From contig OX597816.1 in the NCBI GenBank assembly GCA_951406725.2, positions 93,558,001 to 93,622,000 on the forward strand: DNA of 64,000 nucleotides, given 5' to 3'. A model generated the notes under the pieces. That model did not search any database and was not told the DNA's origin. It worked only from the letters and a program-made list of their open reading frames with translations. Below are positions 1 through 64,000 of the stretch, one piece after another; position 1 is the stretch's first letter, and every line of letters starts with the position of its first letter. A program made the position numbers and the translations under genes. Source of the DNA: Octopus vulgaris (taxonomy: Eukaryota).

Positions 1-69
1 ATACCTATGTTGCCAAGTAGTGGTGTTTAAACTGGCTACGGACTAACCCAATCACTCTAGTAAGCCATG

Positions 70-280
70 GTGGGACTTGAACTCAGATCGTAAAGTGCCG
101 GAACATATACCGTAAAGCATCCGGTAAGTCCTGCCAATTCGCTGTCATGTATTTGTTGTTTTTATCGACATCGAAAACTTGAAAAAGTGAGTTGATTTCG
201 TTGAGATTTGAACTCAGAAAATCTGAACAAATACCGCGTAGCATTTTATTCACGCTCTAATGACAGCCATATCGCCGCCT
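70..280 (-). mobile_element. Two degenerate SINE family A fragments (tRNA-derived head)
   Basis: Reverse complement of the family A head and core: 'ttgaactcaga', 'aaataccgc..agcattt', 'tttatcgac..cgaaa', 'tcgccgcc'. These match the intact copy at 31363. Confidence 0.6.
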
Positions 281-2479
281 AGCTTGTGAGAGAAGTGAAC
301 TTGTTACCTCTAGTTTTGCAACATTATCATGTAACGTCTGATTTAGTTTTATTTATATATACCATTGACTCACTGATTACTTATCTAACAGTGGGACTAC
401 TTCAGAAAACAAGTTCGACTTTCCTTAGATATGTTCCCATGTAGCACACCTAAGGTAGCACACCTTCCAGATATTTCGGTTACTTATCTGTCTGGATGTG
501 GGTGGAAAAGACACACCTTTTGCACATTGCCATCCGAAGTCACTGAATAACCGTCGCAAGCACGAGAAAGAAAAGAAAAACGAAGGATAAAAATAAACAG
601 GATGTAGCCTTAATGGCGAGAAATTGCAAATAATACTCAGTTGAGCGTGACTGATGATGAACAAAAATAACAGTATTCATATAGATGTATTCCCTAGCCA
701 ACAAACAAAATAAAATTTTGGTCAACAAATTCTAATTAAGGGAGCAGTAGAGTCAAATCAATAGCAAGCGGAACAACCAAGTTAACCCTTAACGACTCAT
801 ACGGCTCGCCTTGATGTTTTGTTAAGTCTATGCCTAAGACCAATAGCTGGTGCTTAGCTGTAAATTGGCACAGAGAAGGAACAAGTTACTATTGGAAATA
901 ACAGCTGTGCTATATAATTAATTAATATTTCGTTAACTCTAAGTCCAAATAACTCCTCTAATGAATATGGCTTTTAGAAGCAACTTGCCTAAATATAGTG
1001 TATGTAGACGAAATCTTTAACGGTAACTCCTTAACATAAGTGTGGGCAAATAATATTTTAGATGAACTATTTTCTACAAAATGTTAGTTCCACTGATCTT
1101 TAGTATTTAACATTTTTATCATAACTCACCATTCTCGTTATGTACGAAGTGGTTCACTGACTTTGCTCGTCATATCCAAGAAAAGACAACTCATTCTCTC
1201 TATTTTTTTCCCAAATCAGCAGACACTATTAACAGAATAATATCACCACCTAAGTGGTGGTTTGCTGGGTTCATGGACAAGACACTTTATTTTTGCATGA
1301 TCAATATTTTATCTGCACAGTGGGTACCATGCATGCACAATTTAACGCTGTGAGTAGTAGTGGAAAGCATTATGCAATTAACAAGAATTTAATATCAACA
1401 TGTGTCGTGAGTGAGTATAGTTTAGAGAGAGGTTCTTCTGGGAGGAGATGGAATCTAACCTACTCACTGAAGAAGAGACAGACAAACAAACTGACTGACA
1501 GACAGAATCAGTTAGGGTGCTTTAGCAAAGTACGAGGCACATAAGGGATTATTTAAGATAAACCTGCATTAAATTGTCCTTAGATATTTAAGGGATGATC
1601 GTAGGTGCCAAGTCTATGGCCAACTTTTGAATAATTACACATCATAATTTCGTTAGCGAAAATAAACTTGGAAAAGATTTTATTAAACGAACTCATCCCT
1701 AAGCCTGTATTGATATTGCGTTCTCAATAATAACCGTAAAATTTTTTCTTTGTCATTTTGTTTAAGAATTTAATTTTTCTGGATATTATAGCATTGTTGT
1801 TCGATGGAAGATGCTAGATTTACTTGAGAATATACCGTTGTTGTATTACGGAAGACTGTAAACTTTGTTTAGTTTATAATGTTGAAATATGGAAGACTGT
1901 AGCTTTTGTTGTACCATGGTAGACTCAAGACTTAGTTCAGATTATATAATTTTCTTGCTATTGAAGAAGAGCATATAACGCAACTAGAGGTAATTAATTA
2001 ATGTTTGATAGGCTTTATGTTGAATGCTGGCAGAAAGCTTATAGAGAACAGCGACTGCCACATGGTTTCCATTACCAATTACATGCCCATTAAAGCCAAT
2101 GCACGTTACTAATGGATTTGAGAATAGTATGGATGCTATAACTACCCAGTTTTCTTCTAACCGAAAAAGTTATTCAGCTTAATCGATAGGAGGTAAATTT
2201 TCCACCAAAACAAAATGGATTTTGGTTTTAATCATTGTTTTCTGCTCTATTATGGTTCTCCGTTGCGTTTTACTTCTCAAGAATTCCATCTTTCTACGTC
2301 ACCGAGTGTAAAATCGTATACATTTACTTAGTGATTCTCTTGTACTAATTTGGTAGTATAGTAAATCATGTCTTACCTTGGATGTTCAGTACTCGACGGA
2401 GTTGTAGCGGCGCTATCGTGACATACGGTGTCTTAGGTATTTTTCTGTTCTACGTTCAACTACAGCGAATTTCTTCCAC

Positions 2480-2660
2480 TGAGAAAAAGAGGCGGGGTGA
2501 GAAACCGATAAAAAGAACATCTGTAGAATACCAGGCTGGCACTTCATTTATCAGGTCCGAAAGGAAGAAAGGCATTGCTAACCTCGGTAGAATTTGAACT
2601 CAGACTGCAGAGAGCCAAAACGATTATTAGCGGGAAAATTATCCGGCATTCAAATGATTC
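2480..2660 (-). mobile_element. SINE family A fragment
   Basis: 'tttatcaggtccgaaaggaagaaaggc...cctcggtagaatttgaactcaga' is the reverse complement of the family A core. Confidence 0.65.
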
Positions 2661-2856
2661 TGTCAAAGGGACCTTCTTCTACATTAAAGTCTATATTTCG
2701 CAGATAACTTACAAATATGACCAGTGTTTAATTCCTGTGCTAATGGAAGTGCTGTTATATTGGTCATAGATAAATAGTTTTTTTGTCTTCGCTGTATAAT
2801 TATGTAAAGTTCGATTTTCAACGGTCCTTATTTAAATTATATCAAAAAAATGTTAA

Positions 2857-3005
2857 CACGCAGGAGTGGCTGTGTGGTAAGTAGCTTGCTTACCAACCAC
2901 ATGGTTCCAGGTTCAGTCCCACTGCGTGGCATCTTCTGCTATAGCCCCGGGCCGACCAATGCCTTGTGAGTGGATTTGGTAGAGGGAAACTGAAAGAAGT
3001 CTGTC

Positions 3006-3081
<76 letters not shown>

Positions 3082-3308
3082 GTGTGTATATGTTTGTGTG
3101 TCTGTGTCTGTTCCCCTAGCATTGCTTGACAACCGATGCTGGTGTGTTTACGTCCCCGTCACTTAGCGGTTCGGCCAAAGAGACCGATAGAATAAGTACT
3201 GGGCTTACAAAGAATAAGTCCCGGGGTCGATTTGCTCGACTAAAGGCGGTGCTCCAGCATGGTCGCAGTCAAATGCCTGAAACAAGTAAAAGAGTAAAAG
3301 AGTAAAAG
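2857..3308 (+). mobile_element. Near full-length tRNA-derived SINE family B (octopus OR-like) with internal (TA)n/(TG)n tract
   Basis: Pol III A box 'tggctgtgtggt' and B box 'ggttcagtccc'. Body 'gccttgtgagtggatttggtag..gaaactgaaagaag', then a microsatellite, then a 3' part ending 'gaaacaagtaaaagagtaaaagag'. Many copies occur in the window. Confidence 0.85.
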
Positions 3309-3388
3309 ACTATGTTATTTATCATTAGCTTTATTGAGTTCGGGAAAAGATGAAGTGAAAAACATAACATTCATGCTTTTCTCTCTCA

Positions 3389-3434
<46 letters not shown>

Positions 3435-3554
3435 TCCCATCTCTCTTTCCCTTTCTCAAGAAATTTAATATCAAAAGTAAAACGAACGTGACTACAAACG
3501 TGAGTCGAAACAAGAGCGAGCTGATTACTCTCCTAGTTTACAAAGCTTACATGT

Positions 3555-3700
3555 GTGGCTCACTTCCCAGCCACATGGTTCAGGGTTCAGTCCAAGTGCG
3601 TAGTAACTTGGGCAAGTGTCTTCTACTATAGCCACGAGCCGACCAAAACCTTGTGAGTGGATTTGGTACTCAGAAACGGAAAGAAGCCAGTTGTGTGTGG
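3555..3700 (+). mobile_element. SINE family B 5' fragment
   Basis: 'ccacatggttcagggttcagtcc...cttgggcaagtgtcttctactatagcc...ccttgtgagtggatttggt'. Includes a CORE-like 'cttgggcaagt' motif. Confidence 0.8.
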
Positions 3701-3702
3701 GA

Positions 3703-3769
3703 ACAGTCTCAAGTGTAACAGGCCGAAACTGTAGTGATAACTGGAATCATGACTGATGAATAGAAAGCC
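3703..3769 (+). ncRNA. Non-circularly permuted hammerhead ribozyme motif (degenerate copy) in a Penelope-like terminal-repeat fragment (about 3700-3870)
   Basis: acagt-C (3703-3708) pairs with A-ctgt of GAAActgt (3725-3732). tca (3709-3711) pairs with tga before CTGATGA (3753-3759). ggc/gcc forms stem II after a short insert. Confidence 0.55.
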
Positions 3770-4043
3770 AAGAATGTTCCATCCTGGTTTTCCTGTCCAT
3801 CCTTGTATCGTCCATCTGTCCGTATGTTTTCATTGTCGTCCGTTACATTCTTGTTCCATTTTATTATTTATATATATACATATAACGGCGTACGTACACC
3901 TTTTGCTCAGTTATATATATAACTGTTGCAATGGGTCCATAACTAGCGTCTCAGCAATAACCTTGGAGCCCTAGTAATCCGTTACAGAACTTACCTAGCG
4001 TACCTAATCGTTTAGATCACTTGTGAACTAAACCCACATAGTT

Positions 4044-4091
<48 letters not shown>

Positions 4092-4115
<24 letters not shown>

Positions 4116-4315
4116 ATCCAAACATGAAAACGCAAAGTGAAAACACAACAACGCGAGGACATGGAACAAGTATAGTGTTATTGGACGCTCAGGAAAGAAA
4201 AGAAAGGAGGATTTAATGTTTTGAGCGGAGCTCTTCGTCAGAAACATAGGAAAAGGAAAGATCCAAGGAAGAGAAGACGGAGAGAGAAAATCGCCAACCA
4301 TACACACGCGGTCAT
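4092..4315 (-). mobile_element. Short Penelope-like/retrozyme-type element bounded by (TA)n, with a decayed minimal type I hammerhead (4211-4245)
   Basis: The minus strand reads gttt-CTGACGA-a-gagc-tcc-gctc-aAAA-ca-tt-aaat, where GAAACG has become AAAACA by two CpG transitions. It shares a downstream 'cctgagcg' motif with the elements at 36030 and 62530. Confidence 0.7.
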
Positions 4316-4394
4316 ATATATATATATAAACTTACTTGGAAGTGAATGCATGGTGTTCAATTAAATAATAATATTAATAATATATATGTGTGTG

Positions 4395-4775
4395 TGCATT
4401 CTTGTCTGTCTCTTGTCCAAGCTTTCTTCTTCGCGTTCGCCACCTCACCTCGCTTAGGCTTAACAACCCTTCCTGTTTGTTTTAACTGTCCTGTTTTTGT
4501 TACAAATTTTGGCCCTCCGCAAAATCCCAAATTTTATTTAATTTGCTTTGCGGAAGCAACTGTTTTATTGAAGGCGTATCTTGTTGAATTGCTCGAAATA
4601 CGGATTAGAAAAACATCCGACAACTGATGAAGGGTCGGTCATTATGTTACTTGTCTTCTCTTCCATTTGTTTCTTTCGTTGTTGCAAAAAAAGTTCATAT
4701 TCCATGTATTGGTATTTCGTATCTCATGTTTTCGTTTTTTTATGTTTACGTTCCGTGGCGTCCTGTTCCCACATA
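4395..4775 (+). mobile_element. Penelope-like terminal-repeat element (same family as 8098-8400 and 4951-5198)
   Basis: Shares 'ctgtcctgtttttg...ccgcaaaatcccaaattttatttaatttgctttgcgg' with the reverse complement of 8270-8340. It is flanked by microsatellites and carries a permuted HHR. Confidence 0.7.
4575..4635 (+). ncRNA. Non-circularly permuted (pseudoknotted) hammerhead ribozyme motif
   Basis: cgtat-C | ttgttg | aatt | gctc-GAAA-tacg | 15 nt | cgacaa-CTGATGA-a-gggt. Stem III is cgtat/atacg, stem I is ttgttg/cgacaa, stem II is gggt/gctc. The core is complete and the predicted cleavage triplet is AUC. Confidence 0.75.
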
Positions 4776-4913
4776 TGCACATGTATATACGTATAGATGT
4801 AAGTATGTACATATACATATGTAAATATACATACATACATACATACATACATACATACATACATACATACATACATACATACATACATACATAGACACAC
4901 ACACATACATTTA

Positions 4914-4950
<37 letters not shown>

Positions 4951-4952
<2 letters not shown>

Positions 4953-5198
4953 GGGTACAGGGCGTCACCAACAGTAAACAACATGAAATACGAAAACAAG
5001 TGAGTTAAATGCGCAAATAACGAGAGAAAATGGAAAACAAGAGAAGTAATATAAAGAATGACCCTTTATCAGCTGTCGGCTACCCATTACGAGTAGTATT
5101 ACTTGTCTTGTTTTCCATTTTTCTCTCGTTAATTGCGTATGTAACTGATTTGTTTTCGTATTTCATGTTGTTCACAGTTGGTGACAACCTGTACCCAT
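4951..5198. repeat. About 100-bp imperfect inverted repeat (fold-back Penelope-like terminal repeat)
   Basis: 4951-5051 'atgggtacagggcgtcaccaacag...gaagtaata' is the reverse complement of 5097-5198. The spacer holds a mutated HHR core strand on the minus strand (ccgacagctgataaagggtc). Confidence 0.85.
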
Positions 5199-5323
5199 AT
5201 ACTACTAATATATATATATACTAATATAGTTTTTTTTACAGAAAAAAAATTAATCAAAAAAGTGGCAGCATATTAAAATACCTTTAAAGGCTGTTTATCA
5301 TATATATATATAATTTATATTAA

Positions 5324-5395
<72 letters not shown>

Positions 5396-5399
5396 CATC

Positions 5400-5432
<33 letters not shown>

Positions 5433-5459
5433 TGTATGTATGTATGTATGTATGTATGT

Positions 5460-6130
5460 ATATATCTGTGCGTGTGTGTGTGCATCTTTTTGTCTGTGTT
5501 TGTTCCTCACCACCACTTGACAAGTGTTTCAGGTGTGTTTACGACCCCTTAACTTGAAGGTTCGACAAAACAGACCGATAGATTAAGTACCCGGCTTAAA
5601 AAATAAGTCCTGGGATCGATTAATCCGACTGAAAATTCAAGGTGCTGCCCCAGCATGACCGCAGTCTAATGACTGAAACTAGTAAAGGATAGAGGATAGG
5701 ATTGAACCTGAAACTACGTTTCTGAGAAGTAAATTTCTTAACCATGCGTGACCGTATGGTAAAAAGCTTGCTTCCCAGCCACACAGTTCCGGGTTCAGTC
5801 CCATAGTGTGGCCACTTGGGCAAGTGTCCTCTACTATACCCTCGGGCTGATCAAAGCATTGTGAGTGGATTTGGTTGACAGAAGCTGAAAGAAGCTAGTC
5901 GTGTGTGTGTTTGTGTGTGTGTGTGTATGTTTGCCCCATCCCACCGCCATCGTTTGACAGCCGATGCTGGTGTGTTTGTCTCCTCGTAACTTGCTGGTTT
6001 GGCAGAACAGACCGACCGAATAAGTACTAAGCTTACAAAGAATAAGCTCTGAGGTCGATTTCTTCGACTAAAACCCTTTATGGCGGTGCTCCAGCATCGC
6101 CGCAGTCAAATGACTGAAACAAGTAAAAGA
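5460..6130 (+). mobile_element. Two SINE family B copies (3' half at 5460-5690, near full-length at about 5745-6130)
   Basis: Same head, body and tail motifs as 2857-3308. Confidence 0.8.
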
Positions 6131-6352
6131 ATGCTCTGTTCCTCTTATTTTACTTCTCTCTTTCAGACTCTCTCTCTCTATTATCCTTTTGTCTCATATA
6201 TCTTTTATTGTTTTACTCTTCTTCTTATGTTGTTTTTTCCTTCTTTCCCAATGTCGCCTTTCTCCACTCTCGTTCATAATCTCTTCCTAATAAGTTTTTT
6301 CTTCTACCATTGCTGACCACTCTCTCCTTACCTCCTCCCCATCCTCCTCCTC

Positions 6353-6388
<36 letters not shown>

Positions 6389-7417
6389 TTGACACTGTAA
6401 CACCATTCCTACGAGGTGGACAGACGACTCAGACTGTGTGTGTATTACTGTCCATCGTTTCTCTAATTTAAGTCTCTGTCTCAATCTCTGTCATAATCTC
6501 AATCAATATTCCTTTCTTTTCTCTTCCCTTCGTTTTGTCATTGCTAACTCCCATTCCTCTCTCTATCATTCATTCATTCATTCTCCCCCCCCCTCTCTCT
6601 CTCAACATTTATGCTCTGTTGAGCTTAAAATACTGAGAACCTCCGAAAAGCTAAGTTTGTATAGCAAGCAAACAACAAGTTAATATTGTAGACTAACAGT
6701 GTAGACAAAAAAGAAATTCGGTCAACTATGACAACGGTTTCAGAGCTCTAGTGAAGCTGCTACACACTTCCATATATAATCAGCAAAATTCCAAATAATA
6801 TCATGTCATACAGTTTCGAGATATTATGTCTTGTCCACTCACACTGCAAAGGCAAATGTTACACAAAAGAAAAAATTGTCATGTTTTATTTAAATACAAT
6901 AAGCAATAACAATAATAATAAATTTAAACCAGTTATTAACTGATAAAACATGACTTGTACGCAATTTATATCCGATGGCATTACACCTGTGTTAAAAAGA
7001 CTTTCTTCTATTTCTTAAGCAAAATAAGACAATGGAACAAATAATATAAGCCAGTTATTTATTGACAATACATGACATGGACAGATTGAAAACACTTTAC
7101 ATAGTATCGTAGTATAACAAGTATATTCAGTATTTTTAATGTTGATGACCAAGATTAATATTCCAGCTGACACTACCGACGCCAGAATTCGTTCTTCTAG
7201 CTACACATAGAATTAATGAGGTCTTCTTCGAGGTGTGACATTTTTTCTTGAGACATTTTTTCCTTGTTTCAATAGTTACCCGGATGGGAGTGTGAATGAT
7301 TTTTGAGAAAGTTTATATTAATAACATATACTGACTATGCTCGTATTAACGTTTGTGTCTGTGAAGGTTTTAAAGTGCGGACACATACATACATACATAC
7401 ATACATACATACATACA

Positions 7418-7449
<32 letters not shown>

Positions 7450-7450
7450 C

Positions 7451-8097
7451 GTATATTAAGAGATAACCACTAAGTGGACACCCAATATGCTAGAAAAAGA
7501 TCACCTACGATCCAACTACAAAGAAAAGAATGATCTCTAGAGAAATTCAGCAAACACTAGAACATAAGCGGGTAAGACAGATGAAAATATATAAAATACA
7601 GAATTAATCGTAGACCGGTTTCGTCAATTACCGATAATTACTTACGTAATTTCTCGTCCGTAGACTCTTCAGTACGATCGATCCAATTCAATATAATATG
7701 CAGAACTATACACTAGTTGTTCCTATTAAATTAGATGTTTGCATAGTTCTACCGATTACATTGAGGTTATTTTCAAATGTCTAAGTTCTGGCGCGCTAAA
7801 TTCCGGAAACAGTTCCGCAGTAGTTAATTCACTGCAGTTAATGTTGCAGGTTAGAGAACATAATTATTTAAAATTTAAATAATGAGGGTGATAAATTGAA
7901 TATTAATTTAATTAATATCAATTTAAAACCAGTAGCCTAACATATAGAAAAATCTGAAAAGTCAGTAAATTTGTAATACATGTGTATATTAAGGGATAAC
8001 CACTAAGTGGACATCCAATATGCTAGAAGAAGATCACCTACGATCTAACAACAAAGAAAAGAATGTTATTTAAATTTTAAATAATTATGTTTCTCTA
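7451..8097 (-). mobile_element. Penelope-like terminal repeat: partial tandem duplication plus a short inverted piece
   Basis: About 82-bp direct repeat 'gtatattaag.gataaccactaagtggaca.ccaatatgctagaa...' at 7451 and 7984. 8066-8097 is the reverse complement of about 7852-7885. Contains a type I HHR. Confidence 0.75.
7607..7678 (-). ncRNA. Type I hammerhead ribozyme with intact core and enlarged loop II
   Basis: The minus strand reads atcgta-CTGAAGA-gtc-(about 38 nt)-gac-GAAA-ccgg-TC-tacgat. Stem I is 6 bp, stem III is the palindrome ACCGGT, and the cleavage triplet is GUC. Confidence 0.85.
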
Positions 8098-8400
8098 GAG
8101 AACAAAAACATAGAAAACAAACTTTTTTCGAATAACAAAAAAACAAAAAACAAATAGTGAAACAAGACAAGCAACACAAAGAACATCTCCTTCATCAGTT
8201 GTCCTCTGTTTTATCCACTCCGCGTTTCGAAGGTAGGGACAAGACGCGACTTCGTTAAAACAATCCTTCCCGCAAAGCAAATTAAATAAAATTTGGGATT
8301 TTTTTGCGGAGAGTTAAAGTGGTACCAAAAACAGGACAGTATATTACATGTATTAATATATGATCGAACGCCACACATCCATTTTCAAGTAAGTTTTTTC
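8098..8400 (-). mobile_element. Penelope-like terminal-repeat element (family of 4395-4775)
   Basis: Reverse-complement homology to 4490-4700. Carries a permuted HHR. Confidence 0.7.
8187..8248 (-). ncRNA. Non-circularly permuted (pseudoknotted) hammerhead ribozyme motif
   Basis: The minus strand reads cgcgt-C | ttgtcc | ctac | cttc-GAAA-cgcg | 16 nt | ggacaa-CTGATGA-a-ggag. All three stems pair and the cleavage triplet is GUC. Confidence 0.8.
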
Positions 8401-8471
<71 letters not shown>

Positions 8472-8696
8472 GTCCTTTACACTTTATATTGACATTTCTG
8501 TGATAACGATCCCTATTGATCGATTTTTTCTTCTTCCTTTTATTTTTATCCCCCCTTTTTTTGCTTTCCTCTTTCTTTTCTTTTACGATCCCTTTTGATC
8601 GAAAACCAAAACCCCTTTTTTTATCCCCAAAAAGAAAAACTCTACCTTGTAATTTGTCCCGTCTGTGTGCAGCCCTGTGTGGCTAATAAAGAAACA

Positions 8697-8804
<108 letters not shown>

Positions 8805-9077
8805 TATATATGTAAATATGGATCCATGTTTTACTACATATATACATGTGGTGCAATACACATATATATATGTATATATAAATATATATGTGTGTATGTA
8901 TGTGTATGTATGTATCTATGTATGCATGTATATGTGCGTATTTTGCATAAGCTATGAAACATTAACGCTTAGGCTTATAGTTTTTCACCGTATATTGACT
9001 AGGGAAAATAGTTCAATATTAGGGTACATAACCTCCGCCACGCACACACACACACTTAGACAAAAATATTGTTATTA

Positions 9078-9146
9078 GTATGCGTTGGAATCGAACTCAC
9101 ACCTCTTACTTTCGCGTTTAGTGTGCTGGCCGATTACACCAACCTT
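9078..9146 (-). pseudogene. tRNA-derived sequence (tRNA pseudogene or SINE head)
   Basis: The minus strand has an A box 'tggtgtaatcgg', D-stem gtgt/gcac and B box 'gagttcgattcc'. The acceptor and anticodon stems do not pair well. Confidence 0.5.
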
Positions 9147-9306
9147 GCTATATATATATATTTTTTTTTTGCTGTTAAATTTAGGAACTATGATGTCATA
9201 GCAGAATATGTGTAAACATGTACGTATTCTGCATAAGTTTAGAAACGGTGACGAGTGAAGATTTTTGTAAACATAATTAAGCCTAGAATTTTTCACAGTA
9301 TATTGG

Positions 9307-9378
<72 letters not shown>

Positions 9379-9869
9379 GCGACAGAAACAGTATTAATAA
9401 CAAAAGGTAAATTTTTTCTCCAATCATTATCACTCCAGTCATTATCTAAATGACTAATTTTAGATTAATAAAAAGGCAGAGAGAAAGAAAGAGCGTGAAT
9501 GGGAGCAAGCGAGAGTGTGAGAAAGAGAGAAATAGACGAGCAGACAAAGAACTTTGAAATCTTTATTAATTAAAATCGATTAATAAAGAAAGTAGTGGGG
9601 AGTGAGTTTGATCTCCTGTAGTATGGTGATAGCTTTGAACATACTTTAGTTGCTATTAAGCTTTTCCAGGGAAGTATAGTCTAATCGTTACAACAAATAT
9701 TATATAGACTTTAGAATGAGTACAAATGAAAACAGGGCGATTTTAATAAACTAATAAAAGGGGGACTTTGGTGGGTGGGTGTGTGTGTGTGCGTGCGTGC
9801 GTGTGTGTGTGTATGTGTGTGTGTGTGTGTGTGTGTTTAAGAGAAACTGAGAGAAAGAGAGCGAAGTCA

Positions 9870-10040
9870 CAGTTTCAAATTTTGGCACAAGACAAGCAAT
9901 CTCGGAGGAGGTCTGTGTTGATTACATCGACCTCATGTTCAATGGGTTCTTATTTTATCGACCTCGAAAGGATGAATGGAAAATTTGACTCGACAAAATT
10001 TGTTTTGGCACTGTAACGATTCTGCCAGATCGCCACCCTA
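9870..10040 (-). mobile_element. SINE family A fragment
   Basis: 'ttttatcgacctcgaaaggatgaatgg...aacgattctgccagatcgccacc' is the reverse complement of family A. Confidence 0.7.
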
Positions 10041-10559
10041 GAGAGTATAGACATATCAAAATTAAAAGTTAAAAAAAAAAACATGTAGATACGAACGTTT
10101 AATTTAATAAGTTCGCTTCGAAATCACGAGACGACTTGTTTAATTTCTTCACGTAACATTTATAGCAAGAGTATTTACTATAAGCTTAGCTCAAGCCAAG
10201 ATTTGTATGAGGAACTGTACGGAAGACCGTCAGATGGATTGAAACTTTAATATAAACGTCCAACCATTTTGCCCCTTCTGTGAAATATCATGTTAACTCT
10301 GCTGGTCTATGATTCTCCACGGTGTCCATATACTAAAATGAGGAACCGCGGTCGTATTTTAGGGGTCCCGATGTATTGTAAGAAGCAACTAAGTTTCTTT
10401 CTTTTACACTTTACACTGTGCAACTTGTTTCCGGCCACTCCCGGGGTAAGCCATTGCCAATCTACACAAGTGAATGCGTGAAAAACGAAATAGGAATTTT
10501 GAAAGAAGTAGCCATCATGATAAAATAGTAATCAAATTGGCCCATGGGTAGAAAAAAAT

Positions 10560-10900
10560 GGCTGAGCACCTGTAATCTAGATAATTCCATTGAACAACAA
10601 TGACACATTTCGTGAAAAAAAAGGAAGTTGAAGAAGAGGACAAAGGATTGAAACTCATCGTCCGAGAGGTAAAGAGATGAGTGGGACAGGGGAGCCTGAG
10701 AAGTGAAGGTACGGGACCAGCCAGTACAGACAAATAGAGGCTATTAGAGTAGCGGTAGAAAAGGCAAAGAGAGGAGTTGCCAGTGTGCATGTAGACCAGC
10801 GGGTGGAGTGTGCTTGTGAGTGAGTTATAAGACATTAGGTTGTAATTTGAGAGATATGTGGTAGTTATTTCTTGCAGGTCAGCGACCACGTAAAAATTTC
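10560..10900 (-). mobile_element. CR1/Jockey-like LINE 3' fragment
   Basis: Minus-strand translation 'LHPLVY...SSLCLFYRYSNSL' resembles the post-RT 'LxPLxxRR...SLxLFYRY' segment, also seen at about 45800. Confidence 0.5.
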
Positions 10901-11478
10901 GTTTGGTGAGACAATAATTACAGGTAATGAATGACATGGAGGAACGTGGGGTAGCCTAGGGACGAGAAAAAAAAAAACATCGATAGGTTGCTCGTATTAC
11001 CAGTCACTGGCAGTATGTGTGCGCGTGTGTGTATTTGTATTTGTGAGTGTAGGGGGAGAGGGGCCAAGAGGGGAGACGAAGCGAGAGAGAGAGAAACAAA
11101 AGAGTCGACAGATAGCTCCGTCGTCTACTGTTACGTAATTACGTAGAGCCTTATTACAACTGAAGACAGGTATCATCAACAGTTGCACAGATTACCGTGT
11201 AACTGGATGGTTGTAGCAATGCGTGCACATGATATCAAGGATGGGCTTGCATAAAATAAAGTTTTATTTAATTTTTCTTTCTTTGTGTTTAAATACCAAG
11301 TTGTATAGTGCAAGATTATACGTATAGTTACACGTGTGTACTAATGTTAGCTACTCACTCTCTCCCTTCCTTTCATTTCTCTCTTCTTCCCTACTCCTTC
11401 TCTCCCTTTCCTTCTTTATTTCCCTCTTTTTGTGTATATCTATAAAGTAACTATCCTGTGTTTGATATAGTTATTTAC

Positions 11479-11625
11479 AGGCGTGGCTGTATTCTAAGTT
11501 TGCTTCTCAACCACGTGGTTCCGGGTTCAGTCACCTTGGGTAACTATCTTCTACTATAGCCACGGGCCGACAAAAGCCTTGTGAATGGATTTGGTAAACA
11601 GAAACTGAAAGAAACCAGTTGTAAA
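11479..11625 (+). mobile_element. SINE family B 5' fragment
   Basis: 'ggcgtggctgt...ccacgtggttccgggttcagtcaccttggg...gccttgtgaatggatttggt'. Confidence 0.8.
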
Positions 11626-12787
11626 TATATGGAATTAAGAATTATTTTTATGCATTTGTGTACATATAAAAAATTTTAAATATTATTTTACAGAATAATA
11701 GAATTAAAATTTCTTTGATTAAAACCCTTTCTTACATGGAAGATCCATTGAGCATTTGAGGCACATAATGCTTTATGAGTACAGAAACGGAAACTCTGCA
11801 CCCGAAGCGACTCGAAACATACTCTCAGTTTATGGGAAAGGATGCTTGAATGAAAGAACTTGTAGAAGATGGTTTGCAAAATTCAGAAGTGGCGATTTCA
11901 GCCTTGAAGATGAAGATCGAACAGGACGTCCAGTTGAGTTTGATGATAAGCTCCTTGAGACATTACTTGAAGAAAATCCTGCATTATCAGTTGAAAAATT
12001 GGCAGTAAAGATTAGTTCAAAACATAAAACTTGGAAAGGTTCCTAGACTTGGAATATGGGTGCCTCGTGAATTGTCCGAAAGCAACCGCAAATCCCGAGC
12101 TGACATTTGCTCTTCTCTCCATTCTCGCGAACTCATTTCACCCTTTTTGGATATACTTGTCACTGGTGACGAAAAATGGATCTTCTATCGAAATGTTAAA
12201 CTTCACAAACAGTGGTTTGGTAAAAGGGAAAAAGCTCAAACACAACCGAGAAGGGAACTTCATGGGAAAAAGGTTCTTCTCTCTATCTGGTGGGATTGCA
12301 AAGGAGTAATTCACTTTGAATTGTTACCACCTAACGCAATAATCAATGCTGAAGTCTACTGTCAGCAATTAGAGCATTTGAACCAAGCTTTGAAGGAAAA
12401 AAGACCCGCTTTAGTGAATCGAAAAGGAGTGATGTTTCATCAGGACAATGCGGACCCCACACTGCAAATATCATTTCACAGAAGATCCTCTTCCACCTTA
12501 TTCTCCCGACCTTGTTCCTTCAGACTACCATTTGTTTCGTAGTTTACAGAATCATTTGAGGGACATAACTTTCGTAAGCCAGGAGGAGGTCGAATCTGAC
12601 ATTTCAGAGTTCTTCGTTTTGAAACCAAAAGATTTTTACAATGAAGAGATTAAAGAGCTTGTAAATAGATGGAAGGAAGTCATAGATAATCAGGGAAAGT
12701 ACATTGATTATTAAATTTCAATTATATAACATTTGATCACTTGTTTCATTTATTCAAAATTCGGACGGAACTTATGGGATGACCTGA
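11626..12787 (+). mobile_element. Mariner (DD34D) transposon with frameshifted, internally deleted transposase (about 11736-12714); 3' TIR present, 5' TIR not seen
   Basis: ORFs 11756-12046, 12060-12542 and 12448-12714 give 'RRWFAKFRSGDFSLED', WVPRELS, 'LVTGDEKWIFY', 'FHQDNA' and 'YSPDLVPSDYHLF'. The terminal 'cggacggaacttatgggatgacctga' is followed by TA. Confidence 0.92.
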
Positions 12788-13027
12788 TACATATATACAA
12801 ACTTGTTACCAGTTCAAATATGCTCGAGGCATATTCGAACTTAAAAGATAGCCATTCGCTGTATTCATCACGGCGAAAATTTCTCAGTGTAGAAAAATAC
12901 GCCGATTCATTTCACAGCGCTCTCCATCAAGACTGTTGGATGCATACATTTCAGGGTGGTTATCTCCTCTTCAGCAGCAAAGAGTCGAAAGCAGGTGCTG
13001 CGAACTGAGACGAGAGCCAAGTCCCTG

Positions 13028-13091
<64 letters not shown>

Positions 13092-13145
13092 AATTATATA
13101 TATTTTCACTGGAATATATACATATATTATTACTTTGGCTTCAAT

Positions 13146-13345
13146 CGGTGAGCTGGCAGAATCGTTAGCATGCCGGGCAAAATGTTTAGCGGTACTAGTC
13201 TGTCTTACGTTCTGAGTTCAAATTCCACTGAGGTCGACTCTGCCCTTCATCGTTTCAGGGGCGATAAAATAAGTACAGTTTGGGAACCCTGATTGATGTA
13301 ATCCTCTCCGCAAAAATGTCAGACCTGGTGCCTGTAGAAAGAATT
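13146..13345 (+). mobile_element. SINE family A
   Basis: 'cggtgagctggcagaatcgttagcatgccgggcaaaatg...ttctgagttcaaattcc...gaggtcgact'. Confidence 0.8.
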
Positions 13346-15571
13346 ATTATTTTGTTTTCTTACAATTCGAAATAAACATAGGTGAAATCAATTCTTCCTG
13401 CCCTCCTTTCACTCTCTCAAGCACTTTGACCCAATGATTATCTTAGTTACAACTCAACATAACTTGGATCTTAAATTGATCTTCTTGAAAAGAAACGATT
13501 TATTCTAATTACATAACTAAAAAAGAAGACAAAAAAGTTTAGCATGATCTATGTTGGTGTGCCGTGGGAAGAAATTTTAATATGGTTTTCTGGCAGGACC
13601 TTTAATCGGAAAATGAGTCTTACTGAATAGACTCCATGTTGTCTCCTCGAATTCAAGTAATTATATTATATTATTTAATTTGATTTCTTTGTTATTCTTT
13701 CACCTCTTTAAGCGCCCACCTCCTTCTCCCTTGTTCTTACACTTGCGTCTTCTGACTTTATAACCAGCCGACGACTATGTCAGCATGGTCTGTTGAGAAA
13801 CGATCCACATTTATTTCCTATTTGTAACGGTCTTTATAATTGTAAACACACACACACACGGGAACCCTGGAGATTCGTACACGCATACACAAGCACACAA
13901 GCACACACACACACGCACATACACACACGTATGCAAATCATCAATTATGTACAAATATACAGACGACACTGCCAGCCATTTACCACCCTACAACAACACG
14001 TCATTGCGTACGCACACGACAACAAATCATTCTCTAAATCCTATCATTTCCCGTCTAACTGTTTCATTTTCTGCCCTTTAGTTTCTCGATTTTCTTGACT
14101 TTCGTTCAACGTTCTACTGTACATTCTCTTTCTTGTTTTGTTTTTCACTTTCTATCTTTCTCTCTTCTTTTTCCACCTTTATTTTCTTCACCTTCAACAT
14201 TTCTCCTCTAGTTTTCCTTTTACCTTTTCCCTTTATTTTTCTCCAATTCTTTTTATTACTGTTATTTATTTACTCGGTATTTTTTCTACTGTTATATTCG
14301 CGCGCGCTTCGTACGTACACACACGCACACATACATACACACGCACACACTCACTTACACACACGCACATATACACCACCACAGCCACTGCCGACACTGT
14401 TTCCCATTAGTCTCCTTTTAATTCTCGAATCACGCTTCTCTTGTCATTCTGTTCGTAGCCTGGCCTCCCTCCCTCTCTACTTTTCTCTCTCTACACCTCA
14501 CTCTTACACTCTGTGTCTATCTTTCTCGCAACACGTCTCGCAGTGTAGGCTGGTGTAGGAGAGACGATCCGCCAAACCGGCGACAGTCGATGTTAGGGCC
14601 GTATCATTAAATCCCTAGGGTCAATGGCTTTCTTTTTGACCCTAAGCCTTCGTTATCTGTAGTTCAGACTGACAGAGAACCCCTTCGACTCTGACGCCGG
14701 AGTCTCTATTCAGAGACGTTTCGGCGTTTTATCGCGGGAGAGACAGAAACCGCGCCTCGCTGGCAAAGATAGATTGTTTAGAAATAGAGAGAAGTTACAA
14801 GGCGAACAAGAGAAAGCGAGATAGATAGATAGAGAGAGAGAGAGAGGGAGAGAGATAAGTGAGAAGACTATAAAGTCTCAACTAGTTTGGATAGACTGAA
14901 AAAGAAAAGAACAAGCAGAAATCAATGAAAGGTAGGAAGAAGGAGTGAGAGATGAGGAGTTAAGCGACAGAAAGAAAATAGGAAATTAAAAAGGAGACTA
15001 AATGACTTAAGAATGGCGGCAACTTATTTTTTCTGGTCGTTGTTTTGGTTGATGTATGTTTTATTTATTTGTTTTTGCTATTTCAATGTACTTTTTAATG
15101 TGTTTCATGTTATTGTGTTTGCTGTGTTTTTTTTTTTATTAAATGATTGTTTGATTTGGACAGTTGTGGCGACTATGACGTGTCTTCATGATAATGAAGT
15201 GGGTCCTAGAAACTGTCCTATAACGGGCCGATAACGAACAGTAAAACAGATTTGGTTATCTTTTTCTGTCTCACTGGATTCTTACATTATGTTTGACTAT
15301 GAAGTTGTATAAAAACATATGAACGGTTTTATAAGCAGCTGGGTGTCTGTCTGTTTAGGGACGGGGCCAGCCAGCTTTTAAGGATCTATAATAAATACTG
15401 CCGTTTATTGTTGGTTGTTATTGGTTACCCTTGCAGTGTGGGAATGTGTATATGTGTATCTGCATGTTTATGCATTAAAAGGAGAGAAAACAGAAAGCAG
15501 AGACAGACAGACAAAATTACACTTATATAATCTCCAAATGTTTACTTTTCTTATAAACAAAAAACAAACTT

Positions 15572-16937
15572 GGATCTAGTCGGTTTGGCTGCCAGCATCA
15601 ATTCTGTTCGAATTGATTTCATATTCAGTGTAATAATACACTTTTATTGGCTAATGAATGACGTGAAAATCATTTTCGTATAAATCAATAAAGAGTTATT
15701 AGTAATTAAAGTTTGAAAATTTTGGTAATTTTAGCCAGTCGTAAGCCACAGACACATTCATGCCTGTTTCCATAATAACAAACAGAACATGAGATTTCTT
15801 TTGTTTGCGAGAAAGTGTGTGTCTGTTTCCATAGTACAAGCGGAACCGAGAACTCTTTTATCTGCGAGAAAGCACGTGTGACAAATATATTGAAACCATT
15901 TTGATTAGGGCAGCAAAGTCCTGTAACATCGCTCCTATGAAGAGTCTGAAAACAGGAGAATACTGTGTACCTTCAAGAAAAGGGTGTTATACCCAAAGAA
16001 AGCTATGCAAAAGGAAGAGGCATGTTATGTGTACAAAAAAACGTGGTGGGAACATGTACTGGCGATGCTTGCACCAAGAATGCATGGAGACTGTGTCGGT
16101 GAAGAAAAACACATGGTTTGAAGGTGATACCCTTCCTCTTAGGTCTGTAGTGCTCTTCTTTTACTTATGGATTAAGAAATTGACTTCAGTCCGGTTTTGT
16201 ATTGAAGAACTGGAGATGATTATAACAACTTTGTTAGAGAAATATGTGCGGAGGGCTTGCTCCGTCATCCAATTCAAGTTGGTGGTCTTGGGAAGATTGT
16301 TGAGATCGACGAAACTGTCTTCTCAAGACGTAAGTACAATCGAGGAAGATTCCCACTTGAGCAGTAGGTTTTCGGAGGAGTGTGTCGCGAGACCAGACAG
16401 GTTTTCTTCATGCGGTGCCATGTCGGAATCGTGACACACTAGAAGGATGCATACGTCACTCGATTCTTCCAGGAACCATAATTTTCAGCGCTTTGTGGCG
16501 GTCGTACTCTCACATTCCTGAAATTGATGGTTACAATTTTGTGCATAGAACGGTGAGCCACATCGTTGGGTTTGTTAACCCGAAAGATGGTACCCACACT
16601 CAATAAGTGGGCCTCTGTGAAGCGAGGGAGTAAATGATGCTGTCGCTCTCACGGTTCTATGGTAGACTCATATCTGAATTGATGTGGCGCAGCAGATACG
16701 AAAATTGTGATTTGTTTGAGAAGTGGTTGTGATGCATGCTAAAAATAACAGCTAAATAAATTTTTTTTTGGATAAATCTTTTAAACTAACATAAACATTT
16801 ATTTGTATGAAAGAAAATTACCGGAGTACTTTCATATAATTCTTCCAAATCTTTCTGTTAAAACTGTATTGTAACCATTTGTGGGGAAAAATTTTCGATA
16901 ATTTTTTTAAATGCTGGCAACCAAACCAATTAGATCC
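15572..16937 (+). mobile_element. Merlin (IS1595-related) DNA transposon with both termini and a pseudogenised transposase
   Basis: 27-bp TIRs ggatctagtcggtttggctgccagcat / atgctggcaaccaaaccaattagatcc (3 mismatches) and an 8-bp TSD acaaactt/aaaaactt. Translated remnants are 'WRC...VSVKKNTWFEG', 'VGGLGKIVEIDETVFSRRKYNRGR' and 'ILPGTIIFS..WRSY...HRTVSH..GFVNPKDGTHTQ'. Confidence 0.9.
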
Positions 16938-17329
16938 AAAAACTTAAATATTTGACACTGAATAATTTTATCTTGCAAATATATCAGTACGTGCTCGCTT
17001 GATTAATTAAATTATTTCAGTAGCACGTGTTTTAGAAACAGCACTGGATTCATTTTTGAATTCAATTTCTTATTGTTTGGCTAATGAGTTCAAAACCTGA
17101 TTGTCGTTACACCGACTGTATTCATAATACACTGGATCAAGCATCTCCTCTACTGAATAGAAAATGTATATTTTCTCTTATTTCCAGACACTTCTCTCGC
17201 CGTATTATGTGCGAAAATCTTTTTTATTAATGATACGTAATGAAAAATCTTATCTACTCTTTGAGCATGGAGTTTCACGTACTTTCCTCAGAAATGGCTG
17301 AATGAATGGGGTTTAAGATAGCCATCTCG

Positions 17330-18155
17330 CTCATCGATGATCAGCTATCTTCTTTATTCCTTTGTGAACAATATTCACATTGAATTGGAATGCACTTCCA
17401 ACATCTCGTGACTTCTCTCAATTTCTTAGATATCATTGTTTCCCAAATCAAACAATATCTCTCGAACTTCATCCTTTGCAAGCCAAGCAACTCCCATTCC
17501 AATCTCCAATTTCCATTCCATTTATCCATCAATTTTCGTCGCCCATTATTCCTGTGGGGAGGCGGAGTCGTGGAGGTTGAGTCCTCAGCACATCCTCCAT
17601 AGGGTCCTATCAGAAGCAATCGTCTTTGTAACTCCCGGATGTATTCCAAAGCGTAAACTAACGAAACCATGAATATTATCCAACCGACTCGCTTGTTGTC
17701 TATTCCTACGTTTCCTTCCCGTTGACTCAGTTAAAAGATCTTATCTTGCAATCATTTTTTGTGACATTCCAATCATATGCCCATGACAGAGGAACTGAGA
17801 CCACTCAATGCAGAGAAGTAACAGCTCGGTCGGGAGCGACTATCCAATACTCAAGCTACGCGCCTTGTCGAGTAACGTTACCCCAGAGTTCCTTCAGACG
17901 AATCCTATTTCAGTCGCTTGTATTTGTGATCGTATTCTTTTGGTTATTCCCCAACATTCATGAGCATAGGTGAGGATAGGCACGAAAGCCGAATTGAAGA
18001 TAACAAGTTTGGTTTTTCTGAGAATCAAATTCGGATGCTGGCGCATTACTGTGTTAGCACATGCAATTGTCGCATCCAATTAAGTCTTCTGCATCCCATC
18101 ACTCTTGAATACGGATTCGAGATACATAAACTACTCCACTTGCTTCCTTGAGAGA
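17330..18155 (-). mobile_element. RTE-like LINE 3' fragment
   Basis: ORF 17894-18079 'KTKLVIFNSAFVPILTYAHECWGITKRIRSQIQATE' is typical of the RTE post-RT region. Confidence 0.7.
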
Positions 18156-18169
18156 GTTCATGAATATAT

Positions 18170-18590
18170 TTCATAGTAAAAGTCCCGAGCTTTTTCAATC
18201 AGCTCGGTGGCATCTGCACTAGGATAATACACCGATCCAAAATGCCATCCCGGTAACCAACAAATTGACAGAGACATGCATCATAACTGACCCTAATTCT
18301 TCCCACAATTCAGACCTTTCTCCCTCTGACTTTTGATTCTTCCCCAAACTGAAGAAGAACCTCAGAGAGTCGTTTCGAGGACATTAAGAAGATGAAGGAA
18401 GGTGTGACAAGGGTCCTGGAACCTTAATTTTGGAGAACTTTCACAGGGTTTTTATGAAATGGCTGGAAGGCTTCAAGTGCATCGAAGTCATCAAGCAGAT
18501 CTGACTATGAAGATTAGAGTTTTCTACTGTTTTGATATTAATAATTGACTGTCCTGAAGAATTCACAAAAGTTCTAGAATGTATCTTATA
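18170..18590 (+). mobile_element. Mariner transposase 3' fragment
   Basis: 'tcagacctttctccctctgacttttgattcttccccaaactgaagaagaacctc' translates to (S)DLSPSDF*FFPKLKKNL, followed by RFEDI. Confidence 0.7.
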
Positions 18591-18860
18591 TATACATGAC
18601 TGTTCTTTTATTTCTAGACAATAAGCCTGACCTTTGCTTCAATGACATGTCAACTTTGGAGAACTCTTGATTCTTATAATTATCTTCCCTTCTCATTTGG
18701 GGCTGGTTTCTGTTGCTATTTTGTAAGTGTGATACATCATCTAGAAGCGAAAATAATTGTGATAAATCAAAAATTTATGTTCTAAGGTATTTGACATACG
18801 TGTATTTGTGTTGTTCATATACATACCACTGGCCATTCATTATTTCTCCTAGTTCATTTG

Positions 18861-18892
<32 letters not shown>

Positions 18893-18952
18893 TGTATGTA
18901 TGTATGTATGTATGTATGTATGTATGTATGCATGTGTGTATGCATGTATGTG

Positions 18953-18999
<47 letters not shown>

Positions 19000-19338
19000 T
19001 ATATATATTGAGAGAAGGAGAGAGAGAAAAAGAGAAAGCGAGAGCGATGAGCGCGCATGTATGTATATATTGGTGCGATGAATAATCTCCTTAACTCTGG
19101 GGTCAGCAAGACACGCTGAAGATGAACTAAGAATTTTTCACAAAGTTCAAAATCTCGGTCATACGAGTATGTCTGGCTTTTTCGATTTTCGATTATTTCC
19201 GTCATTGGTACGAGGTTTTAGGATTTATAATTCCTTTGCCCGCTTACACCATTGTGTTTATGTGAAAATTTGTGGTTTGGTCATTGTGACTGCTATATTT
19301 AACATGCCGGTACTATTTGTTAGTACCCTTAATTATTA

Positions 19339-19780
19339 CAGGGTGCCTTGAATAAACTGTCGTCTAAATTACACAAAAATAAAGATAACATTGATACCTC
19401 ATTTTAACAGTTATATTTACCAAAATTACATAAAAGTATCTTGAAATGCTAAAGAGTAAATTTATTCAATGACATTGCCATTGGCTTCAGCCACGGCCTC
19501 CAGACGGCTTCGGAATCTCCTGCATCTCTTCTGGAGTCTCCTTGTTTCAGTTAGTGAATGCGGCCATGATCCTTGCCTTCAATTCATCTTTGTTGGTCTC
19601 TCGCTTAACTATGCCCCACTCATTATAATCAAGGGGTTGCAGACTGGAGAGTTAGGTGGCTAGATGTTAGGAATGATGTGGTCGCAGAAATTGTCTGACA
19701 GCTATGACTAGTCCCTCCTACTTGTGTGGCATGGTACAGAGTCCTGTTGCTAGACATAGGGTCTTCCAGCAGCAACCCTC
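19339..19780 (-). mobile_element. maT/DD37D-type Tc1-mariner 3' fragment
   Basis: The minus strand gives PYV*QQDSVPCHTSRR...NFCDHIIPNI*PPNSPVCNP(L)DY, with 37 residues between the last two Asp after allowing a 1-nt indel. The terminus is TA|cagggtg. Confidence 0.75.
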
Positions 19781-20019
19781 CTGTCTCAAAGTGATGAACC
19801 CAAAATTCATCCTATGTTAGAAAACATTCAAGGAAACCAACTGAATCTGCTTCAAATAATGTCAGATTTTCCCGTGATGTGTTCGGCCTGGTGCGCTTTT
19901 GAGCAGGTATCAGTAGACTTGGCACCGACCGAGCAGATACCTTCGTAGTACTATGTTCATTGCGCAGGATATTTTTCCACGTGATATGCTAATTGCATTG
20001 ACTATATGATTTATAGTCA

Positions 20020-20460
20020 ATCACTTGTCATCCATCACTATGTGGTGAACACAGTAAATATTTTCCTCGGTGGTGGAAGTTGCAGAATGTCCACCCCTTG
20101 GGTCATCTTTAAGGCTCTCCATTCCTCTCCTAAATTCAGATGCCCATTTTTGCACTGTTGGTAAAGTTGGAGTGTCATTCCCTACTGTAGTAACTATGTC
20201 AGTATGAATGTCCTTGAGGACCTAACCGTTTTTCTGCAGATACTTGATAACTACACGTTACCAAATTTTGCCTATTTTCAAGAGAAGTCCCTACTAGTTA
20301 CTTTTGAATCTTCTTTGAACACTCAGATATCAGATTACCTGAAAGTAAACTTTGTAGTTATTAATAAGTAGAGTTGAAATTAATGCATGTAAGATCTCCC
20401 AGCGCTAATATCACTCCTTCATAGTCAGCCATTGAACTTTTCGGCCAACCTTGTCTTATA
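20020..20460 (-). mobile_element. Mariner 5'/N-terminal fragment
   Basis: The minus strand gives 'TVQKWASEFRRGMESLKDDPRGG', the mariner HTH-linker motif. Confidence 0.65.
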
Positions 20461-20789
20461 CAAACTCACTGTGAACAGTAAAAGGGAGATTAAATGGTTG
20501 ATGCCGTTCTGGATTGTCACGTTTTCATCAGTAATCGAATACTCTATATTTTAGGTCAACTATTAAACTTTATTTAAAGCCATTGTTGTTACACATATAT
20601 CTAGATAAATTAAACTGATGTATATGAATTAAACTGATTTGAGTATCATTTTCGGCTGTTCTGTTACGCACATTACTGAATTGCCAGCAGTGTTCATTTT
20701 TGATTCTATGCTTTACTATGGAGTATCATTTCCCCCCAGATTTTAACGATTCTGATAGCTCAATAATGATGATAATGATAACAATGATA

Positions 20790-21250
20790 ATATTTATTTC
20801 TACTATAGGCTCGAAGCTTGAAATTTTGTGGGAGGTAGCGAGTCGATTACATTGACCCCACTGGCACTTATTTCATTGAACCTGAAAGGATGAAAGGCAA
20901 AATCGAACTCTGTGGAATTTGAACTCAGAACGTAAAGCTAGACGAAATACCACTAAATATTTTATCTGTTGCAGTAACGATTCTGCCAGCTCGTCACCTA
21001 ACTAATAATGATAACTGTTTCTTTATTGCACACAAGGGGCTAAACATAGAGGGGACAAACAAGGACAGACAAACGGATTAAGTCGATTACATTGACCCCA
21101 GTGCGTAACTGGTACTTAATTTATCGACCCCGAAAGGATGAAAGGCAAAGTCGACCTCGGCGGAATTTTAACTCAGAACGTAAAGCTAGACGAAATACCA
21201 CTAAATATTTCATCTGTTGCAGTAACGATTCTGCCAGCTCGTCACCTAAC
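20790..21250 (-). mobile_element. SINE family A, duplicated/dimeric copy
   Basis: Two copies of 'gaaaggatgaaaggcaaa.tcga.ctc...aactcagaacgtaaagctagacgaaataccactaaatattt...aacgattctgccagctcgtcacctaactaataatgataac'. Confidence 0.85.
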
Positions 21251-21496
21251 TAATAATGATAACATCACCAACAACTATCCGAATAGAAATATCGACGGAT
21301 TGAAAATATAGAAAGGGTTGAACATTAAAATCTGTAACAACTAAACTTTTTTTTTGTCTGTCACAATATTCTATTACACTCAGTTTAAAGTCATGTAACT
21401 GCTTTCCGCTCTTGCGTTCCTTTCACTCAACATTCACTCACTCACTCACTCACTCACTCACTCACTCACTCACTCACTCACTCACTCACTTACTCA

Positions 21497-21552
<56 letters not shown>

Positions 21553-21774
21553 TACACACTCACTCTTCGTTTCTTCCTTGGACTAACCACTTGACAGCGT
21601 AACAACTATTACTTATCTCCTACTACAAGTCGTTAAAAATTCACTCTCCCTCTTTTTCTTTCTTCCTCTTTTTCTCTCTCGTTCTTCGCCTCTTCCTTCA
21701 GCTAACCACGTTACAGCATTAAGCATTTAGCCTAAGCGTATTAATATATAAATAATGATAAATAATAATCCTAT

Positions 21775-21910
21775 CTATTTTAGGCACAAAGCCTGAAATT
21801 TTGGGAGCATGTGTGCAGTCGATTATGGCAAACCCAGTGTTCAACTGGTACTTATTCTAACGAGCTCGACAAGATGAAAGGTAAAGTCAACCTCGGCAGA
21901 ATTTTGATTT
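21775..21910 (-). mobile_element. SINE family A 3' fragment
   Basis: 'aggcacaaagcctgaaattttgg...aactggtacttatt...gatgaaaggtaaagtcaacctcggcagaattt'. Confidence 0.7.
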
Positions 21911-22367
21911 CGAAGAGCAGACAAGCACTTCAACATATGCGGACCCGGTCAATAGAAACTACATCATCCAACATATGAACAAAGATTGATTGTAATTACT
22001 CATTTGAGGGCACACAAAATGCCCCTCCGCTCGCCGGGAGGCAAAACTATTATTTTCTAATTTTCATTTATTCAAACAAACCATCAGGTTGAGTGGCCAT
22101 TTTTTCCAACATTCTTAATTTCAGAGTTTGTCTCTGATTCGTGGCATAGGCAAAGTTAATTTTGTAACTGTCTGCACTGTGCACTGCGTTGCGCAAATTT
22201 CCAATGCATCTTTTTATGTTAAAATATGTTCGTTTGTGTTTTTCTATTATTTTTAGAAGTATGAATGAACGTGTTCAAGTTGTTTGCAATTGCATTTGTT
22301 TGTCATATACCTTTCCCCCACATAGCTGATACTAAAGAATTTCAAAATAATAATAATAATAATAACC

Positions 22368-22860
22368 ATGCTGGACGTTTGTTTGTTCACAATCAAGAGA
22401 GTCCCAGTAAAATCCCCGTAAGCTACGATCCTAATATAATACCAAGATATATTTATATCTAAAAGAATACAAGATATGCATGCAATTTTAAATTTATTTA
22501 AATTATTGCTGTATCTTAAATGTAGAATTGAACTTAATTATCCCGTCCTCAAATATAATTAATTTCTCGAAAGTAGCTTTTACCCTACAAGGTAAATTCT
22601 CATTCTTCCTCTGTAATTCAGTCCTCGTTCTCTTTTCCTTTCTCTCCTTCTTCCTCCTCCTCCTTCTCCCTCTCTTTCTCTACTTCTCCCTCTCTGCAAA
22701 GCACAATTTTTAGTTGCTACTAGAAGCATGCTGGACGTTTATTCATTTACAATCAACAGAGTCCCAGTCAAAACTCCGTAAGCTATGATCTTAATATAAT
22801 ACCCCGATATTTATCTATATCTAAAAAATATATGACATGTCTCTGCAACTTTCAATTTAA
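22368..22860 (+). repeat. Diverged about 130-bp direct duplication (copies at 22368 and 22728)
   Basis: 'catgctggacgttt...caatcaa.agagtcccagt.aaa...ccgtaagcta.gatc.taatataatacc' occurs twice, 360 bp apart. Confidence 0.75.
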
Positions 22861-23299
22861 TTCTCGACAGAATCTTTTCCTGTTTGGGCAGTAAGGAGCA
22901 CTGCAGTAGGCACTTTCTCTTAGAGGTTATGCGCCCACCTTACCGCCCCCTCTACCATCTTCCTTATGTCCAATATATACCTCACTTCCGTGTCTACAAC
23001 CACTCCTAAGCAGTCCTCCTATTCTTGCTAACGATCTGAATGGATTATACTGACATTGCTGTGTTAAATGTCTTCATCCCCTTCCTAGTTGATCCTTCTT
23101 TCCTTTCCCTTCTATCTATTTATTCTCCCTATCCCCCTCTCTCTATTTCTCTCTTAGATTTTGTTTTCTGTTAATGCCAGAGTGATGAAGCGAGATGAGT
23201 GCCCATCACTTCTAAAATGTCCCAATGGCCAGCGCAAGACCGATCCCCTAAGTCAAGCCCGACTCCTCCGCTAAACCAACAAGAGAAAAGAGGGAAAAG

Positions 23300-24420
23300 G
23301 CGAGTATCTGACACTTTCAAATAACCAGTGCTCCGGGTAGGCTGTACTCGTTAGCCTTAGATGACAAGTAGCCTAGGAGAAGAACCACTCTGAGTTCAAA
23401 ACCAAGGGATCAAGGCCCCTGCCGCCTTGGCGGACTACCTCAATAGAGATGATGTCTCGATAAAAATACCTGTTGGTGATAACGTAAAAACACACCACAA
23501 TTGTGAGTGAAAATGCCAAACAAAAATATCGACGATAACGGTGTAAACGGGACTGGAGCCAGTGACGAAGGTGCCGCACTTGGCAGGTGTCCCACTGTGC
23601 ATCAGAGTGGGCCCGGTCGTAATCCAGCCACTGTTGGTCATGCTACAAGACATAAGTAGAGTAATCAAGTAAAAATGATGGTTATGGAGTGTTACTACCG
23701 GAGCACCCAATTGGATGCAAATGGCGTGTCTGCCAGAGGGTACAGAAAACAAATGCACAGTGCATGGAAGACAATGAATCTGTCTGAAATTACTGAACAG
23801 AGATTATATGACCAAGCAAGAACAGTATGAAAGAATGGATGGTTAACAGAATTGGAGCTAGAAGCTATTAAAAGAAGGTTATCGGGTAATGCTGGGCATG
23901 TAAGAAACGAAAGTGGTATAGCGGAAGAGGTGGACAATTGCTTGCAAGGGTATAACTACCGTGAACTGTGAAAGAATTGAGATCAGTGACTACTCAAACA
24001 ACGAAGATCGATTAATAATAGACAGCATTTTGTGTCTATTAAATACAGAAGAGACAGAATTTATGTGCAACTTAAGAAGGCTAACTAATGGAGACTAAAT
24101 CAAGAGACGAGTAAAGTCAATAATGTAGTGAAAGACATTGAAACAAAGAACATTACACAAACAAACAATCTTATCAAGGCTGTTAGTAGAACTGTGGCAG
24201 AACAGAACAAAACATCGCTTTTCTGAACAGCGATGCATAGAAGAGGAAATAAACAACCTTGGTGGAAAAAGAGAATTTCAGAAGATATAAATTCTTTAAA
24301 CAGTGTAGTGTCAATACTTGTCAGGAAAAGAAATGGAGATCTTAAGAATGAATGGAAATTCGAAAAAGTTAGGAAGAAATCTGGTGTAGATACAAAAGGC
24401 CTGAACGAAGCAAAAACAAA
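23300..24420 (+). mobile_element. R4/Dong(Rex6)-like non-LTR retrotransposon, 5'/N-terminal remnant
   Basis: 'TEQRLYDQAR...NGWLTELELEAIKRR', 'NITQTNNLIKA' and 'QPWWKKRI' are homologous to the element at 25640. Confidence 0.7.
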
Positions 24421-24830
24421 AAACAAAACAAAATAATATTTTTATTTTTCGGATTAACACAGACAGAGTGAACAAGTCGTAAGTTTAAAAACACAACAAA
24501 AAGCTATGCCCGGAGATAAATCTATCAACAACAAAAAAGAACACTACTATTTCTTTCTGTGCGGTCATACGAAAGATCGTATTTAGTAAATCTTAAAACT
24601 TTACTATCTACAACTCCTTTTCTTTTCTTTTTGACTCTCCCTGAGTATTCGAAAATGTAAACATCCTTTTCGTTGAAAAAGTCCTACTGCATTATCCAAC
24701 TGGAAAGACAAATGAACATCTCAAGAAAACTTTAGAATTTTAATATATTACCCAAATACGTAAACACACCTTTTATTGCAACAACACAATTGAATTAAGA
24801 AATTCAAAAATTCAACGGCGTGAATATCAG

Positions 24831-24920
<90 letters not shown>

Positions 24921-25639
24921 TTTGTGTATGTATGTATGGATGTATAAATAAATAAATAAATATATATATATATATGTATATATGTGCATATATATGTCAT
25001 TGTTTTTTTAACCAGTAATTAGAAAAGGTTGAATTGCTTCTTTTCAAAGCAGCGCTCTCAATCTACATTAGACCTCTGCTGACTCAAAGGGTGCGAAGAT
25101 TCTTTTGTCTCTACGGCTAACCTCCCCACCATCTGCCGAATCTATGTATAGACCTGCAGAATATGATCTACTCACCAAGCTGCTACCCAACTGTTTCCTC
25201 CAGCAACTACATATTTATGATTATCTCAAGTACAAGACAAAAATTGAAAATAAAAAACAATAAACTCTTGTAGTAATTAACGGAAATAGTAATAATGAAA
25301 ATAACAATGGAAATGGTGGTGATGGTGATAATGATAAGAATTAAAATAATAATAATATGCTGCAACTGCTAATACTACAACTAATATTATGATAGCACAG
25401 GAATCTGAGGCCCAACTACGACCCTTATCACTACCCCAACCCTTGCTACTGTTGCTGTTGCTGCAACTACTGCTGCTATTACACATGAAAACGATAATAG
25501 TGATATCAGTGATGATAATAATAATAATCATAATGAAAGGAAACGGGTCGAGCCTCACATGGACTGATTAATGATACATCTAGTGATGGTGTCACAATAA
25601 AAACACTGATAATAGCGCAACCTGATAATCGCTACCTCA

Positions 25640-28150
25640 TATGAGTGGCAATGAAAAAACAAAATATTGTGAAAAACGGTGGTAATGAAACTGAAACCAA
25701 TGATGGTGACAGTGTTTCACCCGGCAGGCTCAGAGATTCTGGTCGGCTCCAGCCTGTCGATATCCAGAAAGGAACCACCACACACTGCGTAGATGGAGCA
25801 AGCAAATTAATCCTGTGGTCATGCAGTGTTACTATTTGAGCACCCCGGTAGATGAAAATGGTGCTCAAATTAGGGGTTACCGACAACATATGTATAATCA
25901 TTAGAGAGAAAAGGGATTGTTTCAACTTACGGAGCAGAGACTATGTGATCAAGCTAGAGCAATAAGAAAAAATAGTTGGTTCACAGAAGTAGATCTCGAA
26001 GCTATCAAAAGACGGGTCTTGGAAAATAGCAGCAGAGATAACGATGAAAATACAGTTCTTACTAATATGAGAAATCTCATAGTACAGGAAAGGAGCAGTG
26101 GTAGTTTTCTTGATGTGATACATATAGATGATCTAAAAGAAGCCAATAAAACTAATGGCGACATGACACATGGACAAAAGGCAATCTACGACAGAATGAA
26201 GGCAAGACTACAAGAGAACGATAGCGACATTGTTTGCAACCTAAAAAAGGTTGATCAATGGAAACTGAACCAAGAAACGAAAAATGTCAATAAAATTCTG
26301 AAATACATCAGAACAGATAACATCACAGAAACAAATAATTTGATCAAGACATCAAGTATCGTTGTAGCAGAAAACGTGGGTGTTGATGTCAAGAAAATGA
26401 AACATAATGGGAGTGACAAAAGAAAAGATCCATGGTGGAAAAGAAGAATCCAGGGAGGGTTAGACATGCTCTCGAAGAAAATCTCTGTTAGACCGAAAAG
26501 AGAAAGGGGAGCTTAAAAGCGAACAAAAATATAGGGCGCCGAAAAAGGATGTATAATATTGAAAGAAAGGACCTGAAAGTGGTATTGGAGGAATTGAAAC
26601 AGCACCTCGTTGCAAAGATGGTAAGATACGATCAAAAGAATGAAAGGTTACCACCAGAATAGGTTATTCAGAGTAGATCAGAAGAGATTCTTTAAAGAAA
26701 TAAATGGAGCGTGTACAGATGAAAAGTTGATACCAGATAACAATGAAAGTCAAAGGTTTTGGAGTGACATCTGGAGCAAAACAAGAAGGATGCTGAAAGG
26801 TTGCAAGAACTGAAACGAACAATAGGCTGTCCAAAACAGACAGAACTTGTCATTTCAATTAGGGATGTGAGGAAAATCAGCAAAAGATTAAGCAACTCGA
26901 AGGCCCGGGGGACAAAAAGAAGTTCAAGGCTACTAGATCAAAATGTCACGCACGAATAGCTGCGCAACTCAATGTCACGCACGAATGTGAATGTCACGCA
27001 CGAATAGTTGTGCAAATCAACACCTTGTTAAATGCTGACCAAGTAACACCAGAGTGGTTGACATTGGGTAGGACAGTGCTGTATTTGAAAAACATCGAAA
27101 AAGGCAATACGGTAGACAATTACAGGCTGATATCCTGTTTGCCACTTATGTGGAAGTTATTGACTGGAATACTCGCAGAGTCAGTGTACGAGCATCTGGA
27201 AAAAAAGGAGTCCTGCTACATGAACAGAAACGTTGCAAGCGTAAGTGCAGAGGTACCAAGGATCAGCTCCTGATAGACAAAACTGTACTTAGAGACCGCA
27301 AGAGGAGGAAAAGTAACTTAGCCATGTCATGAATCGACTATCGTAAGGCGTACGATATGATCCCACACTCTTGGATTATGGAGTGTATGAACCAATTTGG
27401 TTTTGCATCGAATGTTGAGCGCTTGCTTGAAAAAGAATTGGAGGATGGATCTGACAGTATACGGAAAAAGTTTAGGGACAGTAGAAATTAGGAAGGGCAT
27501 CTTCCAAGGGGACTTCCGGTCCCCACTGATCTTTGTACTGTCCTTGATACCACTAACACTGATTCTGAGGAAAGCAAAAGCTGGGTATGTATTCAAAAGC
27601 CGCCAACAAAAAGTCAACCATTTGTTATTCATGGATGACCTCAAACTTTATGGTAAATATGAAGTGCAAGTCAGTTCCCTCGTTGTTATCAGAATGGTGT
27701 TCTGACTGGGAGAGGCAAAATCAAATGATACCGTCGCGTGAGGTTACGAAGTAGATAGAAGAGACGGGCTATAAGTACTTGGGGATTTTGGAAATGGATA
27801 AATTGATGGAGAAAGAAATGACAGAAAAATGTAAGGTGGAGTACTTGCGCAGACTGAGACTGATCCTTAAGTTGAAATTAAAGGAAGGAATAAGATTAAA
27901 GCTATTAACATCTGGGCGGTTTCACTCCTTAGATATGGAGCAGGGGTAATCGTATGGACAGTAGACGAATTCAGCTTATACAGAAAGACAAGGAAGTTAC
28001 TAACTAGATATGAGACACTCCACACAACAAGTGACACAAACAGACTATATGTACCAAGAAAAAGAGGGGAAGAGGACTTATTGGATGCGAACACAGCATT
28101 AGAGCAGAAGAAAACGACATACATGGTATGTAAAAAATACCACAGAACTG
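25640..28150 (+). mobile_element. R4/Dong(Rex6)-like non-LTR retrotransposon with degraded ORF including reverse transcriptase
   Basis: 'EQRLCDQARAIRKNSWF', 'DPWWKRRI', '[18 protein letters not shown]', 'GTKDQLLID', 'DYRKAYDMIPHSW', 'GIFQGD..SPLIF', 'HLLFMDDLKLY' and 'YKYLG'. Many stops and frameshifts. Confidence 0.88.
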
Positions 28151-28590
28151 CTATTGTGTGTGTGTGTCCAAATTGAGGGAGTGGGACGGGTAGCATGGAG
28201 GCTGCATATATTTCTTAGGTAGCTGATTCTCTGATGTAATAGTTACTCAACGAGGGGGTGCTCAACTTGGATAATCATCAGGCTGAGATTACTTCAATTA
28301 AATGAAGATTACGTTGTTGCTTGGAATTTCCAAGTTAACATACCGCAGATGTGAGTTGAAATGAAAAGTGAAACCGGAAGTATAAAATGAACAAAAAAAT
28401 GTTTGAAGAAATAAAACGGTCAATAAGAAAGGGAAGGGTGAGGTCAAATATGTAGGAGTAGGAGTTGACAGCAACGAAGAAAAGGTGTGAGGGAAGAAAG
28501 AGGAGGTAGATCGCTGTCTTTAAGGGGAGAAAGAATAGTTGTCATAAATATATCTAATACACTTGGATCCCCTGATCTTACTCTTGTATA

Positions 28591-28675
<85 letters not shown>

Positions 28676-29199
28676 GTCTGTGTGTGTGTGTGTGCGTGTA
28701 TGTGAATGTGAGTGTATGTGTATGTGAGTGTATGTGTATGAACAGAGAGAGAGAGAGAGAGAGAGCGATAGAAATGGGAGCGGAATACGTGAAATGTTCC
28801 TCCTATCTTCGGTCTCTTTTTAACTATTTCTTTGTGTGTTGCTCGCATAGTGGAACAAAGACAGAGACTGACATACAACATCACGCGCGATGAAGAAACA
28901 ACGATCGTAATGGTGATGGTGGTTTGAATACCGAAGTAAAGGGGATCGATATCATACAGTATAGCAGCGTTCTTTTCTGCTAAGTGAAAGCAAAATTTAT
29001 CTCATTACTAAAAACGTACAGCGTTAGAAACGATTACAGATTTTATACACAGCAAATTTAAATAATATATCGTCATACGATGATAGAATATATTAGCCTT
29101 TAAATATCTTAAATGTATATTTTAAAAAGATTTCAACGGCCAGTCATCCAACCATCTGCGCCCGTTCATCAAACTACATATGTGTAAGTATATTACATA

Positions 29200-29335
29200 C
29201 ATATAAGAGGGGTTGACCACTAAGTGGGCATCCATTATGCTAGAAGTCGACCCCCTATATGCTAGTCCACTGGTTTTAAATTGATATTAATAAAATTAAT
29301 ATTCAATTTTTCACCCTTATTATTTTAAATTTATG
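29200..29335. mobile_element. Penelope-like terminal-repeat fragment (family of 7451-8097) with internal inversion
   Basis: 'accactaagtgggcatccattatgctagaag' matches 7466 and 7999. The following 'ctggttttaaattgatattaa...aatattcaatttt.caccct' is the reverse complement of about 7870-7935. Confidence 0.65.
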
Positions 29336-29719
29336 CGTAAGTATATATAGTTAACCAAAGCAGAAAAACACATGCAATAACGCACTTCGTTGCAAACGAT
29401 TTCTTGAGAGTGATTTCCCAGAATGTTCATAATGGTTTTAAAAAGAAAAATCTCTATTTTACTTCAATTAACTCAATATCGATTTTCACTTCTGCTCAAA
29501 AGATTTTGATTGAATTTGTACCACTTCATAAAAGAATGCCTTTGATCGGTTAATTATCGAACTGTTAAAAACAAAATTGTATCGATATCTGCTTAGAGAT
29601 ACTGACAGTTACATACTAATATCGTATATCATAATTAGTTTACATTTACCTCCGTAGATGTATCACTCTCTCATTCTCTCTCTCTTTCACATGTGTGTAT
29701 GCGTGCGTGTGTGTGTGTA

Positions 29720-29761
<42 letters not shown>

Positions 29762-30829
29762 CGTGTGTTGTGTGTGTGTGTGTGTGTGTGTACATAAGAA
29801 TGTTTGCTCTTAATACCCAATATCGACAGCAAGCACTGTTAAGGATATATAAAAAAAGAAGGATCTTGTCTTTTTCATTCGCAAAATAAGACCCCTTTTT
29901 ATTTTGCTCAGATTGCTTTCAATTTTGGTGTATCTGTGCAAATCTGGACTTTGATTACGGACAACCAAGTACTTTATCTCGTAAATTAAAGAATCTGATG
30001 TTATTTGGAATTAAAGTTTTGAAATTTGGGTAATTTTAGCCAATCAACAGACAGCGCGTCATTAGCAGCTTGTTACCATGACAACCGCACGAATAGTTGT
30101 GGTTCACTGTCTGTGCCGCACGTTGTTCTATGTTGGTTTTTCACACCTGATTTTTCATACCACGAGATTCTTTTTACCCGCGTGTTTTGTTTTAATTGTT
30201 TTGTGTTTCTGTGTATTAGTATTTTTCTGTGCTTTTTCTATGTTAGTACTTTTACATATTTTTCATTTCATATATTTTTGGGACTCATTGACTCAGATAT
30301 TTGTATTTAAGATTTCACTAGGTTAATTGTGTTCGTAAACATTTTAATTAGGAGTATTTCTTAAACCGTTAGCTTCACTTTTCAACAGCTTAACTGAAAT
30401 TTTGCCCATCGTAACAGGAACTGAGTTGGATATCGTGGGTGATACAGATAATTTGACATTATTTTTGAATTCTGCATGCAAAAACGTATAAGATAAAGCT
30501 ATTCTTTTCCTTGGGACAAATTCTTTGTTGACCAGTGTTATTCTTATCGTAGTTTACAAATCCAAGCATGAAAACGATACTCAACTTTGGAGTTTTGGGT
30601 AGGGACAAAGATAGCGATAGGTTTAAACTGCTCTTCTGCTTAGTTCGACCCCCTGACTTTTGAGCACCTTTAAGGGGCTCTACCAAGCTGCAAGTATTCA
30701 AATCAGGTCTTCAGTTCATGGTGGTCTCTTTCACCGATAGTCTCAAAGGCAACAACATCTAAGCTACACACTCACACACACACACACATACACACACACT
30801 AACACACACACACTCATACACACATACTA

Positions 30830-30860
<31 letters not shown>

Positions 30861-31362
30861 GGCACCAAAGCTATATAAACCTGGATCACAACTGAAATAA
30901 CTTTAAAAGGTTTGTATGCGTGCTGAGTGTATGCCGTGTGCATGGGTGTGCGTGTGTATGCGTATTTACGTGAATATATACACATACACACATACACAAA
31001 TTTCTCCTTGCGTGCCTGCGCATATGCGTGCGTGTGTGTGTGTGTACGTACGCGTATGTGTGTGTAGGTATATATGTATGCACGTATACATATTTAATAT
31101 ATGCATGTATGTATGTATGTGTGCATGTGTGTGTGTCTATGAATGTGTAATTGCATGATATAACGCACTACGGATGCATAGGAGGTGTTGTTTATGTAAC
31201 GATGATTGGCAGAACTGTATTTAGATATCGTGTTGACAATTATGATTTAACAATGGAGGAAAAAGTCTTTTCTTAACAAATATTGCACGTATCCAAAGCC
31301 GTTCGCTTATCATTATCAGTTGGCTGATGGAGTATTCGTAACTCAATAACTCATAATTTCAA

Positions 31363-31760
31363 GGCGGCGAGCTGGCAGAGTCGTTAGCACGCCGGACGAA
31401 ATGCTTAGCGGTATTTCGTCTGCCGTTACGTTCTGAGTTCAAATTCCGACGAGGTCGACTTTGCCTTTCATCCTTTCGGGGTCGATAAATTAAGTACCAG
31501 TTATGCATTGGGGTCGATGTAATCGACTTAATCCTCATGTCTGTCCTTGTTTGTCCCCTCTATGTTTAGCCCCTTGTGTGTAGTAAAGAAATAGGTATTT
31601 CGTCTGCCTTTATGTTCTGAGTTCAAATTCCGCCGAGGTCAATTTTGCCTTTCATCCTTTCGGGGTCGATTAAATAAGTACCAGTTACGTACTGGGGTCG
31701 ATCTAATCGACTGGCTCTCTCCCCCAAAATTTCGAGCCTTGTGTCTAGAGTAGAAAAGAA
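31363..31760 (+). mobile_element. Full dimeric SINE family A (tRNA-like head, core, tail 1, core, tail 2)
   Basis: 'ggcggcgagctggcagagtcgttagcacgccggacgaaatgcttagcggtatttcgtctg...gagttcaaattcc' (A and B boxes). The core 'gcctttcatcctttcggggtcgat...aagtaccagtta' is present twice. Confidence 0.9.
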
Positions 31761-32810
31761 CTCATATTTTCAAGTATTGAGACCTAAATTTAATCAACAA
31801 GTGTTCTTCATTCCACGTTTCACATCAACTGCTAAGCGTTCTTATTATACATTATTTCAAAAAAGAAATCGCTTACAAGAATTTGTTACTTAATTCAGGA
31901 GTAATATAAACCAACTGCAGCATTCCTGAATACGGCTAATTTATTTTTAGGCTCTATTATTGAATATTTTTACCAAATAATAATGATTCTTTCTGATAAG
32001 GACTTTGTAGCGATTCAAGTAGACAAAAATGCAGCATGCCTAGGTTCACACTGCACTCCATTTTATAAATAATCCTTTGTTGTTGGTGGGAAGTACATGG
32101 TAATTAACATAAGGCCATATTGTACTTGGAGCAATGAATTTGCAGGTACAACCCAGCCGTTTGACTCTCTACTTGTGTACCTCATCAAGGCTGCGAAAAC
32201 AACTATGACATTTCCTTTCCTTTAAATGATATTCATTTTTATGTCCCAAGTAATTTAATAAATGATTTAGAAGTGGAATCGAAACTAACTTAACTAACTC
32301 CAGTTATAGCAGAAGTCGATAACTGACGCCAACTAGTCAGATGTGACGCCAAAGTTATTCAAAATACTTTTAATTGCGACCAATATTGTTTAGTTTATAA
32401 ACAAGCAATATAAAGAAACATTCAAAACAAAATTTCAGCTAAAATCGTTTTTATTTTACATCACTTTTTTTTTCACTTTTAACATGGTTGTATGTGTATA
32501 GGGTGAGATGGGGATGCGAGTGAGTGGTAGTGTAAAATAAATCAAAATATTTACAAAAAAAAGATACGCAATACAATAGCGCAGCGGTAGAAATGTCGGT
32601 GTGCCTTGTAGTACTTAGTCACCTACCTATGCTTACTGAGTTCAAATCCTTGCATTTCAGAGTTGATAAAATAAACAGCAGCCATATACTAAACCGATTC
32701 AATCGATTATACATCTCTTCTACAAAGTGTGGCCCTATGACGACGCGAGCAATCATTAATTAATAAGCAATACCAAAATAATTGCCAAAGGAAACAGATA
32801 CAAAAGACAA

Positions 32811-32821
32811 CGACGACGATA

Positions 32822-32895
<74 letters not shown>

Positions 32896-32901
32896 AACGA
32901 T
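32811..32901 (+). repeat. (GAT)n trinucleotide microsatellite
   Basis: Direct inspection. It is one of dozens of (TA)n, (TG)n, (AG)n, (TAGA)n, (TATG)n and (TAA)n tracts in the window. Confidence 0.95.
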
Positions 32902-32979
32902 GTTACAGTAACAATGAACGCGACGACATCGATAATAATGACAACAACCACAGTAAGTTCATATGTATGCATGTATGTA

Positions 32980-33057
<78 letters not shown>

Positions 33058-33672
33058 ACCACATGATGTTTGGGCGGTAGTTTCATTGATACGAGTGTTA
33101 AGAGAAAGAAAAGAATAACAGAAGAGATGTGAAACGAGAAAAACTAGTAAAAAGAAAGAAAGAAAGAAAGAGAAAATAAAAACAAATTGATGATCCTTGT
33201 GGATAGCAGTGAGGGAGAAAGGTGGTTGAAAGAGAAAAAAAAAATACTGAAGGAAGCTGGAACAATAAAGTGAATAAAAATTGAGACAATTTGGAAGCTA
33301 AAAGCAGCATAATTACATATTGCACGGGAATAGATTAATGTATAGTCGCCATACAGCATGTTCTGTCTCGTCTATTCGTCTTGCAAAAAGGAACGGTGCA
33401 AAAATATAAGCGAATAGAATGCTTAGCTTCAACTCTACGCCACGCATGTTATTTCTGTAAGCGTCATCTCTAATTTAACTACGATGTTTTCGGTTCGTCT
33501 GCCCAGCTCCACAGTAGTCTACAGAATCAGCCATATTTCAATAACTCACTTGGTATTTTAATACCTACTTTGAGCGAAACATAAAAAACACAAAATACTT
33601 CAGGAAAAATAATAAGAAAAAAAAAAAAAGAAACGGTACTTACTGAAAAAGTGTGATTGTAAAAATACAGAT

Positions 33673-33740
<68 letters not shown>

Positions 33741-33748
33741 TACATACA

Positions 33749-33782
<34 letters not shown>

Positions 33783-33842
33783 CATATACAAATATATATA
33801 TATATATATATCATATACTATAATATATATATACATATGTAT

Positions 33843-33906
<64 letters not shown>

Positions 33907-34485
33907 CTTTGATCATTTCTTATCAGCAAGTGCTTAATCACAGACTAATTAACCCAGAATGTTTTGTGAGTATTTAAAATGTTATACAAGTGTAACGAAT
34001 TTTGATTCATTAACTTTGATGGCTTCTTTATGACATAAACATGTCCGAAAATATCGTTTAAAACTTACTAGCTTTTCTGGCTGTTTGCAGAGAATATTCA
34101 TAAACGATGGCGGATGAAACGCAATGTGTACTGGTTTGGTGTTCATGTTGTAACTTATCTGAGAATATGTATGTTCTGGGGTTTGAGTATAAACAGGTGT
34201 ACGTATGTGTATATGCGCGTGTGTGTGTGTGTGTGTGAATATGTGTGCATACATATGCTTGTGAACTGATGAACCCATAATTCAACAAAGGAAAAAAAAG
34301 CATAAATACTGTACGGTTATCTCTCATGTAATGAAAATATTGCCCTAACGTGCAGTCCCTGAGCGTGAAACGTATTTTTCTATTGATTTCCATGTTCATT
34401 GACTTCCATTTAACATGAAAATCGGAAATAAAATAGGTTTGCTTTATAAAACTGAGTTTATGGTAAGATTTTCAAGAATTTACAA

Positions 34486-35032
34486 CAGTGTTTCTCAACT
34501 TATATGGACCCCTAAGGGTACATATAAGATTTTGGTGGGGGAGGGTCCACGCAACAAAATAGTAAATTGGAGGTGGGATTCACAGTAATATTTGAAGAGC
34601 CGCTGGAAAATAATTTGTTTTAGATGTATGTGTTGGTATGTATTGCTAACATTTTGCATAGTTTTAATGTGTAAAAAGCAAAATAGGAAAAAGCAAAATA
34701 AGCATCTATAAAGCTAGTTTTAAAACATCGAGTGGCTATGGGGGTCACATACAGGCGGTGAGCTGGCAGAAGCGTTAGCACGCTGGGCGAAATGCTTAGG
34801 GGTATTTCGTCGGCCGCTACGTTCTGAGTTCAAATTCCGCCGAGGTCTACTTAGCCTTTTATCCTTTCGGGGGTCGATTAACTAAGTACCAGTAACGCAC
34901 TGGGGTCGATGTAATCGACTTAATCCTCATGTCTGTCCTTGTTTGTCCCCTCTATGTTTAGCCCCTTGTGAGCAGTAAATAAATAATAGTAATCAAAGGC
35001 GTTCATAGGTGTAAAATGGTTGAGAACTCCTG
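34486..35032. mobile_element. hAT-type MITE with a nested SINE family A (34754-34980)
   Basis: TIRs cagtgtttctcaac / gttgagaactcctg and an 8-bp TSD atttacaa/atctacaa. Confidence 0.8.
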
Positions 35033-35734
35033 ATCTACAACCTGTTATGATAAGCACGGAGCTGTTTTTGTTTTATTTACTATTTGCTCTGGTTCATTGT
35101 AAGGGGCACGCGAAACCGTCGTAATCCTGGATGAATCTAATGTGTTATTTTTACGCTATTGATTCTTTCTATTAGCAATTGCTTTAAATGTGTTTTTGGT
35201 CGCTGTGCTATGTCTTCTATGTATATTATTAATGTCGTAAAGGTGTTGTATATGTCCTCTGTGAGTGTGTGATATGTTTATGTTGTCGCGTGTGATAGCT
35301 GGCTGTAATCGATATCCCCTGGCTGCTGGTTAGTCGTGAGATTGGGGATTTTGTAAGTGCTATTTTAAATTTGCTGCTTTTAAGCCCCGGTTTCTATGTG
35401 AATTAAATAGGATTAGTACAGCAAGTTGTGCAGCGATGTCTAGAGATGGATGAGAGAATGCGGATGTTGTGCCATTTGTGTATAACGCTGTGTGCGCACT
35501 ATTTGGAAGCGTGCGCAATTTGAGTAGTAGATATTAGTTGCAAAAAATGGATGAAAAAACGGATATTTGTGATATTTCTTTCGGGAAACTGTTGGTGCAA
35601 AAGAATCGTAGAAGATAGATCGTTTTATTGCATGAGCCTTATTATATTTAGCGACAACTATTTATGTCTTTAGCTCCACTCTCTCTCTCTCTCTCCCCAC
35701 ACATACATACATACATGCACACGCACACACACAC

Positions 35735-35896
<162 letters not shown>

Positions 35897-36029
35897 CCCT
35901 ACGCGATCGAAACTATGCATATATTTGGTCACAGCAAGAAACAGGGTGTTGTAGATGTGGTCATCTGTCTCATCAGTACTGGTTGCATATCCCGTTCTTG
36001 ATATTATCATCTAGTAGTATATATATTTA

Positions 36030-36189
36030 TGTTTCTCCTTGTTTTTTTCAGTGTATCTTTCTGTCGAAGAGCGTAGGCCCGAAACGTAAAATACTTTTTC
36101 TATTTCTATTCCTGAGCGCTATACTAATACATTTGTTTGTTTGTACTCCACATGCCTTCGTCTTTTGTTTATTTTCGTAAACTTTCCCG

Positions 36190-36190
<1 letters not shown>
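36030..36190 (+). mobile_element. Short Penelope-like/retrozyme-type element with a variant minimal type I HHR (36058-36091)
   Basis: ttt-CTGTCGA-a-gagc-gtag-gccc-GAAA-cg-TA-aaa. Homologous to 62530-62698 and ends at (TA)n. Confidence 0.7.
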
Positions 36191-36243
<53 letters not shown>

Positions 36244-36457
36244 TATTATAAAAGGCAGATTTTATCTGCCTCCCTTTGTCTCTTATAGAAATCTACAATA
36301 TAGGATTTCTTCAATTACAATTTACCTAGCATTTTTAAGAGTAAAATACATCGGGTCGTGCCAGGTACAGTTTTTCAAATTTCATCCCCAATTAAGCAAA
36401 ATTTCGAGAAAACTCACATTGTGGTGTGTAAGTGAAGTGCTTTTCTTAGTGTGGGCT

Positions 36458-36496
<39 letters not shown>

Positions 36497-37233
36497 AGCG
36501 AAATGCTTCACTCATGCTATCACCCTAATTTCTCCTCCTTTCTCTTTGCAAGTATGCAACGATTAAAGTGAAAGTATTTATATAAAACGAGAGAAGTGTA
36601 CCTTAAACCACTACTCAAAAAAAAAACACAGCAAACAGAAACAAATAAATACATAACGATTTACTCCTCACACAATTTCTTCAATTAGAGTTTACCTATG
36701 ATTTTTCAAAGTACTTCCATTCGGTCATGGCATACAAAATTTCTTTCAATTTCACCCCCATTTCAGAAAAAATTCGAGAAAACTAAATATTTTACCATTT
36801 CACTCTTTCACTCTGCATATTACTCCCACTTCCTCTTTACACACATAGACACGCAAATATATAAATAAAATTGTAAGCTAACGTGTGTGTGTGTGCGTGT
36901 GTGTGAGTGTGTGTGTGTGTGTGTGCGTGTGTGTGTGTGTGAGGGTGCGTGTGTGTCTGTGTGTGTGTGTGCGTGTGTGTGAGTGTGTGACAGTCAGACT
37001 GGTCATCCTTTTTGCTAGAAGATCACCTATGGTCTTTTATGCTCCAACACTGGTTTTCAGTTCATATTAATCAAATTAATATTCACAACAAGAAGGACTA
37101 TTCATTATAATACATCAGTTCCACACATTTACCCTGGTTCCATTTCGGACAACTGCACAAACATTTGCCATTTCACACATGTATGTAAACAAATTCCTTT
37201 CTTAAAAATTTCAATTCATTTTCTTTTTCAATT

Positions 37234-37589
37234 CATACAAAGTTTTTTAGGACGAATATAAGATCTAAAGTATATCCAAGTAGCAGAAAGATCGCCCAAA
37301 AGTGTATATAGATATTTAAATGTTTTTATATATTCATCTATGCACACATGTATGTATAACGTGTGTGTATATATTTCCATACAGGTAACCATTCACTCCA
37401 TACAAAGTTTTTTAGGACGAAAATAAGATCTAAAGTTATCTCTAAGAAGCAGAAAAATCGACCAAATGTGTATATAGATATTTAAATGTATTTATATATT
37501 CATCTATACACACATGTATGTATAATGTGTGTGTATATATTTCCATAGAGGTAACCATTCACTCCATACAAAGTTTTTTACGACGAAAA
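37234..37589 (+). repeat. 165-166-bp tandem repeat (2 full units plus a partial) inside the Helitron
   Basis: Units start with 'catacaaagtttttta.gacgaa' at 37234, 37399 and 37565. Confidence 0.85.
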
Positions 37590-37835
37590 TCTTTATATAT
37601 AAAAGAAATATTGTGTGTCTGTCTACTCCGATTTAGATTCCTAACTACTCCCACATTTTGCGATGCAGTTTAACCAAAACCGGGTATCTTATAGTCGTGA
37701 TTCATATCGAGCCCTTCTGGGTATTAGCGCGCGTCTACGATGAGTCTACGATTTTACAAATAATTTACCATCATTTTTTCCATTTTAATGCATATTTTTT
37801 AATAAAGGGAAGTAACTCTCAAACTTCACACCAAT

Positions 37836-38357
37836 ATGCGTGCTCATATGCGACGTAATATCACATCAGCAGCATTTCCTCACACCCTCCTTGCACTTGG
37901 CGAAGGCAAAATACCAGGGGATGAAAATGGTAATATTTCCATCGATTCCATTTGTACCTTTGTTAAGATGCCTTCTGATCTCAGAGATGCAGTGTTCCCA
38001 GATCTACAAGCTAATTATCAGAATATGGATTGGATTGGCAAAAAGGCTATACTGGCCCCGAGGAATAAAACTGTTCACCATATTAATGATGAAATGCTAA
38101 AACTCATTCCTGGGGAAGTCTATGTATATCAGTCTATCGATACAACTCCTCACCCAGAGGACGTCATCAACTATCCAATAGAGGTACTCAATTCCTTTGA
38201 GCACCCCGGACTACCACCACACATTCTCAAAATTAAAGTTGGTGCCCCTATAATGCTCATCAGAAATTTGATTCCCCCAAAACAATGCAATGGCACACGT
38301 TTGATCGCTAAGTCCTTATCTCCCACCGTAAACTTATATCAATATTTGCCTGAATAA
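37836..38357 (+). pseudogene. Helitron Rep/Hel PIF1-like helicase fragment
   Basis: 'AILAPRNKTVHHIN...YQSID...YPIEVLNSFEHPGLPPHILKIKVGAPIMLIRNL...CNGTRL' is a PIF1 helicase 2B-region motif set. It is truncated at both ends. Confidence 0.88.
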
Positions 38358-38713
38358 TCATCCTAATTCAGTGCAATCATTAACAGTACTTTCAAGCAAT
38401 TCAGCCCCGAGCAACGCCGGGCAATTCTGCTAGTATATATATATATATATATTTGTGTGTGTTTGGTGCAAATAGTTCGTTCATCATTTTACAGATTAAA
38501 AATTTGTTTAGTTAGTTGTTGAAAGACTGTTGTAATGAAATAGACTCAGAAACACTATATTGCACTTATCTACAGGAATCTTATAACATGACTATGTAAC
38601 GTAGAATCGAAGTATATTCGATGCGGTATAAACACGCACAGAGATTCCGCACGCATGCATCACATCTCTATTTTATACTGTTACAAACACAAAATGCTAT
38701 TCCGCTTTCCTCC

Positions 38714-38744
<31 letters not shown>

Positions 38745-40942
38745 ACTAGCGTGCGCACACACACATACACACACGCAAACATTCACGCACACACGCACAC
38801 ACACATTCTCACATACAAACTACAAAAATCGATGCGAAACGTTCGCGTTCAATGGGTGAGAACTTAAGGATTCTATATAATCTACAAAATTCTGCTTGGT
38901 TAGCAAAACATTTCCATTGTGTCGTCCTTGATTTCCTGTAATTAAATCAAAATGTTTATTTGAAGTCTAAATTGAACAGGAGAATTAGAAAATAATTTGA
39001 AATGTTCTTTAATTTCCCATTTTTTCTTGCATGGATAAAAAAATTAACACTAAATAACAAATATAAAGTCTTTGTCAATTATTTGGAAATAGCCTTGATT
39101 TTATTTATTTATTTATTTATTTTATTTATTTATTAAGGTTATTATTATCTAAGAATGAAATAACCGACTTCCATATTTGCTGGTCTAAATACCGCCACAC
39201 GCCATATTGAACTATAATATATAAATAATATTATGTATTCTTTTTTTTTTATTGCTTTACGTTTATATTTATACGTTTATTTATGTATTGCTATTTACAA
39301 TATTTTGATTTTTCTTTTCACCTGAAAGGTACTTGGTTGTTGGTGTCCAGGTTGATTGTCGCCATGGCAAATCAAGCAGTCGTTCTATGTCGCCTCACTG
39401 GCGTACGCAATCAGTCGAAGGACCACTACCATCGTGTAGCTAATTTCCAGTTCACTTGTTGAATATTCAGTCGCATTTGATTTGATCAACGTTATTCTCT
39501 TCCTATTCCAAATTTTCACCCTTGCTTTCCTATTTCAAAGATCTGTGTGTGCGCATATGTATGAACTGATGATCGTACGTAACAATGCATATATTCGTGT
39601 GTGTGTGCGCGTGCGCATATTTATGTGTTTGCGTATGCAGAAAAGGCGTCGCACATCTGAATATTGAAACCTAGTGACTAACGTCAACTCAACGCAAAGG
39701 TAATTTGCTCGCTGTAGTAACCTGCTCAATTATTACCTCACATAAATGTTTTAAAAGGTAAAAGTTATACTGCGATATTTAGAGTTATTCTAATATGAGT
39801 AACAGGTGAAGACATGCTGGTCAGAAGAACGGGTCAAAATGTAAAGATAAAAGCAGGATAATTTAGGAAATTGTTTTTCATAAGGCTTCCAGCTGTTTTG
39901 AATTCATAGCTGATTGTGTACAGTTCAAACGTTTTAAACTTATCATATGATGTAAGACATAATTATTACAATTTTTGTCACCACGGTTTAGAAAAATGAA
40001 ATACGATTAGCATAATGACGTGCGTTTTGTTGATTTCTTTAAATTTGTTTTCCAACTAGTCAATTAGTTTATGCTTTTTTTTAAATGTGAGTAAAGTGTT
40101 AAGTTGACACCAGGTCCTTGACTTGAATTTTTGTGGATTAACTTAATTAGCAAATAGAAATGAAATTAATAAATGAAAGCACAATAATAATAAAAGTTAA
40201 ATAGTTCAGATGAATAGAAACAGGGAAGTATTCGAAAAATGTGACATTATTTAAAGTTATTAGTGCTTTATGTAAAATATAACGAGGAATCAAAACAGAA
40301 TTTAGAACTACACCATATCACGCTCAACATGGAATATAAAAATGTAGAATGTTAAAGTTGAAATTACGTTACTAAAGATTTTAGAATTTAAATACAAATT
40401 AAGGAAGTATGGAAATTACACAATATACTGTAAAATACACAACATTGCAAAATACATTCTATATCATCAATAAAATAATGTAGCAAGATGAATTTTAAAA
40501 GCATTTTCATGCTCTTTGATCAGAAAGTCTGTTATGTTACCAAAATATTCGTATCCTTCTTGGAATCTTTTAGTATATCTGTATTAGAATTATGAATTAA
40601 CATTTTCGGCATCTCTAATTCACATGCTTTTTCAGTAATATTTCTGAAATATCTGAGGAGACTAGAAAAACTCAGAAAAATACAAGTTTGTTCAATCGTT
40701 TTCCCAGAAACTTAAGTAGCGGAAGAGAAGTAAAGTAATCTATGGAGAGGATTGGTCGAGGAAGTAAGAGACTTCGCAGTTCAGATTTGACTTTTGCGCT
40801 TGTTCAGCCAATGAACAATGTTAACTGACATCCAATATTTTTTTCATATCAGCATGATTGACCGATTACGTTTCTTTCTGATATTGAAAACTACAAAAAT
40901 GGTTAAAGGTACCTTTTTACTACTTAACACTATACCTTCCTT

Positions 40943-42080
40943 GAGTGAAGGACGAAACCCCACTAGGACAAAGCCCCTTCGGACAGAACCTTTCGGATAA
41001 AACTCTCTCCATTATATTTTTCGATTATTTTTCGCGCGCCCCCCCTTTACTTGTTTCAGTCATTAGACTGTGGCCATGCTGGGGTATCGTCTTGGAGAAT
41101 TTTTAGTCGAACGTATCGGTTACAGAACATTTTTTCCCTTCTTACTTGTAAATTTTAGACCGCGGTCATGCTGTGGCTCTACCTTCAAGATTTTTTAGAC
41201 GACTATATGAAACCCAGAGTTTCTTTTTTAAGCCTGGCCAAAACCACCTCTGTGATGTATTTCGTTTTCTTCCCCTCTGTACTTGTTAAATCATTAGGCT
41301 GCGGTTATGCTGGGACACCGCCTTGAGGAATTTTTAATCGAATGTATCAACTCCAGAATTATTTTTAGGTGATTTTCAACCAGCGTATGGAGTTAAGCTT
41401 AGACGATCTCTCAGCACGTTAGAAATAACAGCCAATTTTCTTGAATTTCTTTTTTTAATGATTTCACGAAAACAAAAACGGAAATCACGGTTGTAATAAA
41501 AAAAAGTTTATTTTCCAAAATTCCGATTTTAAGTAAACAAGAATACATTCAATCGAAAATGAATAAGTAGAATAGAATAACAGAACACAAGACTCTTTAC
41601 TACTCAATGTACATATTGTCTGAATTCTAACAATAGGAAAAGCATTTAGTTCAAGAAATGTGTAGAAAGATAGAAACGATAAGAAGTACGCTTAAACGAC
41701 TAGCCTTCGGTGCCATAATTCTGTTAGACATTCAACGGCCGGAGAAAATTCAAACGGTCACCTCATTCTCCTTAAGTGCAGTGAGAAAAAAAAAAAGAAG
41801 AAATTTGAATTTTAAAGTAGTAATTTTGCTGCAGCTAAAAAATTTTCAAGGCGGTGCCCCAGTATGGCAGCAGTCTAATGACTGAAACAAGTAAGAAAAG
41901 GAAAAATTCTGGGGTCGGTACAGCTGACTAAAAATTCTTCAAGGCGGTGCCACAGCATGGTTACAGTCTGTAATTTACAGAAACAAGTAAAAAAGATGAA
42001 AAATAACCAATAAGTATAACCAAGGGTGTTTTATCCTGGGGCAGGGTTGTCCTAGGGGGGTTTGGTCCAGATCCCACTCT
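40943..42080. mobile_element. Fold-back DNA element with subterminal 'ggac-aaaccc' repeats enclosing SINE B tail modules
   Basis: The left end is 'ggacgaaaccccactaggacaa...ggataaaac'. The right end in reverse complement is 'ggaccaaacccccctaggacaa...ggataaaac'. Three minus-strand and two plus-strand SINE B tails lie inside. Confidence 0.55.
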
Positions 42081-43591
42081 CGTTCATGCATAAAACATCA
42101 GGAGATCAATATAGATAAGATTTAATTAACCAGCAATATTGAAGAAACATTATATAAGAATATCACGTATTCCATCGACTCAGTGAAGACTGAATTAAAG
42201 AACTATGATAGCAAAAGCCACAATATATTGAGAAAATAAAGAAAATACAGAGTCCAATAAAAATAAAGTAAAAAATTTTAAAATACCATAAATAAAATTA
42301 ATGAAAATAATCAAACGAAATGCCACAGCTTTTAGATGTGGACAATCGCAATTTTATGCTGAATAGAGAAAATTCTCTAACGTTAGACAAGTCTTCAGTT
42401 TCAGGCTTTAGTAATATTTGACTAGATTATAATGTCTCAGATAAGGAAAATACCGTAAAAAAAAAAGCAGATAGTAAGAATACATATGAATAGACAAACC
42501 TAATCAAGCATCTAACAAAAGAATTAATAAAAGGCAATATTAAAGATTTCCACAGTCATTTGCAACTGTATATGCTCATGTAAAAGCCCAATTCTTTAGG
42601 TTAGTAAGTGCTCAAATGATTTGTAAAAGAATAAAAAAATACAATTAATTACGACAATGATACTGATGTTAAGTATCAAACATACTTCCTTCTAAATAAC
42701 AACACTCGTAAATAAAGCCACATAGTTGTTATAAATGTTTAATCGTGGTCTTTTACTCGTATCTATCACACTCAGCATGCTAGCTTAGTGAAACCAATTA
42801 ACATTCGATAATTATGGTATATCATCACTAACATTTAGGTACAGGTGTAAGCCTTTCACTCACAAATATTGAGCTGTTTATCCGTTAAGGACAAGTAACT
42901 ACTTTTACACAACATATATAGAAAATTTCAGATTGTGAGCCACAAATAAGATGTTAACTATACATACGGCCATTTTGTATACGAGTGCAGACCGTAGCTT
43001 AATTCATCAGAATGAACAAGCATGAAATAAAAGAGAATATCGGTTCTAGAGACACAGAAGTTTAGTGACCACATCAAAGTCTATCAATTAACTATAATTT
43101 CATAACATATATAAATATACATTACTTTATTCTAAAAATACAAATTAATGCTCGAGCACTCGACAAAAACAAATTAATGTACTACTCTACAGCTAATATT
43201 AGGACAGAATAACATTAAATACAATGAAAACCTTGGACTAAAATAGAATATTCCTGTTTGAATCCTTAGCATCTAAGGAGAGAGTAACCCACTATGAGTA
43301 AAATACCGCCAGAGAATAGTATGAAGATATGGGAGTAAGAAAGAGGGGAAAGACATGAAATGTCAGGAAAATAGTTATAGTAGAAAGGAAAGATATTTAA
43401 ACAGAGAACAAATTCAATGTAGTTTTTACGCCTTTTACCATAAGAAAGAATTTTCTTCTCTACGGTAACTGCAAGAAATTTGCATTAAGAAGTTGAAACA
43501 TTTTAAGTAACTTCAAGTTCATATATATATATATATGCTTGGAAATGGATGCGTGCGTTCAATCAAATAATAGTATAAATAATATATATAT

Positions 43592-43649
<58 letters not shown>

Positions 43650-43650
<1 letters not shown>

Positions 43651-43921
43651 GTTCCGACCCTCGATTCAATAACACCGTGTACAAACTCTATACTTAGAAT
43701 GACCAATTTTAAATACTATTGGAACTCACTCACAAGGTACTGGAATCTTATATGTATACCATTCTGCCTAAATAATGGATCTACAGATGCAATATCCCTG
43801 CATATCTCACGTCTGTTTTCATTCCTACACTTCACTCTGTATTTCATATCTTATCTGGAATAACTATTACTTACCCATTTTCTCACACCGTCTCCGATGA
43901 AGGGATATATAAAATATCCTG
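43650..43921 (+). mobile_element. Penelope-like terminal-repeat fragment ending in a truncated hammerhead half
   Basis: 'gtct-CCGATGA-a-gggatat-ataaa-atatcct-g' has a core-like strand and a stem II hairpin. The GAAA/stem III half is missing. Confidence 0.45.
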
Positions 43922-44229
43922 TCTATGCGTATATGTGTGTGTATGTGTTTATTTGTGTTTATGTAATCACTGTTAATGTTTATCTATGTGTATCAAATAT
44001 GTACCAAAAGCATACCTAGCGTTCCAGTGACATGTCTATGAAATAATTGCCAAACTGAAATTAGTACTCAGATCGATAGGGTCGATTAAAAACCTTTCGG
44101 GACAGTGCAACCAGTATCATGGCTTCAGTAAGATGATTGTAACAAGTAAAACTACACACACACAGACACACACACACACAAACACAAATACACATGCATA
44201 TACATGCATGTATATAGGGAGAGGAGAGA

Positions 44230-44314
44230 GAGGTAGATAGATTGATAGATAAACAGATAGATAGATAGACAGACAGACAGACAGGCAGCCAGGCAGACAG
44301 ACAGACAGACAGTC

Positions 44315-44349
<35 letters not shown>

Positions 44350-44382
44350 TAGATAGATAAATAGATAGATAGATAGTTAGAC

Positions 44383-44441
<59 letters not shown>

Positions 44442-44468
44442 TAGATAGATAGATAGATAGCTAGATAG

Positions 44469-44527
<59 letters not shown>

Positions 44528-44601
44528 TAGATAGGTAGATAGATAGAGAGAGAGAGATAGAAGATAGATAGACAGATAGATAGACAGATAGATAGACAGA
44601 G

Positions 44602-44632
<31 letters not shown>

Positions 44633-44645
44633 TAGATAGACACAC

Positions 44646-44723
<78 letters not shown>

Positions 44724-44740
44724 ACAGCTAGATAGATACG
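44230..44740. repeat. Long compound (TAGA)n/(CAGA)n microsatellite
   Basis: Direct inspection. Confidence 0.95.
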
Positions 44741-45619
44741 TGGGATGAATGCATGTATGTGTGCGCTTGTGTATGTGGTAGTTAGAGTAGAAGATGTGAG
44801 CGACCATCAATCCATAAACACTTTTTCGAAAGCATGACTGTTCGTGTTTGTAACGCCAAGAAAACAAACAAGAATCAGAAATCAGTGTTGAAATGCCATT
44901 TTCCAATTGTATTACCAATGTTTGCAGCACAGTACCTCAACACACATATCTATTTGTTCTTTATTAACAATTTCAATTACAATGAAACATGCCAGAGTTG
45001 TATTAATCGGCGCCAGGATACTTGAGTAGACTGTGCTATAGTATTTTCGTACTAAACGAGTCAACTGCTAAAGGTCAATGAGTGGATGTCAAATTACAAA
45101 TGTTTGTGTATTTATGTATAACTAAATAATCTTATCTCTGCGTCTTAGCTGCCAATATGTGTACACTATATTCTGCTGATCATGATATCTTTTACTTTTC
45201 TAGTTTTTTTGTGCTTTTGTTGTTGTTTCTTTTGGACTATGTGATCAGTTCATAAAATGTGAATAAGCACTCCAGTTGACACCAAGTCATTGTGTCGTGC
45301 TTCTTTTTCCTTTCTTTTTTCTTTCTTAGATTAACTCAACATGCAACCCTTAAAGAGCCTGCTACTATTATTCTCTTTTGTATTCTGTATTCATTGAATC
45401 CATTGGCAATGATTCCGCAATCATAAACCGTTACCTAAAAAAAAAAGTCAGAAATTTGAATAAAATGCTTTTGGTCAATTCATCATGACCTAAGAGTGTT
45501 TTGAATACGCATCTTTTGTTTTCTTCTAATTTTTACTTCTGAGTTTAGATAAAGAGGATGGATCTCTGACTCTTGATATCGTTAATATTCCGTATAAACT
45601 GGTCAAAATAAAATGAACG

Positions 45620-46340
45620 AGAAGATTCTAGAGGGATGAAAAATTTTGGATAAAAAATTGGAGATAGTAATTAGTGGGGAGGAGGGTTTGAATATACCAA
45701 AGATATCAAGAGGTGGAGAGACAGGTGAGGTGGAGACACCTGAGTAGTAGATGCATGAGCCGAACCAGCTCTGAGGAGCAGAAACTGTTATAGGAACGAT
45801 AGAAAAGAGAGAAAGGGTAGACAGTACGCCTGTGACCAGAGGCTGTAGTGTGTCTATTTGTGGGGTGCCAAAAAGCCGAGAAGCCCTTCTCTGGATGCGA
45901 TCCAGATTGTCAATGTGCATAGCGGCAACACCGCCCCAGAAATGTAAGTTATACTCCATTATAAGATTCACATTTGTAGAATGTCAGCAGTTGTTGAAAT
46001 AGTTTCAGATTTGAAAGATAATAGCTGACTTTTGTGATGCAGTCCTGGCAATGCTAGGGACATGCAGGAGCAATTCTAGCTTATAGTGAGACTTATAATT
46101 TGGAGTGATTGAGAAAGCTCTAGCAAAGAGCTGCGCATGTTTAGAAGGAGTATGGCTCGATGTGGTTTTTCTTATTTTTCTTGATATACGTAATGCTTCA
46201 GCATTTGCTGTTAAGAGACAAAGACGCTCTCAAGGTTTCTGTGTATGCAATAAATGCAGAATTGTGTCATCTGCATAAGAGTAGATGTTTGTCGAAAATG
46301 GAAGCAAGCAGGTCATTTAAACACTCGCCGCACTGTTGCA
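45620..46340 (-). mobile_element. CR1/Jockey-like LINE remnant (RT C-terminus)
   Basis: The minus strand gives 'YADDTIL' at about 46255-46277 and 'EYNLHFWGG...LDRIQRRASRL...LQPL'. Confidence 0.7.
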
Positions 46341-46554
46341 TTCTGATACGAAGCTACTGAATCTAGAGATGACACATGCGACACGCACGTTACATTCATA
46401 ATTGGGAAGTATGGGAAACAACCTTTCTTTCAAACATGCTTTATTACAAGAAGAGCTTGAATTTTATTGGCACTATAAGTTTTTGATTGCTCCCTATACC
46501 TATATCCGGAATAATTCGAGGTTTTATTCCAAGTTTAGTCAATATATCTCTTTT

Positions 46555-46930
46555 GAGGCAGAAACGTTAGCATGCCGGGCAAAATGCTTAACGGTATTTC
46601 GTCTGTCGATACGCTGTGAGTTCAAATTCCGACGAGGTCGACTTTGCCTTTCATCCTTGCGTGGTCGATAAATTAAGTACCAGTTACGCACTGGGGTCAA
46701 TGTAATCGACTTAATACCTATGTCTGTCCTTGTTTGTCCCTTCTTGTGGGTAATAAAGAAATAGGTATTTCGTCTATCTTCATGTTCTGAGTTCAAATTC
46801 CACCGCGATCAACTTTGCCTTTCATCCTTTCGAGGTTGGTAAATTAAGTACCAGTTACGTACTGGGGTCGATCTAAGCGACTGGCCCCATCTCCCAAGAT
46901 TTCGGGGCTTGTGCCTAAAGAAGAAAAGAA
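46555..46930 (+). mobile_element. Dimeric SINE family A
   Basis: Same head-core-tail1-core-tail2 layout as 31363-31760. Confidence 0.88.
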
Positions 46931-47039
46931 TATATCTCTTTTGAAGCTGAAAATAAAATCGATCTGGTTATCATATTTCTCCGGTTGAATGCCATATTAT
47001 TGTTTTTGACACTTGGTTGTAAAATGTTATACTTAGCAT

Positions 47040-47960
47040 TACTATTATGTGTTTTGAAAACCCTTATAATTTTACTTCCCTGATAGATTTTGTTCTAGGA
47101 AGGAAAATACTATTGAGCAGATTTGTAATGCTACTATTCTTTCATAAAAATATTTGGAATACCAAAATACATTAGCGAATACTAGATGCTAAGGGGACGT
47201 TATATAAACATGCACAATATAGTTTTAGTTGGAAATTTACAAATGGTGCCGATCAAAGATATATCCGTTCACTGAGACTTTTCAATGTGTTTCTAGAATA
47301 CAAAAATAGTAATGAAGACCCTTCAGTCTGTTGAAGGAAATGTTAAAGCGGGTGGTAGAGAAGTCAGTACTTTCCATTTTGTCGATGATCTTGATTTAAT
47401 TGCACATATTTTGATACATTTTCAGAAAGATTTGGAAAATAAGTGCTGAAAATGGTTAAGTACTTGGGTGACTCTGCATAAGGTTGGTGAACTTGAATAC
47501 TTGAGAAGAAAAATAACGGAAGCCGTGAGATCAAAGAAAGAGTTCAAATACGGAAGTGAAACAATTAAAGTGGGCTTTGACAAAATCAGATCTATTTGGA
47601 AAAATAAATTTAAAGATTACATTAGCGAATACTAGATGCTAAGGGGACGTTATATAAACATGCACAATATAGTTTTAGTTGGAAATTTACAAATGGTGCC
47701 GATCAAAGATATATCCGTTCACTGAGACTTTTCAATGTGTTTCTAGAATACAAAAATAGTAATGAAGACCCTTCAGTCTGTTGAAGGAAATTAAAATAAT
47801 TATCATATTAAGAACGAATACTATTTTAGCGGCAGTCTGTAGGTGTGGCTCATGGGCATTTAGTGCTAAAAGTCAACAAAATAGTCAAAGACTTTGCAAT
47901 GCGATGTTACGGAAAGAGCATTCGTATTCCATATGCAGATCTTAGAACTAACAGTTTGTA
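47040..47960 (+). mobile_element. Highly degraded RTE-like LINE RT remnant containing an exact 174-bp duplication
   Basis: 'FHFVDDLDLI' at about 47372-47401, followed by EYL/IWK-like remnants. 47168-47341 equals 47618-47791. Confidence 0.55.
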
Positions 47961-49829
47961 AACCGTGACTCTTCAATCAGTTATCAAATGAAAGAAAATG
48001 TAGTAGTTTTGTTATAAAAAACATTATTATTTCCAACCTGAAACAAATATGGCCATGCATTGAAAAATATTGTGGGAAAAGAGTAATGGTGTTTAAGCAA
48101 CATGAAGAGCAGACTGCGACGAAAACGGCGGAAAACTTAAAATCAGTTGGTACACTAACAGAAAAGCATGAATCTTTTGTCACTGGGTGACAGGTGTGAT
48201 TGTTTGATTTTGAAGACGAAACGATGTTCAAGTTTAATCATTTTTCGTAATGACTTCTGTTATTTTTGTTTTAATGTTTAGTTTGGAGAAAAGCGTTCTT
48301 CTGAACATCAACGTTAGTAGATCTTTTCTTCTGATTGAAGGGTTTATTTGTGGTGTTTAATTTTATTGCTGCGTTTTTATAGCGACCAACAAAGATCATT
48401 ATGGCTGTTACTGATAATATCATCATCGTCGCAATATTCTCACGAACATACATCCATTCATACATACAAGCATACATACATGCATGCATACATACATACA
48501 TACATGCTTGCATGCATGAGAGTTGTCCACTCGTTAAACGAGTATGACCATGGTTGACTAAAGTATGTCACGGTATTACATGTGAGAACGACAATGGCTC
48601 CTGAATCCTGCCTGCGACTTACAGATAGCGTGTGTATGTGTACACGTATATGTATATAAATACATACACATGAAATATACACAGGAATGTGTGTGTGGTT
48701 TGTGTGTGCATGCAAAGATAAGTATTTCAGGACGTAACCTGCCTTTACATGAATCTCATGAAGTCACTTTACTATTGTTAGTTCAAGATAAGTGGGAAGT
48801 CTTAAGCTTTGAGTCACTCAAGTGATTGATGGTCGTGATATTCCTTGTAGTTCTGTAGATGAAGTGCGATCAAAGTAGAATGAATTCGACTGAACCGAAC
48901 CTATGACTATTTTGTATTTCTAGTCACTTCACGTTATGTAATTAAAGCCCTCGTGATAGCACGTCACAAAGCTCCTTTTATTTATTTATTTATCTATTTA
49001 TTTGTCATTTCGTCCTTGACCTTATGTAATAAGTCATTATCCGCGAATGTGAAAGATTAAGGAAAGGCTTATTACGTAAACTATAAGTATAGGAAGAAAA
49101 CAAACTTCCTACCACAATCATGTCACAATTTGAATCAGAACTGCAAAACTCAACAAGAAAATAAAATTCCGTATATAAATATTATATGCTATGTAACAAA
49201 GAAATCAATTCCACCAACAAAATTAATTGAAATTATAGCATATTCATTAATGAAGCTCGTGACTAACATGCGCCAAGCAACATGAAAGAAATAAATCAAA
49301 TTTGTTTTTGAAAATAAACGATCATGTTGTTATGAATGTTATTCTGCTTACTTACGGCTGATATGTTAATGTATATCTTTTACATATGTTGCATATTTTG
49401 TCAGGTCGACCTTCGCGGTCTAATTGTTTAATGTAGCTTATACAACTGTATTATATGTATAAAACAAAATTAGTGATAAACGTTGATCGGGCTATCCAAT
49501 TTCTATTATTTTCTGAATAAAATGCCATGCAAATTGTAATAGATCTGTTCTTAAATTCTTTATTTCCACCAGCCCTGGATTATCTAATTTTAAAATTAGC
49601 GACATTGCATTTCCTCAATTATATATTGAAGTGACCTATAAAATATTTTATTTTCATATTTACTGACATTATTAAGCACACTATCTTGGTCACTGTCAAA
49701 GAATATAGACTTGACAGTAGAAAGATTTTTTTTTTCAACATTAAGTTCTCCAGCATCTCCAGAAATACTCCAAAGATAATTCTCTGATAGCGAATCTTCA
49801 GCGCACATCTTCCCAACAGTGTTTCTCAA

Positions 49830-50500
49830 ACAGCAGATTTTTATCACAATGACTGTATAACAACATATTTTATCACACAAGATTTTATTACAAGGACTGT
49901 ATATCGGCAGGTTTTATCACAATGACTACTTAACGGCAGATTTCATCACAATAACTAGCAACAGATTTGATCACAATCACTGTATAACGTCAGATTTTCT
50001 TACAATGACTCTCTAGCAACAGATTTTATCACGATGGCATTCTAAATACTGGTTTTATCATATTGATTGTATAACAACAGATTTTTCCACAATGACTATC
50101 GAACGCCAAATTTTCGTACGATGGTGGTTTAACAACAAATTTGGTACAAAAGCTGTTTAACAAGAGATTTTCTCCAATAACTGACCAAGAATAAGATTTT
50201 TACCTTGGCAGTCTAACAACAAATCTTTTTACCATGACCATTTAACAGTAAGATTCATAAATAACTGTCTAACAATTTATGTTACATAATTACATCCCAT
50301 TTCCTGCAACCCTCTAACAAGTAATTCCTCTAACAACAATGACTCTTAAACAGTTTATTTTCCACAATAACTCCCTTACAAAAGGTTTGCTGTACTGACT
50401 CTCAAAAAGATATAATTCTTATAACGTTTCACTAACAATAGATTTCCAACTACATGTTTTCTACAACTTTATAACAACAAATTTCCAACACATTTTTCCT
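49830..50500 (+). repeat. Degenerate 29-bp minisatellite
   Basis: Consensus is about aacagattttatcacaatgactgtataac. 'cagatttt' occurs at 49991 and 50020 (period 29), and the array decays towards the right. Confidence 0.8.
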
Positions 50501-51397
50501 AACTGAAAGTTTGTTATAAAATATTACTACCAGTAACTGGCAAATAACAGGTTCTTCAACCAGAATTCTCTAAAAAGAGCATATTAATATAAATTCTTCA
50601 GAAGTGTATTTCCCGTGGTATACTAGTGTCTACAGTCATCATTATACACCCTGTACAATTGAATCCAACATCTGCATATTTATTTTATCGTTTTTACAAT
50701 AACCGTTCTATCAAGTACGTTATAATATCCTACTCTTTGATTGTTTCTAGTGAACTTAACCGCGTACCGTAGATGATTGGTAACTATTGCATCAGTATCA
50801 GTCAGGAAAATTGAACTAACAGAAAGTATGTGAAAGGGATCGGAATTAACCCTAATCAAGAAGAAATCTTTTAATCGTTTCCTTGACCCTATAATACACC
50901 TCAGTATTTGCGTGTAGCCTTGTGGTTATGTTAACCATCGTCATCTATTCATTATACTAGGAACTGGGCTACAGGTTACTATACCTCCTTTTATATCCAC
51001 AGGCATACGAGGATAAGTACAAATAAATTCTCATAGTTTCAGATACGCCATCTGATAAAAACTTAACTTCCTTTTACCTTAAAACTCTGAAACTGTGAAG
51101 AAACTATGGAACCTTTAGGTGGTCAGTCAACTTTCAAGAAATAGCAGTCATATACCATTTTAAAATACATACGATCAAATGAATAAAAGGAGGTATGCGT
51201 TTAATATTGGAGATCTAGATACGCAGTAATTCAGATAATAATGAAATATTTATTCATTGCTGGAATACTTTTAATCATAAGTCTTATCAGTCAAGTCTGA
51301 CATAAGACTCAACACCGACACCAGTCTCAAGTTACACAGTAGTGTGACAAAAAATATGTATTACAGTAGCTATTTTAATATTACACAATAAGGGAAG

Positions 51398-52060
51398 GTG
51401 GCGGTGGGTAGAACGGACACCCAGCAAAATTCTCGGCGGCATTGCTTCCGTCTTTACGTTCTGAGTTCAAATTCCACCGAGATTGACTTTGCCTTTCATC
51501 CTTTCGGAGTCGATAAATTAAGTACCAGTTGCGTACTGGGGTCGATTTAATCGACTGGTCCCATCCCACCAAATTTCGGGCTTTGTGCCTAGAGTAGAAA
51601 AGAATATACAATAAGGGAAAGTGGTGAGGTGGTAGAACGCACACCTAGCAAAATACTCGTTGGCATTACTTCCGTCTTTACGTTCTGAGTTCAACCTCTG
51701 CCGAGATCGACTTTGGCATTTATCCTTTCGGAGTCGATAAAATAAGCATCAGCTGAGCACTGAGGTCGACGTAATAGACTTACTCCTTTCCATGAAAATA
51801 CTGACCTTATGCCAAAATGTGAAATCGATAGGCAATAAAAATAAGGCAGAAGCTGGCAGACTCATTACCGCGCCGAAAGAAATCCATTTGCGCCATTTCT
51901 TCCAACTTTATGTTTTGAATTCAATGTCATTGAGTTCGACTTTGCCTTTCATCCTTTCGGGGTTGATGTAATAAATATCATTTGAGCATTAGGGTCGATG
52001 TAATCGACTTACTCACTTTCCTCAAATTGCAGGCTTTGTACCAAAATTTGAAACCAATGG
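51398..52060 (+). mobile_element. Three tandem SINE family A copies
   Basis: Heads near 51398, 51621 and 51845, each followed by 'ttctgagttcaa...gactttg.c.tt.atcctttcgg'. Confidence 0.8.
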
Positions 52061-53640
52061 TTATAATTCTGTGAGGCCATAACGGAAAACACCAATGTGA
52101 AATATGGACAAAATGTACAATCGTCTTTTTGTAAATATAGAAGAGTCAAAACTATAAATCACATGCTGGTTTGCCCTTAGTTGAACTCTCTATGTTGCTT
52201 GGATAATTTGAGAAATATTTCGAAGATGGTGTAACAATCTGAAACACTTTATAAAGACGCTAAATAATAATTGTTTGTACTTATGTACCTGTGTTTCAGT
52301 TATCGAATATTCATCATGCATTTTAGTTCTTGTTAATAGTTCTTGTTATAATAGTTAAATGTTCTTTAGATTTCTGTCTGTCGTCTTGTCGTAAAGGAAG
52401 AATTCATCGGATAATGTAGTTCTAGATGTTATATCTGAGAAAAACGACGAGATGGTCAAGATTATGAAAGCCTTTGATCACAGATAAATTTGATTAGCGA
52501 TGCTCTGGAACTAAAACAACAGTAACAACAACTAAAGAAGCAGCAGTGGCAACAGAATTAGCTTCGATACATTTTCAATTCAATTTTCACGCAAGATTAA
52601 GATCATCGCTTCCTTACTGCTTCATATTAAAAAATATTCTGTAATATGTATATTTGTTTCACAACTATGCGATTTGAAGCTGATATCTATGTTGCTTAAT
52701 CTTGAGTCAAGCTTCACTGAGCAGGTTTATGATTAAAAGCATTTTGGCAGCGACTCTACCATCATATTGCATCCAGTTCTTTTCTGAATTTTTACGTATC
52801 TTGACTCTTCAATATCCAACGTATCCGTTTTTTTTTTTCATACCGTCCATGTGTTTTAAATTATAAATGGCATTTATTCCTTGTAATTTAAATGACCACA
52901 TAAATGCTCCCTCGTTAGTTCACAGTTTAAAAGTTATAGGGGAAAGAAAAATAGGGTTTCTCGGATGAAATATCTGAAATCATCAGCCAAAATTAAAGTT
53001 ACAAATGTCATCCATTAAGAAACTATTTGTACTCACTTTGTATAAAAAAAAGAGGCAGGGTACTTTATATATCAATTACTAGTGCGATGCATAAATAATG
53101 ATTGCTAATATAGACACAAGGAAATTAACAAATTCCGAGTAGAGGATTTATAGGGTCAATTATTGCACTTGACTGGGACTTACACTCCCTAAGCAAAACA
53201 AAAAAGTTCAAGCTGACTGCAATGTGATTTGAACTGAGACCACGAGATATCTTGTCTACGTCTTCAGACCTAAACATGTGTGCCACTCACTTCATCGATA
53301 TGTGCAAGCGCACTTAAACTCAGATAGTAGATATAAGCACCATGCACCAATGCTCCACAACCATAAACAAAAACTTGCCACTAGAATGTATATAATTATC
53401 AACTATTTTTCAGTATTTTTCATATATACTCGCATGAAAGTTGCTCTGCTCATCTTTCTGACAATTTGTTTTTATCCATTTCCAATCCATTGTACAAATA
53501 TCCAAGTACTCATCAATCCACCGACAAACAACTATACGTTACCAGCATCAGCAATACAACATCCAAAATACAGCATCTAATAACAACACCCAAAATTTAA
53601 ATCCTATAATTACAATTATCATTGTCCAGAAAATTCTATT

Positions 53641-53696
<56 letters not shown>

Positions 53697-54299
53697 AAGC
53701 CATTTTTATTCCAAGAATATTTATGTTTAACAACTGAAGGAATTTAATAAAAGCATCTAAATATGAAATATCATGAAAATTGTTCTAGAGTCCTTCTTAA
53801 TCGACACTTTTTCCGTTCGAGTCAATACAGAATTGCAGATAGTATTTACGGAATTTTGATTTACTGTCGGATGACTTTTGACCAACCCTATATATATATA
53901 TATATACATATATATGTATAGCACGTGATATAGGAGTTTCAGCGCCCATAACAGACGAGTCTCGTCTTCTACGATCTATGTATGCTTTTATGCATCAAGT
54001 GCCTATATGAGAGTTCTCGAGAGGCTAATAACGCAGTATTCAGTTTTCTAACAAGACATCCACGTTGAGTTGGCTATAAAGATTGCCTTTTGACACAAAT
54101 ATTGCTTTCTTCGCTAATAATTAATCTTTAATAATCCTGGAGGATATTCGTGACGTCAGTGTCTGAAAAGCTACTGATATGCTATATATCGTTGCAACGA
54201 GATTTGTCGGCTATGCGGTAACCTGACGCTACCCACTGATGATATCCACTAAACTGAAATTTACTCGAACGAATAGACTCTAGTACTTGGATTTTCCTT

Positions 54300-54585
54300 T
54301 TAAGCCTGATACTTATTACCGACCTACAAAGCTACGGGGACGTAAACACACCAATACTGGTTGCCAAGCGATGATTGGGAACAAACACAGACATAACGGC
54401 ACACACACGTATATGTATACATACGACGAGCTTCTTTCAGTTTCCATCTACCAAATCCACTTAAAAGACACTGGTCAACCTGAGGCTGTAACAGAAGAGA
54501 CTTGCCCATGATTCCAAGCAGTGCGACGGAACCCGGAACCTTGTGGACTCAAAAGCAAGCTGTTTACAACACAGCTACGCCTGTC
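54300..54585 (-). mobile_element. SINE family B
   Basis: 'ggggacgtaaacacacc...cttctttcagtttccatctaccaaatccac...gaacccggaacc' is the reverse complement of family B. Confidence 0.8.
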
Positions 54586-54626
54586 GAATGACGAGAATGA
54601 GTGGTGCTTTGGCGGATAAAATTTAT

Positions 54627-54720
54627 TTATTTGTGTATTAAGGTTACCATTGGTTTCAAGTTAAGAAAAGTATTTTAATATCTCAATATGAAACCAATGA
54701 TAGCCTTAATACGCAAATAA
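54627..54720. repeat. About 32-bp inverted repeat (hairpin) with a 30-nt spacer
   Basis: tatttgtgtattaaggttaccattggtttca / tgaaaccaatgatagccttaatacgcaaata. Confidence 0.8.
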
Positions 54721-54731
54721 TATTTACATAT

Positions 54732-54764
<33 letters not shown>

Positions 54765-54765
54765 T

Positions 54766-54808
<43 letters not shown>

Positions 54809-55015
54809 CAAAATAAGAAAATGGAGAAACATCTTAATCAATGATCAACTACCAGATAATACCCAATCACATAATTTATTAAACCACTACATATGAACAT
54901 TAAGATCAAACATAATAATATAGAACAAAACAACGTACATGAAAGAGTAAAATGATACAATAAGTACAGTATGTATAAGTGAATATGAATAAATACAAAT
55001 ATAAATATAAACTAC

Positions 55016-55142
55016 ATCTTACAGCTGTTTCAGCCATGCAGATATGGGTGCCTCATTATGCTCATATTAGCCATGTGTGATAGGTTAATATGTAGTTATA
55101 AATGAGACACTTACAAAAATATCCTAAGGCCTCTTCAGAGAT
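55016..55142 (-). ncRNA. Type I hammerhead ribozyme with an about 90-nt loop II insert, in a Penelope-like repeat (about 54810-55260)
   Basis: The minus strand reads atct-CTGAAGA-ggcc-(long insert)-ggct-GAAA-cagctg-TA-agat. Stem III is the palindrome ACAGCTGT and the triplet is GUA. Confidence 0.75.
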
Positions 55143-55273
55143 TATGAAGAACAAACTAAATTAAATATGAAAATCAGAGGAGGTACAACCATACAATAGT
55201 GGGTACATACCCATAATATATAATATATAATATAATATACACATACATATGAGTGCATATATCCATACTCCTA

Positions 55274-55360
<87 letters not shown>

Positions 55361-56326
55361 TACAGCAATATACATACACATGTTCTATATTCAAGGTTAC
55401 AGTTAGTCACAACAATATATTAGAATATTACAATATAGAAACATACACATATCTATATTCAAATGCAGATATACAAAGTCAATAATTCATTATATTAAGT
55501 TACAAAATGCCATTAATATTACTATCATTACTATTACCATTGTCACTATTGCTACTAGTATTATTATTATCATTATTAATAATAATAGCATTAATACCAG
55601 CAAAACAATATATGCATCACGCGGTTAGCAACATAATAGCAAAACAACAACAATAATAATACAGTACCATGCAAAGCATTAAGATCGGCAGATACATATA
55701 AAATGAAAGATGGAAATCATTGATTTACATAGTAGAAAATTCCACAGGTATACAAGCGTTTACCCGGACTGATATATGTGCAAAGTAGTAAGTTCAGAGA
55801 TCGTTAGATATCGAACGGCCAATGCGATTGGCCTGCACATTTGAACTTCTGTCAACGAAGACAATTGGCCCTAGCGACGGATTTAGTCTTAGCATGTGGT
55901 CTACAGTGAAAACATGTTGCTGATAAATAACTAAGAGGCGAAAATACATATCACCGTCGCTACAAGATGATTTTTGTTTGCTACTTTTTCAGTATCTCCT
56001 TTAGGTACGGTTTTCAAATTCACTTCCAAAAGTATTTGATTCTTGCTCTGAAAAATTTTCATTTGTAAAATGTTTTAATGGGCGTATCTCCGCTTCAAGC
56101 AACATGAGAAGAGATCTTTGCAAAGTCATACGCTAAACTCGCAGTTAACTGTAATAGAATTTTGAGCAGATGTATCCACTTTCTGCGATCGAAGATTTAA
56201 TACAGTATCGTACGTGTCACAAATTCTTCACCACACAGAGCTGTTCATCAGATTCAAATGAAACAATCCAATCATGGAATTAATTTCAGAAAATTTAGAA
56301 TTTATATTTTGCAGAATTGTGTAAAA

Positions 56327-56561
56327 CTGGTTTTCAACCATTTTTTTTTTTATCTATGGACCCTCTTCGATGCCTATCTTATTCTCCTGGACCTCAATAG
56401 TCATTTGTTGCATTTAAAAAATACCCTAATGTATTTTTATAATTAAATATGATCAGGGATTGCATAAACAAAATTTAGATGTCTTGCGTATTGTAAATGT
56501 GTAAGCAATTTATTGCCCTTAAATTCCAACAACATAAATTTTCTCCGGTTGAGAACCACTA
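56327..56561. mobile_element. hAT-type MITE (related to 34486-35032)
   Basis: Ends are ctggttttcaacc / ggttgagaaccacta, with TSD gtgtaaaa/gcgtaaaa and an internal 'tatggaccc' shared with 34486. Confidence 0.65.
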
Positions 56562-56914
56562 GCGTAAAACATCAGAAACGAACACTTCTCTATACCTTCC
56601 TTTTCTATAAAAATATCCATTTGAATGTGGTAAGAGAGTTGTTTTTATTGAACCAGGTCAGTCTCAATCAAGTAGACTTTTCATTGGAGACATTCCACCC
56701 ACGATCAACTGATATCATTTTAAGGCATACTGTGTCTAAGACTACATTATCAAATGTGTCGAGTCTACATAGTCAAATCTTTTAGCTTTGTAAGACGACA
56801 GAGTTGCTAGTTTAGGGAGATGTAGCTGTTATTTCTAATACATCTACAAGTGGGAGGAACCTCTCGTCTGCAGGAGAAATTTTAACCACATTCCAGTACG
56901 AAATCGACCACTGA

Positions 56915-56991
<77 letters not shown>

Positions 56992-56999
56992 ACGCAAAC

Positions 57000-57180
57000 G
57001 TATACACACACACATGACAAGTTTCCACACAGTTTTGTCTATCAAATTCCCTCACTCACATAATACTAGTCTCCTTGAGGCGTTAATAGAACAGTTAAAT
57101 TGCCCAAAGTGCAGTGGGACTGGGCTCGAAACCACGTGGTTGCAAATCAAGTTTCTTAACCACACAGTCATGCCTACATA
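57000..57180 (-). mobile_element. SINE family B 5' fragment (diverged)
   Basis: 'tgcccaaagtgcagtgggactgggctcgaaaccacgtggttgcaaatcaagtttcttaaccacacagtcatgcct'. Confidence 0.7.
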
Positions 57181-57185
57181 CACAC

Positions 57186-57219
<34 letters not shown>

Positions 57220-57224
57220 ATAAT

Positions 57225-57770
57225 ATTAGGGAGTGTAACTCCAAACTTACAGGGAAAAATTCAATTTAGTATTAAATCAAATTTCACAGTATAAATATAT
57301 AAAATATAAATTAGAGATAAAACCACTATTATGCAACTCAAACATTGATAGACATAAACCAATACATAAATAACAAATGATATATATTTTATGAAACATA
57401 TAACTTATAACTAGATCTCAAAAAGTATAGAACTGAATATAGTAGGCTTTCCATTTAACCCTAGAAACAAAATCCTTAACGTCATTAATAAGTTTCAAAA
57501 TAAATTCTTTCCTAGAAGGTACTGGAATATCCTTCAAAGATGAATTCCAAAATAACAGTTCTATCTTACCTGTAAGTTCCATAAAATACGAAATTGAGAT
57601 TTACATACACTCAATAAACGTAAGCTATCAACATAATAATAACTATTGAGATCTAGTTATAAGTTATATATTTTATAAGAAATATATATTAATTGTTATT
57701 TATGCATTGGTTTATGTCTATCAATGTTGCATAATAGTGGTTTTATCTCTAATTTATATTTTACATATGT
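57225..57770. repeat. Penelope-like fold-back with about 125-bp inverted arms (57295-57421 and 57646-57768)
   Basis: 'aaaatataaattagagataaaaccactattatgcaac...aactagatctcaa' is the reverse complement of 'ttgagatctagtt...gttgcataatagtggttttatctctaatttatatttt'. Confidence 0.75.
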
Positions 57771-57817
57771 GATACAGTTACTCTCTGTATAGAAGACACT
57801 TAGTAATGCTGAAAAGA

Positions 57818-58023
57818 TTAAACTCCGATGTCTTTACAAGGGATCATTCTACAAGGTAAAGAAAAGCTGTAAGAGAGATGAGGTTGAGCGGGTATAGAAG
57901 CAATTATGGGCATAAGCAAATTAGACACATCAAATAATTGTTTCTATACCCGATCAACAGGATCCTTCTTATAGCCTTTCTTTACCTTGTGGAATGATCC
58001 CCTGTAAAGACATCGGAGTCTAA
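57818..58023. mobile_element. Palindromic MITE-like hairpin element (about 90-bp arms); second partial copy at 59162-59292
   Basis: ttaaactccgatgtctttac...gggtatagaagcaattat / ataattgtttctataccc...gtaaagacatcggagtctaa. Both copies have the same loop. Confidence 0.8.
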
Positions 58024-58051
58024 GTTTGAATCTTGTATATATACATACATA

Positions 58052-59160
58052 TTAGGTTGTCTGGAAAGTTCTGAGTGTTTTAAAGCTAAATATTGAGCAC
58101 ACTTGAAACGTAACACAGTTAAAGTTTGGCGTTGCTTGAAGTGGCAATGCATCTCTTCTTTGTTCCTGACTAAAAGTAGATTTATCTTTCATTACGATTA
58201 GCCTTTATTAACATTTGAAATGGATAACCAAAAATTTGATTTACGCGCTGCAATGCTATTCTTTTTTTTTTTTTTGAAAAAGGAGAAAATGCTGCAAAGA
58301 CTTGCAGAAACATTTGTGAAGTTTATGGTGATGATGCTGTAGGTGAATCAACTGTTCGAAAGTGATTTATAGAATTAAAAACTGGACAGTTTAGCTTAGA
58401 AGATGACAAGCGCAGTGGAAGATCTTCAAAATTGGATGAAGATTTTTTGAAGGCAAAAATCGAAGAAAACTCAAATATCACGACCAGAGAACTTGCAGAT
58501 GAGTTGGAAGCTTCTAAAAGTACGGCCCATGAACACCCAGTGAAGCTAAGATACGTTTCTCGTTATAATGTATGAGTCCCTCACAAATTCTCAGAAAAGA
58601 ATTGCTTGGACCAGTATTCTGTTTGTAATATGCTTTTGAAATGGAATGAAAGACCCTTCCTTGTTTGAAACAATTTATGACTGAAGATGAAAAATGAATT
58701 GCACATGAAAATGCTGTGCGAAAAAGATTCTGGAGTTTGCGTAATGATCTCCAAAACAGCAACCAAAGACGAATATCCATGCCAAAAAAGCTATGCTTTG
58801 TGTTTGGTGGGATCATAAAGGCATTATTTATTATGAGCTTCTCCCACAAAGCCAGACCATTAACTCTAGTGTGTACTGTCGTCAGCTGGCTAATTTGAAC
58901 CAAAAAAATGAAAGAATTGAGGCCGGAGATTGCCAACAGGAAAGGGGGGGGGTTCCAAGAAGACAATATCCGACCACATGTGTCTTTAGCTACCCGGACA
59001 AAGTTACATGAACTTGGCTGGGATCTCTTACTCCATCCACGATATTCTCCTGATACTGTGCCATCCGACTGCCACTTGCTTTTGTCTCTGCAAGGAAAAA
59101 CATTTAAAGATTTAAATGGAGTCAAAAGGCATCTAGATAACTTTTTTCTTCAAAACCAGT
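58052..59160 (+). mobile_element. Mariner (DD34D) transposon, pseudogenised, with 5' TIR; 3' end replaced by the hairpin element
   Basis: TA|ttaggttgtctggaaagttctgag and an ATG at 58220. Remnants include 'GQFSLEDDKRSGR', '*VPHKFS', 'MTEDEK*', 'LCVWWDHKGIIYYELL', 'DNIRPH' and 'LHPRYSPDTVPSDCHL'. Confidence 0.88.
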
Positions 59161-59477
59161 CAAAGGCTATAAGAGGGATCGGGTTGAGCGGGTATAGAAA
59201 TTATGGGGTTAAGCAAATTAGACACGTCAAATAATTGATTCTATACCCGATCAACAGGATCCCTCTTATAGCCTTTCTTCACCTTGTGGAATTATATATA
59301 TATATATATATATTCTGGTGACGTTGATGATCGCCTGGGGCTAAATGCATCAGTAACACCCCCACCGCCCTGCCCTGTCCCTAGCCACATTCGGATGGCT
59401 AACGTCCCTTATGTTATGGAGCAGTTACTGTATATACCTCGTTTAGAGAATTATTATATATATATATATATATATAT

Positions 59478-59960
59478 AATAAAATACAAAAAGGGGCAAC
59501 AAAGCATCCAGATACACGATACAAAAGAACAAGGACGGGTCATTCGAAGCCTTTTATCTTCAGTCAAGAACCGGATCATCCTCGTAATCTCGGCTGATTA
59601 ATCTTGAGATTGCTTCAATCTGGCCAGCCCCAAAGAAAAACTAAGCTAAGAGCGTGGAAAAAAGCATCGAATGTATACGAAAACAAGGACAGAAAAACAG
59701 ACGATGTTACACAAAAATACAATAAAAGTAACAATAATAATAATAATGACAGGACATAACAACAGGCGACTTTCGACTGAGGACGAATGGAATTCAGCTG
59801 GCGTGTGTGGAAATGAAGCCTTACGGCAGAGGGAAGAATATCGATGTGGCAGTGACCGTGGTCAGACGCAAAAGGGCTAGCAGTCGGCCAATCGGTCACG
59901 TGAGAAGAGAAGAGAGAGAAAAAGAGGTACAAAGGAATTAAGGAGGGGGAGAAGAGAGAG
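59478..59960 (-). mobile_element. Penelope-like terminal-repeat element (family of 63345-63650)
   Basis: Reverse-complement homology over about 250 bp to 63380-63640. Bounded by (TA)n. Confidence 0.75.
59548..59613 (-). ncRNA. Non-circularly permuted hammerhead motif (GAAA mutated to GAGA)
   Basis: The minus strand reads gcaat-C | tcaaga | ttaatc | agcc-GAGA-ttac | 14 nt | tcttga-CTGAAGA-taaaa-ggct. Confidence 0.65.
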
Positions 59961-59962
59961 AG

Positions 59963-60009
<47 letters not shown>

Positions 60010-61334
60010 CATACATAAACAGATACATGTACGTGTGCGCGCGCTCACATACACATACGCACACACAAACACACACGCACACACACATACGCACAATAGT
60101 AATTCAATACGTTTCATATCAATAGCTTTGTAAAATTAACGATTCATTATCTTTATAATTTGTTTCTTACTAGAAAAGCACCCCCCACCCTACCTGACAG
60201 ATTCTTACACACTTATAATCCACTCCTAACTCTATAAAAGCCTCTCCTCTCCCCGCTGTTCCTGCTCAGAGGGAGCCCTCGTTGGTTCTGCATAAAACAG
60301 TTTCCCAAACATTACCCCTGACGGAAGTAATTTTGGAAACGAGCATTTTTATTGATTTCTTCAAACATTATGATAAACTCCCCGACCCCCGCTTCTTTTA
60401 AACCCTTTTTAATCATATATAATTCTCCATCGTTGAAACAGATTCTTGTACGGTTCCCAAACCCATCACCAAAGCTTCTTTTTACACTCTCACTCACTCA
60501 GTCGATGCTTTTCGATGGGAACTGTCTCACTCACACAAGTTCCCAGACTCCGCTACAGAGCCAAGCTTTTCCAGATCAGTGAACAGCTGCCTTATCTGCT
60601 CAACACTGCCTAATATCTGATTACAATCACCAAACATTAACTAGATGGAGAAATTTACCGAAAAAATACATGCACACGCGCGCGCACACGTACACACACA
60701 CGCACACACACACACACGTAAACTACACAAATACACACAAGCGTTCACAAAATGACGAACACATACACACATATATATACATATACGCGCACACGCATAT
60801 ACTTGCATATATAGAGAAACAAACGTATACAGATCTATAAATACACGAATACACATACACACACATACACATACATAGGCGCCATACACACACACACACA
60901 GACACGCACGCATGTACACACACAGTACATACATACGCACGTAAATACTCATATACTACGCCCCCACACTCACATGTACACACACACACGCACACAAACA
61001 CACAAACATATGCAGACACACACACACATACTCACAGATACACAAATGCCAAAATTCCTCCTTTCCAGTGATAAGATATTTCAGCAAGTTGTTTTGCTTC
61101 ATGTTTTTTAACCAAGCTATCGTCTGCCACCCTACTGGCGTCTTCGTGTCCCCCGTATCGGGGTAAAGTCTACACATAACATGAAACGAAGATGAAGAAA
61201 GTTATTGTAAAAGAAAGAAAGAAAGAAAGAAAGAGAAGGAAAGAAAAGAAGAAACTGACTGCAGAAAGGTAAATGAAACAAAAATGATTAGACAAGAATG
61301 AAAAAGAATTAAAAATACAAAGAAAATAGTTTCA

Positions 61335-61490
<156 letters not shown>

Positions 61491-61533
61491 TAGATGTAGT
61501 TATAGATAGATAGATAGATAGATATATGGATAT

Positions 61534-61580
<47 letters not shown>

Positions 61581-61595
61581 TAGATAGAGATAGAT

Positions 61596-61642
<47 letters not shown>

Positions 61643-61909
61643 TACATAAACACATACATGCATACATACAAACGTACATACATACATATATAGACATACA
61701 TATATCTGTAAAATAATTATATGTCGGATACTGTATATATATATATATACATACATACATACATACATACAGTATATGGTGGAAGGTATGTATACCTGTA
61801 TGTGTGTGCGTGCGCGTGTGTGTATGCGTGTAAATTTCTCCAAATTCTTACAACTGGTCATGTGAATTATTTTTCGTAGCTCATTTCTGCTATCTTTTAA
61901 TATCTTTTA

Positions 61910-62290
61910 TCTTTTACTTGTTTCAGTCATTAGACTGCAGCCATGCTGAGGTACTGCCTTGAAGAATTTGTAGTCGAATGAATCGACCAGTGTACTTTTT
62001 GTTTTTTTTCTTTCAGGCTAAGTACTTATTCTATAGTGTGCATTTTATTTTGCCAAACCGGTAAATAACAAGGATGTAAACACACCAACAAGTTGTCACT
62101 CCGCAGACACAAATGCGCGCGCACATACACACACATGCGTGCATATATATACTACGGGTTTCTTTCAGTTTCTAACTGCAAAATCCACCCACAAGACTTT
62201 AGTCGACTCGACGCAATAATAGATGAGATTTGTCTAAAGTGCTATGCAATAGGATTGAAACAAACTTCTTACCACACAGCTACGCCTATT
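61910..62290 (-). mobile_element. SINE family B
   Basis: 'tttacttgtttcagtcattagactgcagccatgctg...tttctttcagtttc...caaaatccac...cttaccacacagctacgcct'. Confidence 0.8.
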
Positions 62291-62463
62291 TGTGCACGTG
62301 TGTGTGTGTGTTTGTGTGTATGTGTGTGTGTATGTGTGTGCGTGTGCGCATGTATATCAATGCTTTTAATACTAATATGAATTTTAGCACACAGCCACAA
62401 ATTTGTATGGGAGGGGGTATTCCTATCGTTTTGTGCGGATCACCTCAATTTCCGTGTCGTTTC

Positions 62464-62524
<61 letters not shown>

Positions 62525-62529
62525 TATAT

Positions 62530-62698
62530 AGGGAGAGTTTATGAAAAAAACAAAAGACGAAGACAGGTGGTGTACAAAACAAACAGATGTATTAGTATAA
62601 CGCTCAGGAACAGAAAAAGCCGTTTACGTTTCGAGCCTACGCTCTTCTACAGAAAGGGACACAGAAAAAACAAGGAGAGAAAAAAATGTGTAGTGGCT
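62530..62698 (-). mobile_element. Short Penelope-like/retrozyme-type element with a variant minimal type I HHR (62622-62655)
   Basis: The minus strand reads ttt-CTGTAGA-a-gagc-gtag-gctc-GAAA-cg-TA-aac. Homologous to 36030-36190. Confidence 0.72.
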
Positions 62699-63340
62699 GG
62701 GGGGACATAAATAATTATCCGCACTTTTACCATTACATATCTTTATTTTGTCACACTGCCTTCTGCGCATGCATGCTTACAGTTGGTACTATTGTGGTCA
62801 CGTAATCGAGGTTTGAGCCTGATCACGCCAATTATCTTTCTGGCTTGACAGTGTAAACATGGTTGCTCCTCTAGCAATGTGCACCAAAGAACAAAAAATA
62901 GTTATCCGAGAGATGGTAATGATGAAGCGGTTCACCATTACCATCTCTCGAGCTTGCTGAATCTTCTCATCACTGGTGGAGGTTAACAGGCGTTCTGCTC
63001 CCTCTTCGTGCGTCACGCTTGTCCGGCCACTTTTAAACTTCCCGACCCACTTCTACGCGGTAGTGCACTGTCCCTATATTGTGCCAAAAGCTGCCAATGA
63101 ATTTCAGCACCGGACACACCTTTCGACTGGAGAAATCGAATCACTGTCTTTGTTCTTCTTTGGTGCACGTTGCTAGTGGAGCGGCCACGCTTACACTGTA
63201 AAGCCAGAAAGAAAAATGGCGCGATCAGGTTCAAACTTCGATCACGTGACCACAATGGTACCAACGCATGTGTAGAAGGTAGTGTGACCATAATAAAGAT
63301 ATATTCTGGCAAAAGTGCGGATAATTTTTTACTTCCCCTC
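62699..63340. mobile_element. Mariner-derived fold-back element made of two 5' ends (about 210-bp inverted arms)
   Basis: 62699-62910 is the reverse complement of about 63135-63340 ('aattatccgcactttt.cca...gtcacact.ccttct...tgcaccaaagaa'). The minus strand encodes a transposase N-terminus, 'TVIRFLQSKGVSGAEIH...SGRTSVTHEEG'. Confidence 0.82.
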
Positions 63341-63344
63341 TGTC

Positions 63345-63650
63345 CTGCTATTACTATTCTCGTTTTTTATTTTTGTTTTTTGTATTTATATTCGTGTGGC
63401 ATCGTCCGTTTTTCTGTCCTTGTTTCGTATACATTCGATCCTTTTTCGAAGAAATCTAATGCTCGTAGCTTAGTTTCTCCTTGGGGCTGGCCGGATCGGA
63501 GCGATCTCAGGATTAATCAGCCGAAATTGCGAAGATGATCCGGTTCCTGACTGAAGATTAGAGGCTTCGAATGACCCGTCCGTTTTTTGTGTCGTCTCTT
63601 TATGTGTTTTGCGTTCTTGTCCCATTTTGTATTTTTTATATATAATTTTT
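63345..63650 (+). mobile_element. Penelope-like terminal-repeat element
   Basis: Homologous to 59478-59740 in reverse orientation. Ends at a TA/CA microsatellite and carries a permuted HHR. Confidence 0.75.
63501..63566 (+). ncRNA. Non-circularly permuted (pseudoknotted) hammerhead ribozyme motif with intact core
   Basis: gcgat-C | tcagga | ttaatc | agcc-GAAA-ttgc | 14 nt | tcctga-CTGAAGA-ttaga-ggct. Stem III is gcgat/attgc, stem I is tcagga/tcctga, stem II is ggct/agcc, and the triplet is AUC. Confidence 0.8.
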
Positions 63651-63652
63651 AT

Positions 63653-63707
<55 letters not shown>

Positions 63708-63728
63708 TAGAGAGAGAGAGAGAGAGAG

Positions 63729-63806
<78 letters not shown>

Positions 63807-64000
63807 ATATACGCATGGGGTCGCAGGGGGCGAGCGTGCTTCTATATTTGTGTCAGTGACTGCATATTATTTACGTTTATGCGTGTGTTGATCATACTTG
63901 TGTGAATATTTAGTGATAATAAGGATCATTAGCATTTATCCGACTTTGGATTCATTAAAAGCAAAGTGAACCAAGGTAGTATTTGAACATAGATCGTTAA

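Follow-up and report, generated by a model that had tools for sequence, protein, structure and literature searches.

Reports of natural non-circular permutations of RNA date from 2023. Type-SGC hammerhead ribozymes (HRIMA-1 and its variants) are known from metatranscriptomes, with none in the genomes of known organisms; they cleave as monomers, at published rates of 0.007 to 0.19 per min (Eckert et al. 2023, PMC10085705). In the literature that we found, type SGC is described only from environmental, virus-like RNA. The non-LTR retrozymes of animals have been defined, and searched for, as type I hammerheads (Cervera and de la Pena 2020, PMC7229834; Li et al. 2026, bioRxiv 10.64898/2026.07.22.740005). 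What the hammerhead does in Penelope-type transposition is unsettled. In vitro, PLE proteins cut AT-rich DNA and initiate reverse transcription internally, and insertion by an Anolis PLE did not require ribozyme cleavage, with no reads ending at the cut (PMC11167929).

Here, we analyzed a 64,000-nt stretch of Octopus vulgaris DNA (contig OX597816.1; the window), in which a first-pass annotation had placed two copies of a permuted hammerhead within homologous elements. Both copies lie where they were placed (Table 1), and homology extends into their flanks (73% over 240 nt; E 1e-30). The full core (CUGANGA, GAAA, and UH) is present in each, and a strict SGC descriptor gave 2 matches in the window (local shuffles: 0 matches in 59/60, 1 in 1/60). 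At the level of sequence, copy 1 and copy 2 are confirmed as type-SGC (non-circularly permuted) hammerheads with block order S-G-C and short linkers. Their nearest relatives are 91% (copy 1) and 89% (copy 2) identical, and both are evidently old copies with private changes; for these reasons they are not the best candidates for an activity assay, as had been proposed.

Table 1. SGC repeats and their parts in the window (positions in the window; Roman numerals with a or b denote stem strands)
Feature	Positions	Strand	Remarks
Gamma-family SGC repeat	3702..3884	+	Predicted cut after 3708; CUGAUGA 3753-3759
Copy 1 unit, 5'-truncated alpha subfamily A repeat, TA-rich tract at end	4396..4837	+	86% to L012 reference unit
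Hairpin upstream of copy 1, common to A and B	4512..4557	+	RNAfold of both window copies; sequence common to both
Copy 1 P0 5' strand	4560..4566	+	Partner 4610-4616; one private mismatch
Copy 1 block S: stem III 5' strand, AUC site, stem I 5' strand	4575..4586	+	IIIa 4575-4579, C17 4580, Ia 4581-4586; predicted cut 4580/4581
Copy 1 block G: stem II strand, GAAA, stem III 3' strand	4591..4602	+	IIb 4591-4594, GAAA 4595-4598, IIIb 4598-4602
Copy 1 internal-loop strand and P0 3' strand	4603..4616	+	GAUUAGA; GAGUAGA in most alpha families
Copy 1 block C: stem I 3' strand, CUGAUGA, extra A, stem II strand	4618..4635	+	Ib 4618-4623, CUGAUGA 4624-4630, A 4631, IIa 4632-4635
Decayed inverted 3' fragment of alpha unit, adjoining copy 1	4811..5081	-	C box CTGATAA; 68% to reference unit
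Copy 2 unit, alpha subfamily B, both ends truncated	8101..8341	-	88% to L053 reference unit
Copy 2 SGC core, GUC site	8187..8248	-	Predicted cut 8243/8242; IIIa 8248-8244, C17 8243, Ia 8242-8237, IIb 8232-8229, GAAA 8228-8225, Ib 8204-8199, CUGAUGA 8198-8192, IIa 8190-8187
Copy 2 P0 5' strand	8256..8263	-	Partner 8213-8206, 8 bp
Short inverted piece of unit end (GTAAGT region), abutting copy 2 5' end	8340..8405	+
Older beta-clade SGC repeat, GAAA box altered	59472..59960	-
Beta-family SGC repeat, young, core intact	63341..63648	+	Predicted cut after 63506

At gathering score, Rfam matched nothing in the whole window or in three PLE/alpha loci; in 3500-8500, its 43 weak matches included no hammerhead. 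The classical order CUGAUGA-N-GAAA matched 3 times in the window (chance mean 1.7). Classical hammerhead types I to III were rejected, given that the S-G-C order is not circular and that the Rfam models were unmatched.

Genome-wide, the G-box/C-box spacing gave 19,374 matches, compared to 408 for the reversed pattern, and the predicted motif is present in many thousands of copies in small mobile elements of the O. vulgaris genome. The alpha repeat is a non-coding unit of ~0.8 kb whose 3' end is (TA)n and whose copies are 5' truncated or form partial tandems. Complete non-coding units without an ORF were found head to tail for alpha A, alpha B, beta, and gamma (tandem periods ~740 to 840 nt), each unit carrying a hammerhead (L163, L164, L165, and L166; self-repeats in beta and gamma loci). 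Most copies are fragments shorter than one unit, and the units show 5' truncation with ragged ends, inversions, partial tandems, and termini in AT-rich targets. Across 72 intact copies, N16.2-U-H was AUC, AUA, GUC, GUA, or AUU; the distance from the cut to G12 was 14 to 17 nt (search range 9 to 22 nt), and that from GAAA to the C box was 24 to 26 nt (search range 20 to 30 nt). Three putative-RNA runs and one other yielded contigs only on the alpha unit, with no molecule ends (5546-5603 was left out as a repeat), and these contig-level data list no joint for a putative intron. The 11 acceptor and 17 donor contexts that were recovered included no spliced genomic copy.

The differences between the two window copies had been read as fully compensatory in all three stems. 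Three A-to-B double changes do hold at the family level (two in stem III and one in stem I), but that in stem II is confined to copy 2, whose "ggag" occurs in 1/30 subfamily B copies (consensus GGGA/CUUC, pairing as G-C, G-U, G-U, and A.C). Likewise, the stem I "ttgttg" of copy 1 is not the family state: it reflects a short deletion found in 4/29 subfamily A copies (consensus UUGUCG/CGACAA). The core, described as invariant, varies as well, A13 of the GAAA box being substituted in 9/35 subfamily B copies.

Pairing was scored across 15 families, with within-clade strand swaps (20,000 trials) as a control. Stem III was paired in 56/60 cells (value reached by 0/20,000 swaps), stem I in 73/75 (1/20,000), and stem II in 53/60 (261/20,000), supporting covariation of stems I, III and, more weakly, II across families, and with it the earlier proposal of a permuted hammerhead under selection on RNA structure. 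Stem II is weak in subfamily B, with one Watson-Crick pair and two G-U pairs, and has A.C at 10.1-11.1 in gamma. An extension of stem II with the 3' tail was rejected (value reached by 8,649/20,000 swaps).

A fourth helix, P0, emerged from pairing of the 5' flank with the G-C linker. When the identical best-run search was applied to swapped strands (family H excluded, its seed copy being truncated), the P0 pairing was reached in 0/20,000 swaps over all families and in 5/20,000 within clades; like those for the stems, these permutation values are not independent probabilities, because the families are related. In a set of 12 alpha copies chosen by hand, 92.5% of cells are paired, a value reached by 0/500 shuffles, with slid controls at 42 to 57%. 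P0 is thus, as predicted from covariation, a helix that prolongs stem III and leads the chain into stem I. The proposed motif boundaries had missed it: the motif begins ~15 nt further 5', and constructs cut at those boundaries could fail because P0 is left out. The predicted junction between stem III and P0 is a k-turn-like loop in the beta clade and a bulged-G-like loop in the alpha clade. The kink-turn consensus is a 3-nt bulge followed by tandem G.A/A.G pairs. In beta-like copies, GA comes after a variable 3-nt bulge in 42/44 and lies opposite in 41/44; as a sequence pattern, the beta-like loop conforms to the consensus.

P0 and stem III appear in the minimum-energy fold of 5/6 family majority sequences (ViennaRNA, which cannot score pseudoknots). 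The D majority sequence and a short window of copy 2 (4555-4650 type) adopt different minimum-energy folds. Covariation does not distinguish pairing in cis from pairing in trans, and the blocks might instead pair between tandem units or between molecules in the classical nested topology (e.g., S1-C1-G2), as in dimeric PLE hammerheads, with SGC being the order in DNA only. Partial tandems do occur, and metazoan PLE hammerheads are thought to work as dimers (PMC4209133); however, such pairing would need 4- to 6-bp helices across ~800 nt, whereas P0 and stem III fold locally, the short fixed spacings suit an intramolecular geometry, and the monomeric SGC ribozymes of Eckert et al. do cleave. We regard pairing between units as highly improbable and retain the monomeric fold.

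Evidence bearing on cleavage comes from truncated copies. Their 5' junctions with (TA)n were read by eye from 100 listed rows per search, in junction windows extended 5' to about -14. Among the matches listed, the junction fell at +1..+16 from the predicted cut in 22/23 beta loci (binomial 1e-5) and in 32/33 alpha loci (binomial 4e-9); it lay 5' of the predicted cut in 2/56 loci and exactly at +1 in 4/56, most of the peak being at +7..+15. Reverse-strand counts were 364 in the junction window versus 102 in the 30 nt directly downstream, and of 57 copies picked by pattern, 14 have their end no more than 19 nt from G12 (~5.6 expected). These junctions, stopping at the predicted bond, support the cut sites proposed for the window copies (after AUC at 4580 and after GUC at minus-strand 8243). 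The alignment of old-copy ends with the predicted bond, just 3' of it, suggests that the RNA cleaved itself in germ cells and was then reverse transcribed, leaving fossil evidence. A tail-selected 5'-end profile, in contrast, had no peak (3/49 at +1..+20 and 5/46 at -19..0); this set was small, contained duplicates, and was rich in tandem partners (153 rows, most of the first 91 being microsatellite noise).

The missing peak in that set would also fit a real fold that barely cleaves in vivo, the pile-up of 5' ends then arising from RT stalling, (TA)n microhomology, or cDNA fold-back removing stem III/P0 ends. AT/TA microhomologies are indeed favored at the junctions (+3 and +10 in beta, among the matches listed), PLE minimal hammerheads are poorly active in vitro, and the published SGC rates point the same way. 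Nevertheless, AT microhomologies also lie 5' of the cut, where so few of the listed loci end; the density at +1..+16 is ~6 to 7 times that of the paired region directly downstream, which RT unwinds earlier; and the edge coincides with the predicted bond in two clades whose stems differ in sequence. We therefore consider weak cleavage unlikely to account for the junctions and favor cleaved templates.

Which protein moves the units was addressed through neighboring loci. Following up an RT fragment next to L020, we reached a Neptune-type PLE family that is young and has long ORFs. At its terminus, inspection by eye shows a motif of classical order resembling the U3-A8 form, and 1/30 of its loci has an SGC nearby. 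A GIY-YIG search of 30 loci gave 29 C-terminal-endonuclease PLEs and one probable host gene; a classical-order hammerhead (U3-A8 variant) lay downstream of the ORF at 18/30, and no convincing SGC was seen at the 30. Sampled Neptune-type loci showed no homology of the units to a pLTR (the Naiad and Penelope/Poseidon clades fell outside this sample), and no autonomous partner sharing sequence with the units was found among the loci sampled. We interpret PLE fragments adjoining copies as insertions nested in (TA)n.

One might take the units as pseudo-LTRs of an unfound autonomous element (e.g., Naiad, reported without hammerheads), or as moved by a LINE rather than by a Neptune PLE. In line with this, the descriptors of Craig 2021 were canonical and relaxed, and that study notes a bias towards (TA)n as well as Naiads in cephalopods; moreover, LINE-like ORF fragments flank some copies, and a CACGTG motif is the sole sequence link to a Neptune pLTR. 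On the other hand, in each of alpha A, alpha B, beta, and gamma, head-to-tail repeats show units that are complete without an ORF, and tblastn of 119 and then 30 + 30 motif-centered loci found no PLE ORF upstream in sense, the matches being antisense or downstream. We judge this origin rather unlikely, if slightly less so than weak cleavage.

Instead, the motif is in our view likely to be a monomeric, double-pseudoknotted hammerhead ribozyme of type SGC, housed in non-autonomous Penelope-type retroelements (non-LTR retrozymes) with units of ~0.74 to 0.84 kb. The transcript would cut itself after N17, and a PLE RT/GIY-YIG protein, probably of a Neptune-type family of this genome, would nick (TA)n and prime reverse transcription in the TA-rich tail of the element. 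On a cleaved template, RT would run off at the new 5' end, so that the copy begins 1 to 16 nt 3' of the cleavage site; if the template were uncut, or re-ligated into a circle, read-through would give longer or more-than-unit copies. With somewhat less confidence, we favor the broader view that an animal lineage has monomeric, non-circularly permuted hammerheads with a k-turn/bulged-G brace of their own, tens of thousands of Penelope-type retrozyme copies, and direct traces of ribozyme-cleaved germline retrotransposition templates; by extension, "ribozyme-less" PLE clades may hide permuted ribozymes missed by standard descriptors. Censuses based on the three circular types would miss a large class, given how abundant the predicted SGC motif is in this genome, and its many diverged families are a source of covariation and of assay candidates. 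The step in junctions at the scissile bond would amount to in vivo evidence that the template is cleaved RNA, and any PLE family is open to such a test.

Compared to known systems, the Octopus repeats share with the type SGC of Eckert et al. the S-G-C order, the full core, a short stem I-II link, and one extra base after A9. They differ in that in the published ribozymes the G-C linker forms a helix with the 3' flank, whereas P0 joins that linker to the 5' flank; an Eckert-type I-II helix scored no better in cognate than in swapped strands (best run 3.93 versus 3.98; cognate value reached by 12,483/20,000 swaps). P0 may be a brace standing in for that helix and, with its k-turn, offers a testable answer to the three-dimensional closure of the permuted chain, which Eckert et al. 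left open. The extra base is an A in alpha or a 5- to 6-nt insert in the beta clade, because of which the CUGAUGAUG/CUGAUGAG descriptors of Eckert et al. would miss these repeats. Like the minimal type I hammerheads in PLE pseudo-LTRs, the repeats have an extra nucleotide between 9 and 10.1, G10.1-C11.1, a position 150 to 330 nt from the element 3' end, a (TA)n context, and inversions; unlike them, they have neither the circular C-G-S order nor a vestigial stem III (Cervera and de la Pena 2014, PMC4209133). Finally, as in non-LTR retrozymes, the hammerhead sits in non-coding units, as monomers and tandems with PLE mobilization likely (PMC7229834; bioRxiv 10.64898/2026.07.22.740005), and unit length falls in the 51- to 972-bp range of those of animals; however, the predicted Octopus ribozyme is SGC rather than type I, its stem III is stable and extended, and sub-unit fragments dominate.

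Re-location of all strands placed both hammerhead motifs where the first-pass annotation had put them, and its reading of the two copies as parts of homologous repeats held as well (73% over 240 nt). In both copies, the blocks run from stem III/UH/stem I through stem II/GAAA/stem III to stem I/CUGAUGA/stem II (blocks S, G, and C; the cut follows UH), an order that cannot be reached by any circular permutation. This order was named type SGC by Eckert et al. 2023 (PMC10085705); in the accessible text of that paper, SGC monomers cleave at 0.007 to 0.19 per min, and the authors' own RNAs did not turn up in any known organism's genome, apart from one bacterial GCS candidate. A strict SGC descriptor gave 2 matches in the window versus 1 across 60 shuffles; an Rfam search of the window did not recognise the motif. 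Searches of the 2.8-Gb animal genome returned 3,548 candidates with copy 1 and 5,091 with copy 2, which belong, respectively, to subfamilies A and B of one family, alpha (identity about 88 to 90% within a subfamily, 70 to 76% between them). The window also contains two further SGC families, beta (4,449 genome candidates, the best at 95 to 98%) and gamma (2,539 candidates), and additional SGC families were found in the flanks of retrieved loci. A family-blind G-box/C-box pattern at SGC spacing, taking exact boxes only, matched the genome 19,374 times versus 408 for the reversed control.

Locations of features, and strands of helix P0 (5' flank/G-to-C linker)
Feature	Locus	Position (strand)	Sequence
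Copy 1	window	4575-4635 (+)	
Copy 2	window	8187-8248 (-)	
Repeat with type I minimal hammerhead	window	4120-4310 (-)	
Alpha unit with putative splice-like sites	L163	5284-5610	
CACGTG in 5' region of a Penelope-like element	L151	1620 and 1670	
P0 in A			CUGUUUU/AAAACAG
P0 in D			CUGUCU/AGACAG
P0 in beta			CCGGAUC/GAUCCGG
P0 in gamma			CCAAUU/AAUUGG

Sixteen seed families were annotated, and 15 were used after leaving out family H as truncated (5 based on 34 to 43 copies, 10 on one seed copy each). Across these 15, pairing was found in 56/60 cells of stem III, 73/75 of stem I, and 53/60 of stem II; within-clade strand swaps reached the observed pairing in 0, 1, and 261 per 20,000, respectively. 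A fourth helix, P0, formed between the 5' flank and the G-to-C linker, extends stem III, and it passed an equal-search control on swapped strands (reached in 0 and 5 of 20,000). Published SGC ribozymes have a I-II helix, whereas the families here have P0 instead; the I-II helix was unsupported in them, with 12,483/20,000 swaps reaching its pairing. In 12 hand-picked alpha copies, 92.5% of cells in the four helices were paired, with 15 double changes, a level reached by 0/500 shuffles (slid controls, 42 to 57%). We conclude that the window motif is a real, well-supported structured RNA.

The stems had been described as fully compensatory between the two copies. Three A/B double changes stand at the family level (two in stem III, one in stem I), but stem II does not: the B family carries GGGA/CUUC, and the GGAG of copy 2 occurs in 1/30 B copies and, by eye, in none of the 100 B matches listed by a core-blind search. 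In copy 1, the stem I/linker region carries a deletion and P0 one mismatch. Nor is GAAA invariant, as had been proposed, given that A13 is substituted in 9/35 B copies versus 1/116 in A, D, beta, and gamma together (Fisher, P = 7 × 10−6). Among 100 listed of 146 B matches, 22 were substituted by eye (T 10, G 8, C 4), and the substitutions arise on several backgrounds. This hotspot, which also includes indels, lies in a UUCGA context; it is absent where families have CUCGA or GCCGA instead, and the elements' other UUCGA sites show no evident hotspot. One possibility is that reverse transcriptase (RT) misreads a modified A (an m1A-type signature); preferential copying of uncut mutants is another idea.

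The loop between stem III and P0 takes two forms. In beta-like loops, a variable 3-nt bulge precedes GA (42/44), which lies opposite another GA (41/44); alpha-like loops have GAGUAGA in 15/26, opposite CGAAG in 18/26. In sequence, these loops fit a k-turn and a bulged-G (loop E) pattern, respectively, and such a kink would fold P0 back as a brace for the tip of stem I. For A, B, family E, beta, and gamma, but not for D, the hairpin of minimum energy is P0 with stem III. In the B majority sequence, CCUUC before G12 can pair perfectly with GAAGG, occupying G8 and A9, and CUUCG is able to pair with the 5' CGAAG; both are possible inactive alternative folds.

Homology around the motif spans about −600 to +350 with a ragged 5' edge. 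A copies mostly end 200 to 330 nt past the cut, in a TA-rich tract grading into a TA microsatellite, (TA)n. Partial head-to-tail tandems gave a unit length of ∼740 to 840 nt in alpha, beta, and gamma, and no open reading frame (ORF) was found within these units. CACGTGA lies 250 to 310 nt upstream of the motif in all five families examined (A, B, D, beta, gamma), and a Penelope-like element (PLE) of this genome has CACGTG in its 5' region; this conserved E-box-like sequence is a candidate internal promoter element. The alpha unit has a putative GTAAGT donor-like site and a putative pyrimidine-CAG acceptor-like site; in one example (L163) these flank a long pyrimidine tract upstream of the ribozyme. 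They are reminiscent of retained PLE introns, and many insertions terminate exactly at the donor-like site. Inverted fragments adjoin many copies, including both window copies; at L239, a B copy has its inversion junction at stem I, where a template switch between complementary parts of the ribozyme itself would be expected to place it. LINE ORF fragments, which we take to be of the restriction-like-endonuclease type, adjoin SGC copies at L007, L015, L099, and L247, and the two probably share microsatellite targets.

If cleaved RNA is reverse-transcribed, copies are expected to start just 3' of the cut. Of 60 copies picked by pattern, 57 had a usable reference, and 14 of these ended ≤19 nt from G12 (expected, about 5.6; P = 0.002); this peak was not reproduced in a tail-selected set (3/49). 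(TA)5 was also sought directly at ≤30 nt from the G box, a range that extends about as far upstream of the cut as downstream. In beta, 23 loci account for the 100 matches listed out of 2,349 overlapping ones. Read by eye, 22 of these loci join at +1 to +16 (+1 being the first nucleotide 3' of the predicted cut), among them three at +1, four at +3, and six at +10; the remaining locus joins near −11. For alpha A/B, the 100 listed of 748 represent 33 loci, with 32 joining at +1 to +15 and the other a degenerate copy joining 5' of the cut. Reverse-strand beta matches numbered 364 around the cut versus 102 in the next 30 nt downstream, and both search anchors were equally frequent by eye in sampled loci (9 and 9). 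Junction density was roughly 22 per nucleotide immediately 3' of the cut, compared with 3.4 farther downstream and 1 upstream. This step is best explained by an RNA end at the predicted bond that microhomology joining then trimmed; cDNA fold-back might contribute to the gap upstream but leaves the peak after the cut unexplained. In the accessible text on one PLE studied in vitro (PMC11167929), a nick in AT-rich DNA is followed by an internal RT start, the ribozyme depends on protein, insertion can proceed without the ribozyme, and 0 reads end at the cut. The junction step bears on the role of hammerheads in PLEs.

Autonomous PLEs in this genome are young and encode RT, a CxxxxCxxC linker, and GIY-YIG; judged by the description in the accessible text of bioRxiv 2021.04.23.441226, they appear to be Neptune-type. 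One young family (L064, L151-L160, and further loci) ends in (TA)n and has dozens of copies with 99 to 100% amino acid identity across the RT piece, open frames of ≤782 aa, and inverted partial tandems. A classical U3-A8 minimal hammerhead occurs in 18/30 GIY-YIG loci; several Neptune-type families use a U3-A8 core variant (UUGANAA) 420 to 1080 nt past the stop codon (L176-L199). One GIY-YIG match (L187) resembles a host exon, presumably SLX1-type, rather than a retroelement. Because a convincing SGC motif was present in 0/30 GIY-YIG loci, we only infer a mobilising partner for the SGC units. A separate repeat family with a copy in the window has a minimal hammerhead of the classical type I (CUGACGA, stem II of 3 to 4 bp, GAAA); G12 is altered in the window copy, whereas L157 and L163 hold intact ones. 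Retrozyme-like families of the classical and the permuted kind are both present in this genome.

A literature search for the type-SGC hammerhead, largely restricted to open-access papers, returned Eckert 2023 alone. No genomic SGC hammerhead was found in the accessible literature on non-circular permutations, octopus ribozymes, or cephalopod PLEs, and no work combining hammerhead, k-turn, pseudoknot, and retrotransposon was found. Ribozyme, hammerhead, and retrozyme are absent from the main text of a 2026 octopus repeat annotation (PMC13282606), and another 2026 paper mentions hammerhead permutations merely in passing (PMC13725137). Indirect evidence suggests that the SGC units may self-cleave; present-day expression and circles are putative. 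In anatomy, the units are like non-LTR retrozymes (PMC7229834; bioRxiv 2026.07.22.740005) and PLE pseudo-LTRs (PMC4209133; bioRxiv 2021.04.23.441226) as the accessible texts describe them; those elements carry type I hammerheads, whereas the units here carry SGC. Judged from sequence, the motif combines two known kinds, the SGC hammerhead and the non-LTR retrozyme, and its peripheral brace is a different one.
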